A stretch of DNA of 38,677 nucleotides from a virus (taxonomy: Duplodnaviria > Heunggongvirae > Uroviricota > Caudoviricetes): the IMG/VR virus record IMGVR_UViG_3300045988_139913; one strand, written 5' to 3'. This document shows positions 1 through 38,677 of this stretch, piece by piece; within the stretch, counting starts at the first letter, position 1, and each line of letters starts with the position of its first letter. Under the pieces are notes generated by a model that did no database searches, had not been told where the DNA came from, and worked only from the letters and a program-made list of their open reading frames with translations. The translations under genes were made by a program, and so were the position numbers.

Positions 1-2
1 CC

Positions 3-350
3 TTCGGGGCGACCGGGTTGTCACATGACCTTGCTGATGAAGACCTGAATCCCGTCACTATCGTCCAGAACTTCACCAATATGTCCGATCCGATGAAAGA
101 GCTGGAAGCAGCGATTGAATCGGGACGCTTTCATCATGACGGCAATCCCATCATGACCTGGTGTATCGGCAATGTGGTCGGCAAAAACATGCCAGGTAAC
201 GATGATTTAGTGAAGCCCGTCAAGGAGCAGGCGGAAAACAAAATCGATGGTGCGGTTGCACTGATTATGACGATCGGTCGGGCAATGCTCAAAGAACCTG
301 ACGATTTCCTCTCATCTCTTGATCCGGACGATGATCTCTTAATTCTATGA
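3..350 (+). CDS. Terminase large subunit, C-terminal part (5' end off-window); belongs to the flanking non-Mu phage
   Basis: Frame open from nt 3 to TGA at 348-350; C-terminal motif [15 protein letters not shown]...[14 protein letters not shown] resembles Terminase_1-family TerL C-termini; sits directly upstream of a portal gene. Confidence 0.5.
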
Positions 351-508
351 AATCACTAATTGCTGATGTTATCGGGCTGGCTGGTTTTGGCCTGCTTACG
401 TGCGGGGTTTACCTGCAGTTTGGTATGGCTCCGGCTCTGATTTTGTCCGGTGCTTTACTGCTGGTGGGCGCACTGGCTATGGCCAGAAGGGGGACGCGTG
501 CTGCTTGA
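347..508 (+). CDS. Small hydrophobic protein (53 aa) between terminase and portal of the flanking phage
   Basis: ATG overlapping the TerL stop (ATGA); predicted product [53 protein letters not shown] is largely one or two TM helices; below the ORF-track size cut-off, read by hand. Confidence 0.3.
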
Positions 509-1604
509 TGCTCTGTTCAGAAGTAAATCACTGGAGAATCCTTCCACCCCGATAACCGGTGATGCCGTTGATACTGATGGGCTGTTCCGGGCAGACGTTT
601 ATGTCAGTCCTGAGACTGCGATGAAACTGGCTGCGGTGTATTCCTGTATCTATGTCCTGTCTTCCAGCCTTGCCCAGATGCCGTTGCATGTTATGCGCAG
701 GCACAAGGGGAAGGTTGAACCCGCACGCGATCATCCGGCGTTTTATCTGGTTCATGATGAGCCCAATACCTGGCAAACCAGCTACAAATGGCGCGAACTG
801 AAGCAACGTCACATCCTTGGCTGGGGGAATGGGTATACCTGGGTGAAACGTAATCGTCGCGGTGAAGTCATATCCCTGGATTGCTGTATGCCGTGGGAAA
901 CGACGCTGATGAATACTGGTGGCCGATATACCTACGGTTTGTACAACGAATATGGGGCGTTTGCGATCAGTCCGGACGATATGATCCACATCCGTGCGCT
1001 GGGTAATAATCAGAAGATGGGGCTGAGTCCGATTATGCAACATGCCGAAACAATAGGCATGGGGATGAGCGGTCAGAAGTACACAGAAAGCTTCTTCAGC
1101 GGTAATGCCCGTCCGGCGGGGATAGTATCCGTTAAAAGCGGACTCAATAAGGAAAGCTGGGGCTGGCTTAAAGATCAGTGGCAGAAGGCATCGCAGGCGT
1201 TACGCCGCCAGGAAAACAAAACCATGCTGCTGCCAGCCGATCTGGATTACAAGGCACTGACTGTGTCGCCAGTTGACGCTCAGATCATTGACATGATGAA
1301 GCTGAACCGTTCAATGATCGCCGGTATTTTCAATATTCCTGCGCACATGATTAATGACCTCGAAAAAGCCACCTTCTCCAATATTTCTGCGCAGGCGATT
1401 CAGTTTGTCCGCTACACGATGATGCCGTGGGTGACGAACTGGGAGCAGGAGCTTAACCGTCGCTTGTTTACCCGCGCTGAGTTAGCCGCCGGGTATTACG
1501 TCAGGTTCAATCTGACGGGGCTTTTACGCGGAACTCCGCAGGAGCGCGCGCAATTCTATCACTTCGCTATTACCGATGGATGGATGAGCCGTAATGAGGC
1601 CCGC
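498..1604 (+). pseudogene. Portal gene of the flanking phage (HK97-like family), 5' portion, interrupted by the Mu-like insertion
   Basis: ORF-track ORF 450..1607; likely GTG start at 498 preceded by AAGGGGG; C-terminal region ...LLRGTPQERAQFYHFAITDGWMSRNEAR is portal-like; reading frame is cut by the prophage end at 1605, whose TGA supplies the stop. Confidence 0.65.
1600..1604. repeat. Target-site duplication CCCGC (right-end side of prophage)
   Basis: CCCGC immediately outside the prophage terminus; identical 5-mer at 38582..38586. Confidence 0.8.
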
Positions 1605-1700
1605 TGAAGCGGCGCACGAAAAGCGCGAAAGCGTTTCAAATAAAATACGAAAACTCAAAACTTTCGCGCTTCAATTGAGACAGTTGTTTTATGTATGTCA
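1605..1700. other. Prophage right end (attR) with transposase-binding repeats (R1-R3 region)
   Basis: TGAAGCGGCGCACGAAAAGCGCGAAAGCGTTTCAAATAAAATACGAAAAC with repeated CGAAA motifs, as in the Mu right end. Confidence 0.75.
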
Positions 1701-2144
1701 GTTTCGTTTACATTTATACGTCTTAAAAATATTCACATCATCTCGGATATAAAGATTTTTTCCTGATTTATCAACGATAAAATACTTTATAACCGCAGGA
1801 TTTCTAGTCAAAGCATAGAGATAATCAGTCCCTTTAATCTTTTCATCCTTGTCTTGTTCGTCAATTTGGCCTGTTTCTATCTGAGTGTATAGTTCACCTG
1901 TATCAAGGTCTGTCCATGACCCCATATCAACGCCCATATGCATACGAATACCGTGGCAGGTCCAAAAACCAGAGGCAGGGGCTTTATTTGCAACACTCTT
2001 ATCTGGATCTATCCCGGCGGACCTTAAGACTGCATCAGCAGCCACTTCAGGATCAAAATCTTTTTCTTGAGCGTGATTGACTGAGGAGGCGGTTAGTACG
2101 AATAGGCTGATGATGGTACTGATTAGCAATTTTGATTTTTTCAT
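1698..2144 (-). CDS. Secreted/periplasmic protein of unknown function (148 aa); moron between mom and attR
   Basis: N-terminal Sec-type signal peptide MKKSKLLISTIISLFVLTASSVNHA; own GGAG RBS; strongly AT-rich relative to flanking phage DNA; two Cys (C63, C146). Confidence 0.7.
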   Translation of the reverse strand: MKKSKLLISTIISLFVLTASSVNHAQEKDFDPEVAADAVLRSAGIDPDKSVANKAPASGFWTCHGIRMHMGVDMGSWTDLDTGELYTQIETGQIDEQDKDEKIKGTDYLYALTRNPAVIKYFIVDKSGKNLYIRDDVNIFKTYKCKRN

Positions 2145-2188
2145 CTAATATGCTCCGTATGTGAGTAAATACATAAATTTATATGATA

Positions 2189-2926
2189 CTAATCAGAACT
2201 GCTTTTTGGGTATGGCTGAATCCTGAATAGTTTGGTATTTAGCCGCTTTCTTGCTCGCTTGTTCAGGAACCTGATGTAGCGATACTGATTAAATTTGTGC
2301 ACCACGGCACGCTCTTTATTAGCCCGTAAATACATGCCTCGTTGTCCACCGCGCTTAATTGCGTTCATCGTTATCTCGTGATACCACTCACCATCCAGCT
2401 CGTAGAACGTGCTTTCATGGCTGCCAATAAAATCAAAATTTGACGCCTGATACACAACGCCAGCACGTCCGCAGCGTTCGTCTGCAAAAGACTGAACCCA
2501 CTCCACTGACGGATACAGTAACCTTATGGTTTTCAGTGCATAACTGATGGCCCGTGATTCAGAGTTGCGGGGCATGTCGTCGTGTAGCCACATGCGGTTC
2601 AACTCCATATAGCCCCGGTTATCCGTTTCAAGCACGACACGACGACCAGAGTTGGGGTTAAGGGCATATCCCCACTGGAGAACGCCAACCAGATCGCGTC
2701 CGCTGAATACTCCCAAGTGGAGGTAAGAGTTATTCACAAAACGGCGGGAATAGTGCTTTGTCTGAATAATTGTGCGGGCCAGCCAGCAGGATATGGTTTC
2801 AACGCGCAGCTCCTTTGAACCATAGCCAACAATCTGGCTTTCATACTCAATAACGCACGGTTTCGTCAGAATGCGTGATTTCTTCTCTTTTCCCACAATG
2901 TTTCTCCGTGGGATGCTCGCAGGCAT
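2189..2926 (-). CDS. mom: Mom DNA-modification protein
   Basis: Overlaps the 3' end of com as in Mu; last gene before the right end region; true start uncertain (ORF-track start is the longest possible). Confidence 0.8.
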
Positions 2927-3035
2927 TCAGCATTATGATATGACGTTTGCAACGCGGACACCTGATTTCAATGTGATCAAAGGAATCCGCCTTAAATAAC
3001 AGTTTGTTGCAGTTTTTACAGCGAATTGATTTCAT
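2847..3035 (-). CDS. com: Com, zinc-finger translational activator of mom
   Basis: 62 aa, [34 protein letters not shown]... with CxxC...CxxC; AGGAGG RBS; matches Mu Com as I recall it. Confidence 0.9.
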
Positions 3036-3093
3036 CTCACCTCCTTTGCATCAATTCGCCACTATCTTAAAAAACATCGTGGGTTGAGTGTGG

Positions 3094-3150
3094 TTATTGG
3101 GGCATAATCGATCTGTATTGCCGATCGATTTGATTGATTCGATCGTCGTT
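3094..3150 (-). promoter_or_regulatory. Pmom control region: dyad TTATTGGGGCATAA (candidate C-activator site) plus three clustered GATC (Dam) sites
   Basis: TTAT-N6-ATAA dyad at ~3094-3107 about 60 bp upstream of com ATG; GATC at ~3110, 3123, 3141; matches the known Dam/OxyR/C-regulated architecture of Mu Pmom. Confidence 0.6.
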
Positions 3151-3711
3151 TTCTATATGCGTTCGTTTCGCGGGGTGTTTTTTATACAGAGTTGACAGAG
3201 CCACATCATAGATCAATGCAACCTGCTTGCGGGGGATTCCTTGTGCTAATAAACGCCCGGCCTGCTCCCATTCCGCTTTGGTTAGTTTAGGTGGTCGCCC
3301 ACCAATACGGCCTTTATTTCTGGCGGCAGCAAGTCCAGCCATCGTTCGCTCGATGATTAGTTCTCGTTCCATTTCAGCCAGGGCACCCATAACGTGGAAG
3401 AAAAAACGCCCCATTGGAGAAGATGTGTCTATGCTGTCGGTAAGACTGCGAAAATTAATCCCTCGCTCCCGTAGTTCCCCGACGAGGGAAATCAGATGTT
3501 TCATGCTTCGCCCGAGGCGATCCAGTTTCCAGACAACCAGTGTGTCACCTTTTTGAAGGCGCTTTAACGCGCGTTTTAATCCAGGTCTGTCTGTCCTTGT
3601 TCCGCTTAATTTATCTTCAAATATTTGTTCACATCCTGCACAAACAAGAGCGTTTCGTTGCAGGTCTGTATTCTGGTCATTTGTTGATACCCTTACATAG
3701 CCAATCAGCAC
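3094..3711 (-). CDS. gin: Gin serine DNA invertase
   Basis: N-terminus MLIGYVRVSTNDQNTDLQRNAL typical of Gin/Hin/Cin/Pin resolvase-invertase family; adjacent to gix site. Confidence 0.95.
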   Translation of the reverse strand: MLIGYVRVSTNDQNTDLQRNALVCAGCEQIFEDKLSGTRTDRPGLKRALKRLQKGDTLVVWKLDRLGRSMKHLISLVGELRERGINFRSLTDSIDTSSPMGRFFFHVMGALAEMERELIIERTMAGLAAARNKGRIGGRPPKLTKAEWEQAGRLLAQGIPRKQVALIYDVALSTLYKKHPAKRTHIENDDRINQIDRQYRSIMPQ

Positions 3712-3765
3712 TCTGGATCTCCCGTTTAAAAGCGCAAATCATGCCATGCAGGCCGGAAACAACCA

Positions 3766-3799
3766 TTATCTAAAACCTCGGTTTACAGGAAACGGTAAA
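3766..3799. repeat. gix recombination site (gin-proximal inverted repeat of G segment)
   Basis: TTATCTAAAACCTCGGTTTACAGGAAACGGTAAA; inverted copy at ~6535..6569. Confidence 0.85.
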
Positions 3800-4736
3800 T
3801 CAGGCTTCTGGCTCATTACAGAAAAACCAGAACGGCGCAGATATTCCGGGAAAAGATACCTTCACCAAAAATATTGGTGCCTGCCGCGCATATAGCTCAT
3901 GGCTGAATATTGGTGGCGATAGTCAGGTCTGGACAACCGCGCAATTTATTTCGTGGCTGGAGAGTCAGGGAGCATTTAACCATCCTTACTGGATGTGCAA
4001 AGGCTCATGGGCTTATGCAAATAATAAGATCATTACAGATACAGGTTGCGGAAATATTTGTCTTGCAGGTGCTGTGGTGGAAGTTATTGGCACTCGCGGC
4101 GCAATGACCATACGCGTTACTACGCCGAGCACGTCCAGCGGTGGCGGAATTACTAACGCTCAATTCACCTATATTAATCATGGTGATGCTTATGCTCCTG
4201 GCTGGCGACGAGACTACAACACGAAAAACCAGCAGCCTGCATTTGCTTTAGGGCAAACAGGAAGCACTGTCGGAAATGATAAAGCTGTTGGCTGGAACTG
4301 GAACAGCGGGGTTTATTGCGCCAGCATCACCGGCGCATCAACATTAATTCTTCATTTCAATATGAATACGGGTAGTTGTCCAGCAGTACAGTTCCGCGTG
4401 AATTATAAGAACGGCGGTATCTTTTATCGTTCAGCCCGTGATGGTTATGGTTTTGAAGCCGACTGGTCCGAATTTTACACCACCACCAGAAAACCTTCAG
4501 CAGGAGATGTTGGTGCATATACTAAAGCGGAATGTAATTCACGATTTATTACAGGTGTCCGTTTAGGAGGACTGTCATCTGTTCAAACATGGAATGGGCC
4601 TGGTTGGTCTGATAAGTCAGGTTATGTCGTTACAGGTTCAGTTAACGGAAACCGTGACGAATTAATTGATACAACTCAGGCAAGGCCAATTCAGTATTGC
4701 ATTAATGGGACGTGGTATAACGCGGGGAGTATTTAA
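3774..4736 (+). CDS. Sv' alternative tail-fibre variable segment (no own start; expressed only after G inversion as Sc-Sv' fusion)
   Basis: Frame open from the gix core (NLGLQETV, identical to the Sc/Sv junction in S) to stop at 4736; ORF track only reports it from an internal ATG at 3993. Confidence 0.75.
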   Translation, partial: NLGLQETVNQASGSLQKNQNGADIPGKDTFTKNIGACRAYSSWLNIGGDSQVWTTAQFISWLESQGAFNHPYWMCKGSWAYANNKIITDTGCGNICLAGAVVEVIGTRGAMTIRVTTPSTSSGGGITNAQFTYINHGDAYAPGWRRDYNTKNQQPAFALGQTGSTVGNDKAVGWNWNSGVYCASITGASTLILHFNMNTGSCPAVQFRVNYKNGGIFYRSARDGYGFEADWSEFYTTTRKPSAGDVGAYTKAECNSRFITGVRLGGLSSVQTWNGPGWSDKSGYVVTGSVNGNRDELIDTTQARPIQYCINGTWYNAGSI

Positions 4737-4738
4737 CG

Positions 4739-5272
4739 ATGATGCACTTAAAAAACATTACTGCTGGCAATCCTAAAACAAAAGAGCAATATCAGCTAAC
4801 AAAGCAATTTAACATCAAATGGCTTTATACAGAGGATGGAAAAAACTGGTATGAGGAACAAAAGAATTTCCAGTCTGATACGTTGAAAATGGTCTATGAC
4901 CATAACGGCGTTATTATTTGTATTGAAAAGGATGTTTCAGCAATTAATCCAGAAGGCGCAAGCGTCGTTGAATTACCTGATATTACAGCAAATCGCCGGG
5001 CTGATATTTCGGGTAAATGGATGTTCAAAGATGGTGCGGTGATAAAGCGAACTTATACCGGGGAAGAGCAGAGGCAGCAGGCAGAGAATGAAAAACAAAG
5101 CCTGTTGCAACTTGTCAGGGATAAAACCCAGCTATGGGACTCACAGCTACGGCTGGGCATCATTTCCGATGAGAATAAACAGAAATTAACCGAGTGGATG
5201 CTCTATGCGCAGAAAGTCGAATCCACAGACACCTCCAGCCTGCCGGTAACATTCCCCGAACAACCAGAATGA
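4739..5272 (+). CDS. U' tail-fibre assembly protein (alternate orientation set)
   Basis: 177 aa immediately after Sv'; tail-fibre assembly (Tfa)-like; convergent with U. Confidence 0.75.
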   Translation: MMHLKNITAGNPKTKEQYQLTKQFNIKWLYTEDGKNWYEEQKNFQSDTLKMVYDHNGVIICIEKDVSAINPEGASVVELPDITANRRADISGKWMFKDGAVIKRTYTGEEQRQQAENEKQSLLQLVRDKTQLWDSQLRLGIISDENKQKLTEWMLYAQKVESTDTSSLPVTFPEQPE

Positions 5273-5398
5273 GAAAGGCCCGTTATCGGGCCTTAATTTT
5301 ACTCAGGCTTTTGTGGCCATCCAGGCTTTTCCATATCCACATGACTGCGGAAAGCAAGGAAATACAAAATAACAAAAATGATAATAATTGTGCTGGTA

Positions 5399-5884
5399 TT
5401 ATAGCGTCGTTTTCACATCCTCTGCGCTGCTCTCTTTGCCGCTTTGTTCGTCTGGAACAGCGGGCCACTCAATATCCGTCGCGGTTGATGTATCAATACG
5501 CATAAGCAGCACACGATATTTTTTCCATTCAGCCAGTACAGTGATTTCTGCTTCTGTCGCCATCCCTGCGTCAACAGCATCCTGCCGCCAGGCAATTTCT
5601 GTGTTCGCAATCTCGGCTAAATCCTTTTTCTTCTGCTCTTTTAATGCGATTAACTGCTCTGTTGTTGGTTCTGATACATCAATCCATGTAGGGAAACCAG
5701 ATTCATCACGGCCTCTCTTTTTTCCCTCTGGCGGTCTTCCCGTAAACTCTTCATACATATCGTTTGTGACTGCCACCAAATCGTCAGGCCATGCGCCTGA
5801 TTTTTCATAGTCCGGTTTCATGGATTCAAAGAAAAACGTATTATTCCTGGCACTATAGAATATTTTACTGGACATGATTAACAC
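5399..5884 (-). CDS. U: U tail-fibre assembly protein (currently expressed set)
   Basis: 161 aa directly downstream of S, Tfa-like. Confidence 0.75.
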   Translation of the reverse strand: MLIMSSKIFYSARNNTFFFESMKPDYEKSGAWPDDLVAVTNDMYEEFTGRPPEGKKRGRDESGFPTWIDVSEPTTEQLIALKEQKKKDLAEIANTEIAWRQDAVDAGMATEAEITVLAEWKKYRVLLMRIDTSTATDIEWPAVPDEQSGKESSAEDVKTTL

Positions 5885-7065
5885 CCCACACCAATACAGA
5901 AGAATGGTTTAGAAACAGCAACCCCAGACCTTTCCATTAACGTGACCTGCATATCGCGATCATTTAATCTTTTAACACCCGCAATTGCACTTGCTATCGA
6001 GTCACCAGCAACGTTACAGGCTAACAAACCAAAGCAACGAACAGGCCAACCAACAGGAAACGGGGCAGATGCCCAGCCACTGGCATCAGTATTTCCCCAA
6101 CACCATTGAAAAATGATGCCATTTGGAAAACGTACCCAGCCAGCATCGGCCATCGCCTGGGTAAAATCACTGTTTTTTGTATACCCCTGAATGCTCCATC
6201 CATTCTGGGGAATTAACTGCCTGATATTTCCATCCAAAGTAAATGCAACCTTGCGGCGGTCAGAAATATTGCCTGCCGGAGACAATGCAACATCTATGTA
6301 GTTCGCGCCATTTTCCATTATTCCGCAAATGAGCGATGACATAATCGCTCCGCCAAATGAGAAATCGACTCCATTTGCACTTCCTGCAACCGTGCTCTTG
6401 TTTCTGATGTGAATACCAGAAAAGCCATTATCTTTTTCAATAAGTAATTCATTCCCAATTAACGAGAGAATGCCCTTGATAATCACATCACCGTTAACCA
6501 CCCCGCCATATGTTGATAACGCTTCCGAAGCTAATTTTACAGTTTCCTGTAAACCGAGGTTTTGGATAAACAGCGGCTTATTGGGAATATCTGCTCCGTT
6601 CCGGTCTTTTGCCAGACGGGCATTGGCATTATCCATCGCAATTTTCACCGCTTTTGCGGTGGCTGCCAGCGTTTCACTGGGGCTGTCAGTGGCACTGGTT
6701 AGCTGAACGAGTCCTTTTTTGTTCAGGCTGGCATCCCAGATATCCAGATTTTCACGTGCTGTACGCTGTGCTGATGCCCCGGCAGTTTTAATTTCGCTGA
6801 GGTTATTTTTTATCAGCAGCGCGTTATTGCTCATAATGGCTTTAATGGACAGTGCAAGCTGGTTTAATTTTGTTTTATCCGGTTGAATACCGGCTTCTTC
6901 CAGCGTGTTTAATAACTCCGCCTGCACAATATTAAACCAGTCCATGCCGGGCCATGTGATAACATTATTCCCGTCACCTTCTGAAAACCAGCGAACGATA
7001 GCACTACGCTGGGCGGATACGGGCGGCATGACGGTTACGCCGCTGTCGTTATCAATATAAAACAT
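5878..7065 (-). CDS. S: S tail fibre (Sc constant part ~6538..7065 fused to Sv variable part inside G)
   Basis: 395 aa; spans the gix site at ~6538-6561 (NLGLQETV); start overlaps stop of upstream gene (TAATG). Confidence 0.85.
   Translation of the reverse strand: MFYIDNDSGVTVMPPVSAQRSAIVRWFSEGDGNNVITWPGMDWFNIVQAELLNTLEEAGIQPDKTKLNQLALSIKAIMSNNALLIKNNLSEIKTAGASAQRTARENLDIWDASLNKKGLVQLTSATDSPSETLAATAKAVKIAMDNANARLAKDRNGADIPNKPLFIQNLGLQETVKLASEALSTYGGVVNGDVIIKGILSLIGNELLIEKDNGFSGIHIRNKSTVAGSANGVDFSFGGAIMSSLICGIMENGANYIDVALSPAGNISDRRKVAFTLDGNIRQLIPQNGWSIQGYTKNSDFTQAMADAGWVRFPNGIIFQWCWGNTDASGWASAPFPVGWPVRCFGLLACNVAGDSIASAIAGVKRLNDRDMQVTLMERSGVAVSKPFFCIGVGC
6535..6569. repeat. gix recombination site inside S (Sc/Sv junction)
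   Basis: TTTCCTGTAAACCGAGGTTTTGGATAA, inverted repeat of the site at 3766..3799. Confidence 0.85.
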
Positions 7066-7607
7066 TAGTTATCTCCGTCATGGTAAACAAATTTATAAAT
7101 CTGATGTGCGGGTTTATATTTCTCCAGTAAACATTCCAGCGCACCCGATTCATAAACACGTAACGGCGTCAGAACATTATCCAGCACCGTTGCGTTGCGA
7201 TAATTTTTAATACCGTAAATATTGACCTGCGTAACCCACTGGCCTTCTGTGGAATCCGTCAGCCTGACGGTAAAACCGTACTGCGCAGCCAGCCATTCAT
7301 AAAAGCGCCGACTCAGATTGCCGGTCATACGCATTTTATTCGCGGCAGCCCGCTGGCGTTCGGACAGGGTGCCGTTTTCGCTGGTACAGTCCGGCAACCC
7401 CAGAAATGATTCCCACTCCCCCAGATACCAGCGGGATGTGGACGGGAAACGCTCCCGCAGCATTTGCCGCGCATCATCCGCCGCAGTGGCAATCACGTCG
7501 CTGATGGCCTGCGCCAGCGCAGATAATTTGCTGTCGGGGCTTTTATTCCAGGCAAGCCCTGACGGCAGTAATTGCAGAAAGGCCGTCTGATAGGGTGTTA
7601 CAGCCAT
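7065..7607 (-). CDS. Tail protein (Mu gp48-like)
   Basis: 180 aa between baseplate R and fibre S, Mu gene order. Confidence 0.7.
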   Translation of the reverse strand: MAVTPYQTAFLQLLPSGLAWNKSPDSKLSALAQAISDVIATAADDARQMLRERFPSTSRWYLGEWESFLGLPDCTSENGTLSERQRAAANKMRMTGNLSRRFYEWLAAQYGFTVRLTDSTEGQWVTQVNIYGIKNYRNATVLDNVLTPLRVYESGALECLLEKYKPAHQIYKFVYHDGDN

Positions 7608-8680
7608 TCAATTGTCCCCGGTGTTAACAGTTCCGTATTCTCCGAACGCTGGATCTCTGTCGGGAAACGCACTTCAAAATCATCCAGACCGGTAACACCT
7701 GCCACCGCACGGATAATACGGGAGGGGGCAAGTGCGCCGCCCGGCGTCACCTCATTAAAAAACATGGTATTAATGGCGTGAGTAATAGCCTGTTTCAGTT
7801 CGGCTGTCTTCGGTGATATATAAATCCGTGGATTTACCGGCTTTGCCTTTGGCGCAAATACCGTGACATTTACACCATCAGGCTGCCCGACAATCAGGCC
7901 GGTTATCGGGTCAGTATGACCGGCGATATAATCCGCCACACGTTCCACATCTGCCGGTTGTGGAAAAATATTGATCCGGTTATCCATAACAAACGTCACC
8001 CCGACTGTGCCACCGCCTTTCCATGTCGGAAAACACCAGGCACGGGTAACGCCGCTGACTTCACGTGCCCAGCGGACGTAATCAAACTGATTACCGCCGA
8101 ACGGAGGATACTGGACACGATATTCCAGCCGTGACAGCAGCTCCGCTGCACTCTCAATATCTGCCCCACCGGAAAACCCTTTTACAGTGATGGCATCGGA
8201 AACAACACAGGCAACCGGGGTGATCAACGTTAAAAGGGTATTCTCACCGGTATTTCCTGCTTCACCGGCAGCCAGTGCGGTAACGGTAATTTCCGTCGTT
8301 CCTGCACGGTCAATCACAATGGCATCAGCCAGGCTGTAAACCACACCATCAGCACGCTGCCAGCGTGTACCGGCAGGAATGGTGGTCGCTGCCGATGTGG
8401 TGACAGTCAGCGGGCCGCTGGCGGCTGTCGCCTGTTTGCGGCGCACGCCCCAGAACCGGCAGTGCTCCAGCAACTCATCTTCATCTGCTGTCGACGGGAT
8501 AATCTGCCGTCCAACCCATGAAATATGCTCGTGACAACCGGCAGCAAGGCCTGCCTGAGCATAAGCAATGGCACTCAGCGTTTTTTCACGGGCCTGAGGC
8601 CAGCTACCCGGCAGGCGCTGTTCAATATTCTGTTCTGTACGGGCAATCAGCGATGATAATGTCGGTGGTGAATAAGCCAT
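7598..8680 (-). CDS. R: Baseplate J-like protein
   Basis: 360 aa; position and size as Mu gp47. Confidence 0.75.
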   Translation of the reverse strand: MAYSPPTLSSLIARTEQNIEQRLPGSWPQAREKTLSAIAYAQAGLAAGCHEHISWVGRQIIPSTADEDELLEHCRFWGVRRKQATAASGPLTVTTSAATTIPAGTRWQRADGVVYSLADAIVIDRAGTTEITVTALAAGEAGNTGENTLLTLITPVACVVSDAITVKGFSGGADIESAAELLSRLEYRVQYPPFGGNQFDYVRWAREVSGVTRAWCFPTWKGGGTVGVTFVMDNRINIFPQPADVERVADYIAGHTDPITGLIVGQPDGVNVTVFAPKAKPVNPRIYISPKTAELKQAITHAINTMFFNEVTPGGALAPSRIIRAVAGVTGLDDFEVRFPTEIQRSENTELLTPGTIEWL

Positions 8681-9118
8681 TTAAACCCCGTTAAATGCTG
8701 CTTTAAACTCATAAGGAATAACGGAACCATCCGGTAATGTCAGTGCAATGTAGAGGTATAACCAGCCCTGATGTAACTGTTCCACTCTGACGTTAATCGC
8801 ACTTACCCGGCCCGCTGTTTTCAGCCATTCCAGCGCCTCTTCGGCATACCCTCTGGCGCGTTCCAGCGTATCCGGTGTGGCTTTTTCACGTGATAACAGC
8901 CACAACCGCGAACCGATGGGGCGGTCGCGGTAACTGTCACCCCACCATCCACGGCGATCATCTGAACCATCCGGCAGCGTGTCAGAATCCAGCGCGCGCC
9001 GGTCGGTAAACAGGGAGATTGTCACATCGGTTGTCAGGCTGTCGTCGGTCAGCATATCAATGCCATCCTGTGCAATATCGCCGCGTCCGTTCGTCCAGAT
9101 AATGGCTAAATCGGTCAT
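8681..9118 (-). CDS. W: Baseplate protein (GPW/gp25-like)
   Basis: 145 aa; Mu order V-W-R. Confidence 0.75.
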   Translation of the reverse strand: MTDLAIIWTNGRGDIAQDGIDMLTDDSLTTDVTISLFTDRRALDSDTLPDGSDDRRGWWGDSYRDRPIGSRLWLLSREKATPDTLERARGYAEEALEWLKTAGRVSAINVRVEQLHQGWLYLYIALTLPDGSVIPYEFKAAFNGV

Positions 9119-9708
9119 TGCATTGGCCCCGTGGTTCCGCCGCTGTCGCCACGGTGGATATGCTTATCCGTCGATTTGCCATTGATGATGGCATCCGGGG
9201 CAGTAATATTGCTGTCGAACTGGCTTTTACCTTTAACGCCCAGACCTTTCTGGATCTCAACGTCGCCGGTAAACGTGGTTCTGGGTGTGTCAACTGTCAT
9301 ACTTTCATCAGCGTAAACCTCAACCGTTTTACAGGTAATGATGCAGCGTCCGTCCTTTGTCAGCCTGATACGATGCCCCTCGTGGTGGTAAATGCCTGCA
9401 TCACCCGGTTCAAGATTTGTCGGGCGGTAGCGGCGGTCTTCCACCACAACAGCAATCCCCTGATCACGTTGTGCGCCCACACAGGCAATCAGCGCCTCTG
9501 CTCCCGGCAGGGGAACGCTGAAATGCCCGTAATTTTGCAGGCGCTCCACTTCATCAGATTCCTCATCATCCAGCAGGCCGACCTGCAGGTTCTGAACCTT
9601 TCGCCCGTCGTTAATCACGTTAACAACAGCGCGCGCAAGCATCAGGCGCACACGACGCATCAGCGGCATCAGCAGGCGGTTCAGGGCGGAATCATTTACT
9701 CTTTCCAC
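9115..9708 (-). CDS. V: Baseplate assembly/spike protein
   Basis: 197 aa; Mu order Q-V-W. Confidence 0.75.
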   Translation of the reverse strand: MERVNDSALNRLLMPLMRRVRLMLARAVVNVINDGRKVQNLQVGLLDDEESDEVERLQNYGHFSVPLPGAEALIACVGAQRDQGIAVVVEDRRYRPTNLEPGDAGIYHHEGHRIRLTKDGRCIITCKTVEVYADESMTVDTPRTTFTGDVEIQKGLGVKGKSQFDSNITAPDAIINGKSTDKHIHRGDSGGTTGPMQ

Positions 9709-10835
9709 GGCGGCGTTTTCTCCGGGTGTCTGCGATAATAATCTTCAACCAGCGCATCAATACCGCCGTTACTGTCGTCGCCTTTCCTGTTTTTACGGTC
9801 GCTTTCAACCGGCACCAGAAAGCCTTCGCGTGGTGCAAGGCTGACGCGGGTTTTCAGCCCGTCCTGGTCATTCAGTATCAGGGTGACTTTGCTGACCAGT
9901 AATTCTGTGGTTTTGATGGCATATTTCGATGCATCAATAGTGACCAGCAGGTTCGGCATCCAGAGTTGCCCGTCCTTGCGTGTCCATCCGTCAATTTCTG
10001 CCTCAAAGGTGATGGATTTTGCCAGTCTGCGGCGTTGCTCACGCAGGGCGCGGGCCTGTGCATCCTTCGCCGTAATTTTGCTGTCGGCAATGATGATCAT
10101 CGGTCTGTAACGGGTCACATTACTGTCAGTGGCGGTCCCTTTCCGGGAGACGATACTTTTCGCATCAATATCATCACCCTCAGCACCGTTTGCGCGGGCA
10201 TACCCCTTGACGGTGTATTCGCTGAACCGGTCGCGGAAGTCTTCCTCAAAATCCAGTGTCAGCAGATTTTCTCCGAGAACCAGCTCATCAGTGGCTGTGC
10301 TGGCAGCCCGGCTGAATACCAGCTCTCCTGCGGCATTGCTGGTCATCAGTACACCGCGTGCGCGGGAGGCACGCACCAGCGCCTCATAAACGGTTTCTGA
10401 ATGGTCCAGCGTGAAGCCGGGAAAAGCTGCCGAACTTTCCTTATCGGAAAGCTCCCAGCGAACGGTAACGCCATAAGGAGCGCACAGGTCACGCGCAATC
10501 TGTTCCAGTGTGCGGTTTTTCCACTGCCCGCCACTGTAAACGGCAGCACAGTCAATCAGGTCAGCCGTTTTGTCACGTCCGGCGACAGTGATTTTCATAC
10601 TGTCAGCGGTCATCTGGCGTCGCCGTGAATCGATATAACCGGTGCAGACAATCTGCCCCTCGATTTCGAGCGTGAACTTCTTCCCCGGTGCCAGCCCGGA
10701 TAAATCCGTGCCCGGTGGCACGTTCACCCCCAGCTCAAAATATCCGGCTACGGATTCAATCGAGCGGGTGACAGAGACTGACGTCCAGCCGGTAAAAAGC
10801 CTGCCATCCGTTCGCAGCGTGACGGTATTACTCAT
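9696..10835 (-). CDS. Q: Baseplate hub / tail protein (Mu gp44-like)
   Basis: 379 aa downstream of P. Confidence 0.75.
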
Positions 10836-12315
10836 TAATCACCTCAATACTGACGCCACCGGGAACAAACAACGGGTTGCTGATACCGTTCCTGCGGGCC
10901 AGCCGTTGCCAGTTCCGGCTGTTTCCTGTGTAACGGTACAGGGCCACCATTGCAGGCATCGTCTCCGGCAGGCGGTGCGTTTCACTGCCCGCCAGTTGCA
11001 GCCCGCGTTTTTCCAGGTCGGCAACAACCAGCAGACGCAGTTGCGTAAGCTGAACGCTGTCTGTCGAAAAGCCCTGCTCAGATGCCGTCAGAATGACGGT
11101 ATCCAGTGCAGCCCCCAGCATGGCGGCTGTTTTTCCGATATCGGACACACTTTCAAATACCGGGGGCGTGGCTGTACCACTGTCTGAAAAGGATACCTGT
11201 GAAAAGCCGCCGTCCGGGGTTATGGCAGTTAACTGTAACTGTCCCTGTGTGACAGTAGCAGATGTGCTGCTGGCCCCGCTGGCTGTGCCGGTTGTGGTGG
11301 ACGGGGCATCCAGTACAGGTGCACGGGCGGCATTATCCATCCGGCGACTGAAATCCAGTGCCGCAGTCAGTGCCTGACTGGCAGCTTCTGCCCGGTATGT
11401 CTGCGCCGCTGCCAGCATGACGTAGTTCAGTGTGGCAATATTTTTTTCTGCAACCGGACTGTTGTACGAGGTTGTGATTGTCCCCTGTCTGCCTGCGGTG
11501 GCGGCATGGCGAGGTTCGAATCGCTGCGCCAGACGGTTCCATGTGGAAAATGCTGTCCGGGTATCGCATAACGATGAAACGCCGGACAGCGCCCCCATCA
11601 GCGAGGAGGCCAGCATGGCAGGCTGGTTAATCAGGCTGGTCACAGAGCCTTTCATCGCAGAAAGCGATCCCATCAGACCGCTGACAGTCTGCGTAACCCC
11701 CAGATTGTCCACCGCATCACTGATATCATCGATGACACCGGTTACAGCTTCCATCACGGCGGTTGCCGCCGCAGTGCCATCTTTTACGGTTTGCCAGACA
11801 GAGGACAGCGTATCTCCCAGAGAACCGGTTACAGCAACGGCCTGTGCAGGTACGGCTGCACTGGTGTCTGTCTCTGCGTCCGGGGCAGTATCCTGCAACG
11901 ACGGATAAACGGTAACGGTGAACGCGTAATAATTCAGTTCATCCGCTTTAGTGCGGCATTCCCATGAATCCACCATGACGTCCACAGTGCCGAAATCAGG
12001 ATGTACCAGCTCACCGCTACCCGGAGCATCAAGAGCATCCATCAGCGCACCCGCTTCATCTCTGGCTGTTTCTGCGTTGCTGTTCAGAATGCAGGCGCTG
12101 AATGTACGGGAGCGAAGCTTTTTCCCCAGGTCATTGACGCCGCCGGTATCACGTAACGGGTACTCGCGTTTAACCAGGCGACGTCCGCCAGCCTGTTTTT
12201 GCTCCTCGATGACGAGAAACGGCACGTTACGGAACGTGCCTTTGCCGGTTGTTTTCTTACCACCGCTGATTTTATCCCGGACAGCATTAACGGCATTTAA
12301 AGCATCTTCAAACAT
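10828..12315 (-). CDS. P: Tail/DNA-circularisation protein (Mu gp43-like)
   Basis: 495 aa immediately after tape-measure gene. Confidence 0.75.
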
Positions 12316-14392
12316 GGTTTTCCCAGCCTGTAATGTAGTTATCGCCCGCGTAAATATTCAGCCCCATACCATCCTCGGTGACACGGGAACTGGCCAGACG
12401 TAACCCCTCGCCAAGTTCGACGCGCAGCGAGGCTTCCGCATTCACTTTTTGTTCCTGCGGTTCCTTATCCGGGGCCGTCCATTTCTGATACAGGTCGGTT
12501 ACAAAACCGCCCAGATACTCCCCGGCGACACTGCCCAGCGTGGCACCGGCAACCGTACCCAGCGGTCCGGCAAGGCTGCCAACGGCACCGCCGAGCCATG
12601 CACCGGCTGTACTGCCAATTGCACCTGCTTTTTCATGGGTTGACGCCTGCTCATCCATCAGGACGGGGGCAAGCTGGAGTGCCCCCATTACCGGGCCACC
12701 CAGACGTGACAACGCACGACCGGCACCTTTCCCCATCCAGCCCAGCGCCCCGGCACCTTTTGTCACAACCCGACCGATCGCACTGCCTGCAAGTTTGTTT
12801 CCGATACCGGAAAACCACCCGCCAACAGCACGCCCGGCATCAGCCAGCTTTCCGACCGTTCCCGTAACCAGTTGCCCGGCAGCACTGCCTGCAAGCCTGC
12901 TCAGAAGACCGGATTTACCGGGTAAAGGTAATGGTGCAGGCCGTGCTGTTACCGGTACGCCGGGTGGGGGTAATGCCAGTACAGGGCGTGGTGCAGGTAA
13001 TGCCAGCGGCTGTGGCCCGGACAGCAATAACGGCTGGCGGGGTAACAGCGGGGCCATTCTTCCGCCGCTCCGTCCGCGACGACCGCCGCCACTCCCGTAG
13101 CCACCAAATCCACGGGGCCAGTTGATGACAAACACACGCTGAATGCCGATACCCTGCAACAGCGTCTCAGACGTCATGGCATCCGGGACCGGCAGACCTG
13201 CCTGCCCACGTTTGCGGTTTCGCATCCAGCGCCACATACGACGCCCGGTTTTAAACGGATAACTGGCAACCTGCCATGAGGGTTTTGCCACGGCCCAGCC
13301 TGCTCTCAGGGCTTTATTGGCAAGCCAGACAGACACCAGAACAGCAGCCAGTTTTTTCAGGCTGACAATATTCTGGTCAACCCATGCCAGCGCATCTTTA
13401 CCCGGTTTCAGCCAGCGCCATAATTCCTGCGCCGCGATTTTTACCGTTCTGAACGTGGTCAGAAATTTCTGACCAATGTTTTCTGCCAGTGCGTCAAGTT
13501 CCCCGGATTTATCCGCCATGTCGTGCCAGTTAAGCACCCGGCGCATCTCGTTCTTGATTTCTTCAAAGGGGCCGCTGTTTGCCACCTTTATGCGAAATTC
13601 AAGCAGGTTAGCTTCCATCTGGGCGAACATCCCGTCCCAGGAGTTCATCGCACTGGCCTGTGCACCTTTTGACTGTTCTGACAGCGTTCTGAATACCGTC
13701 AGAATGGATTTCAGACCCAGCTTGCCTTTTTCACCTTGTTTGCGGATATCCTTAACGTCTTTACCCAGTGCATCCGCCAGCGTCTGGTAAACGTTAATAC
13801 CGTAACCGGTCAGCAGGTTGGCATCCGCCGCTGTGATTTGCTGGCGGGCAAACATCTGTTTCAGTTGCAGTGAGGCACCCTGTGCAGTTGGTAAATCCCA
13901 GCCGTGCATGGCCCCCTGATCCTGCAACATGGTGATGAACTGTTTCGTCTGTTCATCCGTCATGCCGAAGCCTTTCGACGAACGGATCTCATCAAGAACA
14001 CCACTCAGCCCCCACGTGGTGTCCTTCGCGTTCTGCTTCGCCCAGGCCATCATGGCCTGCGCTCTGACCTTATCGCCGTGATACAGCGAGTTCATGGCGA
14101 TGATCTGCTGCTCACGCTGGGCGGCTGCACCAATAAACAGTTTATTGGCGGTGTAACCCACGCCAGCGATACCCAGCGCCCCGGCTGACAGCATTCGGAA
14201 TGTACGGGTTGACAGAGAACCCATTCTGTCAATGGCACCAGAAACGCGCACAACCTCCATACGCAGGGCACGAAGGGAACTTTGTCCGCTACGGGACAGG
14301 GCGTTTATCTGGTTCGAATACTGGCGGGAACGCCGGGAAAGATTGCCATTAAGATCAATAATGACAGACGCCTTTAAGCGTTTCCCGGTCAT
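12308..14392 (-). CDS. N: Tail tape-measure protein
   Basis: 694 aa, longest tail gene, Gly/Pro-rich low-complexity core, located between chaperone-like Y and P. Confidence 0.85.
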
Positions 14393-14536
14393 AGAGATTT
14401 CCTGATTTAACGGTGATATTGAGAGAGGGTTTTAGCCTGCTGGCAGTGCCGGAAAAAGCGGGACAGCGGAAGGGATAAGGCCCATTCCGGGCCACTTTTC
14501 AGAATAACGCCAATCGCTGTCGCCGCTTTCTCAATA

Positions 14537-14971
14537 TCATTCCGGCACCGCAGCCACTCGCCCCCGTTCTTGCGTCAGCGATGCCGCCACAGCCATGTCG
14601 TACATTTCTGTGGCCAGCGACAGACGCTGGAAGTCATCGACAGACAGCTTACGAATCAGCGCCATCGACAACGGGCCTTTGATGCAGCCCACGCTGGCAA
14701 TCTGTCGGCGCAGCATTTCCAGTCCCATCCGGGACGGGGAACTGACCAGCACCGGACCTTCCTTGCTCATTACCAGCTTTTCAGCAGCCGCCTGTGCATC
14801 AATCATATCGCCTGCGGTCAGTTCACGCAGTGTCACGTCATACTGCATTTCAGTCTCGTCACCGGTGCCGAACGGCAGGCCGTCTTTCAGTTTCAGCACG
14901 CCGGACTGAATTTCTGCCACAATGCTGTCATGCAGTTCCTGTGCTTCAGGACCTAAATTCATTTCGTCCAT
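14537..14971 (-). CDS. Y: Tail assembly chaperone-like protein (Mu gp41-like)
   Basis: 144 aa, between tail tube and tape measure. Confidence 0.7.
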   Translation of the reverse strand: MDEMNLGPEAQELHDSIVAEIQSGVLKLKDGLPFGTGDETEMQYDVTLRELTAGDMIDAQAAAEKLVMSKEGPVLVSSPSRMGLEMLRRQIASVGCIKGPLSMALIRKLSVDDFQRLSLATEMYDMAVAASLTQERGRVAAVPE

Positions 14972-14980
14972 TGTTTCCCC

Positions 14981-15337
14981 TTATGCAATGCGTTTGCTTT
15001 GTTTTGCCATCAGTACCAGCGAAATTTCGCCGCCGTCGTTTTTCGGTTCATCTGCCTGCCAGGCATTCGCCATCATCCAGGTTTCACCGGTGTCTGCCTG
15101 AAACTCTGCCGTGATATTTTCCCAGCCGATGATTTCATCCAGACCGATATCACCACCGCCCGGAATTTTGCATTCCAGCTTTGCGGCACGTGGTTTACCT
15201 TTCCAGCCATAAACCCGCGAGCCGGTCACTTCTTCACGGGTGATGCCGGAAGGTGTGAAGGAGGCCCCTTCCATCGTTTCAAGCTCCATGCCATTGACAC
15301 GGATGAACGCCACCCCCTGACGCTGATTTCCAGCCAT
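14981..15337 (-). CDS. M: Tail tube protein
   Basis: 118 aa directly after sheath gene. Confidence 0.8.
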   Translation of the reverse strand: MAGNQRQGVAFIRVNGMELETMEGASFTPSGITREEVTGSRVYGWKGKPRAAKLECKIPGGGDIGLDEIIGWENITAEFQADTGETWMMANAWQADEPKNDGGEISLVLMAKQSKRIA

Positions 15338-15346
15338 AAATGCTCC

Positions 15347-16834
15347 TTACAGAATGAACTGAACTTGTGCCGCGAAAATGCGGAACTGGTTAATCAGATT
15401 CGGGCCGCACAGCACATCAAGACGGTCTTTGTCGTCCTTGTTACGTGCCACATACAGCTCCTCTTTGAACGTGTCGAAATCCTCGACCAGTCCGGCGTTT
15501 TCCCATTCTTCAAACAGTGCCAGCAGTTCCGTTTTGATCACGGATGGCGTCACCACGGCCTGACCGGTGGCAAAGCGGGTGCCATCACTTGCCAGCTTGT
15601 AGTTCGGGAATTTCTGCGTGATGCGGGTTCGCAGCGAATAACGCAGATAACTCAGCGTGGCGATGGTATTCACGTTCAGATAAGACGGATCACTGTCACC
15701 GTACTTGTTTGTGCGGTACATCGTGATCATGCGTTCAATCTGCATTTCACCACCATCATTCACGTTAAACGTGGAGATGCCGTCAAACAGCAGCGCATTA
15801 CGTTCTGACCAGGTAAAACGATCCCCCACCGCAGGCGGCATTCTTCCGGGCAACGTCAGCGTCTGGAGCGGACGCGCCGGGTCGATGGAAAGCGCCTGGC
15901 TGGCAACGGCACACAGTGTGGCGGCGTACAGATATGACGGTTCCGGTGCACCGGCAATCCCCATACAGGAGATCAGATGGTCATTACGACTGACACCAAA
16001 CGTAGAAATATCCCCATACGTGCCGGACAGCACTGTCACGGCAAAACCATCAGCCTGATTGACCGGTCCCCAGCGTTCCTGCAATTCAGTGCGTAACAGA
16101 TTCAGGTTCGGTTCATCGGTATAGGGCATCACAATATATTTGTATTGCAGATCGCCCATTCCCGCGATACTTGCGCTGATATCCGGGTTGCCATTTTTCC
16201 CGGAGGCGGCTTTGAATGCCGTGATAATCCCGTAAGGGGTGGTTTCACCCGCGTAATAGTTCCAGCGCACGTCCACGGCAGATAATGCACCCGTAAATTT
16301 TGCACTCAGAACCACATCTGCATGGGTGTCATCATCTCCGCTGTCTGCGCGAACTTCTGCCGTCACCGGTAAATCCGGCTGGCCTTTGATTCGGGCAACC
16401 AGCAGGTCAGCCAGCGCCGCTCCCGTTGCACCTGCTGCGACAGATACCGCCAGTCGCTGACCGGCAATGTAAGTCACAAGCGAGCCGTTTTCGCCTGCCG
16501 TTCCTGACAGTGAAATTTCACCGACAGCAGCATTACCGGTGCCGTTCCCCTGCGGAATACACCACAGCTCCGCCACGCGGTTAGCGTTCAGGAATGCATC
16601 TGCCATCAGTGCCAGCATGGAACCCTGACCAAACGCCGCACTGGCCTGTGAGCCGGAACGGATACGGACAGGCACGTTTGGTGCCGCACTGGCTTTACTT
16701 CCGCTTTGCCCGAACATCAGCACGCGCTGACGGGGTGCCGGTGTTCCGCTGACGGCATTACTGTTATCAAATTCGATATACGTCAGAGGAACGCGAACAT
16801 CTGACGGGATCGCGTTAAATGAAATATCGCTCAT
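15347..16834 (-). CDS. L: Contractile tail sheath protein
   Basis: 495 aa; size and position as Mu gpL. Confidence 0.85.
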
Positions 16835-17037
16835 TTCGATTTACTCCGTTTTTTCGGCGCAGCGTCGGTATCATCCGCCGTGTTTTCGGTGTTCCCGACT
16901 TCAACCACATCACCGGCTGCAAGGCGACGTATCCAGAAACTGTTACGGGGCTTTTCTTCTCCCTCCGGAGCCAGTAATTTCATCGTGAGCGGGTCACGGA
17001 TGGCTTTTCCCGCTGCGGGTTTAATTTTCAGCATCAT
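16831..17037 (-). CDS. Small protein (Mu gp38-like)
   Basis: 68 aa, translationally coupled between K and L. Confidence 0.55.
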
Positions 17038-17569
17038 GATCCTTTTCCTGATTCACATTGATATGTGCGGCAAATTCCGGGGTTTCGTCCGGGAATTTCC
17101 AGGTCTGCCAGTGACGCTCGTAATCATCCAGCGAATCCATGTCCACCACGGACGGCAGCGGGGTAGTGCCACTGAACAGAACGCCGTAAAGCACCACACC
17201 GGCATTGATACGGTTGTCGTCACAAAGATTTCTGACCTGCGTCAGTCTCATCCCGGTGGTCGGGCCAAACGTCTGACCGTTAACACCGGCAATCAGTCGC
17301 TCCACAATCTGATAAATACCGGGCCGGTTTACCTGTTCCCCGTTCAGCAACTCCGCCACGACAAAAAATGCCCAGCGACTTTCAACTTCCCGACGCGTAC
17401 GCCCCTCACCACAGCCCATCCATGCCAGAAATACCGATGGCGGGGCCAGAAAGAGACGGTGCACATCCTCGTTAGTCCATGTGCCGGTAAGGGGTTCCAC
17501 CTGCCGCAGGGTTGCCCCAAACAACTCACGAACGCGCGCCAGCAGTGCGGCTTCGGTTTCTTCCAGCAT
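17021..17569 (-). CDS. K: Head-tail completion/neck protein (Mu gp37-like)
   Basis: 182 aa, Mu order J-K. Confidence 0.7.
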   Translation of the reverse strand: MLEETEAALLARVRELFGATLRQVEPLTGTWTNEDVHRLFLAPPSVFLAWMGCGEGRTRREVESRWAFFVVAELLNGEQVNRPGIYQIVERLIAGVNGQTFGPTTGMRLTQVRNLCDDNRINAGVVLYGVLFSGTTPLPSVVDMDSLDDYERHWQTWKFPDETPEFAAHINVNQEKDHDAEN

Positions 17570-17994
17570 CAGATAAACCCCTTCTGTTTTCGTGAGAAGA
17601 CCGGCGCGTCAGACTGCACCTGCACAAGGTTTTCACCATCCGGCGAGGCTGCCGTCCTGCTTTCCACGCCGGGATCTGTTTTGCCATCGCGCACCTGTTC
17701 CAGCCAGCGCACTGTGTCCCTGTAGGCAGCGGTGATCTGCTCGGTGGGTTGTGATTCATTCAGATAAAACCAGGCCACCACGCAACACTGCCGTTTCAGC
17801 AGTGAGGGGACGACGGTAAGCGGCAGAACAAAGCGCGCGGCGAGATAGCCATCAATAAAGGCCGAGGCATCTGCCAGTGCCTGTTCTGCCACGGCATCAT
17901 CCGGCTGCCCGTCCGCTGTTTTAGGGCGGGTGAGAATATCCAGCCGCGTACGTGTATAGCGGGCGCACAGGTCATTTACCGTCGCGTAATTCAT
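17569..17994 (-). CDS. J: Head completion protein (Mu gp36-like)
   Basis: 141 aa, Mu order. Confidence 0.7.
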   Translation of the reverse strand: MNYATVNDLCARYTRTRLDILTRPKTADGQPDDAVAEQALADASAFIDGYLAARFVLPLTVVPSLLKRQCCVVAWFYLNESQPTEQITAAYRDTVRWLEQVRDGKTDPGVESRTAASPDGENLVQVQSDAPVFSRKQKGFI

Positions 17995-18401
17995 GCATCC
18001 GCCTCAGCCAGCGCCGCTTTGATTTGCGCACTGCTCACCGGTTCCCCCAGCGCCGCACTGACGGCTTTCACTTTGGGTTCTCCCCCTGCGGTAAAGTGCT
18101 CCGGGTTTGCCTTATCCAGACCGGCAACGGTCGCACGGATACGGGTATTCAGATCGCCCACACCCAGAACGTCCAGCCCCCCAGCCTCAGCGAGCGTTTC
18201 TGCTGACGATGCAGATACCACAGACAGCACGCTGTCGGCACGAATGATCGCCAGTTGTTCTTCGGTGACTTCCACGGTGTTTTCACCACGTGTAAAGGCG
18301 ATTCCGGCGCGGCGGTAGACCGGACGAAGGCATTTAATAATCGCCGTGCAAGTGATGCGAGAAGTGTCCAGCCGTTGTGAATTAAGCGAAGTGCCTGACA
18401 T
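17991..18401 (-). CDS. Conserved head-region protein (Mu gp35-like)
   Basis: 136 aa, strong RBS AAGGAGGAG, directly after major head gene. Confidence 0.65.
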   Translation of the reverse strand: MSGTSLNSQRLDTSRITCTAIIKCLRPVYRRAGIAFTRGENTVEVTEEQLAIIRADSVLSVVSASSAETLAEAGGLDVLGVGDLNTRIRATVAGLDKANPEHFTAGGEPKVKAVSAALGEPVSSAQIKAALAEADA

Positions 18402-18433
18402 AACACATGCTCCTCCTTTTCCTTTAAATCAGG

Positions 18434-18461
18434 TTAAAAGGCGGCCTGAACCGCCTTTTAA
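18434..18461 (-). terminator. Perfect palindromic stem-loop immediately downstream of major head gene T
   Basis: TTAAAAGGCGG-CCTGAA-CCGCCTTTTAA in the 66-bp T/gp35 gap. Confidence 0.45.
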
Positions 18462-18467
18462 CGACGG

Positions 18468-19385
18468 TTACAGGTAGTCAGCGACAACCAGTTGCAGCTT
18501 GCCCTTCATCTCGTTGGAGACGGTGGTATTGCCATCCGCGAACAGTTCACGGTTAAGCAGTTGCTCTGCGGCTTTTTCCAGTCCGACCGGTACAACGATA
18601 TGCGTCGGCTTCAGGCCCAGCTTCTTACCGCCATCACCTTCAAAAGAGCGCATCAGTTGCCAGCCCTTCCAGAGGTTATCCAGCGTCAGATCGCCTTTTA
18701 TCGCGACAGCCATCTGCCAGAAGCCGTAACCGGCAGCACGGCGGGCGCTGGCACCAAACAGGAACTCGTTATCCATAAAAACGTGGTCGTCATCGATACG
18801 GGTACGTGCGACCAGCTCCGGTTTGCGGCGCTCCTGGAAAATCAGCGGTTTGACTGCGCGGGAGCAGTCCAGCAGATAGAACGGCAGACCGCTGAAGCTG
18901 TCCTGCTCAACGATGTTGGAGGTATTAACCGCGCTGCCCGTGCCGTCCACATTCGGATATACCGGATGCTCCTTGTCGAAGAAGTTCTGACCGTCATAGC
19001 ACGGCTGGGTAAAGCCATCTTTCAGAAGTTTAAAAATCAGCTCATCCGGCTGAACTGCCGCAGAACGGCCCATCTCCTGAAAAATCGGCGCATAAATACC
19101 CAGATTGTCATCCTCGAAGTCATCACGGGAAATACCCACGGTGCCTTCAAACGTTTTATTGGCGATGGAGTAGCCATGCGCTTCCATTTGCTGAATGGTT
19201 CGCTTACCCACCCATTCTTTCAGGGTCGGGAATTTACCCAGCCAGCCATAGGTATTACTGCGGGTGGAAGAGTTCACCACCATTGCAATTTTGTTGTACT
19301 GCGACGGGGCGTCTTCAAGACCGCCCTGAAAATCCTTACGCCAGGAGGTCATCAGGGCTTTAATGGATGCCGGGGTGACAATCAT
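18468..19385 (-). CDS. T: Major head (capsid) protein
   Basis: 305 aa; size and position as Mu gpT. Confidence 0.85.
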   Translation of the reverse strand: MIVTPASIKALMTSWRKDFQGGLEDAPSQYNKIAMVVNSSTRSNTYGWLGKFPTLKEWVGKRTIQQMEAHGYSIANKTFEGTVGISRDDFEDDNLGIYAPIFQEMGRSAAVQPDELIFKLLKDGFTQPCYDGQNFFDKEHPVYPNVDGTGSAVNTSNIVEQDSFSGLPFYLLDCSRAVKPLIFQERRKPELVARTRIDDDHVFMDNEFLFGASARRAAGYGFWQMAVAIKGDLTLDNLWKGWQLMRSFEGDGGKKLGLKPTHIVVPVGLEKAAEQLLNRELFADGNTTVSNEMKGKLQLVVADYL

Positions 19386-20467
19386 TTTTCTTGTTCCTGT
19401 TTCATTTTCAGATACTCAGCCTCTGTAATGCCGAGCGCCTTCACTGCTGCCTGTTCATCAGCAGACAGCACCGCCACCGCCGTTTTTTCCTGCGACGGGA
19501 TTTTCGCTGTGGTGGTCTGCATGGCAGATAACGCAGCGATAGGCTGTTTTTTCTCAAGCTGTGCCGACAGTGCCGCCACGCCAATCTGACCGCCAAGCTG
19601 TTCCAGATAGGTACGTTCGCTTTTGAAAATGCGGCCTTCCTGTTCCGCCTTGTCCAGAACGGCGCTCAGGCTGGCTGTGGCGCTTTGTGCAGTCGCCTGT
19701 GCCAGTTCATCACGCAGGGCGTTGTAGCTTTCCACCGGGACGTATTTCGTCAGGTCAACGGCGGCTTTCTGTGCCTTTTCCAGTTCGGCAGACAACGCCG
19801 CCACTTTTCCGGCATCTGTTTCGAGCGCATCAAGCGCACTCAGGGCCGCGCTGGCCTGTTCATCGGTGATGTCTGCATTTTCGGGGACCGTCACCCCAAG
19901 ACGCGCAAGCAGCTTGCGCAGCGTTTCATTCATGGGTTTGTTCTCCTGTTGAAGGATGTCGGGAAGGTCTGCCGCCAGTGCGGTCAGCTTTTTCATGCCG
20001 GTGGCACCGGGGTCATTGGTCAGCGCAGCAAGGCGGATTTGCAGCACTGCACCGGTGGCGGTGTCATACGGAAAAACCGCAGAGAGATAACCAAATTCGC
20101 CGTCATCGATGCGCTGCTGGGCCGCCGCCGTCCAGCGTGGGTGGATAAATAACCCTTCACCTTCACGCCACTGCATTTCATCGGCGTTAAACCAGCCAGC
20201 CGCGACGAGTTGTTCCGGGGGTAATCCTTTGTCCTTACGTAGCTGGTTATGCTCGTAATCAATCAGCACGTCCTGGTTGAGCGCGCGAACGCCTTCAACC
20301 AGACGCCCGGCAATCTCACCGTCGATGAACCACCCCTGACCGTCTGTCACATCAAACGGACGACCATCACGGGCACTGAAATGACCGGCAGGCAATAGCT
20401 GGCACCAGCCGTCATCGTCAATGGACAGCGCACTCAGTGCGGCAATGCCAATCGCGTGTTTTTTCAT
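19382..20467 (-). CDS. I: Head protease/scaffold protein I (scaffold Z expected as nested C-terminal product)
   Basis: 361 aa, Ala/Glu-rich coiled-coil C-terminus, precedes T. Confidence 0.8.
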   Translation of the reverse strand: MKKHAIGIAALSALSIDDDGWCQLLPAGHFSARDGRPFDVTDGQGWFIDGEIAGRLVEGVRALNQDVLIDYEHNQLRKDKGLPPEQLVAAGWFNADEMQWREGEGLFIHPRWTAAAQQRIDDGEFGYLSAVFPYDTATGAVLQIRLAALTNDPGATGMKKLTALAADLPDILQQENKPMNETLRKLLARLGVTVPENADITDEQASAALSALDALETDAGKVAALSAELEKAQKAAVDLTKYVPVESYNALRDELAQATAQSATASLSAVLDKAEQEGRIFKSERTYLEQLGGQIGVAALSAQLEKKQPIAALSAMQTTTAKIPSQEKTAVAVLSADEQAAVKALGITEAEYLKMKQEQEK

Positions 20468-20663
20468 GTCCTGCTGCTCATCATGGTTTGTGAGCAGTCA
20501 GTTTGCGGGAGGTGCGGGAAAATCTGGGGTTATGCTATTTGAGTAATGGAGAAAGAAAGTGGAAGGAAGATAAAACGGGATTCATACACCGTTAAATACC
20601 GGTTTAAAAATCCCGTGGCGCGTTTTAAAAAATCTGTGCGGCTGATTTCATGTCTGATTCAGT
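20468..20663 (-). promoter_or_regulatory. G-I intergenic region: candidate late promoter P_I and position of the Mu central strong gyrase site
   Basis: Only ~200-bp non-coding gap in the late region, ~18.0 kb from the left end; contains GCATAACCCC (minus orientation) ~60 bp upstream of I. Confidence 0.45.
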
Positions 20664-21134
20664 TTATTGCCTCAGAGCGGCGCTGACGCGTTTTCTGATG
20701 GCATCAAAAATTTCCTGTTCCCCGGTCTTATCCAGCCCCATATAAGGACGCGCAGGAACGCCTGCCGGGCGGGGTGCCATATCGGGTGTACCGCCCCACT
20801 GATGAATGGCAGCATAAATTTTTGGCGAACCAATAAGGGCATAATCCTGTCCATAATCGGTGGTAATGCTGCGTGCCAGATCGCCATGCAGGGTAAGGAT
20901 ACTGCCCGGAACAAAACCATGATCCTGACGCCATGCCTGCCACGAATCGCTCCACGCTTCCCAGCCTTTCCCTGTATCCGGGTCTGCCTGCCGTTCAAAT
21001 GCCTGTTCCGTGGATGACAGCAGCGCCGCAGCCATCACACGGGGAATGGCGCGGTCACGTGTAACGGTTCCCAGTTCATCCAGTGCAAGCTGAATACGTC
21101 GCACATCCACGGCAACGTTCATATCAAGACTCAC
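20664..21134 (-). CDS. G: Virion morphogenesis protein G
   Basis: 156 aa, Mu order F-G. Confidence 0.75.
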   Translation of the reverse strand: MSLDMNVAVDVRRIQLALDELGTVTRDRAIPRVMAAALLSSTEQAFERQADPDTGKGWEAWSDSWQAWRQDHGFVPGSILTLHGDLARSITTDYGQDYALIGSPKIYAAIHQWGGTPDMAPRPAGVPARPYMGLDKTGEQEIFDAIRKRVSAALRQ

Positions 21135-22486
21135 TTATTCACCTCCACATGCCCCTCCAGTATGTCAATCATCCCGTCAGCAATCGCGGCTTCAAGCGAC
21201 TGTGCAGATACGCGGCTGATACTGACCAGCACATCCGCCCGGTCATTCTGTTTGCTGACAGCCTGCGATGTTCTGACCACAACTTTTGCAGTGCCGTCGC
21301 GGGTTGCCACAACATACAGCAACTGGTGGTTCTCCCTGTCCCACAATACCGCCTGTGGTTTTGCCATCAGCGACGGCAGACGCTGTAAATCCTCCGGTTT
21401 CAGGGCGGCATCAGCAGTGGTCGCCAGACTTTTCCCGTTCATCACAAGCAGACGGGCTGGCATATTCCCGGTGCGCTGATATACGGCCTCCGCCACGGAT
21501 CCCGTCATAAAACCCAGCGTACGGACCTCATGTCCGGCCCGGCGTGATTTCGCCAGACGTTTAAGCCAGAGGGAAAAAGCAAGCTGACGCTCCCGGCTGT
21601 TATTCAGCGTCTGAACAACCTGCTCACGCAGCTGCGCGTCACGAACTTCCACCAGTTTTCGAATCAGTGCCTGATCCGTACCAAATGCCGCCGAACCGGG
21701 GTTATATGACCAGCCCACATCTGGCGTCATTTTTACCCGACCGTTGTCAAACGTGGTTGACGATGTGCGGAAAATCTCTCCGGTGCTTTCATCCGTACCG
21801 GCATCCACTTCGCGGGTATTCATGAATGACGTACCATAACTGACCTGTAGCCCCAGTTCTTTCATGCGGGCCGCAGACAGCGCCCGGACGCGACAGCGGC
21901 AGTTCCAGCCATTGGGCGGGTAATGCGTCTGCCAGAAAATGTCGTCATACCGGAAAACCATATTGTGCAGCCGCGCATGTTCCGGGCGTGTTCTGCCATC
22001 CATAACGGCAACGTACTGCCAGTACGGGTACAAATCGGCGGTATTCATCATCTGCGCATAACGTCCTGCCCCATACGCCGTACGGGTATTGACGTTATAA
22101 ATGGTTGCCAGACGACGCGGACTGCCCAGCTCGATTACCTTTGCGTTTCCGTCTGCATCCACGATGATTTGTTTTCCCCACCATCCGAGTTTTTGCAGCC
22201 GGGGGGCAAGTGTGCGGGTAAATTCCTCACGGGTGATGCCTTCACTGACAGCCCGCTCCACTTCCTCACGGATTGTGGTCAGTACATCCATCCGGGTGGC
22301 TTTGGCAACGGTAAAGGCGCAGGCGTGCGCGTCTGCCAGTTGTTCGTACCAGTTCCAGGTGATGTTGTAACCTTTGGCGCGGAAATACGCGACAGCCTCC
22401 TTTGGCGGGAGGCGTGCGGCATACGCCAGATCAATGGTCTGCTGCGGCATCCAGACGCCCCCATATATCGGCAACAAAAATGGCAC
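21131..22486 (-). CDS. F: Minor head/morphogenesis protein F
   Basis: 451 aa; ORF-track start is GTG, alternative ATG at 22450; overlaps 3' end of portal gene. Confidence 0.75.
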   Translation of the reverse strand: MPFLLPIYGGVWMPQQTIDLAYAARLPPKEAVAYFRAKGYNITWNWYEQLADAHACAFTVAKATRMDVLTTIREEVERAVSEGITREEFTRTLAPRLQKLGWWGKQIIVDADGNAKVIELGSPRRLATIYNVNTRTAYGAGRYAQMMNTADLYPYWQYVAVMDGRTRPEHARLHNMVFRYDDIFWQTHYPPNGWNCRCRVRALSAARMKELGLQVSYGTSFMNTREVDAGTDESTGEIFRTSSTTFDNGRVKMTPDVGWSYNPGSAAFGTDQALIRKLVEVRDAQLREQVVQTLNNSRERQLAFSLWLKRLAKSRRAGHEVRTLGFMTGSVAEAVYQRTGNMPARLLVMNGKSLATTADAALKPEDLQRLPSLMAKPQAVLWDRENHQLLYVVATRDGTAKVVVRTSQAVSKQNDRADVLVSISRVSAQSLEAAIADGMIDILEGHVEVNK

Positions 22487-23969
22487 GGGTCAGCATGTCG
22501 ATAAGTTCTGCATCATCCATCTGCGGATATAATGAAGCGGCTTTGTTCATGGCGGCTTCCGGGCCATCTTTCAGCACAGAAAGAATGACTGGTTTCAGCA
22601 GGGGATCAACCGAACGCTGCCAGTCTTCCGGTGAGACGCCCATCCGGTCGATATCATCCTCCTGCGGGATATCTTCAGCGGATAATGCGGCCTCTTTCTG
22701 CGGACCGTTATCCATGACGACCGGTTGAGCAGTAAACACGGCTTCATCACCGACCGGCTGTGGAATATGGAGTTTTTCCTGTATCCATGAGACCGGAATA
22801 CGCATTCCCGCCGCCAGTTTCGGAATGGCGTCAGACAGTGCCGTAATATCACCCGCTTCACTGGTATCAAATACAATGCCCGGCAGGCGGTTAATATCAA
22901 TGGTGCTGTCACTGTTCAGTGCCAGCAGGGGATAAATCAGGTCACGGTTAATACTGCGGGCAAGCTGGCCCACATCCGCGTTACGGATTTCCCGGCGAAC
23001 CTCATCATGCACTTCACCCAGCGACCGTGCACCTTTATCGCCAGCCTCTGTGGTCAGGGTGCCGCCCAGAATGGCTTTTGAAATCGCTTTTTCTGCCCAG
23101 CCAATCATCGCCATAAAGGGGTCTGACTGACCATCTGCGGCGCTCTGAAAATCCAGCGTCATCCCCATCGGAATAATGCCACCGGCACGTCGCCCGATAT
23201 CCATCACGGCCTGCATCAGCGTGGCTTTCTCGCGGTTCGTGGAGCCGGTCGGATATTTACCGACGCGCATGGGGAGTCCGTAAATTTCCAGAAACTCTGC
23301 AAAATCACGCACGGAATAGTTTTTAAAAATAAAAGGCCAGATAAGCGTGCGCACAAGGCCATTGGTGCCGACATACCCGGTGCGGGATTTGGCCCGGTGC
23401 ATAAACCAGCCGAACGGTTGCAGCTCCAGCCCGTGATAAGACGTATCACGCAGACGTAATTCGTTCAGATTATCGGGGTTCGCGCAGAACAGCGCCGGAT
23501 CGCGATGATGCAGCGCCACCGGCACGCGCATTTTGCCCAGCCAGCCCCATTCAATCTCCTGCATGGAATAACCCTTGAGAATGGCATCACCGGCATCAAA
23601 CAGGGCATCTTCAAACCACGCCGCATCATGCAGATATTCATTCAGCATGTCGGCGTCTTTTTTCTCCTGTGCGCTGGCATCACGTGCCGGAGCGATGCGC
23701 CATTCCAGCGCCTGAATGGCAAGGCGGCGCTTGCTCAGTTCGGAAAAAAGGTGGGTGTCCTTTTCTTCCATATCAAAGGCCAGGTCAGCCTGTGCTGTCA
23801 GATCACCGCGTTCGGCATCACGCAGCATCTGCGCGGCCCGGTTCGGCGTCACACCACTGGAAGGATGCTCCTGCGTGCGCTTCATGACCATTGCCAGCTC
23901 ATCGCTGCGGGTCTGCATTTCATCGTCAAAATCAAACGGCTGCCCGGAAATATCCAGAATACGGCCCAT
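22431..23969 (-). CDS. H: Portal protein (Mu gpH-like)
   Basis: 512 aa directly downstream of large terminase. Confidence 0.8.
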   Translation of the reverse strand: MGRILDISGQPFDFDDEMQTRSDELAMVMKRTQEHPSSGVTPNRAAQMLRDAERGDLTAQADLAFDMEEKDTHLFSELSKRRLAIQALEWRIAPARDASAQEKKDADMLNEYLHDAAWFEDALFDAGDAILKGYSMQEIEWGWLGKMRVPVALHHRDPALFCANPDNLNELRLRDTSYHGLELQPFGWFMHRAKSRTGYVGTNGLVRTLIWPFIFKNYSVRDFAEFLEIYGLPMRVGKYPTGSTNREKATLMQAVMDIGRRAGGIIPMGMTLDFQSAADGQSDPFMAMIGWAEKAISKAILGGTLTTEAGDKGARSLGEVHDEVRREIRNADVGQLARSINRDLIYPLLALNSDSTIDINRLPGIVFDTSEAGDITALSDAIPKLAAGMRIPVSWIQEKLHIPQPVGDEAVFTAQPVVMDNGPQKEAALSAEDIPQEDDIDRMGVSPEDWQRSVDPLLKPVILSVLKDGPEAAMNKAASLYPQMDDAELIDMLTRAIFVADIWGRLDAAADH

Positions 23970-25624
23970 TACCAGCCCCCTCGTTCAAACTGGTGATAAT
24001 CATCAAAATCATCGTTATCAACATCATCACCACGGTGGCGTGGTGGCAGCGCCTGTATGCTGTCCTCGTCGATAACAAAACCATTCATATAAGACGCCCT
24101 GACAGCCATACAGAGCGCCACGGCAAAGTCACCATGTCGTCGGCCTTTACCGCTTTCATCTTTTGTGCGCCCCTTATCAATCTGCGGAATACCTTTGTCC
24201 ACCTTGATATGAAGCAGGTCATCGAGTGTGGTCTGATGCCGGGCAATCGTGATGTTCTGCGCTTCAAACTCGCCTTTCAGTTTCGGCATCCACTCCTGAT
24301 ACCAGGCGGCGGTCAGACTGATGCAGTCGATCATCTCCGGGCCATAAATCAGACGGGCGGCTTCTGCCAGATAACCGCCGTTACCGGTGGCATCAAATGC
24401 AGCGCCGGTAAAACGGGGCAAACGGGACAGAATGAATAAAAGGATTTGTCGCTGCTGGTCATAGGTCACATTACGCAGCTCCACGCGGAAACATTCGCGT
24501 TTGCGTAAGTCAGGAGTGATGGCAAGCGGAACAAACACCGTCAGGTCGCCACGGCGTGCAAAGTCTTCGCCCAGTACGTGTTTATTGAGCGGCGACAGCG
24601 CATCGAGCAACGGGAGCAGCTCCTGTTCACACCAGTCCTGAACGATGCCGTGGCGCATTTGTGGTGTCAGCGATTCAAAATCGTCCGGGGCTTCAAAACG
24701 CAGAATCGGGATATCCCGCGCTGGCGTCATGGCGGCTTCAATCAGCACGCGTGACAGATAAGCGCCCCCGGATTTTTTAGGAATGCAGCCGTATTCCTCG
24801 TCGGCACTCTCTTTATTCGGCGCATTCCGGTACAGGCCATCACGCCAGGCTTTTTCCGCTTCCGGCGACCACGGCTGATTCGTGACGTAACAGATACGTC
24901 GGTACAACCCGTCAGCGATGGCATCATCCAGCGTGATGCGGTGAACGCTGTAATCCTTGCGCCCCTCGCGCGCATCCTGAATGTACTGGTTAAACAGGTT
25001 ATCGACGCCGTTATGTGTCGATATGATCCGCACGCGGGCACCCCACATGGTGAGAGCAAAGGCCGCTTTCAGGAGTTCGTCCAGGGCTTCATGAAATGCC
25101 GCCTCATCAATCACCACGTCCCCCTGCAAACCACGCAGGTTAGACGGACGGCTTGACAGCGCCTGCACCTTAAATCCGCTGTTAGGGAAACGGATCATAT
25201 AAGTGAGGATTTCTTCTTTTTTGTCGCTGTCCCAGAAGGTCTGCTCCCAGACATCAGCCTTTGCCAGCTGGTTAAAGGCGCGGGCAAACAGGGCACAGGC
25301 GGCGATATATTCCAGCGCCATTTCCTGACGGGAACCCACATAAAAGACGTTGCGACCGCCACGGCGGCGCGGCTTTGCTGCCGTCATGACATTGCGGCCC
25401 GCTTCGGCCCATGTCAGACCGGTACGACGGGATTTTTCAGCGATGCAAATCTGGCTTTCATCCTCAAACCAGCGGCGCTGATAGCCCAGAAAAACCGGTT
25501 CATTGCGGGGCTGTGCTTCCCCGATATCGGTCACGATATGCACGCCGAGCAGTTCGGCTTCCTCACGCAGGTTGATTTTTCGGGGGGCATGAAGGGCTTT
25601 AAGGTTGTTTTCTCTGGTGTTCAT
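23969..25624 (-). CDS. Terminase large subunit (Mu gp28-like)
   Basis: ORF-track ORF 23969..25816 trimmed to the ATG (MNTRENN...) just after the upstream stop; 551 aa. Confidence 0.8.
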   Translation of the reverse strand: MNTRENNLKALHAPRKINLREEAELLGVHIVTDIGEAQPRNEPVFLGYQRRWFEDESQICIAEKSRRTGLTWAEAGRNVMTAAKPRRRGGRNVFYVGSRQEMALEYIAACALFARAFNQLAKADVWEQTFWDSDKKEEILTYMIRFPNSGFKVQALSSRPSNLRGLQGDVVIDEAAFHEALDELLKAAFALTMWGARVRIISTHNGVDNLFNQYIQDAREGRKDYSVHRITLDDAIADGLYRRICYVTNQPWSPEAEKAWRDGLYRNAPNKESADEEYGCIPKKSGGAYLSRVLIEAAMTPARDIPILRFEAPDDFESLTPQMRHGIVQDWCEQELLPLLDALSPLNKHVLGEDFARRGDLTVFVPLAITPDLRKRECFRVELRNVTYDQQRQILLFILSRLPRFTGAAFDATGNGGYLAEAARLIYGPEMIDCISLTAAWYQEWMPKLKGEFEAQNITIARHQTTLDDLLHIKVDKGIPQIDKGRTKDESGKGRRHGDFAVALCMAVRASYMNGFVIDEDSIQALPPRHRGDDVDNDDFDDYHQFERGGW

Positions 25625-25631
25625 AACCCTC

Positions 25632-26222
25632 TCATGCCTTACCCAGCAGCACATCACGGATACGCTGCTCCAGCTCTTCGCTGATGCCATCCTGCCCGCG
25701 CAGTTCTTCACTGACGGCGTTTGCCGCTTCTTCTGCGAATGCCTGGCGGATTTCTTTCTCGCGCCGGTGGCTGGACATTGCCGTGGATTCCAGACGCTGT
25801 GCCGCCAGCATGGCATTTTTCAGCAGGTCAATATCCACGTCAGATTCCGGGTTTTCGATTTGCCGCATCATGGCCTTAAAAAGCTGGCTGCGGGCCATTT
25901 CCAGAATCAGCTTTGTGGTTTCTCCCATTGGCTTGTCGCCAAGTTCTGCGGTCAGTGCTGACGTCATTTCACGCATCTGTCGCAGGTTATGGCCTACTTG
26001 CTCGACGTTCGTCGCGTAACGGTTCAGACCGGAACGGGAGAGTTTCATCTCATCCGGCAGGCCAGCGTCTTCAATCAGTGCGTTAATTTCTTCCAGAATG
26101 CGGGCCTGTGGGATCGCCTTATCACGCAGCATTTCATGCAGCGTTTTACGTACGTTTTCCGGCAGTAAATCCACTTTTGAAGCCCGGCCCCGTGTTTTCC
26201 TGTCCATCACGCCTCCTGTCAT
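25632..26222 (-). CDS. Putative small terminase/DNA-binding protein (Mu gp27-like)
   Basis: 196 aa immediately upstream of TerL; alternative start at 26207. Confidence 0.55.
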   Translation of the reverse strand: MTGGVMDRKTRGRASKVDLLPENVRKTLHEMLRDKAIPQARILEEINALIEDAGLPDEMKLSRSGLNRYATNVEQVGHNLRQMREMTSALTAELGDKPMGETTKLILEMARSQLFKAMMRQIENPESDVDIDLLKNAMLAAQRLESTAMSSHRREKEIRQAFAEEAANAVSEELRGQDGISEELEQRIRDVLLGKA

Positions 26223-26509
26223 GCACGGGGACGCGGACGCTTGACACCGGCAACGCGGGCGCGGCCTTCCGCCACATCCTGACCTCGGGAGGTCAGCGTT
26301 ACGACATAAAAGCCGCGCAGGTTTTCCACGGTGACCAGTTGCTGCTCTGCCAGCCAGTCAATCTGGCCGCGAACCACATCGCGGGAAACGTTGTGTCCGT
26401 ATGCATCCAGACAGTCCTGAAGGATGGATTCGTTGGCTTCGTTATTGCAGTCCATCAGGGAACGCAGGATGACCAGACGACGGTCTTCAGTCAGAATATC
26501 GTTAATCAT
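26219..26509 (-). CDS. Conserved late protein (Mu gp26-like)
   Basis: 96 aa, translationally coupled in late operon. Confidence 0.55.
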   Translation of the reverse strand: MINDILTEDRRLVILRSLMDCNNEANESILQDCLDAYGHNVSRDVVRGQIDWLAEQQLVTVENLRGFYVVTLTSRGQDVAEGRARVAGVKRPRPRA

Positions 26510-26805
26510 GAATTACTCCGGTTTACTGCGTTTTCAAGCAGCAGCTCCAGTTGATGGGAAAATGACTGCACCCGCTGGGACAGCACCCGGATATCGCCGG
26601 ACAGCTCTGCAATACGCAGGCGCATTTCGTGTACATCTTCTGTGCCTGGGATGCTGGCGTAGCGGGTTTCCATTTCGGTCATCCGGTTTTCAAGACGCTC
26701 CACACGCTCGGTGCTGGCAAAACTACGACGCATCGCCCAGACGGCCCCACCGGCCACAACAGGCAACAGGTAAGGCCATAACGCTAAAACTGAAATCAAA
26801 TCCAT
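26506..26805 (-). CDS. Membrane protein with coiled-coil, Mu gp25 (releasin)-like
   Basis: N-terminal TM helix LISVLALWPYLLPVVAGGAVWA followed by coiled-coil; start chosen at Met overlapping upstream stop. Confidence 0.55.
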   Translation of the reverse strand: MDLISVLALWPYLLPVVAGGAVWAMRRSFASTERVERLENRMTEMETRYASIPGTEDVHEMRLRIAELSGDIRVLSQRVQSFSHQLELLLENAVNRSNS

Positions 26806-26999
26806 TATTCTGCTCCACGGCACCAGTGGCAGTAGTTCGCCATCGGCTGCTGTCTCAGCACATCAGGCCGCAGCTCACGACCGCAACCGGCACACAATAC
26901 AGGCGGGTCATACGCCGCCGGGCGGGGAATATCACGGGTATCCCCCTGCCAGAGTTCAGCGAGCAGCAGCACCACCGCCCGGTTCTGGTCTTCGTTCAT
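26805..26999 (-). CDS. Small Cys-rich protein (Mu gp24-like)
   Basis: 64 aa with CAGC...CHWC zinc-ribbon-like motif. Confidence 0.5.
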   Translation of the reverse strand: MNEDQNRAVVLLLAELWQGDTRDIPRPAAYDPPVLCAGCGRELRPDVLRQQPMANYCHWCRGAE

Positions 27000-27297
27000 A
27001 AATTTCTTTCCTCCGGGTCTCCTGTTCCCGGACTGATGCCTTGTCGCGGTTGCACTGCCCGAGCGCCATCAACAGGTCAGCATTCCAGAGAAGGGATGCT
27101 CCCCACGTCAGGGGCTGTGGCATGGGCGGAACGGGTGTTGCTTCCGTCAGTTCTGCATCAGTTTCGGGCAGGAGCACCACCGATGGCACGGGTGCGTTTT
27201 TCGAGTTCCCGCAACCTGTCAGCAGCACCGGCAGGCACAGGACGAGTGCTGCAATTGTCACCGGTAATGGCGGTTGTAATTTTTTGTTTTGCATCAT
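26956..27297 (-). CDS. o-spanin (outer-membrane lipoprotein, Rz1-like)
   Basis: Start at MMQNKK within ORF-track ORF 26956..27504; lipobox LLTGC; Pro-rich; out-of-frame overlap with 3' end of i-spanin gene. Confidence 0.7.
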   Translation of the reverse strand: MMQNKKLQPPLPVTIAALVLCLPVLLTGCGNSKNAPVPSVVLLPETDAELTEATPVPPMPQPLTWGASLLWNADLLMALGQCNRDKASVREQETRRKEIYERRPEPGGGAAAR

Positions 27298-27544
27298 GAT
27301 GTTCTGTCTCGTCTGCCAGCCGCGCGGCACGATTTGCGGCACGGATAGCGGAAAATACCTGCATCGTTTGCTCCTGACCGTGTAACAACCATTCAGCCGT
27401 GTGGCGGGCCTGTTGCTCCGTCTGTAATTCACGGCGCAGCGTCTGGTTATCGTGGCGGGTGCTGCCCAGCCTGTGCCACAACACACCGGACAGAACGGCG
27501 GCAAACACGGCTGCCAGCAGTAAACTTTTACTTGCGAAGGTCAT
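27158..27544 (-). CDS. i-spanin (Rz-like)
   Basis: 128 aa, N-terminal TM helix then coiled-coil periplasmic domain, directly after endolysin. Confidence 0.7.
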   Translation of the reverse strand: MTFASKSLLLAAVFAAVLSGVLWHRLGSTRHDNQTLRRELQTEQQARHTAEWLLHGQEQTMQVFSAIRAANRAARLADETEHHDAKQKITTAITGDNCSTRPVPAGAADRLRELEKRTRAIGGAPARN

Positions 27545-28046
27545 CCGCCCCCCTGATATTCCAGATTGCCATTTCCACTTCGCGACGGTTCATCAGTCCT
27601 TTCCATTTATGGCCTGCGGCAAACACCCAGCGGGCCATCTGGTCACGCGCTCCGGCGTAATCACCGGCATTGAGTTTTTTCAGCAGCGTTGATTTACTGA
27701 ATGCGGTAACACCAGTGTTGAAAATAAACGTTGCCAGCGCCGTTTTCTGATATGGCGTCAGCGGCACCCTGACAAGACGATCGATTGCCGCATAAACCGG
27801 TTTTAAATCACTGTCGAGGAGAGCCATACACTCCGCATGGCTGTAACGGCGCATTTCGATATCCGGCCCGGTATGTCCCACACAGACCGTAAGCACACCG
27901 GCAATATCGCGGTAAGGCATATAAGCGATATTTTCCAGATGGATCAGAGACTGACGGGTCATTTCCTGATAACCACCCACACCGCCACCGGCAATCGTTA
28001 CAGCCAGCAGTGTGGCTTTCAGTTTTTTTGGTATCCCCGCCATCAT
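27528..28046 (-). CDS. lys: Endolysin (lysozyme), SAR-type N-terminus
   Basis: 172 aa; weakly hydrophobic Gly/Ala-rich N-terminal segment LLAVTIAGGGVGG typical of signal-anchor-release endolysins; first gene of late operon as in Mu. Confidence 0.85.
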   Translation of the reverse strand: MMAGIPKKLKATLLAVTIAGGGVGGYQEMTRQSLIHLENIAYMPYRDIAGVLTVCVGHTGPDIEMRRYSHAECMALLDSDLKPVYAAIDRLVRVPLTPYQKTALATFIFNTGVTAFSKSTLLKKLNAGDYAGARDQMARWVFAAGHKWKGLMNRREVEMAIWNIRGADDLRK

Positions 28047-28098
28047 GCTTCCCTGAAAAAATGCTCTGATGGCAGTCTAAAAAATCAGGTGGCAGATG

Positions 28099-28109
28099 CG
28101 GGATTATGG
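28099..28109 (-). promoter_or_regulatory. Candidate C-activator half-site upstream of lys (Plys)
   Basis: CATAATCCCGC (minus orientation) ~55-63 bp upstream of lys ATG; same ATAAYCCC motif seen upstream of I and com. Confidence 0.35.
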
Positions 28110-28117
28110 TGACAGGA

Positions 28118-28144
28118 AATAACCGGCAGGATGCCGGTTATTTT
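28118..28144 (-). terminator. Hairpin at the end of C (middle-operon terminator candidate)
   Basis: AAATAACCGGCA-GGA-TGCCGGTTATTT, 12-bp perfect stem overlapping the C stop codon. Confidence 0.5.
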
Positions 28145-28560
28145 GGGCTTTCAGGTGAGAACAGATCAGGCTGATGACGTCGTGTATGCAGCTTTCTCTG
28201 GCGGGCAATAATCTGGTAGATCTGCGGCTGGGACAGGCGGTACTGGCGACGCAGTTCTTCCATGTTACGACCATTAAACTGGCAGTAAAGCAAATCGTCG
28301 CGTAACGCGGTCAGGATCGTATCGCCGCAGGGGATGTAAAACTGCCGTCCACCCAGAAAACATGACAGGGCAACGGCCTGTTTACGGGCAAGTTCACGGG
28401 GATTGCTGACGTTCTGGCGTTTCAGTTCGTTTTCCAGAACATCAATCAGATCAACCACCGAACGGGGCCAGCGTGATTCCAGTTCCGGGGCCGGGATGTT
28501 ATCAATATGTCCGATTAACTGGCGAATTGCCGGATCGTGTTCAAATAAATCATGCTGCAT
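28138..28560 (-). CDS. C: Late transcription activator C
   Basis: 140 aa; paralogous to Mor (shared ...YIPRG/YIPCG...NGRN...EL...Y core); last gene before lys. Confidence 0.9.
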   Translation of the reverse strand: MQHDLFEHDPAIRQLIGHIDNIPAPELESRWPRSVVDLIDVLENELKRQNVSNPRELARKQAVALSCFLGGRQFYIPCGDTILTALRDDLLYCQFNGRNMEELRRQYRLSQPQIYQIIARQRKLHTRRHQPDLFSPESPK

Positions 28561-28572
28561 ATTTTCCCCCGG

Positions 28573-28692
28573 TTAACAGACAGAAAGATACACCACGGCA
28601 CTGATGGTTATCAGAACCACAAGGGCAATCACTTTTATCGCACTAATCAGCGTGGACGGCCCGAAACATTCATCACTGAATTTTCTGTACAT
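28573..28692 (-). CDS. Small membrane peptide (39 aa; Mu gp20-like position)
   Basis: Hand-read ORF MYRKFSDECFGPSTLISAIKVIALVVLITISAVVYLSVC, single TM helix; below ORF-track cut-off. Confidence 0.4.
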   Translation of the reverse strand: MYRKFSDECFGPSTLISAIKVIALVVLITISAVVYLSVC

Positions 28693-28701
28693 GGTGCCCC
28701 T

Positions 28702-29064
28702 TTACCCGAACAGACGAGCGCGAAAACGAAAGGAGATCCAGAACGTCAGCAATCCGGCCAGCGCCCAGATGACATGCTCAGGACCCGTTTTCAGTTGAGA
28801 CGTTGCCATCACGGCTAATCCCAGCCCGGACAGACTCCCCAGCCAGGTCAGAGGCCAGACGAACCGGGCAAAATGTTCAGGCACCCGGCAGCTCATTATC
28901 AGCGCATCCAGGCAATCACCGGCAACACATAAAGCAACACTGAAAACCGAGGCACAGCAAAACATCAGCGCGCGCCAGCCACAAAACAGACTTATCCACA
29001 ATAACAGCGCCAGTAACACCACCGATAAAAAATCAGGCCACTGACGAGCAGAACGCTCAGACAT
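28702..29064 (-). CDS. Multi-pass membrane protein (Mu gp19-like)
   Basis: ORF-track ORF 28702..29115 trimmed to internal Met; 3 predicted TM segments. Confidence 0.55.
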   Translation of the reverse strand: MSERSARQWPDFLSVVLLALLLWISLFCGWRALMFCCASVFSVALCVAGDCLDALIMSCRVPEHFARFVWPLTWLGSLSGLGLAVMATSQLKTGPEHVIWALAGLLTFWISFRFRARLFG

Positions 29065-29275
29065 AATGTTTCTCCCTGTAAAGCAGGCAATGATGAAGAA
29101 TTTCCGGCATATCAACTGACTGCCAGCCTTTCATGTAATAACTGCCGTGGGTGCCATCATGACCGGTATAGTCGCGGGGCGCAGGACGTGGCCCACCGGC
29201 GACACGGTGCAAAACCTCCTGACGCAGCCGCTCACGTCTGCCAAGATGAAAGGATGCATTCCAGCCTTTACCCAT
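29057..29275 (-). CDS. Small protein, first gene of middle operon (Mu gp18-like)
   Basis: 72 aa directly downstream of the early terminator. Confidence 0.5.
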   Translation of the reverse strand: MGKGWNASFHLGRRERLRQEVLHRVAGGPRPAPRDYTGHDGTHGSYYMKGWQSVDMPEILHHCLLYREKHYV

Positions 29276-29319
29276 GATGATTTCCCCCGGTACGGTTATT
29301 CATCACAGGATATTGAGGA

Positions 29320-29348
29320 CGTAAAAAAAGCCGGATTAACCGGCTTTA
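29320..29348 (-). terminator. Rho-independent terminator of the early operon
   Basis: AAAGCCGG-TTAAT-CCGGCTTT followed by TTTTT immediately after mor stop (symmetrical A-tract/T-tract). Confidence 0.7.
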
Positions 29349-29352
29349 CTGT

Positions 29353-29742
29353 TTACAGAAGTGAGGGCTGGTACTGGCGGTATTTCAGCCGTCGCATCCG
29401 GCGAATGGCCTTGTAAACCGTATTGAAAGTGACACCATAACGGGTGGTCAGTTCGCTGACGTTGCGACCGTTAAAATCATTCCAGATACGCAAATCCCGA
29501 ATCAGCGAGTCCAGAACCTGACCGCGTGGAATGTAGACCTGACCGCCGCCCAGATGCTTACAGATAGCCACAACAATCTCCAGTGAATGGGCAGGATCAA
29601 CACCCAGTCGGGACAATTCCCCGCGTAGTAAATCGTTCAGCTCCGCCAGCAGTGCCGGAAAGCGTGACGTATCCTCTGCGGGATTGTCAAGATGTGCCAG
29701 GATGGTGTCATCCTGCAAATCACCAAATAAATCTTCCGTCAT
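29353..29742 (-). CDS. mor: Middle-operon activator Mor
   Basis: 129 aa; C/Mor family; downstream of gemA as in Mu. Confidence 0.9.
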   Translation of the reverse strand: MTEDLFGDLQDDTILAHLDNPAEDTSRFPALLAELNDLLRGELSRLGVDPAHSLEIVVAICKHLGGGQVYIPRGQVLDSLIRDLRIWNDFNGRNVSELTTRYGVTFNTVYKAIRRMRRLKYRQYQPSLL

Positions 29743-30290
29743 TGTGCCATCCTCCGTGTCTTTCTGGCATGGGCATAAGCCGCCGTCATGGCATCATAGC
29801 CGCGCAGTTCACGACCGGACGGACTGACCGGCAATGGAAGCCCGTGACGGGAAAAGGCTTCACGAATACAGCGGATGTGCCACTGTTTGAGTGTTTCGAG
29901 GACTGTCAGCAGCGTGTCGCCATGACACCACGCCAGTGTGGAAACACCCTGTCCGCCGTTGCGTTTCGCGGTCAGGCGTTGAACATATCTGTCCAGCGCC
30001 ACATCACCGCCATCGGTAATAAAACCGTCTTCTGCCATCTGCTGCCAGATTTTATACACCTTCTCGCGGGGTGTGACATGTTCCTTAAAGCGGCGACGGG
30101 GGTATTTATTCAGCTTCTTAAAGCCGCGTTCTTTCATGGCATCGAGCACCTGTTCCAGTTGCGTAACCGTAAGCTCGCGGCAACTGATTTTGCCCGTTTT
30201 CTGCATCAGAAAAGCGCGGTAAGTGTCGTCGTCGAGTTGTAGCTCCCGACGGGCGACATGGATTAATTTAATCAGGGATGTGCGACTCAT
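29739..30290 (-). CDS. gemA: GemA
   Basis: ORF-track ORF 29739..30533 trimmed to MSRTSLIKLIHVARREL... with GGAGG RBS; upstream extension is low-complexity junk. Confidence 0.8.
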   Translation of the reverse strand: MSRTSLIKLIHVARRELQLDDDTYRAFLMQKTGKISCRELTVTQLEQVLDAMKERGFKKLNKYPRRRFKEHVTPREKVYKIWQQMAEDGFITDGGDVALDRYVQRLTAKRNGGQGVSTLAWCHGDTLLTVLETLKQWHIRCIREAFSRHGLPLPVSPSGRELRGYDAMTAAYAHARKTRRMAQ

Positions 30291-30309
30291 GATCGTACCT
30301 CCGGAAAGA

Positions 30310-30329
30310 GGCGGTGCTGCAACACCGCC
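30310..30329. other. Short hairpin between gemA start and the divergent acidic ORF
   Basis: GGCGGTG-CTGCAA-CACCGCC. Confidence 0.3.
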
Positions 30330-30359
30330 ATATTCAGTAATAACATAAAAGGAAATATT

Positions 30360-30719
30360 ATGGCTGAACAAGAACAACATACGGTGTCGGATGATGAACA
30401 AAACCCAGATTTCGAAACAAACCAGAAAGACACCCCTGTTAATAACCAGGATAAATTCTTTGGTATAACCGGTTTTATGCTGGTCGGTAATCTGATGATT
30501 AAGCTGATTGAAAACGGTGTTATCAACATGCACGATGCTTATGACATCATCAGAAATACACAGGCCAGCTATAAGAACCGAAAAACGTTCGAAGAACTGG
30601 ATTTTGAGGCCGATGAGTATGTTGATCTGCTGCTCAATAAGCTCTGGGCTTCAAGGCAGGATATTGTTAATGCCGGGAACCTCTCATCAGAGCACACAGA
30701 TACTGACGCTGTGGAATAA
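30360..30719 (+). CDS. Opposite-strand acidic protein (119 aa) of unknown function
   Basis: ATG with AAAGGA RBS; highly acidic, hydrophilic product with one hydrophobic stretch; AT-rich codon usage; minus strand of this stretch has no plausible ORF. Confidence 0.5.
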   Translation: MAEQEQHTVSDDEQNPDFETNQKDTPVNNQDKFFGITGFMLVGNLMIKLIENGVINMHDAYDIIRNTQASYKNRKTFEELDFEADEYVDLLLNKLWASRQDIVNAGNLSSEHTDTDAVE

Positions 30720-30972
30720 CCGCTGAATCATCAACGCCAAGCTCACGACAAACAATATTGTTGTGGGCTTTTTTGTTATGCAACAAAACTTCGTCGCGTA
30801 TGAGATGAATTTCCCGTGTCATAATTTCAAGGGCCTCTCTCGCAGAAAAGCCTTTACTGATTGCAGTCTCAATAACATCGCGCATACGCTCAAGCATCTT
30901 AGCTTTCACCAGTTCTTCATCCAGGTCTTTAGGCGTAAATTTAGTTTCATTATTCATATTATTCACCTTCAC
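30667..30972 (-). CDS. Early-region protein (101 aa)
   Basis: In-series with early operon; 3' end overlaps the plus-strand acidic ORF by ~50 nt. Confidence 0.55.
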   Translation of the reverse strand: MKVNNMNNETKFTPKDLDEELVKAKMLERMRDVIETAISKGFSAREALEIMTREIHLIRDEVLLHNKKAHNNIVCRELGVDDSAVIPQRQYLCALMRGSRH

Positions 30973-31141
30973 AATTCATGCACGCCGTGTCATCGCCCAT
31001 ATCGCAGTGGTTGCATTTCTGCCCGCCACAATGAGGGCACTCTTTCAGATATTCAGGAGATTCATTACCGCAGGTCGGGCATTCCTGTTTCACCGTGGTA
31101 AATTTCCCCAGCCACGAATACGATGTTTCATTGTTTTTCAT
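30959..31141 (-). CDS. Small zinc-ribbon protein (60 aa)
   Basis: CPTCG...CPHCGGQKCNHC...CMNCEG; 8 Cys in 60 aa. Confidence 0.55.
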   Translation of the reverse strand: MKNNETSYSWLGKFTTVKQECPTCGNESPEYLKECPHCGGQKCNHCDMGDDTACMNCEGE

Positions 31142-31668
31142 TGTTTTCCATTGTTTACCTCCGCCTGTTTTTGCGCCCGGATAAATTCGTCAGAAAGGAT
31201 TTCAGTCATGCGGCCTTGTGCGGGTGTCATCCCCGTCATGACGTAAATCACATCACCAACACGGAACCACTGGAGCGGCCCGAATATTGTTGCGCTGAAA
31301 TCCAGTCCCAGTGCGGGTAAAAGAGCGTCTGTGCGGGCGTAAGTGACCGGAATATTCTCCTGCCATATTTTCGCCAGCTCTCTTGCCTGCTCCCTGAGAT
31401 GAGCAGGTATCCGTGAAGTTCTGGGCCTGCAACTGTTACCTGATGCGGGCCGTTGTACGGTCCACAGCTCCCGCGAGAAGGGGCGCTCATTCCCCGGAAA
31501 ATTCACGCCATGAAAATGACGCCCACCAATACCTGTGCTGAATACTGACCGGCAACCACAGCCCAGAACCTTATCAAGATGGCGGGCTTCTTCGCGTAGT
31601 TTCAGGCAGTCCGCCATAAACTGGTCCCATGCCAGCAGTGCTGCGGAATTTGACGTTTTAAAAAACAT
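31138..31668 (-). CDS. Early-region protein (176 aa)
   Basis: ORF-track ORF 31138..31707 trimmed to Met overlapping upstream stop. Confidence 0.55.
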   Translation of the reverse strand: MFFKTSNSAALLAWDQFMADCLKLREEARHLDKVLGCGCRSVFSTGIGGRHFHGVNFPGNERPFSRELWTVQRPASGNSCRPRTSRIPAHLREQARELAKIWQENIPVTYARTDALLPALGLDFSATIFGPLQWFRVGDVIYVMTGMTPAQGRMTEILSDEFIRAQKQAEVNNGKQ

Positions 31669-32198
31669 CACGCCACCTCCTGCACCGCTGCGGGAACCGG
31701 AGAACAATCAAGAATGAGATAACGCAGTACATGGTCGGTGATATTCCAGGCGCTTGAACTGCAAATAAAACGCCCCAGCCGGATATCGATATAAGCCATC
31801 ACAAAACGGGGCATACCCTGTTCGCACATGCTGTTGTCCACTTCTGCAACGATGTGAACGGATTCACAGGTCAGTACGCCCGTCGCAAACTCTTTTGCCA
31901 GCGCGGGGATGGTATTACCTTCCACCCAGGGTAATGAGCGACGCCAGTTGCACCACACCGCATCATCAACAGCAGGCTGCTCAGTTACGTTTCGTCTTAC
32001 AGGCGGCGTCGGACGCGGGCGCGGAACGTCATAAAATCCGTTGCATTCGGTGAGCACTCCGGCATCAACTGCATCACGCAGGAAATACACCATTGACGAG
32101 GGCAGCATATTCATTTTTTCAGCCAGAACTCCGCAGGTCAGGCGTCCGTAAGCCCGTAATAATGTGCTGACACCATTCAGAATTTTTGCATCAACCAT
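31668..32198 (-). CDS. Early-region protein with N-terminal winged-helix-like segment (176 aa)
   Basis: Downstream of gam; N-terminal ~60 aa resemble a wHTH. Confidence 0.5.
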   Translation of the reverse strand: MVDAKILNGVSTLLRAYGRLTCGVLAEKMNMLPSSMVYFLRDAVDAGVLTECNGFYDVPRPRPTPPVRRNVTEQPAVDDAVWCNWRRSLPWVEGNTIPALAKEFATGVLTCESVHIVAEVDNSMCEQGMPRFVMAYIDIRLGRFICSSSAWNITDHVLRYLILDCSPVPAAVQEVA

Positions 32199-32296
32199 GT
32201 TTTATTCCTCAGTAATCTGTTTCAGGCGCGAGCAATCCCCTGACGCATCGCGCCATAATTAAAAGAATGTGAATTAATTAAATATTAATGGTGGTA

Positions 32297-32821
32297 TTAA
32301 ATACCGGCTTCCTGTTCAAACGGAATAATGGAAAAATCTTCAATTCCCGATTTAACTGTAATTCCGGCAACACTTGCGACCGCTTTCGGTTCCAGTAAAA
32401 TCGCTTCCTTGTTGATTTCCTGCTTCGTGCGAATAAAGCGTTGCAGGCCAAGACGCTCCAGCGTTTCCATCACTGCATCCATACCACGAATACTTACTGA
32501 GGGTGGACGGACCCGCCACGATACATCACCGGTGACAAGATTCGCCGTCTTCACTTTGCCGCCGTTTGTCAGTTCGTCGCGGTTCGCTTCACACCATCCC
32601 TGAACACCTTTTGAAAGGGTTTCAATATCGGTTTTAATCGGTGCAATCCGGGCTGCAAATTTCTCCGTAATTTCCGCGATGGCATCATTCATTTCCGTTT
32701 CCAGACGTGATGCTTCGCGCTGTAAATCCCCGATGCGTTTAATATCGGTAATCACCGCATCGCGGTTTTGTGGCACATAAGCCGCTGCGGCACTTTTGAT
32801 ACGTTTTGCTGGTTTAGCCAT
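32297..32821 (-). CDS. gam: Gam host-nuclease inhibitor (Ku-like DNA end-binding)
   Basis: 174 aa MAKPAKRIKSAAAAYVPQNRDAVITDIKRIGDLQRE...; matches Mu Gam as I recall it. Confidence 0.9.
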   Translation of the reverse strand: MAKPAKRIKSAAAAYVPQNRDAVITDIKRIGDLQREASRLETEMNDAIAEITEKFAARIAPIKTDIETLSKGVQGWCEANRDELTNGGKVKTANLVTGDVSWRVRPPSVSIRGMDAVMETLERLGLQRFIRTKQEINKEAILLEPKAVASVAGITVKSGIEDFSIIPFEQEAGI

Positions 32822-32840
32822 AAATTAAAGCTCCTGTTAA

Positions 32841-33140
32841 TTAATATCCGCTGTATACAATGCTGGATACAGCCCGATTGCTTAATTCCATCTTTCGGGC
32901 AATGACATGAATATCCAGCCCTTCTTTATAAAGTTCACGACACAAATATTTGTCGTGCTCACTGATTCGGTATACACACAATGATATTCCGTGCCTTCTG
33001 GCATGTGCCCGGAGGGCGGTTGTGGCGACTTTCAGTTTTTCCGCCATTTCTTCAACGGTCATTTTCCCGACGTTGGCTTCGATAAATTCCCGGTCTTCGC
33101 GTGACCAGCGCTTACGATTACACTTCATGTCAGCCACCAT
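32841..33140 (-). CDS. Early-region protein (99 aa)
   Basis: Co-directional ORF in early operon. Confidence 0.55.
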   Translation of the reverse strand: MVADMKCNRKRWSREDREFIEANVGKMTVEEMAEKLKVATTALRAHARRHGISLCVYRISEHDKYLCRELYKEGLDIHVIARKMELSNRAVSSIVYSGY

Positions 33141-33560
33141 TCAGTACAGCAGAGGCTCGCGCAGTGGTGCCGGAATATGTCGCAGCGATAACTGAACCGC
33201 TTTCAGGGCAAGCGAGGAATAACAGCAGCGCGCCCAGCCTTTTGCCATTAACCGGTAATCGCGCCAGATACGCTGCCACATTTCACGGGCTTCAGGGTCT
33301 GATGCGCAGATGTATTCCCGGTCCATGACGTACTCCCATAAATCCACGTTGAACGCACCTCCAAATGCAATGGCGCGGGATATGCTTTCGCCGCAATAAC
33401 GCGCACAGATGCTGTAATGGTCGAAAGCAATCAGGTACGTCTTTTCACCACAATCATCAACTTTCCTGGCGCAAATAAACTCGCGTAATTCACCACCGTT
33501 GTTATTGCGTTCCTGAATTCGGATTAATGCCTGAATTTCATTTCGGATTTTGACGTTCAT
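33141..33560 (-). CDS. Early-region protein (139 aa)
   Basis: Co-directional ORF in early operon. Confidence 0.55.
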   Translation of the reverse strand: MNVKIRNEIQALIRIQERNNNGGELREFICARKVDDCGEKTYLIAFDHYSICARYCGESISRAIAFGGAFNVDLWEYVMDREYICASDPEAREMWQRIWRDYRLMAKGWARCCYSSLALKAVQLSLRHIPAPLREPLLY

Positions 33561-33580
33561 TGTCAGCGTTCCTTTGCGAA

Positions 33581-33850
33581 TTAATGTTTAACCGCATTCA
33601 CCGGATGTGGTACTAAATCACATTCAGCTTCCATACCCACTTTCTTCATAGTGGTCAGCATCTCATCTTTGGCCTTTTTAATAATTTCAGGAGCCATAGT
33701 CAGGACGATATTTGCCAGTAAATCATGAGGCCCGGTATTTTCCGTTGGCGAGATATCTGCAAGACATGCTTTTGCATCCAGAACTTCTCTGCGCCCATTG
33801 CAACCGTCACTACTTTCCAGCCATGTAAACTCAAAGATAACCTTTGCCAT
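33581..33850 (-). CDS. Early-region protein (89 aa)
   Basis: Co-directional ORF in early operon. Confidence 0.5.
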   Translation of the reverse strand: MAKVIFEFTWLESSDGCNGRREVLDAKACLADISPTENTGPHDLLANIVLTMAPEIIKKAKDEMLTTMKKVGMEAECDLVPHPVNAVKH

Positions 33851-33861
33851 TTTGTTTCTCC

Positions 33862-34092
33862 TTATTGATTCTGAATAACTGCGCTGGCTTTTACCTTCGC
33901 GCCTTTTACCTGCTTAAAGAAAACCGCGCTGCACCACGGACAACATGTCAGGGAATCCCGAATTTCCTTTTCGGGTGAGCATTGCGTCATAATCTGTTCA
34001 CCACATCCGGGGCATTTATATGTCGTCAGCGGCAACCCGTGGCACTGACAGTGTTTAACCCATTCAATATATTTTTCAGCTTTAATACACAT
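33862..34092 (-). CDS. Small zinc-ribbon protein (76 aa)
   Basis: ORF-track ORF 33862..34116 trimmed to ATG with GGAG RBS; CQCHG...CPGCG...CCPWC motifs. Confidence 0.55.
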   Translation of the reverse strand: MCIKAEKYIEWVKHCQCHGLPLTTYKCPGCGEQIMTQCSPEKEIRDSLTCCPWCSAVFFKQVKGAKVKASAVIQNQ

Positions 34093-34094
34093 CG

Positions 34095-34322
34095 TTATCT
34101 CCAGATAATCTGGCAACCATTAAGACGGGCCGTCCATACAGAACGGGCCACCCCGGACTTATGCTCCATAATTCTGACCGCGTTTTTTACCAGTTCCACC
34201 GGTGGGTAAGTGATTTCAAGAATCGGACGCGCCACGCCGAGATATGATTCATTTACATGACTCCCGCGCGCCTGTAACCAGTTCTGCGCATCCGTTGCCA
34301 TTTTTATATTTCGGGCCATCAT
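34095..34322 (-). CDS. Small protein in Mu kil position (75 aa)
   Basis: First ORF after B, AAGGAG RBS; assignment as Kil is positional only. Confidence 0.55.
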
Positions 34323-34337
34323 AATTTCTTCTCCTTC

Positions 34338-35276
34338 TTAATTACGCAGCAGCGTTGAAATATCAACGTCCAGGTCTAATTCACGGAAAGCCTGACGCAG
34401 ATAATCTTCGTTAACACGCTCACCTTTACCGTGAGCCGTCATGGCGGCAAGGCGAAGTGAATGATTCAGAATGCGAAGCGCACCTGGTTTCTGCGCAATC
34501 TGCTGTAATAACTCCAGTTCTTTTTCGCCGTTAATCTGCCAGGCATCCGCAATAGCTTTTACATCGGCTTTTTTGGTTTTATTAATTGCAGTGCGCTTTG
34601 CAATACGGGAAAACAGACGGGCAAATTCAACCGTTCTGTTACCCCCCGTCATATTTGAATAAACCCGGTGATTTCCCATCAGCACAAGGCCAATACGGGT
34701 TGATTCCTGTAACAGGCGGAGTTCTTCCAGAACTTCGGCACCAAGATGATCAGCTTCGTCGATGATAACCAGCCCCTGTGTACCTTCAAGGCGACGTCGC
34801 AGGGCGCGGGAGAGCGGCCCTTTACGGCGTGGTGCGTCATTCATTCCCAGCTCAAACGCCAGTTCAGTAAGACATTCCAGAACGCTGGCACAGGATGGCG
34901 TAATGGTGATCATCCAGACATTGTTATTGGTGCGGCGATATTCACGGGCCGCTTCGGTTTTGCCCACACCAGGATTGCCACATACAACAGCAATACTTTC
35001 AGTCAGGCTGGCAAAACGCATACTTGTCCAGATTTGTTTTACCGTCTGCGTTTCCACAAAGCGGGGCGGTTCAGGTAGTTCTGCAACTGCATGATATTTT
35101 TCCAGCCAGCGTTGCAGCATTTGTGAAACACGCTCGTTATCCCCGTTGTACTTATCATTGATAAAACTACTGATAGTTCCGGTAGAAAGTCCGCTCTCAA
35201 GAGCAATTTGTTTAAAGGTGGTTTCTTCATTTTCTACAAGCGTGCGCAGTCCTGCGCGAATATCGGAAATATTCAT
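34338..35276 (-). CDS. B: Transposition ATPase/target DNA activator MuB
   Basis: 312 aa; Walker A GNPGVGKT; N-terminus MNISDIRAGLRTLVENEE as Mu B. Confidence 0.95.
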   Translation of the reverse strand: MNISDIRAGLRTLVENEETTFKQIALESGLSTGTISSFINDKYNGDNERVSQMLQRWLEKYHAVAELPEPPRFVETQTVKQIWTSMRFASLTESIAVVCGNPGVGKTEAAREYRRTNNNVWMITITPSCASVLECLTELAFELGMNDAPRRKGPLSRALRRRLEGTQGLVIIDEADHLGAEVLEELRLLQESTRIGLVLMGNHRVYSNMTGGNRTVEFARLFSRIAKRTAINKTKKADVKAIADAWQINGEKELELLQQIAQKPGALRILNHSLRLAAMTAHGKGERVNEDYLRQAFRELDLDVDISTLLRN

Positions 35277-35314
35277 CTGAATAACCTCGTAATTAAATTT
35301 TGTTTAAACGTTAA

Positions 35315-37303
35315 TTAAATGGCTTTTTTACGTCTGTTCTGTTCCAGAATATCCAGCGAATGATTCAGATATTCATCACGCTCAGTTTCGTATTCATCAT
35401 CACGCTCCTGATTCTTCACTCGTTCCGTATTACCGGAAGGCCGGAAAATGCCGACAATTCGTGATTCTGGTGCTTCAGGTTCGGCTATCTGCGGCAGCAG
35501 CTCTGCCACTTCCAGTGCATCCATTTGTTTCTGTGCCTTAATTGCTGCTTTCGTCGCAGATTTCAGTTGTTTCTGGCGGCGGCGATATTCACGGCCTGCC
35601 GCAGCATCATTAAACGCAACAGGTGCCAGACATTCCGCTTCACAGATAAACCGACCGTCAAGGGTGTAGCAATAAACCGTGCTGTGTAACTGCTGTGGAT
35701 CAAATCTGACCACAACTTTTTTTACTCCGGCATTCATTAACGCCATGTTGTAATAAACGTTTTTCGCACCTTTAAGGGAGCCACCAACTTTAAGCGCGAA
35801 CTCGCCTTTACGTGAAACGTTCACTGCCTCGGCAGGCAGTAACAGCATCCGTTTTTGCTCTTCGGTAGGCTTACGCACAATCGTTCTGGCGTATTCACGC
35901 TCAAAAACGTCATCAAACGAAAGTTTGCCTCCGCACATTTCTGTTTCACGGCCTGTTCTGGCATTGAACATCGCCACACCTTCGGCAAGGGTTTTCAGAA
36001 ACAGCTCTGCATCAACAGCGCGGTCGCCATAGTTATCAGGTTTTGCCTGCGGATTAGGCCCCGTATATGCGCCAGCCAGTGCCGGATGCTTATCAACGTA
36101 TTCCTCAAGCCCACCAACACCGAAAGCACGTTCAACAGGTTTTGCCTGGCCCCAGCCTTTACCGGCAACAACGCTTGTCCAGTGCATTTTCGCCCCCATC
36201 AGTAAAAACAGTCCTTTTGGATCGTCCTCTTTTACCTTAAAGCGGTAGCGATTGGGCGCGCCTCCCGTCAGCCATTTATTCGCAGCACCACGGGTGTTAT
36301 CAATGGTGATGTGAAAATCCTCCGGGATACCGTAGCGAGTCACAACATCCATGAACGAGAGGCGAATTGAATCAATGTTCTCGCTCACATCGCAGCGCCA
36401 GCCCAGAATTTTTCGGGTTTTCACATCCTGCCAGAACCATGTTTTCGGACGGATCACATCACCGTTAAACCAGCGTACAAAGACGTTATGCAGATAACCG
36501 TCGCCGTTGATCCACTGCATGGCGTCCAGGTGTTCCACAGTTCGCTGCTGTGCCGGTATCAGATGCATCAGTGCATGTTCACCTTCACGACAGGCAACAA
36601 CCATTGCCTCGTCCAGTTGCTGAATCCGGCGAAAGGCCGTGGCACGGGAGGGAATACTCCAGCCATGCTCGCGGGCTGCCAGTTCCAGACGCTCATAACA
36701 TTTGCGGAAGGCGGGTTTTTCCGGTCGCAGATAATCTGCAATCAGAAACTGCCAGGCATCCTCGTCAAATTCACTTTTGTGAACATTGCGACGGGATGCT
36801 CCACGTCCATCAACAAGTGCAGCCGCCCAGTCAGGCTTCGCAAACTTCTGTACCTGGTAATACTTGTCCCGCAAAGTGGATGCGCTGACCTGGTAATGCC
36901 CTGCAACGGTCGCAAAAGCCGTTTTCGTTGAAATCCCCTGGTTCAGCATTTCGTCTGCAGCCTGAACCGCAGGCAACCATTTTTCAGCAAGTCTGCGCTG
37001 GGAATCGCTGGCGTTATCCCATTTGCTCCACAGTGCCTCACGATCATAATCATGGGCTTCCAGCGTGGGGCGGGCGATTTCAAAATACCCCTGACTTGTT
37101 TCAATTCTCCCTTGTTGCAACAGAATTTCAGCACGTAATGCGACAGGGAATGATTTGATATTGAATTCAAATGATACACCTTTAGTCCCTGCAACCTGCC
37201 TGAACTCCCAGCCTTCTCTTTGTGCCTTACGTGTAATGTTAGTGGCTTGCTTTGGTAAACCTGCCAAACCGAGCAACTCTTTTGCTGTATACCATTCTTT
37301 CAT
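35315..37303 (-). CDS. A: DDE transposase MuA (D108-type N-terminal domain)
   Basis: 662 aa; C-terminal ~600 aa as Mu A; N-terminal ~60 aa diverged and homologous to the N-terminus of the adjacent repressor. Confidence 0.95.
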
Positions 37304-37310
37304 AGCGCAC

Positions 37311-37532
37311 CTAGTATCGAGACGGCCAAATATCTTGCGGTGTCATTCCCAGTGCATCTGCAATGATTTTCTCCGCTTTCGGATATCTCTTATCCAAAGC
37401 ATTTTTTAATGTTGAAGACGAAAGATGATTAGATCTTCCCAATTCAGCTAGTGACATATTGCGTTTTCGTAGCTCTGCAACGATGTCAGCTCTGTGCCAA
37501 TCTTGGCGGTTAGTTCTTTTATTCATATGCAT
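37311..37532 (-). CDS. ner: Ner DNA-binding regulator (D108-type)
   Basis: 73 aa [73 protein letters not shown]; first gene of early operon. Confidence 0.9.
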
Positions 37533-37717
37533 TTCATGTAATCCTTTCAGATTCCCCCGTGAGCTACGCTATAAAGTAGCTCACGGCATATCGTGCAATG
37601 TAGTGTGGAATCATTTTTAAATCAATAGTGATTTGAAAGGATTTATCATGATTTCATATAACAGCATGATTTTTATATGAATTTATTTTGTCTCTATTGA
37701 AATCACTAGGATTTTAA
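37533..37717. promoter_or_regulatory. Immunity/operator region between ner and c (divergent Pe/Pc promoters, repressor operators, transposition enhancer)
   Basis: AT-rich 185-bp divergent intergenic region with repeated TAGTGATTT-type motifs. Confidence 0.7.
37557..37586. promoter_or_regulatory. Ner operator: two perfect 11-bp inverted repeats separated by 8 bp
   Basis: CCGTGAGCTAC-GCTATAAA-GTAGCTCACGG; matches the D108 ner operator architecture as I recall it. Confidence 0.7.
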
Positions 37718-38242
37718 ATGATGTCTTTTGAAATCAAAGAATGGTTTAATGCGAAAGAGCTGGAAGGGATGCCTGGTGTACCAAAGTTGGCGACTAACAT
37801 TACCAGGAAAGCTGTGGCGGAAGATTGGGTAAAACGTCAGCGTCACGGTGGGAAAGGTGTCGCTTATGAGTATCACATCAACAGTCTGCCAGAAGAAACA
37901 CGCAGGGCCATTAAAGGAGCCTCACTTTCTGATAAACCAGTGCATACATCAATCGTCCATACAGTTGATGAGAGGCTAATTTATGCAATGAGTTTCTTAA
38001 CACCAGATGAGCAGGCCGCAGCAGTGGAGATCATTCGTGTAGCAGGGATTAAAGGACTTATGCCTACAATTGTCAGTAAAGATAAGGCATTAGAGGCATT
38101 AGGGATTACTGTGGAGCAACAGAAAACCCTGCAAACTCTTCAGGCATTACCACCGGAAAAAGTGAGAGAGATTTTGTCTCAGTATGAAGGCAAAGAACAT
38201 AATTTCCCTGTAAGAGAAAACGATGTAAAGAAAGCTGTATAA
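37718..38242 (+). CDS. c: Immunity repressor c (D108-type)
   Basis: 174 aa, divergent from ner, pointing toward attL; N-terminal domain homologous to the MuA N-terminus ([25 protein letters not shown]). Confidence 0.85.
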   Translation: MMSFEIKEWFNAKELEGMPGVPKLATNITRKAVAEDWVKRQRHGGKGVAYEYHINSLPEETRRAIKGASLSDKPVHTSIVHTVDERLIYAMSFLTPDEQAAAVEIIRVAGIKGLMPTIVSKDKALEALGITVEQQKTLQTLQALPPEKVREILSQYEGKEHNFPVRENDVKKAV

Positions 38243-38399
38243 CAACCAGGTAATAGCTAAGACATAAACTTCACTCCAGGTAATTACATATGTAAGATAC
38301 TCAAACAGTGATGATTGTTTTTGACACACATCACTTGCTGAAAGCCTGGTTGTTACCGTTTTTGAAGCATTTTTGAAGCTGTACTTGAAATGATGCGTG

Positions 38400-38581
38400 A
38401 AGTAATTGCTTTTCGTGTCTTTAATGAATCAAAAGCTGTTTCCAACAATCTTTCGCGTTTCAAGATGTAACGGCTAAAATCTGTCCTACAGGCTTGCAAG
38501 CCCCACTAAATCTAATCCCGCCAAATACCGAATAATCCAATGTCCTCCCGGTTTTTTTCGTACTTCAAGTGAATCAATACA
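38400..38581. other. Prophage left end (attL) with transposase-binding sites L1-L3
   Basis: ...CCGAATAATCCAATGTCCTCCCGGTTTTTTTCGTACTTCAAGTGAATCAATACA is the reverse complement of the Mu left terminus; additional TTTCG(T/C)G repeats at ~38421 and ~38450. Confidence 0.8.
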
Positions 38582-38586
38582 CCCGC
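38582..38586. repeat. Target-site duplication CCCGC (left-end side of prophage)
   Basis: Identical to 1600..1604. Confidence 0.8.
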
Positions 38587-38677
38587 GCATTCGAGGATAT
38601 GAATCCGGTTGAAGGGCTGGACGAGATGCTGGTAAGCGTGAATGCTGCTAACCCGGCAGGAGATTTTAAGCCCCCAA
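38582..38677 (+). pseudogene. Portal gene of flanking phage, continuation 3' of the insertion (runs off window)
   Basis: After removing one TSD copy the frame continues ...NEAR-AFEDMNPVEGLDEMLVSVNAANPAGDFKPP. Confidence 0.6.

Follow-up and report, generated by a model that had tools for sequence, protein, structure and literature searches.

Does an open reading frame (ORF) that runs against the early operon of a Mu-like phage encode a protein and, if so, how might it be expressed and what might it do? We examined this question in the window, i.e. the whole 38,677-nt stretch of viral DNA that was analysed, which is a Mu/D108-type transposable phage read in reverse, with its early operon on the minus strand. 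The region at 29700–31400 was 100 % identical to Escherichia virus Mu_3F6 and 97.6 % identical to phage D108; phage Mu matched it in the flanks only, as two pieces covering 64 % of the query. GemA (PF06252) and Mor (PF08765) were recognized on either side of this region. The features of the locus are as follows.

29739–30291, minus strand: gemA (Pfam PF06252), an early-operon gene that follows the gene 14/15 cassette in the direction of early transcription.
30310–30329, no strand assigned: perfect palindrome GGCGGTG-CTGCAA-CACCGCC, between the gemA Shine–Dalgarno (SD) sequence and the gene 15 leader.
30330–30930 (limits approximate), no strand assigned: AT-rich cassette of 41.5 % G+C, in which Mu and D108 differ and on both sides of which the flanks match closely.
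30349–30353, plus strand: SD sequence AAGGA, 6 nt before the gene 15 ATG, as read from the sequence.
30360–30719, plus strand: gene 15, D108-type allele, 119 aa, identified from an ATG-initiated ORF, the frame test, the family alignment and an AlphaFold2 model.
30667–30957, minus strand: gene 14, the convergent partner, 96 aa, phrog_6075, the last 53 nt of which overlap the 3′ end of gene 15.
30739–30779, plus strand: intrinsic terminator for the gene 15 transcript, with a 13-bp stem and a T-run, inside the gene 14 coding sequence.

The ORF had been described in an earlier note on this DNA, made from the letters alone, as a 119-aa plus-strand frame with a ribosome-binding site, a strongly acidic composition and AT-rich codon usage. 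All of these features were recovered: the ORF is present at 30360–30719 (+) exactly as quoted, its product contains 24 D+E against 9 K+R, with a net charge of −15 and a pI of 4.28, and its G+C content is 42.2 %, which is below the values of the window (51.8 %) and gemA (54 %). The ORF is already annotated in Mu_3F6 as VUD37876.1 and has a PHROG family of its own, phrog_38610; an identical ORF is present in D108 but absent from the annotation of the D108 record. An SD sequence (AGGA, GAGG or AAGG) was found approximately 4–9 nt before the gene 15 ATG in every lineage, despite the divergence of the leaders.

The coding strand was assessed by a frame test on a DNA alignment of five lineages (56–66 % nucleotide identity), for which no protein information was used. 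The +1 frame was the only frame without an internal stop in all five lineages, with dN/dS values of 0.34–0.45. The antisense −2 frame gave a comparable dN/dS but contained stops; this comparable value is expected, because the wobble positions are common to the −2 and +1 frames. Among very close relatives, the counts were too small to interpret and gave no purifying signal (approximately four nonsynonymous changes and one synonymous change between Mu and SfMu; two and none, respectively, between the window and locus L012). The proposal of a real protein-coding gene opposite the early operon was therefore upheld by a frame that is open and constrained in diverged relatives and by the presence of its own SD sequence and terminator. 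On these comparative grounds, we conclude that the opposite-strand ORF is a genuine protein-coding gene, the D108-type allele of Mu gene 15.

The reverse assignment, in which the early (minus) strand is the coding strand and the plus-strand ORF a mere shadow of it, corresponds to the annotation in AF083977, the updated GenBank record of Mu, where gp15 was dropped in favour of Mu_54, a 55-aa ORF inside gp15 on the strand of the early genes. The lowish dN/dS of the −2 frame would be in line with such an assignment. However, stops break the Mu_54 frame (−2) both in the window/D108 and in the Salmonella lineage, and what it encodes is of low complexity. Of the minus-strand ORFs that underlie gene 15 in the window, one continues the gemA frame by read-through and the other, of 80 aa, spans the gemA ribosome-binding site. 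Coding by the early strand thus appears extremely improbable. The claim that the minus strand carries nothing but junk frames here was borne out in that the frames under the ORF either are interrupted by stops or do not persist as ORFs in relatives; it is the ORF frame, and not the minus-strand frames, that stays open in the five lineages. The comparative evidence favours gp15, as given by RefSeq, over Mu_54, as given by the updated GenBank record, and the swap made in AF083977 does not look justified. Mu_54 lies at 2197–2364 (−) of locus L002, i.e. 7960–8127 of AF083977. On the minus strand of the window, the gemA frame stays open for approximately 80 codons 5′ of its ATG, giving a mechanical 264-aa ORF with a GTG start (29739–30533, −); a longer GemA was rejected as an artefact, since the extension is gene 15 antisense and looks low-complexity.

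According to the earlier note, no opposite-strand gene was known in the Mu early region, which does not agree with the records: RefSeq Mu (NC_000929) annotates Mup15/gp15 (NP_050619, 88 aa, phrog_8747) on the opposite strand between gemA and gene 14, exactly at the position of the ORF. SfMu gp16 (YP_009152202) and E. coli WP_000431116 are found at the same site and on the same strand, the latter being one of two calls of gene 15 in E. coli prophages by the NCBI pipeline PGAP (the other is WP_021560934), and a Yersinia phage also carries gene 15. With these counterparts, and with the ORF itself already deposited, the claim of novelty does not stand; the D108-type ORF is a rare allele of an already annotated gene 15 family.

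Homology between the window protein and Mu gp15 was detectable through indirect evidence, direct comparisons being weak. The two proteins are only approximately 13–23 % identical, depending on the alignment; BLASTP of the window protein against Mu gp15 was not significant, and hhalign of the D108-type against the Mu-type protein gave E = 0.17 on input with almost no sequence diversity. Both types matched phrog_32893 (E = 5e-7 and 6e-4), in each case over the same core. An exhaustive HMM search of 1.84 billion representatives with a joint profile yielded only 14 clusters, among which were bridging proteins (P0009–P0015; E = 5e-9 to 4e-4 with the joint profile) that align with both types. Proteins of 79–91 aa resembling both types were included in these clusters, e.g. 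P0010 (MSDNNQDKDFDLAAFLLTGNIMVTLVEKGVIDMREAYSIIRETQSALK...YIDRLFTLLWD). The joint profile presupposes that the D108-type and Mu-type proteins align; supports independent of this profile come from the PHROG matches, from the intermediates and from the identical location in the genome. The homology of the two types thus rests on intermediates and position, because the direct comparison is weak.

The core of the family in the alignment is [FY]-[DG]-x-A-G-[FY]-x-[LI]-x-x-x-[LI]-x-x-x-L-[VI]-x-x-x-x-I-x-x-x-[ED]-[AG]-x-x-I, and it is this motif that the gp15 proteins of Mu and the window have in common through the intermediate sequences. The gp15 family is one of small, helical proteins of approximately 80–119 aa, and all members that could be placed in an identifiable prophage belong to Mu-like prophages of enterobacteria. 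Unlike Mu gp15 (88 aa, net charge −1), the D108-type protein (119 aa, net charge −15) has an acidic insertion of 26 aa near its N-terminus and a C-terminal part that is longer and acidic. A search for related loci with a narrower family alignment yielded one locus. The most distant family member, P0016, is encoded on a metagenome contig (L020, 98–386) in a different setting, next to a 235-aa ORF; its membership is weak (E = 8e-4 in an independent search), and its 3′ end, too, is overlapped by a convergent ORF, here of 53 aa.

The genomic layout was the same in all but one case: gemA (−), a spacer of 67–73 nt, a gp15-like gene (+) and a 3′-overlapping gene 14 (−) were found at every flanked locus except one metagenomic outlier, the lineages being Mu, SfMu, D108/window, a Klebsiella plasmid prophage (L013), Salmonella prophages (L014–L016) and L017–L019. 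The spacer between gemA and gene 15 holds the palindrome and both ribosome-binding sites. Mu gene 15, like that of the window, lies between gemA and gene 14 on the opposite strand and overlaps gene 14 at the 3′ end, and it likewise has a gemA spacer of the same length with the same palindrome, and a downstream plus-strand terminator. In the window, too, gene 15 runs opposite to the early operon between these two genes, and its 3′ overlap with gene 14 is followed by a plus-strand hairpin and T-run.

An overlap of approximately 50 nt with the convergent 101-aa early ORF had been noted earlier, together with the suspicion that one of the two calls is wrong at its end. The overlap measured was 53 nt (30667–30719). 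Gene 14 is 101 aa long if read from the mechanically assigned GTG; the D108 record starts it at the ATG at 30957, which gives 96 aa. An overlap of 39–74 nt was present in all six loci measured, which speaks against the suspected error; as gene 14 is a conserved family and the overlap is recurrent, the overlap is stable and not an annotation error. Of the two overlapping genes, the D108 and Mu_3F6 records each list only one: the D108 record (NC_013594; L001, 2161–2520) is without gene 15, and that of Mu_3F6 (L003, 2520–2760) is without gene 14.

Next to the overlap, the terminator begins 20 nt past the gene 15 stop codon in the window and 20–50 nt past it across lineages. The terminator was picked up by a consensus scan, a plus-strand terminator was present in all six lineages, and TransTermHP also predicted the counterpart in Mu. 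The stem showed compensatory double changes at four pairs across five lineages. Pairing was retained in 92 % of cells on the plus strand versus 80 % on the minus strand, a gap that arises because G.U pairs become A.C mismatches on the other strand; the free energy in the window was −17.2 kcal/mol for the plus strand versus −10.8 kcal/mol for the minus strand. The arms of the terminator are codons for conserved gene 14 residues (NKKA...RELG), and therefore part of the stem conservation may be protein-driven. No sigma-70 promoter above chance was detected upstream of gene 15 in any lineage by consensus and position weight matrix (PWM) scans: the best PWM matches scored 4.1–7.0, corresponding to approximately 2.6 to 18 matches per kb by chance, and their positions were not conserved. 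Because no promoter was found, plus-strand transcription is deduced solely from the terminator and the SD sequence. The literature searched contained no expression data on gene 15 and no paper dealing with this gene.

The short hairpin reported at 30310–30329, between the start of the ORF and the gemA ribosome-binding site, was confirmed as the palindrome listed above. Its free energy was −13.9 kcal/mol on the plus strand and −15.0 kcal/mol on the minus strand, with a z-score of approximately −4 relative to shuffled sequences. The 7-bp arms of GGCGGTG-N6-CACCGCC were identical in six lineages (window, 30310–30329; L002, 2111–2130; L005; L013; L014; L017), and the loop and the flank on the gene 15 side varied. 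Candidate roles for the palindrome are protein binding, partial termination and, as a hairpin, stabilization of mRNA. A class II activator site was considered and rejected: with the palindrome centred near −42, the transcription start would fall inside either coding sequence. An Rfam search returned nothing near threshold. On the early (minus) strand, the palindrome is followed by a short T-rich run, TCTTTCC in the window and CTCTTTTTC in Salmonella. It lies within the stretch labelled ‘semi-early promoter’ in the Mu record.

The palindrome also marks one limit of an exchanged segment. In a three-way DNA alignment, Mu and D108/window were near-perfectly matched up to the palindrome and again from the first codons of gene 14, and approximately 600 bp between these flanks were diverged. 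Among 5,426 complete E. coli genomes, the flanks were present in 31–32, the Mu-type core in 27 and the D108-type core in 1, the D108 type thus being much rarer than the Mu type; in other E. coli Mu-like prophages, the flanks of the cassette alone were conserved. Natural losses were identified in several genomes. In the prophage of E. coli FDAARGOS_1058 (L011, 1985–2005), a clean deletion has fused gene 15, at its codon 4, with the first codons of gene 14; both genes are removed, and gemA is left approximately 100 bp from gene 13. Two plaque-forming Yersinia phages, vB_YpM_3 and vB_YpM_23 (PMC10434027), lack the SD sequence and approximately the first 68 codons of gene 15 and have gene 14 intact; the deletion, at 1035–1050 of L023 in vB_YpM_3 and also present in vB_YpM_23, spans approximately 200 bp, including the gene 15 leader, and has an ATCA microhomology at the junction. 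In PhiR68_1, other genes occupy the gene 14/15 site. These natural deletions and replacements indicate that gene 15 is accessory and dispensable. Taken together, the data show gene 15 to be a self-contained antisense unit that makes up, with gene 14, an AT-rich, exchangeable and dispensable cassette. In a Salmonella prophage (L022, 2736–3944), an insertion sequence separates the 3′ end of gene 15 from gene 14; the transposase of this element matches Pfam Transposase_mut, and the resulting copy of gp15 (P0007) has an aberrant C-terminus.

Phage morons are accessory units, AT-rich and equipped with expression signals of their own, that sit within a phage operon and are often expressed from the prophage (cf. 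PMC7067206). Like morons, gene 15 has a low G+C content relative to the phage (41.5 % for the cassette against 52 %), its own terminator and natural deletions that mark it as dispensable, and it is exchanged as a cassette between close relatives. A promoter of its own, active in the lysogen, is also expected of a moron; none was identified for gene 15 by the consensus and PWM scans.

Would an RNA be sufficient to account for these observations? The plus-strand transcript could act in antisense to regulate gene 14 or read-through into gemA–mor, in which case the ORF would be incidental; the conserved terminator and overlap, the lack of a purifying signal among very close relatives and the dispensability of gene 15 are all consistent with such a product. 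However, the frame remains open in five lineages at 56–66 % DNA identity, at which the other frames gain stops, and its dN/dS is below 0.5; in addition, the SD sequence is kept in every lineage and the core is conserved at the residue level. An RNA-only product is, in our view, quite improbable.

The window gp15 consists of an acidic N-terminal tail (aa 1–29), a conserved core (approximately aa 33–73) and an acidic C-terminal helix and tail. An AlphaFold2 model from a 13-sequence alignment had a mean pLDDT of 69, with core blocks at 84–89; residues 1–29 were disordered, and helices were formed by residues 30–51, 57–72 and 75–109. The predicted fold of gp15 is a plain three-helix bundle with disordered tails. 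Searches for structural neighbours of the model in PDB and BFVD gave no informative match, and the comparison of gp15 with solved structures by sequence gave noise only (best E = 0.15). Pfam, NCBIfam and PADLOC returned nothing meaningful for gp15 or gp14, and the PHROGs matches of both proteins were to families of unknown function only. A transmembrane first helix was rejected: a hand calculation put the Kyte–Doolittle value of the most hydrophobic 19-residue stretch at approximately 1.5, N and K/R residues occur in the segment, and the Mu-type counterpart is clearly amphipathic.

The acidity of the protein had led to the suggestion of a DNA mimic or other anti-defence factor. An anti-defence DNA mimic would block restriction or another DNA-binding defence early in infection; the net charge of −15 and pI of 4.28, the concentration of acidic residues in the N-terminal tail and the C-terminal third, and the location of the gene within an exchangeable, AT-rich accessory cassette all fit this suggestion. 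Mimics of the Ocr/ArdA type, however, display a conserved acidic surface array on a rigid fold, and no such array was found in gp15. The net charge was −15 for the D108 type versus −7 to +1 in eight relatives, and the extra acidic charge was confined to the unique 26-aa insertion after the start codon and to the C-terminal third. The acidic segments of the D108 type are therefore lineage-specific additions outside the conserved part, and the conserved core is neutral and hydrophobic. Likewise, the structure prediction that had been proposed as a check for DNA-mimic charge patterning placed the acidic residues largely in low-confidence or disordered segments. Because the strong acidity is specific to the D108 allele, the DNA-mimic idea is without family support, and with no informative structural neighbour either, we consider it very doubtful; some other anti-defence activity is conceivable.

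A further possibility was raised by the pairing of the two small genes. Genes 14 and 15 could be a toxin–antitoxin-like or mutually regulating pair, under antisense control via their convergent overlap: they are adjacent and 3′-overlapping in every lineage with gene 15, they are lost together in one prophage (L011), and both encode small helical proteins, the single-sequence AlphaFold2 model of gp14 being a helical hairpin. Against this, the plaque-forming phages vB_YpM_3 and vB_YpM_23 have an intact gene 14 and a deleted gene 15 (PMC10434027). In a type II toxin–antitoxin system, the antitoxin should not be losable beside an intact toxin; since the Yersinia phages keep gene 14 without gene 15, gp15 cannot be an essential antidote to gp14, a result that bears only on gp15 as the antidote. 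The two proteins also show no co-variation, the closest gp15 to that of the window being from Klebsiella (49 %) and the closest gp14 from Salmonella (50 %), and neither a defence nor a toxin–antitoxin match was obtained in PADLOC, nor any in Pfam or NCBIfam. The chance that the two genes form such a pair thus appears slim.

We return to gene 15 as an accessory protein-coding gene oriented against the early operon. To reach gemA and mor, the early transcript from Pe would have to run through the gene 15 unit against its direction, and therefore gene 15 and early transcription should interfere with each other. The gene 15 and early RNAs would be complementary over the last approximately 110–120 nt of gene 14. 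Being antisense to the early operon, gene 15 is not expressible from Pe along with the early genes, and gp15 may be made mainly when Pe is repressed, i.e. in lysogeny or during its establishment, in a moron-like manner. No enzymatic or DNA-binding signature was found in gp15. The protein would most likely bind another protein through its conserved helix-loop-helix core, and the variable tails, strongly acidic in the case of D108, may tune that contact. We regard the overall explanation, combining a genuine gene 15 allele, an antisense unit within a cassette, interference with early transcription and action through protein binding, as reasonably probable.

A comparable arrangement is known from the Pseudomonas transposable phage Fc02, in which olg1 and gene 10 are opposite-strand, overlapping exclusion genes and lysogens transcribe the genes of the repressor strand (PMC9936078). 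Like genes 15 and 14, these are small opposite-strand overlapping genes in the early/immunity part of the genome; the likeness is an analogy only, and the Fc02 pair adjoins the repressor gene and ner, whereas gene 15 adjoins gemA. A more specific and speculative reading, which we rate as unlikely, is that the gene 14/15 cassette is a fast-evolving lysogeny module: gp15, made only as long as Pe is silent, would be a superinfection-exclusion, defence or counter-defence factor or a brake on leaky gemA–mor expression, the convergent arrangement would switch it off at induction, and the acidic tails of D108 would reflect a changed target.

The value of these results lies mainly in annotation and in the biology of Mu. 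They correct the annotations of Mu, D108 and Mu_3F6, and they place a compact antisense transcription unit in a classic model operon just upstream of gemA and mor. As these are the genes that start the middle phase, the unit is a candidate for transcriptional interference or for an accessory function expressed from the prophage.

The gene 14/15 stretch of the early operon appears to be a hot-spot for accessory genes, of which an extra 102-aa gene between genes 14 and 13 is a further sign. This gene is present in SfMu, some E. coli prophages and the Yersinia phages (L005, 1465–1773; L010, 2574–2882; L023, 1342–1650; all on the minus strand), and Mu and D108 are without it. In two Salmonella Mu-like prophages (L014 and L015, 1552–1887, +), a second opposite-strand ORF of 111 aa with no Pfam match was observed on the other side of gemA, and therefore antisense insertions in this region may not be unique to gene 15.

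Follow-up and report, generated by a model that had tools for sequence, protein, structure and literature searches.

We analyzed the region between B and gemA in a 38,677-nt stretch of viral DNA (hereafter, the window). The ORF listing and translations showed ten tightly packed, co-directional minus-strand ORFs in this interval, in line with the roughly ten counted in the earlier note; the three ORFs that it singled out matched exactly. A plus-strand gp15-like ORF, left out of the earlier ORF list, occupies the 376-nt minus-strand gap between gp14 and gemA. From the B side, the features are:

34338-35276: B, one flank of the ten-ORF array
34095-34322, minus strand: kil (Mu gp5), 75 aa, host-killing, septation-inhibiting early protein
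33862-34092, minus strand: gp6 (E5), 76 aa, predicted four-Cys zinc-ribbon protein
33581-33850, minus strand: gp7 (E6), 89 aa, hypervariable allele
33141-33560, minus strand: gp8 (E7), 139 aa, very narrow family
32841-33140, minus strand: gp9 (E8), 99 aa, helix-turn-helix (HTH) protein
32297-32821, minus strand: gam (gp10), 174 aa, DNA-end-binding host nuclease inhibitor
31668-32198, minus strand: gp11 (old E10-E12), 176 aa, winged-helix-like N-terminus, variable Pro-rich linker and Gp11_C domain
31138-31668, minus strand: gp12 (E13), 176 aa, phage-specific alpha/beta fold
30959-31141, minus strand: gp13 (E14), 60 aa, acidic, eight Cys (four CxxC)
30667-30957, minus strand: gp14 (E15), 96 aa, D108-type allele, PHROG 6075
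30360-30719, plus strand: antisense gp15-like gene, 119 aa, acidic, convergent with gp14 (53-nt overlap)
30739-30770, plus strand: intrinsic-terminator-like hairpin and U-run inside the gp14 CDS, 20 nt downstream of the gp15-like stop
29739-30290: gemA, the other flank of the array

Intergenic spacing within the array was −4 to +20 nt, except for 98 nt after gam, and a Shine-Dalgarno sequence precedes most starts. MuA, MuB, Gam, GemA and Mor Pfam domains, all above cutoff, flank and punctuate the array. The nucleotide sequence of the interval was 100% identical to LR595867 (Mu_3F6), 94.9% identical to D108 over its whole length, and 97.4% identical to Mu over 82% of its length. All ten ORFs were positional and sequence counterparts of annotated Mu or D108 genes, and eight of the ten proteins were at least 95% identical to their Mu counterpart. 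These data suggest that the interval, which lies downstream of A and B, very likely belongs to a transposable phage of the Mu/D108 type and forms its semi-essential early (SE/SEE) region, as had been proposed earlier. Judged from its sequence, the cluster is the already-known Mu/D108 block, re-sighted, and is neither new nor distinctive. The earlier note proposed an alignment with Mu and D108 to find ORFs unique to this element; gp7 was the only allele distinct from its Mu and D108 counterparts alike, and several IMG/VR contigs carry it at 99-100% identity.

The SE region is dispensable for growth and harmful to the host. We observed that kil matched PHROG 2743 (‘Kil protein for bacterial septation inhibition’, E=2.8e-43). 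Its protein was 100% identical to the Kil of Mu and D108, and the same ORF is named kil in the LR595867, D108 and Mu records. The claim that gam is the only recognizable gene was therefore too narrow. The effect of Kil is host death or a block in septation. The gam product matched Pfam Phage_Mu_Gam (143.9 bits; cutoff 28.3) and was 99.4% identical to the Mu and D108 copies. Gam binds DNA ends and shields them from host nucleases; it has been described as a Ku orthologue (PMC3820752). The SE region of Mu contains 14 orfs, with a phenotype or function known for some only, and its deletion restored host viability after MuBam infection (PMC3325207). SE gene functions are described as largely unknown (PMC3820752). 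Both papers agree with the earlier observation that most of the ORFs have no assigned function. The earlier note weighed its proposal against one-for-one conservation with Mu genes of known function: each ORF does have its counterpart, but a known function is attached to just two of the ten, kil and gam, so that this objection holds by half.

The smaller ORFs span just 60-99 aa, most have no annotated domain, and many alternative ORFs overlap on both strands, as would be expected if some were chance open frames or relics in transcribed spacer. Against this, pN/pS was 0.07-0.42 in the nine genes for which it could be calculated, all but gp14, which lacked a usable allele (the gp7 value is based on just 5 differences), with synonymous changes exceeding non-synonymous changes in the annotated frames. 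Every array ORF matched a PHROG family at E<=1e-35, and the protein families keep invariant Cys and motif columns even where identity falls to 30-55%. With the tight packing and the Shine-Dalgarno sites, these data already disfavor a non-gene reading, which we consider highly improbable.

Two replacement islands, gp7 and gp14/gp15, interrupted a background that was otherwise 92-100% identical. The first spans 33543-33850, with flanks 92-100% identical, and its gp7 (PHROG 2230) was 40% identical to D108 gp7 and 28% identical to Mu gp7, with a common MAKVI(F/I)E N-terminus. The gp14 protein was 99% identical to D108 gp14 and 35-38% identical to Mu gp14, whose first 9 residues it shares; in the inspected loci of other clades it lies close behind gp13. 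We infer that gp7 and gp14 (with the antisense gp15) are cassette-replaced variable slots. The gp15-like gene (PHROG 38610) has a Shine-Dalgarno sequence, aaaaggaaatattATG, and antisense homologues at the same position in distant clades. It is annotated in LR595867; the D108 DNA is 100% identical there but carries no annotation. This conserved antisense gene has a terminator-like hairpin of its own, a 13-bp stem followed by TTTTTGTT, with an RNA fold of −21.1 kcal/mol (z = −4.2; 0/200 shuffles as stable).

The two proteins described earlier as Cys-rich zinc ribbons, gp6 and gp13, appear to be real. We counted 9 Cys in the 76 aa of gp6 (11.8%) and 8 in the 60 aa of gp13 (13.3%, as four CxxC pairs); Cys content in the other array ORFs was 0.6-5%. 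The conserved Cys of gp6 were only those of CPGC(26-29) and CPWC(51-54), across 76% alleles and a 33% Kluyvera homologue. In gp13, six Cys were invariant and the other two nearly so across homologues. Because the ribbon quartet of gp6 and the CxxC Cys of gp13 are conserved in homologues, the alignments indicate that the high Cys content is not chance. The gp6 protein (PHROG 3786; pN/pS 0.42) shared 98.7% identity with Mu gp6 and 94.7% with D108 gp6. It resembled the FmdB (TIGR02605) and ECs_2282 (NF047912) ribbons in the arrangement CPxC, ~21 residues, CPxC, but scored 18.6 bits against the first (curated cutoff 31.3) and 16.8 bits against the second (curated cutoff 37). By these sub-threshold scores, the likeness is a motif resemblance, not family membership. 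The gp13 protein (pI 4.8) shared 98% identity with its D108 homologue and 95% with that of Mu. Its Cys core stayed at 86-92% identity in most loci of those clades in which gp12 reached only 52-67%. It presumably binds two zinc ions. Like the DnaJ cysteine-rich domain (PF00684) and the YacG and RadA zinc fingers, gp13 has four closely spaced CxxC, two of them CxxCG. The match to DnaJ_CXXCXGXG was under cutoff (19.2 bits; cutoff 32.7), and the PDB profile matches to YacG and RadA were not significant (E 0.1-0.16). Unlike the DnaJ chaperone domain, gp13 stands alone as an acidic protein of 60 aa. The gp6 and gp13 proteins are probably zinc-stabilized mini-domains that most likely work by binding a protein partner or nucleic acid and not as enzymes.

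The gp12 start overlaps the gp11 stop. The two genes co-occurred in 68 of 69 enterobacterial viral loci and abutted in 11 of 11 inspected. In three clades with B proteins only ~48% identical, they stay adjacent, the stop of one overlapping the start of the other. The pair is kept despite divergent B, and it therefore appears to travel with the replication core and not to be swapped. Adjacency and co-occurrence suggest that gp11-gp12 and gp13-gp14 are coupled pairs that probably form complexes. The gp12 model gave a confident fold with no relative among solved structures. The winged-helix-like N-terminus noted earlier for gp11 was seen, in comparison with MarR/ArsR-type winged helix-turn-helix domains; it makes gp11 a probable DNA binder, an assignment that is tentative because the structure model was poor (pLDDT 57). 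The gp9 protein shared 100% identity with its D108 homologue and 99% with that of Mu. It matched PHROG 323 (‘transcriptional regulator, D5-like’, E=6.9e-29) and gave several sub-threshold HTH matches in Pfam and NCBIfam over residues 9-62 and 55-95, with no internal repeat detectable by BLAST. These matches make gp9 a probable DNA binder. The gp8 protein (99% identical to D108, 95% to Mu; pN/pS 0.12) had no match in Pfam, NCBIfam or PDB searches, and its family had 10 representatives only among 1.84 billion proteins.

We assessed the distribution of the array in two sets of loci. Among 47 Gam-containing loci from other bacteria, gam was essentially the sole recurrent SE gene of the ten; kil occurred in a few, gp6 and gp11 in Kluyvera only (gp11 matches weak), and the flanking gemA, mor and B recurred too. 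In the 69 enterobacterial viral loci, occurrences of kil, gp6 and gp8 were essentially confined to the Mu/D108 clade, and gp7 and gp9 had just a few weak matches beyond it. These data show that the SE array is lineage-restricted and mosaic.

In Mu, the long early transcript is driven by Pe (PMC3820752). Spacing and the published Mu work suggest that the ten-gene array would be transcribed from Pe within this transcript, with translational coupling. No 19-residue window in the array proteins had a Kyte-Doolittle mean above 1.5, and the products are therefore expected to be soluble. The eight uncharacterized products are probably small proteins of the cytoplasm with nucleic acids or other proteins as binding partners. 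Their role would be to modulate host DNA metabolism and cell cycle in the first minutes of lytic growth, and it could extend to Mu’s own replication and immunity.

A related reading places the targets in the phage. The SE region is listed as carrying arm (amplified replication) and cim (control of immunity) among its functions in replication, immunity and regulation (PMC4553209), and the literature searched gave no ORF assignment for either. These functions could be encoded by gp11-gp12 and gp9 especially, acting on Mu DNA or the transposition machinery and not on the host. The HTH of gp9, the N-terminus of gp11 and the persistence of the gp11-gp12 pair beside divergent B are consistent with this. 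However, we found no mapping that places arm or cim directly within the array coordinates, and the gp11 model is of low confidence. Mu-like phages outside Enterobacteriaceae (weak gp11 in Kluyvera only) lack gp11 and gp12 and still transpose. We regard this assignment as a reasonable possibility, though not the one we favor.

Action on the host, as we prefer, agrees with part of the earlier host-takeover and anti-defense proposal: the region does affect the host, as its deletion showed (PMC3325207). Its anti-defense part would have some ORFs inhibit restriction, RecBCD-linked systems, CBASS or retrons, much as Gam neutralizes nucleases. Several features fit: the accessory, lineage-restricted distribution, the small products (gp13 acidic), and the annotation of neighboring gam as a host nuclease inhibitor. 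The gp7 and gp14/gp15 cassettes were replaced within near-identical flanks, a pattern frequent in arms-race genes. Homologues of gp6 and gp13 are small hypothetical genes in unrelated phages. Those of gp6 (28-39%) occur in Serratia and Pseudomonas phages that are not Mu-like, with Salmonella and Chivirus records also in the organism tally; that of gp13 (47%), in Klebsiella phage Kpn BU9, has genes for exonuclease, SSAP and polymerase as neighbors. The searches pointed the other way. Profile HMM searches, which the earlier note had suggested along with structure prediction, found no anti-defense family; for gp6, gp7, gp8, gp12, gp13 and gp14, any Pfam or NCBIfam matches above threshold were family-specific unknown-function domains only, and neither sequence nor fold comparison gave a relative in the PDB. 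We saw no likeness to a characterized restriction-alleviation or anti-defense protein: the Lar restriction-alleviation match was 14.7 bits (cutoff 39.6), the YacG and RadA matches were not significant, PADLOC returned no matches of note, and literature searches gave nothing relevant. In addition, gp8, gp9, gp11, gp12 and the gp13 core were conserved, not diversifying (pN/pS 0.12-0.30). Because the array matches no known defense or restriction-alleviation family, an anti-defense role of the SE ORFs is speculation, and we consider it unlikely.

The array closely follows its named relatives. Phage Mu (NC_000929, Mup05-Mup15; kil, E5-E15) has the same B-gemA position, gene order and orientation, and its kil, gp6, gp8, gp9, gam, gp11, gp12 and gp13 proteins were 95-100% identical to those in the window. 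It differs in gp7, in gp14, which is D108-type here, and in the antisense gene (119 aa here, 88 aa for Mu gp15; 23% identity). In D108 (NC_013594, kil and genes 6-14), gp8, gp9, gp13, gp14 and the antisense ORF were 98-100% identical. D108 differs in gp7 and in gp11, whose N-terminus and linker are Mu-type here (80-87% nucleotide identity to D108 across 31843-32142). Escherichia virus Mu_3F6 (LR595867) was 100% identical over 30500-34400, and the same ORFs are called there, including the plus-strand one; its record leaves the gp14 position unannotated and carries uninformative automatic names, such as ‘dTDP-glucose pyrophosphorylase’ on gp9.

We observed ten small co-directional ORFs on the minus strand between B (34338-35276) and gemA (29739-30290), in line with the roughly ten described in the earlier note. 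Comparison of the annotation tables of Mu (NC_000929), the 1991 Mu left-end record (M64097), D108 and Mu_3F6, together with tblastn searches against Mu and D108, showed a gene-for-gene correspondence with Mu gp5-gp14.

Genes of the array, from the B side to the gemA side (older names in brackets)
34095-34322, minus strand, kil
33862-34092, minus strand, gp6 (E5)
33581-33850, minus strand, gp7 (E6)
33141-33560, minus strand, gp8 (E7)
32841-33140, minus strand, gp9 (E8)
32297-32821, minus strand, gam
31668-32198, minus strand, gp11 (E10-12)
31138-31668, minus strand, gp12 (E13)
30959-31141, minus strand, gp13 (E14)
30667-30957, minus strand, gp14 (E15)

The flanking minus-strand genes matched their Pfam domains far above cutoff (MuA as DDE_2 plus Mu HTH, MuB as Phage-MuB_C plus AAA, GemA and Mor), as did Gam within the array (PF07352, 143.9 bits). 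The ORF map and the Pfam matches place the interval between B and gemA/mor, co-directional with A and B. The earlier note had regarded gam as the sole recognizable gene here; we found that 34095-34322 encodes Kil (PHROG E = 2.8e-43), 100% identical to the Mu protein. Positions 30500-34400 were 100% identical to GenBank LR595867 (Escherichia virus Mu_3F6). Identity to phage D108 was 94.9% across the entire interval, and identity to phage Mu was 97.4% across 82% of it. Among complete E. coli genomes, 97 of 5,426 carried related prophages. Judged by every feature tested (position, kil and gam content, gene-for-gene match), the interval belongs to the semi-essential early (SE) region of a Mu-type phage, as had been proposed.

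Mu-homologous DNA spans ~1605 to 38581, which, with the core genes on the minus strand, places the entire early region on that strand. Outside this span, positions 1-1604 (1.6 kb, right-end side) are E. coli DNA of another prophage with portal and terminase genes (99.8% identity), and 38582-38677 (left-end side) are 96 nt past the end of Mu homology. We take these sizes and the 38.7-kb total to match virion DNA of Mu packaged by the headful mechanism, or a Mu copy that has inserted into a resident prophage.

We assessed whether the small ORFs are genes at all. Usable alleles existed for nine genes (gp14 had none), and Nei-Gojobori counts against other alleles put their pN/pS at 0.07-0.42, with gp7 contributing just 5 differences. 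On this basis the ORFs appear to be genes under purifying selection and not chance ORFs. With the exception of gp7, the proteins were 98-100% identical to the closer of the Mu and D108 copies. A reading in which the small ORFs are non-coding is disfavoured by these selection and conservation data. Gene spacing was −4 to +20 nt with a single exception of 98 nt after gam, a Shine-Dalgarno sequence preceded most of the ten ORFs, and no protein contained a transmembrane-grade hydrophobic segment. The sole sizeable intergenic gap (32199-32296, minus strand, gam to gp11) is rich in AT, and a GGCGCG...CGCGCC hairpin comes after it; the gap may be a site of an internal promoter or of RNA processing. 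A consensus scan found no promoter in this gap, sigma-70 sites were no commoner than in shuffled sequence, and an Rfam scan of the entire window gave zero matches.

A 100-nt sliding comparison against Mu and D108 detected two sharp replacement islands, one at 33543-33850 (gp7) and one at 30288-30942 (gp14 plus an antisense gene, D108-type), in a background 92-100% identical to both phages. In each island the replaced gene has retained its first 7-9 codons, a pattern suggestive of recombination at conserved starts of genes. The gp7 protein was 40% identical to the D108 copy and 28% to the Mu copy, with the start MAKVI(F/I)E common to all three. Similarly, gp14 is the D108 allele, at 99% identity to the D108 protein; against the Mu protein it reached 35-38%, although the first nine residues agree. 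These alignments identify gp7 and gp14 as divergent alleles of the same Mu/D108 genes, and gp7 and gp14/gp15 as replaceable slots. The gp7 allele of the window occurred again in several IMG/VR contigs at 99-100% identity. Comparison with Mu and D108, which the earlier note had suggested as a way to find ORFs unique to this element, yielded none: as far as the alignments reach, no component is unique to it. The LR595867 record leaves the gp14 position without annotation.

The ORF list of the earlier note omits a plus-strand gene that fills the 376-nt minus-strand gap ahead of gemA.

Features of the antisense gene between gp14 and gemA
30360-30719, plus strand, antisense gp15-like gene (119 aa, acidic, good Shine-Dalgarno site)
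30739-30770, plus strand, strong predicted intrinsic terminator of this gene (stem of 13 bp, U-run, z = −4.2), within the coding sequence of gp14

The DNA of this gene was 100% identical in D108, where no annotation covers it. By position it corresponds to Mu gp15 (23% identity), and antisense homologues occupied the same position at four loci of distant enterobacterial Mu-like clades. A sigma-70 scan found no promoter for it. Because the gene is opposed to the repressed early operon, it may be expressed in the lysogen. Positions 30310-30329 form a perfect 7-bp GC-rich hairpin (GGCGGTG-CTGCAA-CACCGCC, no T-run). On the early strand it immediately precedes the ribosome-binding site of gemA, and on the other strand the start of the antisense gene.

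The ten ORFs and the antisense ORF were scanned against Pfam, NCBIfam, PHROG and PADLOC. No Pfam or NCBIfam model beyond Kil, Gam and Gp11_C (PF25754) exceeded its cutoff; all zinc-ribbon, HTH and Lar matches in these scans fell below theirs. Every ORF had a PHROG family, all of 'unknown function' except those of Kil and gp9. The gp9 family was 'transcriptional regulator, D5-like' (E = 6.9e-29), accompanied by several sub-threshold HTH matches; BLAST detected no internal HTH repeat. We dismissed the LR595867 label for gp9 (COG1209: dTDP-glucose pyrophosphorylase), with which no family scan agrees, gp9 being a 99-aa HTH protein. PDB sequence searches with gp8, gp9, gp11 and gp12 as single proteins gave no significant match, nor did PDB profile searches with gp7, gp11, gp12, gp13, gp14 and gp15.

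The C-terminal domain of gp11 (residues 90-167) matched PF25754, phage Mu Gp11 C-terminal domain, at 137.1 bits (cutoff 27, E = 2.5e-40), and structure prediction for the protein gave a poor model. By its predicted model, gp12 is a confidently folded protein without a solved structural relative. We gathered 69 viral contigs with a gp12 profile, which fell into three enterobacterial clades with B proteins ~48% identical. In 68 of these 69 loci gp11 and gp12 occurred together, and their stop and start overlapped at all 11 loci inspected, covering all three clades. The predicted pI was 5.4 for gp11 (acidic) and 9.3 for gp12 (basic). On gene order and co-occurrence, gp11-gp12 looks like a two-protein unit. 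A second adjacent pair, gp13-gp14, was present in some genomes only, and both sets behave, by the same measure, as conserved pairs. The gp11-gp12 pair bears on a reading in which the ORFs are phage-internal regulators, namely the genetically defined SE functions arm (amplified replication) and cim (control of immunity). This reading fits the presence of HTH proteins and the way in which the gp11-gp12 pair travels with the transposition core; however, in the literature searched the classical arm and cim phenotypes were not mapped to ORFs. The same search returned no paper on what gp6-gp9 or gp11-gp15 do.

We also assessed the two Cys-rich proteins. gp6 contains 9 Cys in 76 aa, of which C26/C29 and C51/C54 were retained in every full-length homologue, among them the 76% alleles and a copy from Kluyvera with 33% identity; the remaining five were not retained among homologues. 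A conserved quartet of this kind marks a four-Cys zinc ribbon, making gp6 a predicted zinc protein. gp6 scored below the cutoffs of FmdB (TIGR02605, 18.6 vs 31.3 bits), ECs_2282 (NF047912, 16.8 vs 37 bits) and Zn_ribbon_ACC (15 vs 24.5 bits). gp13 contains 8 Cys in 60 aa, arranged as four CxxC pairs; across all homologues found, six were invariant and two nearly so. Its likeness to YacG, a gyrase inhibitor, and RadA (E 0.1-0.16) was dismissed as generic CxxC knuckles. The two Cys-rich proteins of the earlier note are thus confirmed, with conserved CxxC pairs in both gp6 and gp13. Because family cutoffs were not reached, the zinc labels and the tentative winged-helix label of the gp11 N-terminus denote a resemblance in motif or fold and not membership of a curated family.

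In clades where gp12 was 52-67% and gp14 53-58% identical, the 40-residue Cys core of gp13 kept an identity of 86-92% at most loci. By this comparison, the constraint on the core is unusually strong for a 60-aa accessory protein. A gp12-gp13 fusion, hinted at by a 231-position PHROG profile, was rejected: homologues of gp13 were 42-70 aa, and inserted genes separate gp13 from gp12 in the other clades. A gp13 homologue (47%) was present in Klebsiella phage Kpn BU9, adjoining exonuclease, annealing-protein and polymerase genes. Unrelated phages of Serratia and Pseudomonas encode homologues of gp6 (28-39% identity) as hypothetical genes, and the organism tally also included Salmonella and Chivirus records.

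Of the ten SE genes, essentially gam alone recurred across 47 loci that encode Gam in other bacterial species, among them Kluyvera, Gilliamella, Gallionella and Haemophilus. A few of these loci had kil, and gp6 and gp11 were faintly kept in Kluyvera only; the flanking gemA, mor and B were likewise recurrent. Within the 69 contigs, kil, gp6 and gp8 were essentially limited to the Mu/D108 clade, outside which gp7 and gp9 had only a few weak matches. An exhaustive HMMER search of 1.84 billion proteins gave 10 representatives of gp8, all short or close relatives. This patchy distribution, the exchange of cassettes at gp7 and at gp14/gp15, and the homologues in unrelated phages are consistent with the ORFs countering host defences, as the earlier note had suspected, yet no homology backs that reading. 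The sole PADLOC-DB match was a marginal HTH for gp9 (E = 0.0099), with none for the other nine proteins, and gp13 scored 14.7 bits against the 39.6 of the Lar-family restriction alleviation model (TIGR03655), with no stretch passing alone. The support for an anti-defence role is circumstantial.

The SE region of Mu is transcribed from Pe within the early transcript and is dispensable for plaque formation (PMC3820752, PMC3325207); transcription and dispensability of the array in the window would follow by analogy with this literature. Mu has 14 SE orfs, with a phenotype for some only, and deletion of the region brought host viability and lysogen recovery back to 100% after MuBam infection (PMC3325207). 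The picture with the best support is that of accessory genes in one polycistronic array, whose expression would fall in the opening minutes of the lytic phase. For this array, the identity and order of the genes, the constraint on their coding sequences and the mosaic structure were observed directly. Kil would stop division and Gam would shield DNA ends; by binding DNA or partner proteins, the other small soluble products would adjust host DNA metabolism, or Mu replication and immunity. In this picture gp9 and gp11 probably bind DNA, gp6 and gp13 are putative zinc mini-domains, and gp12 has a predicted phage-only fold; we infer these individual activities and any complex formation. Because eight separate genes are involved, this array picture, anti-defence activity and phage-internal regulation are mutually compatible.

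We consider it unlikely that three further proposals hold: that the conserved and putatively translationally coupled gp11-gp12 pair accounts for arm or cim or is a new kind of host-factor hijacker, that the replaced slots (gp7, and gp14 with the convergent antisense gene) are arms-race loci, and that the gp13 core contacts an invariant host target. The last is suggested because the core is nearly frozen (86-92%) while its neighbours drifted to 52-67%. The region would gain modestly in interest should a specific target emerge for gp11-gp12, for the frozen core of gp13 or for the variable slots. The earlier note had weighed its reading against the case in which all ORFs match Mu early genes of known function: the one-for-one match covers all ten, and a known function two of them. 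The function of the other eight is a genuine but old question, for which the window is no better handle than Mu itself. The points added here are the gp11-gp12 and gp13-gp14 pairs, the gp12 fold, the gp7 and gp14/gp15 slots, and the antisense gene missing from the D108 annotation.

Compared with known systems, the gp13 repeats (CPTCGNES, CPHCGGQK, CNHCDMGD and CMNCEGE) differ from the DnaJ-type CXXCXGXG, and the score against that domain (PF00684) was 19.2 bits, below the 32.7 threshold. The array as a whole is already known: its genes are E5-E15 in the Mu left-end record M64097, later gp6-gp14, and an identical genome has been deposited. Our result is a re-identification of a textbook region in a model phage.

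Follow-up and report, generated by a model that had tools for sequence, protein, structure and literature searches.

The DNA between ner and c, taken with both genes and the start of the transposase gene A, is in our estimate (about 95% probability) the early control, or immunity, module of a transposable prophage of D108 type, which belongs to the D108 lineage as a natural isolate, and works as it does in D108 and Mu. None of the observations contradicts this reading. The window, by which we mean the whole stretch of 38,677 nucleotides that was analysed, contains the complete Mu-like prophage (positions 1605-38581, minus strand; 36,977 bp), which is collinear with D108 and with Mu_3F6. The module lies about 0.3-1.3 kb from the left end of the element, and the left end of D108 aligns to it from base 1. 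The original prediction was attached to 37533-38242, a range that comprises the c-ner intergenic region and c; ner (37311-37532) and the A N-terminus (approximately 37100-37303) are just outside it.

A module of this kind is already known. Its palindrome and the domain common to repressor and transposase were described in the 1980s, were characterised experimentally in the 1980s-1990s, and are present in reference records. A repressor and a transposase that share a DNA-binding domain are a textbook case, established in 1985-1989, in which one operator serves both transcriptional and transpositional control.

Type assignment of ner, c and A

All three genes of the module are intact open reading frames. 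On the minus strand, ner (37311-37532) encodes a 73-residue Cro-like early repressor with an HTH_35 domain (PF13693, E = 1.2e-28). On the plus strand, c (37718-38242) encodes the 174-residue lysogenic (immunity) repressor, with PF02316 at E = 3e-52; its N-terminal winged-helix DNA-binding domain covers approximately residues 6-70. The transposase gene A (35315-37303, minus strand) specifies 662 residues with the domains PF02316, PF09039, PF02914 and PF09299. The first ~65 residues of the transposase are the enhancer-binding domain, homologous to the N-terminus of c.

Pairwise alignment places these proteins with D108. Ner (73/73) and A (662/662) are identical to their D108 counterparts, and c is identical at 173 of 174 positions, having Y50 where D108 has N50. 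Compared with Mu, Ner is 53% identical by BLASTP and 50.7% in a global alignment, c is 29% and 31.6% identical by the same two methods, and A is 94% identical, with divergence only within the first ~70 residues. The features of a Mu-type module (a c of 196 residues, a Ner of 75 residues and the Mu Ner-binding region) do not occur here. The part of the window that takes in c, the control region, ner and the A N-terminus (37116-38221, phage coordinates 361-1466) gave no blastn match to Mu. The claim made at the outset, that Ner and c differ in sequence from those of Mu, agrees with these values, and the alignment of c, ner and the A N-terminus against both phages, proposed at the same time as a check, returned D108-type and not Mu-type throughout.

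The nucleotide comparison gives the same assignment. When 37250-38600 was searched by BLAST against a phage collection, the 1332 bases reaching to the left end were 100% identical to Mu_3F6 (LR595867), 99.8% identical to D108 (GQ357916 / NC_013594) and 81.9% identical to Shigella phage SfMu. The match to Mu was confined to the final ~360 bases of this stretch, next to the left end, with 79% identity. Over the left 3832 bp, the element differs from D108 GQ357916 by three substitutions (window positions 35579, 37865 and 38301) and no indels.

The repressor and the transposase of this phage share a DNA-binding domain, as had been noticed from the visible likeness of their N-termini. Residues 6-65 of c align without gaps to residues 1-60 of A with 33/60 identities (E = 7e-18), and PF02316, the Mu DNA-binding domain, is found in A (E = 1.3e-41) as it is in c. 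The c N-terminus also matches the solved structures of MuA I-alpha (1TNS) and the Mu repressor DNA-binding domain (1G4D). When the N-terminal domains (~65 residues) are compared, identity is 51% between c and A of this phage and 39% between Mu c and Mu A, compared with 25% between this c and Mu c and 42% between this A and Mu A. Within one phage, then, the c and A domains are more alike than are the repressors of the two phages. The contrast between 51% for c and A and 25% for the two repressors fits a history in which both domains may have co-evolved with the sites they share. [quoted passage not shown]

The one residue at which c departs from the D108 reference lies inside the DNA-binding domain, at codon 50 (window position 37865). 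Tyrosine is found at this site in the prophage studied here, in SfMu and in 8/8 translated IMG/VR relatives; among the relatives examined, asparagine occurs only in the D108 reference record. A speculative and on balance unlikely explanation is that the D108 reference carries a laboratory allele of the repressor, possibly a temperature-sensitive one, and that this prophage has the wild-type D108 repressor. The presence of Tyr50 in all natural relatives examined is the only mildly new item to come out of the comparison.

The ner-proximal dyad and the c-ner control region

The putative Ner operator is a perfect dyad at 37557-37586. A repeat finder returned two inverted 11-bp arms, CCGTGAGCTAC (37557-37567) and GTAGCTCACGG (37576-37586), which are 100% complementary and lie 8 nt apart; the spacer between them, GCTATAAA, is A or T at six of its eight positions. 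The dyad is 24 bp upstream of the ner start codon and, on the other side, 131 bp upstream of c. Allowing up to three mismatches, the pattern matches once across the 38.7-kb window, and 100 dinucleotide-preserving shuffles contain no match at all. The same dyad is present with 0 mismatches at 996-1025 of D108. Phage Mu contains no match to it, even with three mismatches, and has unrelated sequence at the equivalent position. The original prediction had placed upstream of ner a perfect inverted repeat whose 11-bp arms enclose an AT-rich spacer of 8 bp, and had assigned this architecture to D108, not Mu. Both parts hold, and neither of the outcomes named as speaking against them, a D108 lacking the dyad or a control region of Mu type, was found.

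The D108 ner operator is said, in work by Tolias and DuBow and by Kukolj et al. (EMBO J 1989), to be a pair of perfect inverted repeats of 11 bp on either side of an A+T-rich spacer of 8 bp. The title of Benevides et al. 1994 names as its subject the D108 Ner repressor and an operator of 61 bp. These descriptions suggest that the dyad corresponds to the Ner footprint; binding of Ner to it, with repression of the promoters Pe (early) and Pc, would follow by analogy with the D108 literature.

The conservation of the dyad can be judged from an alignment of seven intergenic regions: the window, D108, SfMu and four E. coli prophages, the six relatives having been chosen without regard to the dyad. 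Both arms are invariant in 7/7 sequences, and the spacer varies at three of its eight positions; members of the SfMu subtype have TCTGCAAA where the window has GCTATAAA. This subtype also departs strongly from the others in the middle of the intergenic region. An exact-pattern scan of IMG/VR found the dyad in eight more contigs, and in 8/8 of these a D108-type ner (at least 97% identical) lies 24 nt from it. The eight contigs were retrieved by their exact arms, and are informative on the spacer and the context only, not on arm conservation. Arms that stay constant, a spacer that changes and a near-invariant Ner always at the same distance are what one would expect of a protein-binding site of the dimer type.

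Two wider scans added little to this picture. When one genome of each species was scanned, the exact dyad had 0 matches, which probably reflects an E. coli representative without the prophage. A scan for a relaxed 16-base form of the dyad gave at least 80 matches in unrelated phyla, which is about the chance expectation for 596 Gb and makes these matches uninformative.

The control region between the divergent ner and c genes is 185 bp long. Beyond the dyad, its remaining part (37587-37717) probably holds the early promoter Pe and the operators of the c repressor, which would also be the transposition enhancer; the positions of both are suggested by analogy with Mu. A candidate Pe on the minus strand has a -35 hexamer TTGATT (37625-37620), a 17-nt spacer and a -10 hexamer TACATT (37602-37597). 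Its hexamers are invariant in the seven aligned sequences while the neighbouring bases vary, and it scores 8/12. A simple sigma-70 consensus promoter scan of 37300-38600 had no promoter above its threshold between the two genes. If the candidate Pe is real, the dyad would occupy approximately +5 to +34 of the early transcript, in its transcribed leader. A Pc promoter with its -10 element, TATAAA, in the dyad spacer was considered and set aside, as SfMu-type relatives have TGCAAA there.

Candidate operator motifs are found on the c side of this region. Three of the 12 matches to TGAWWTCA in the window fall within 37649-37736, an 88-bp segment that takes in the c side of the intergenic region together with the opening codons of c itself, and these are possibly recognition sites for c and A. 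Counts of GAAATCA and TGAWWTCA together show a local cluster in the same segment, with the motif also present elsewhere in the window, and we infer from this clustering a putative c/A operator. No site matching the IHF consensus WATCARNNNNTTR, an approximate pattern, was found in the control region.

A second, shorter inverted pair surrounds the dyad. The 10-mer TGAAAGGATT occurs at 37540-37549 on the minus strand and at 37634-37643 on the plus strand, the two exact copies being inverted and 94 bp apart, and there are no other exact copies in the window. The first copy overlaps the Shine-Dalgarno sequence of ner. The second copy is followed by a mini-ORF of 10 codons (ATG at 37648), whose conservation does not extend to SfMu. 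There is a minor possibility that the pair is an undescribed extra site for repressor or transposase, rather than two Shine-Dalgarno-like sequences.

The dyad might instead act mainly as RNA, either as a hairpin in the ner-A-B leader or as an intrinsic terminator, and not as a protein operator. We consider this very improbable. The minus-strand transcript of the dyad can form an 11-bp stem with an 8-nt loop, a 78-nt stretch has a minimum free energy of -23.4 kcal/mol (z = -3.4 against shuffles), and a real Pe at 37625-37597 would put the dyad within the leader, but any perfect palindrome folds likewise. No U-tract comes after the stem, which is followed by GGGGAAUCUG on the minus and by CAUAUCG on the plus strand; a terminator scan of 37300-38600 did not call the dyad, and an Rfam search of 37200-38677 returned no family, only sub-threshold chance matches. 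The seven-sequence alignment holds no compensatory changes, as the arms never vary, and arm conservation of this kind cannot by itself tell a protein site from an RNA hairpin. Published D108 work, as the title of Benevides et al. 1994 has it, treats this DNA as the operator of Ner. We favour the reading of the dyad as an operator bound by the Ner protein.

The prophage as a whole

The module is part of a full-length element that inserted by transposition. The prophage lies in reverse orientation, with its right end at 1605 and its left end at 38581 (terminal CA at 38580-38581), and the two copies of a 5-bp target duplication, CCCGC, border it at 1600-1604 and 38582-38586. E. coli NZ_CP062811 has the empty site, matching the right flank at 91/91 positions with one copy of CCCGC removed. 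The duplication, the ends and the empty site are together the signature of a Mu-type transposition insertion. The left end (attL), with the transposase end-binding sites, occupies 38243-38581 and differs by one base from D108 1-339. The transposase-binding sites annotated in the D108 record at 11-27 and 156-172 correspond to 38555-38571 and 38410-38426 of the window.

The flanks of the prophage (1-1604 and 38582-38677) are the terminase-portal region of an HK97-type prophage, and the Mu-like insertion sits in its portal gene. Within the element, the invertible G segment (3766-6569) is in the orientation opposite to that of Mu_3F6. The variable part of the tail fibre, at about 5348-6535, gave no blastn match in D108 or Mu.

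The original prediction called the element a Mu/D108 mosaic with D108 immunity, and this claim stands only in part. Two early stretches of about 1 kb are indeed nearer to Mu: 33582-34581 is 98.7% identical to Mu and 89.6% to D108, and 31582-32581 is 97.2% identical to Mu and 93.8% to D108. The remainder does not bear out a mosaic, as it is collinear with D108 and carries the D108-specific gene 56. The two stretches indicate local exchange that probably took place within the Mu/D108 group.

A stronger form of the mosaic, a true recombinant in which a Mu backbone acquired the immunity cassette of D108, is in our view improbable. The two Mu-like stretches would suit such a history, as would the identity of 96-99% that the window has to both phages outside the diagnostic regions, but Mu and D108 are themselves ~98% identical wherever they can be aligned, so that likeness to Mu is no evidence of a Mu backbone. 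The whole element gives a single collinear alignment to D108 over phage coordinates 1-32046, at 98.3%, and the alignment to Mu fails over three segments (approximately 360-1466, 4752-5006 and 7651-8252). The D108-specific gene 56 region at the right end is 99.8% identical to D108, with Mu covering 47.5% of it, and in most 1-kb windows D108 is equally near or nearer. Still less credible, and the least probable of the explanations we considered, is that the element is a decayed, non-functional remnant in which the motifs survive as relics. Nothing specific favours it; the prophage does sit inside another prophage. Both ends of the element are present, none of its length is missing and its 5-bp target duplication is intact. 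The reading frames of c, ner and A are intact too, with products identical or nearly identical to functional D108 proteins, and the whole element is 99.9-100% identical to Mu_3F6, which was deposited as a phage genome. On sequence comparison, the element is best described as a D108-lineage phage with ordinary patchy exchange, and not as a Mu backbone carrying a D108 cassette.

The proposed switch and its known relatives

The module is expected to work as a switch between lysogeny and lytic growth. In the prophage state, c, made from the plus strand, would bind operators between c and ner (37587-37717) and shut the early promoter of ner-A-B on the minus strand, keeping the prophage silent. The N-terminal winged-helix domain of c is a paralogue of the first domain of A, and both recognise the same operator DNA in Mu and presumably here. 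That shared DNA would double as the transposition enhancer, where c would compete with A. If c and A do use the same operator/enhancer DNA, the repressor would block transposition directly as well as through transcription. In Mu, the transposition enhancer overlaps the O1-O3 operators bound by the c repressor (review, PMC3145075). Ner, a small Cro-like protein and the first early product, would bind the 11-8-11 dyad that lies a short way in front of the ner gene. By lowering c synthesis and limiting early transcription, it would lead the phage into lytic growth. The binding of c and A to shared sites, the promoter positions and the heteroimmunity discussed below are likely by extension from published D108 and Mu experiments.

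The immunity of the lysogen can be predicted from this assignment. Since c, Ner, the A N-terminus and the dyad are all of D108 type, and c, Ner and the operator have diverged from those of Mu, a lysogen should be immune to D108 and sensitive to Mu (heteroimmunity). The module thus types the prophage as D108-immunity, so that the host strain is predicted to resist D108-like phages, not Mu. Beyond correct annotation, the value of the finding is small.

The D108-type control region is present in 45/5426 complete E. coli genomes (~0.8%), at many different insertion sites, and the Mu-type region in fewer, 27 complete E. coli genomes. Among the Mu-type matches listed, 6 of 8 are laboratory or production strains (BW2952, W, KO11FL, LY180). 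A passage in PMC9023278 suggests that some laboratory stocks carry D108-type prophages.

The closest known system is the D108 early control region (bp 1-1332), which has the same order of attL, c, operators, ner and A. The prophage differs from D108 there by Tyr50 of c in place of Asn50, by one silent change in A and by one base between c and attL; elsewhere in the genome the differences are the two early patches nearer to Mu and a different variable segment of the tail fibre. Mu_3F6 has an identical control region, and its flanking host DNA differs, reflecting another insertion or packaging context. SfMu (KP010268), a phage described in PMC4406740, and E. coli prophages of its subtype, such as that of RM11911, share the architecture and both dyad arms. 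The SfMu Ner is 98.6% and its c 90.8% identical to the proteins found here, with 82% identity of the control region at the nucleotide level.

Mu (AF083977) shares the gene order and the logic of the switch, with PF02316 in c and in the A N-terminus and HTH_35 in Ner. Its c has 196 residues compared with 174 here, it has no 11-8-11 dyad, and its Ner-binding region is another one; the sequences lead us to expect heteroimmunity between Mu and this phage. The CI/Cro switch of lambda is a functional analogue only. Like the module described here, it places divergent genes for a repressor and an anti-repressor on either side of a shared control region, with Ner in the role of Cro. Unlike lambda, the D108-type module uses other protein families, and its c and Ner would bind different sites. 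A repressor that competes with the transposase for the enhancer has no lambda counterpart.
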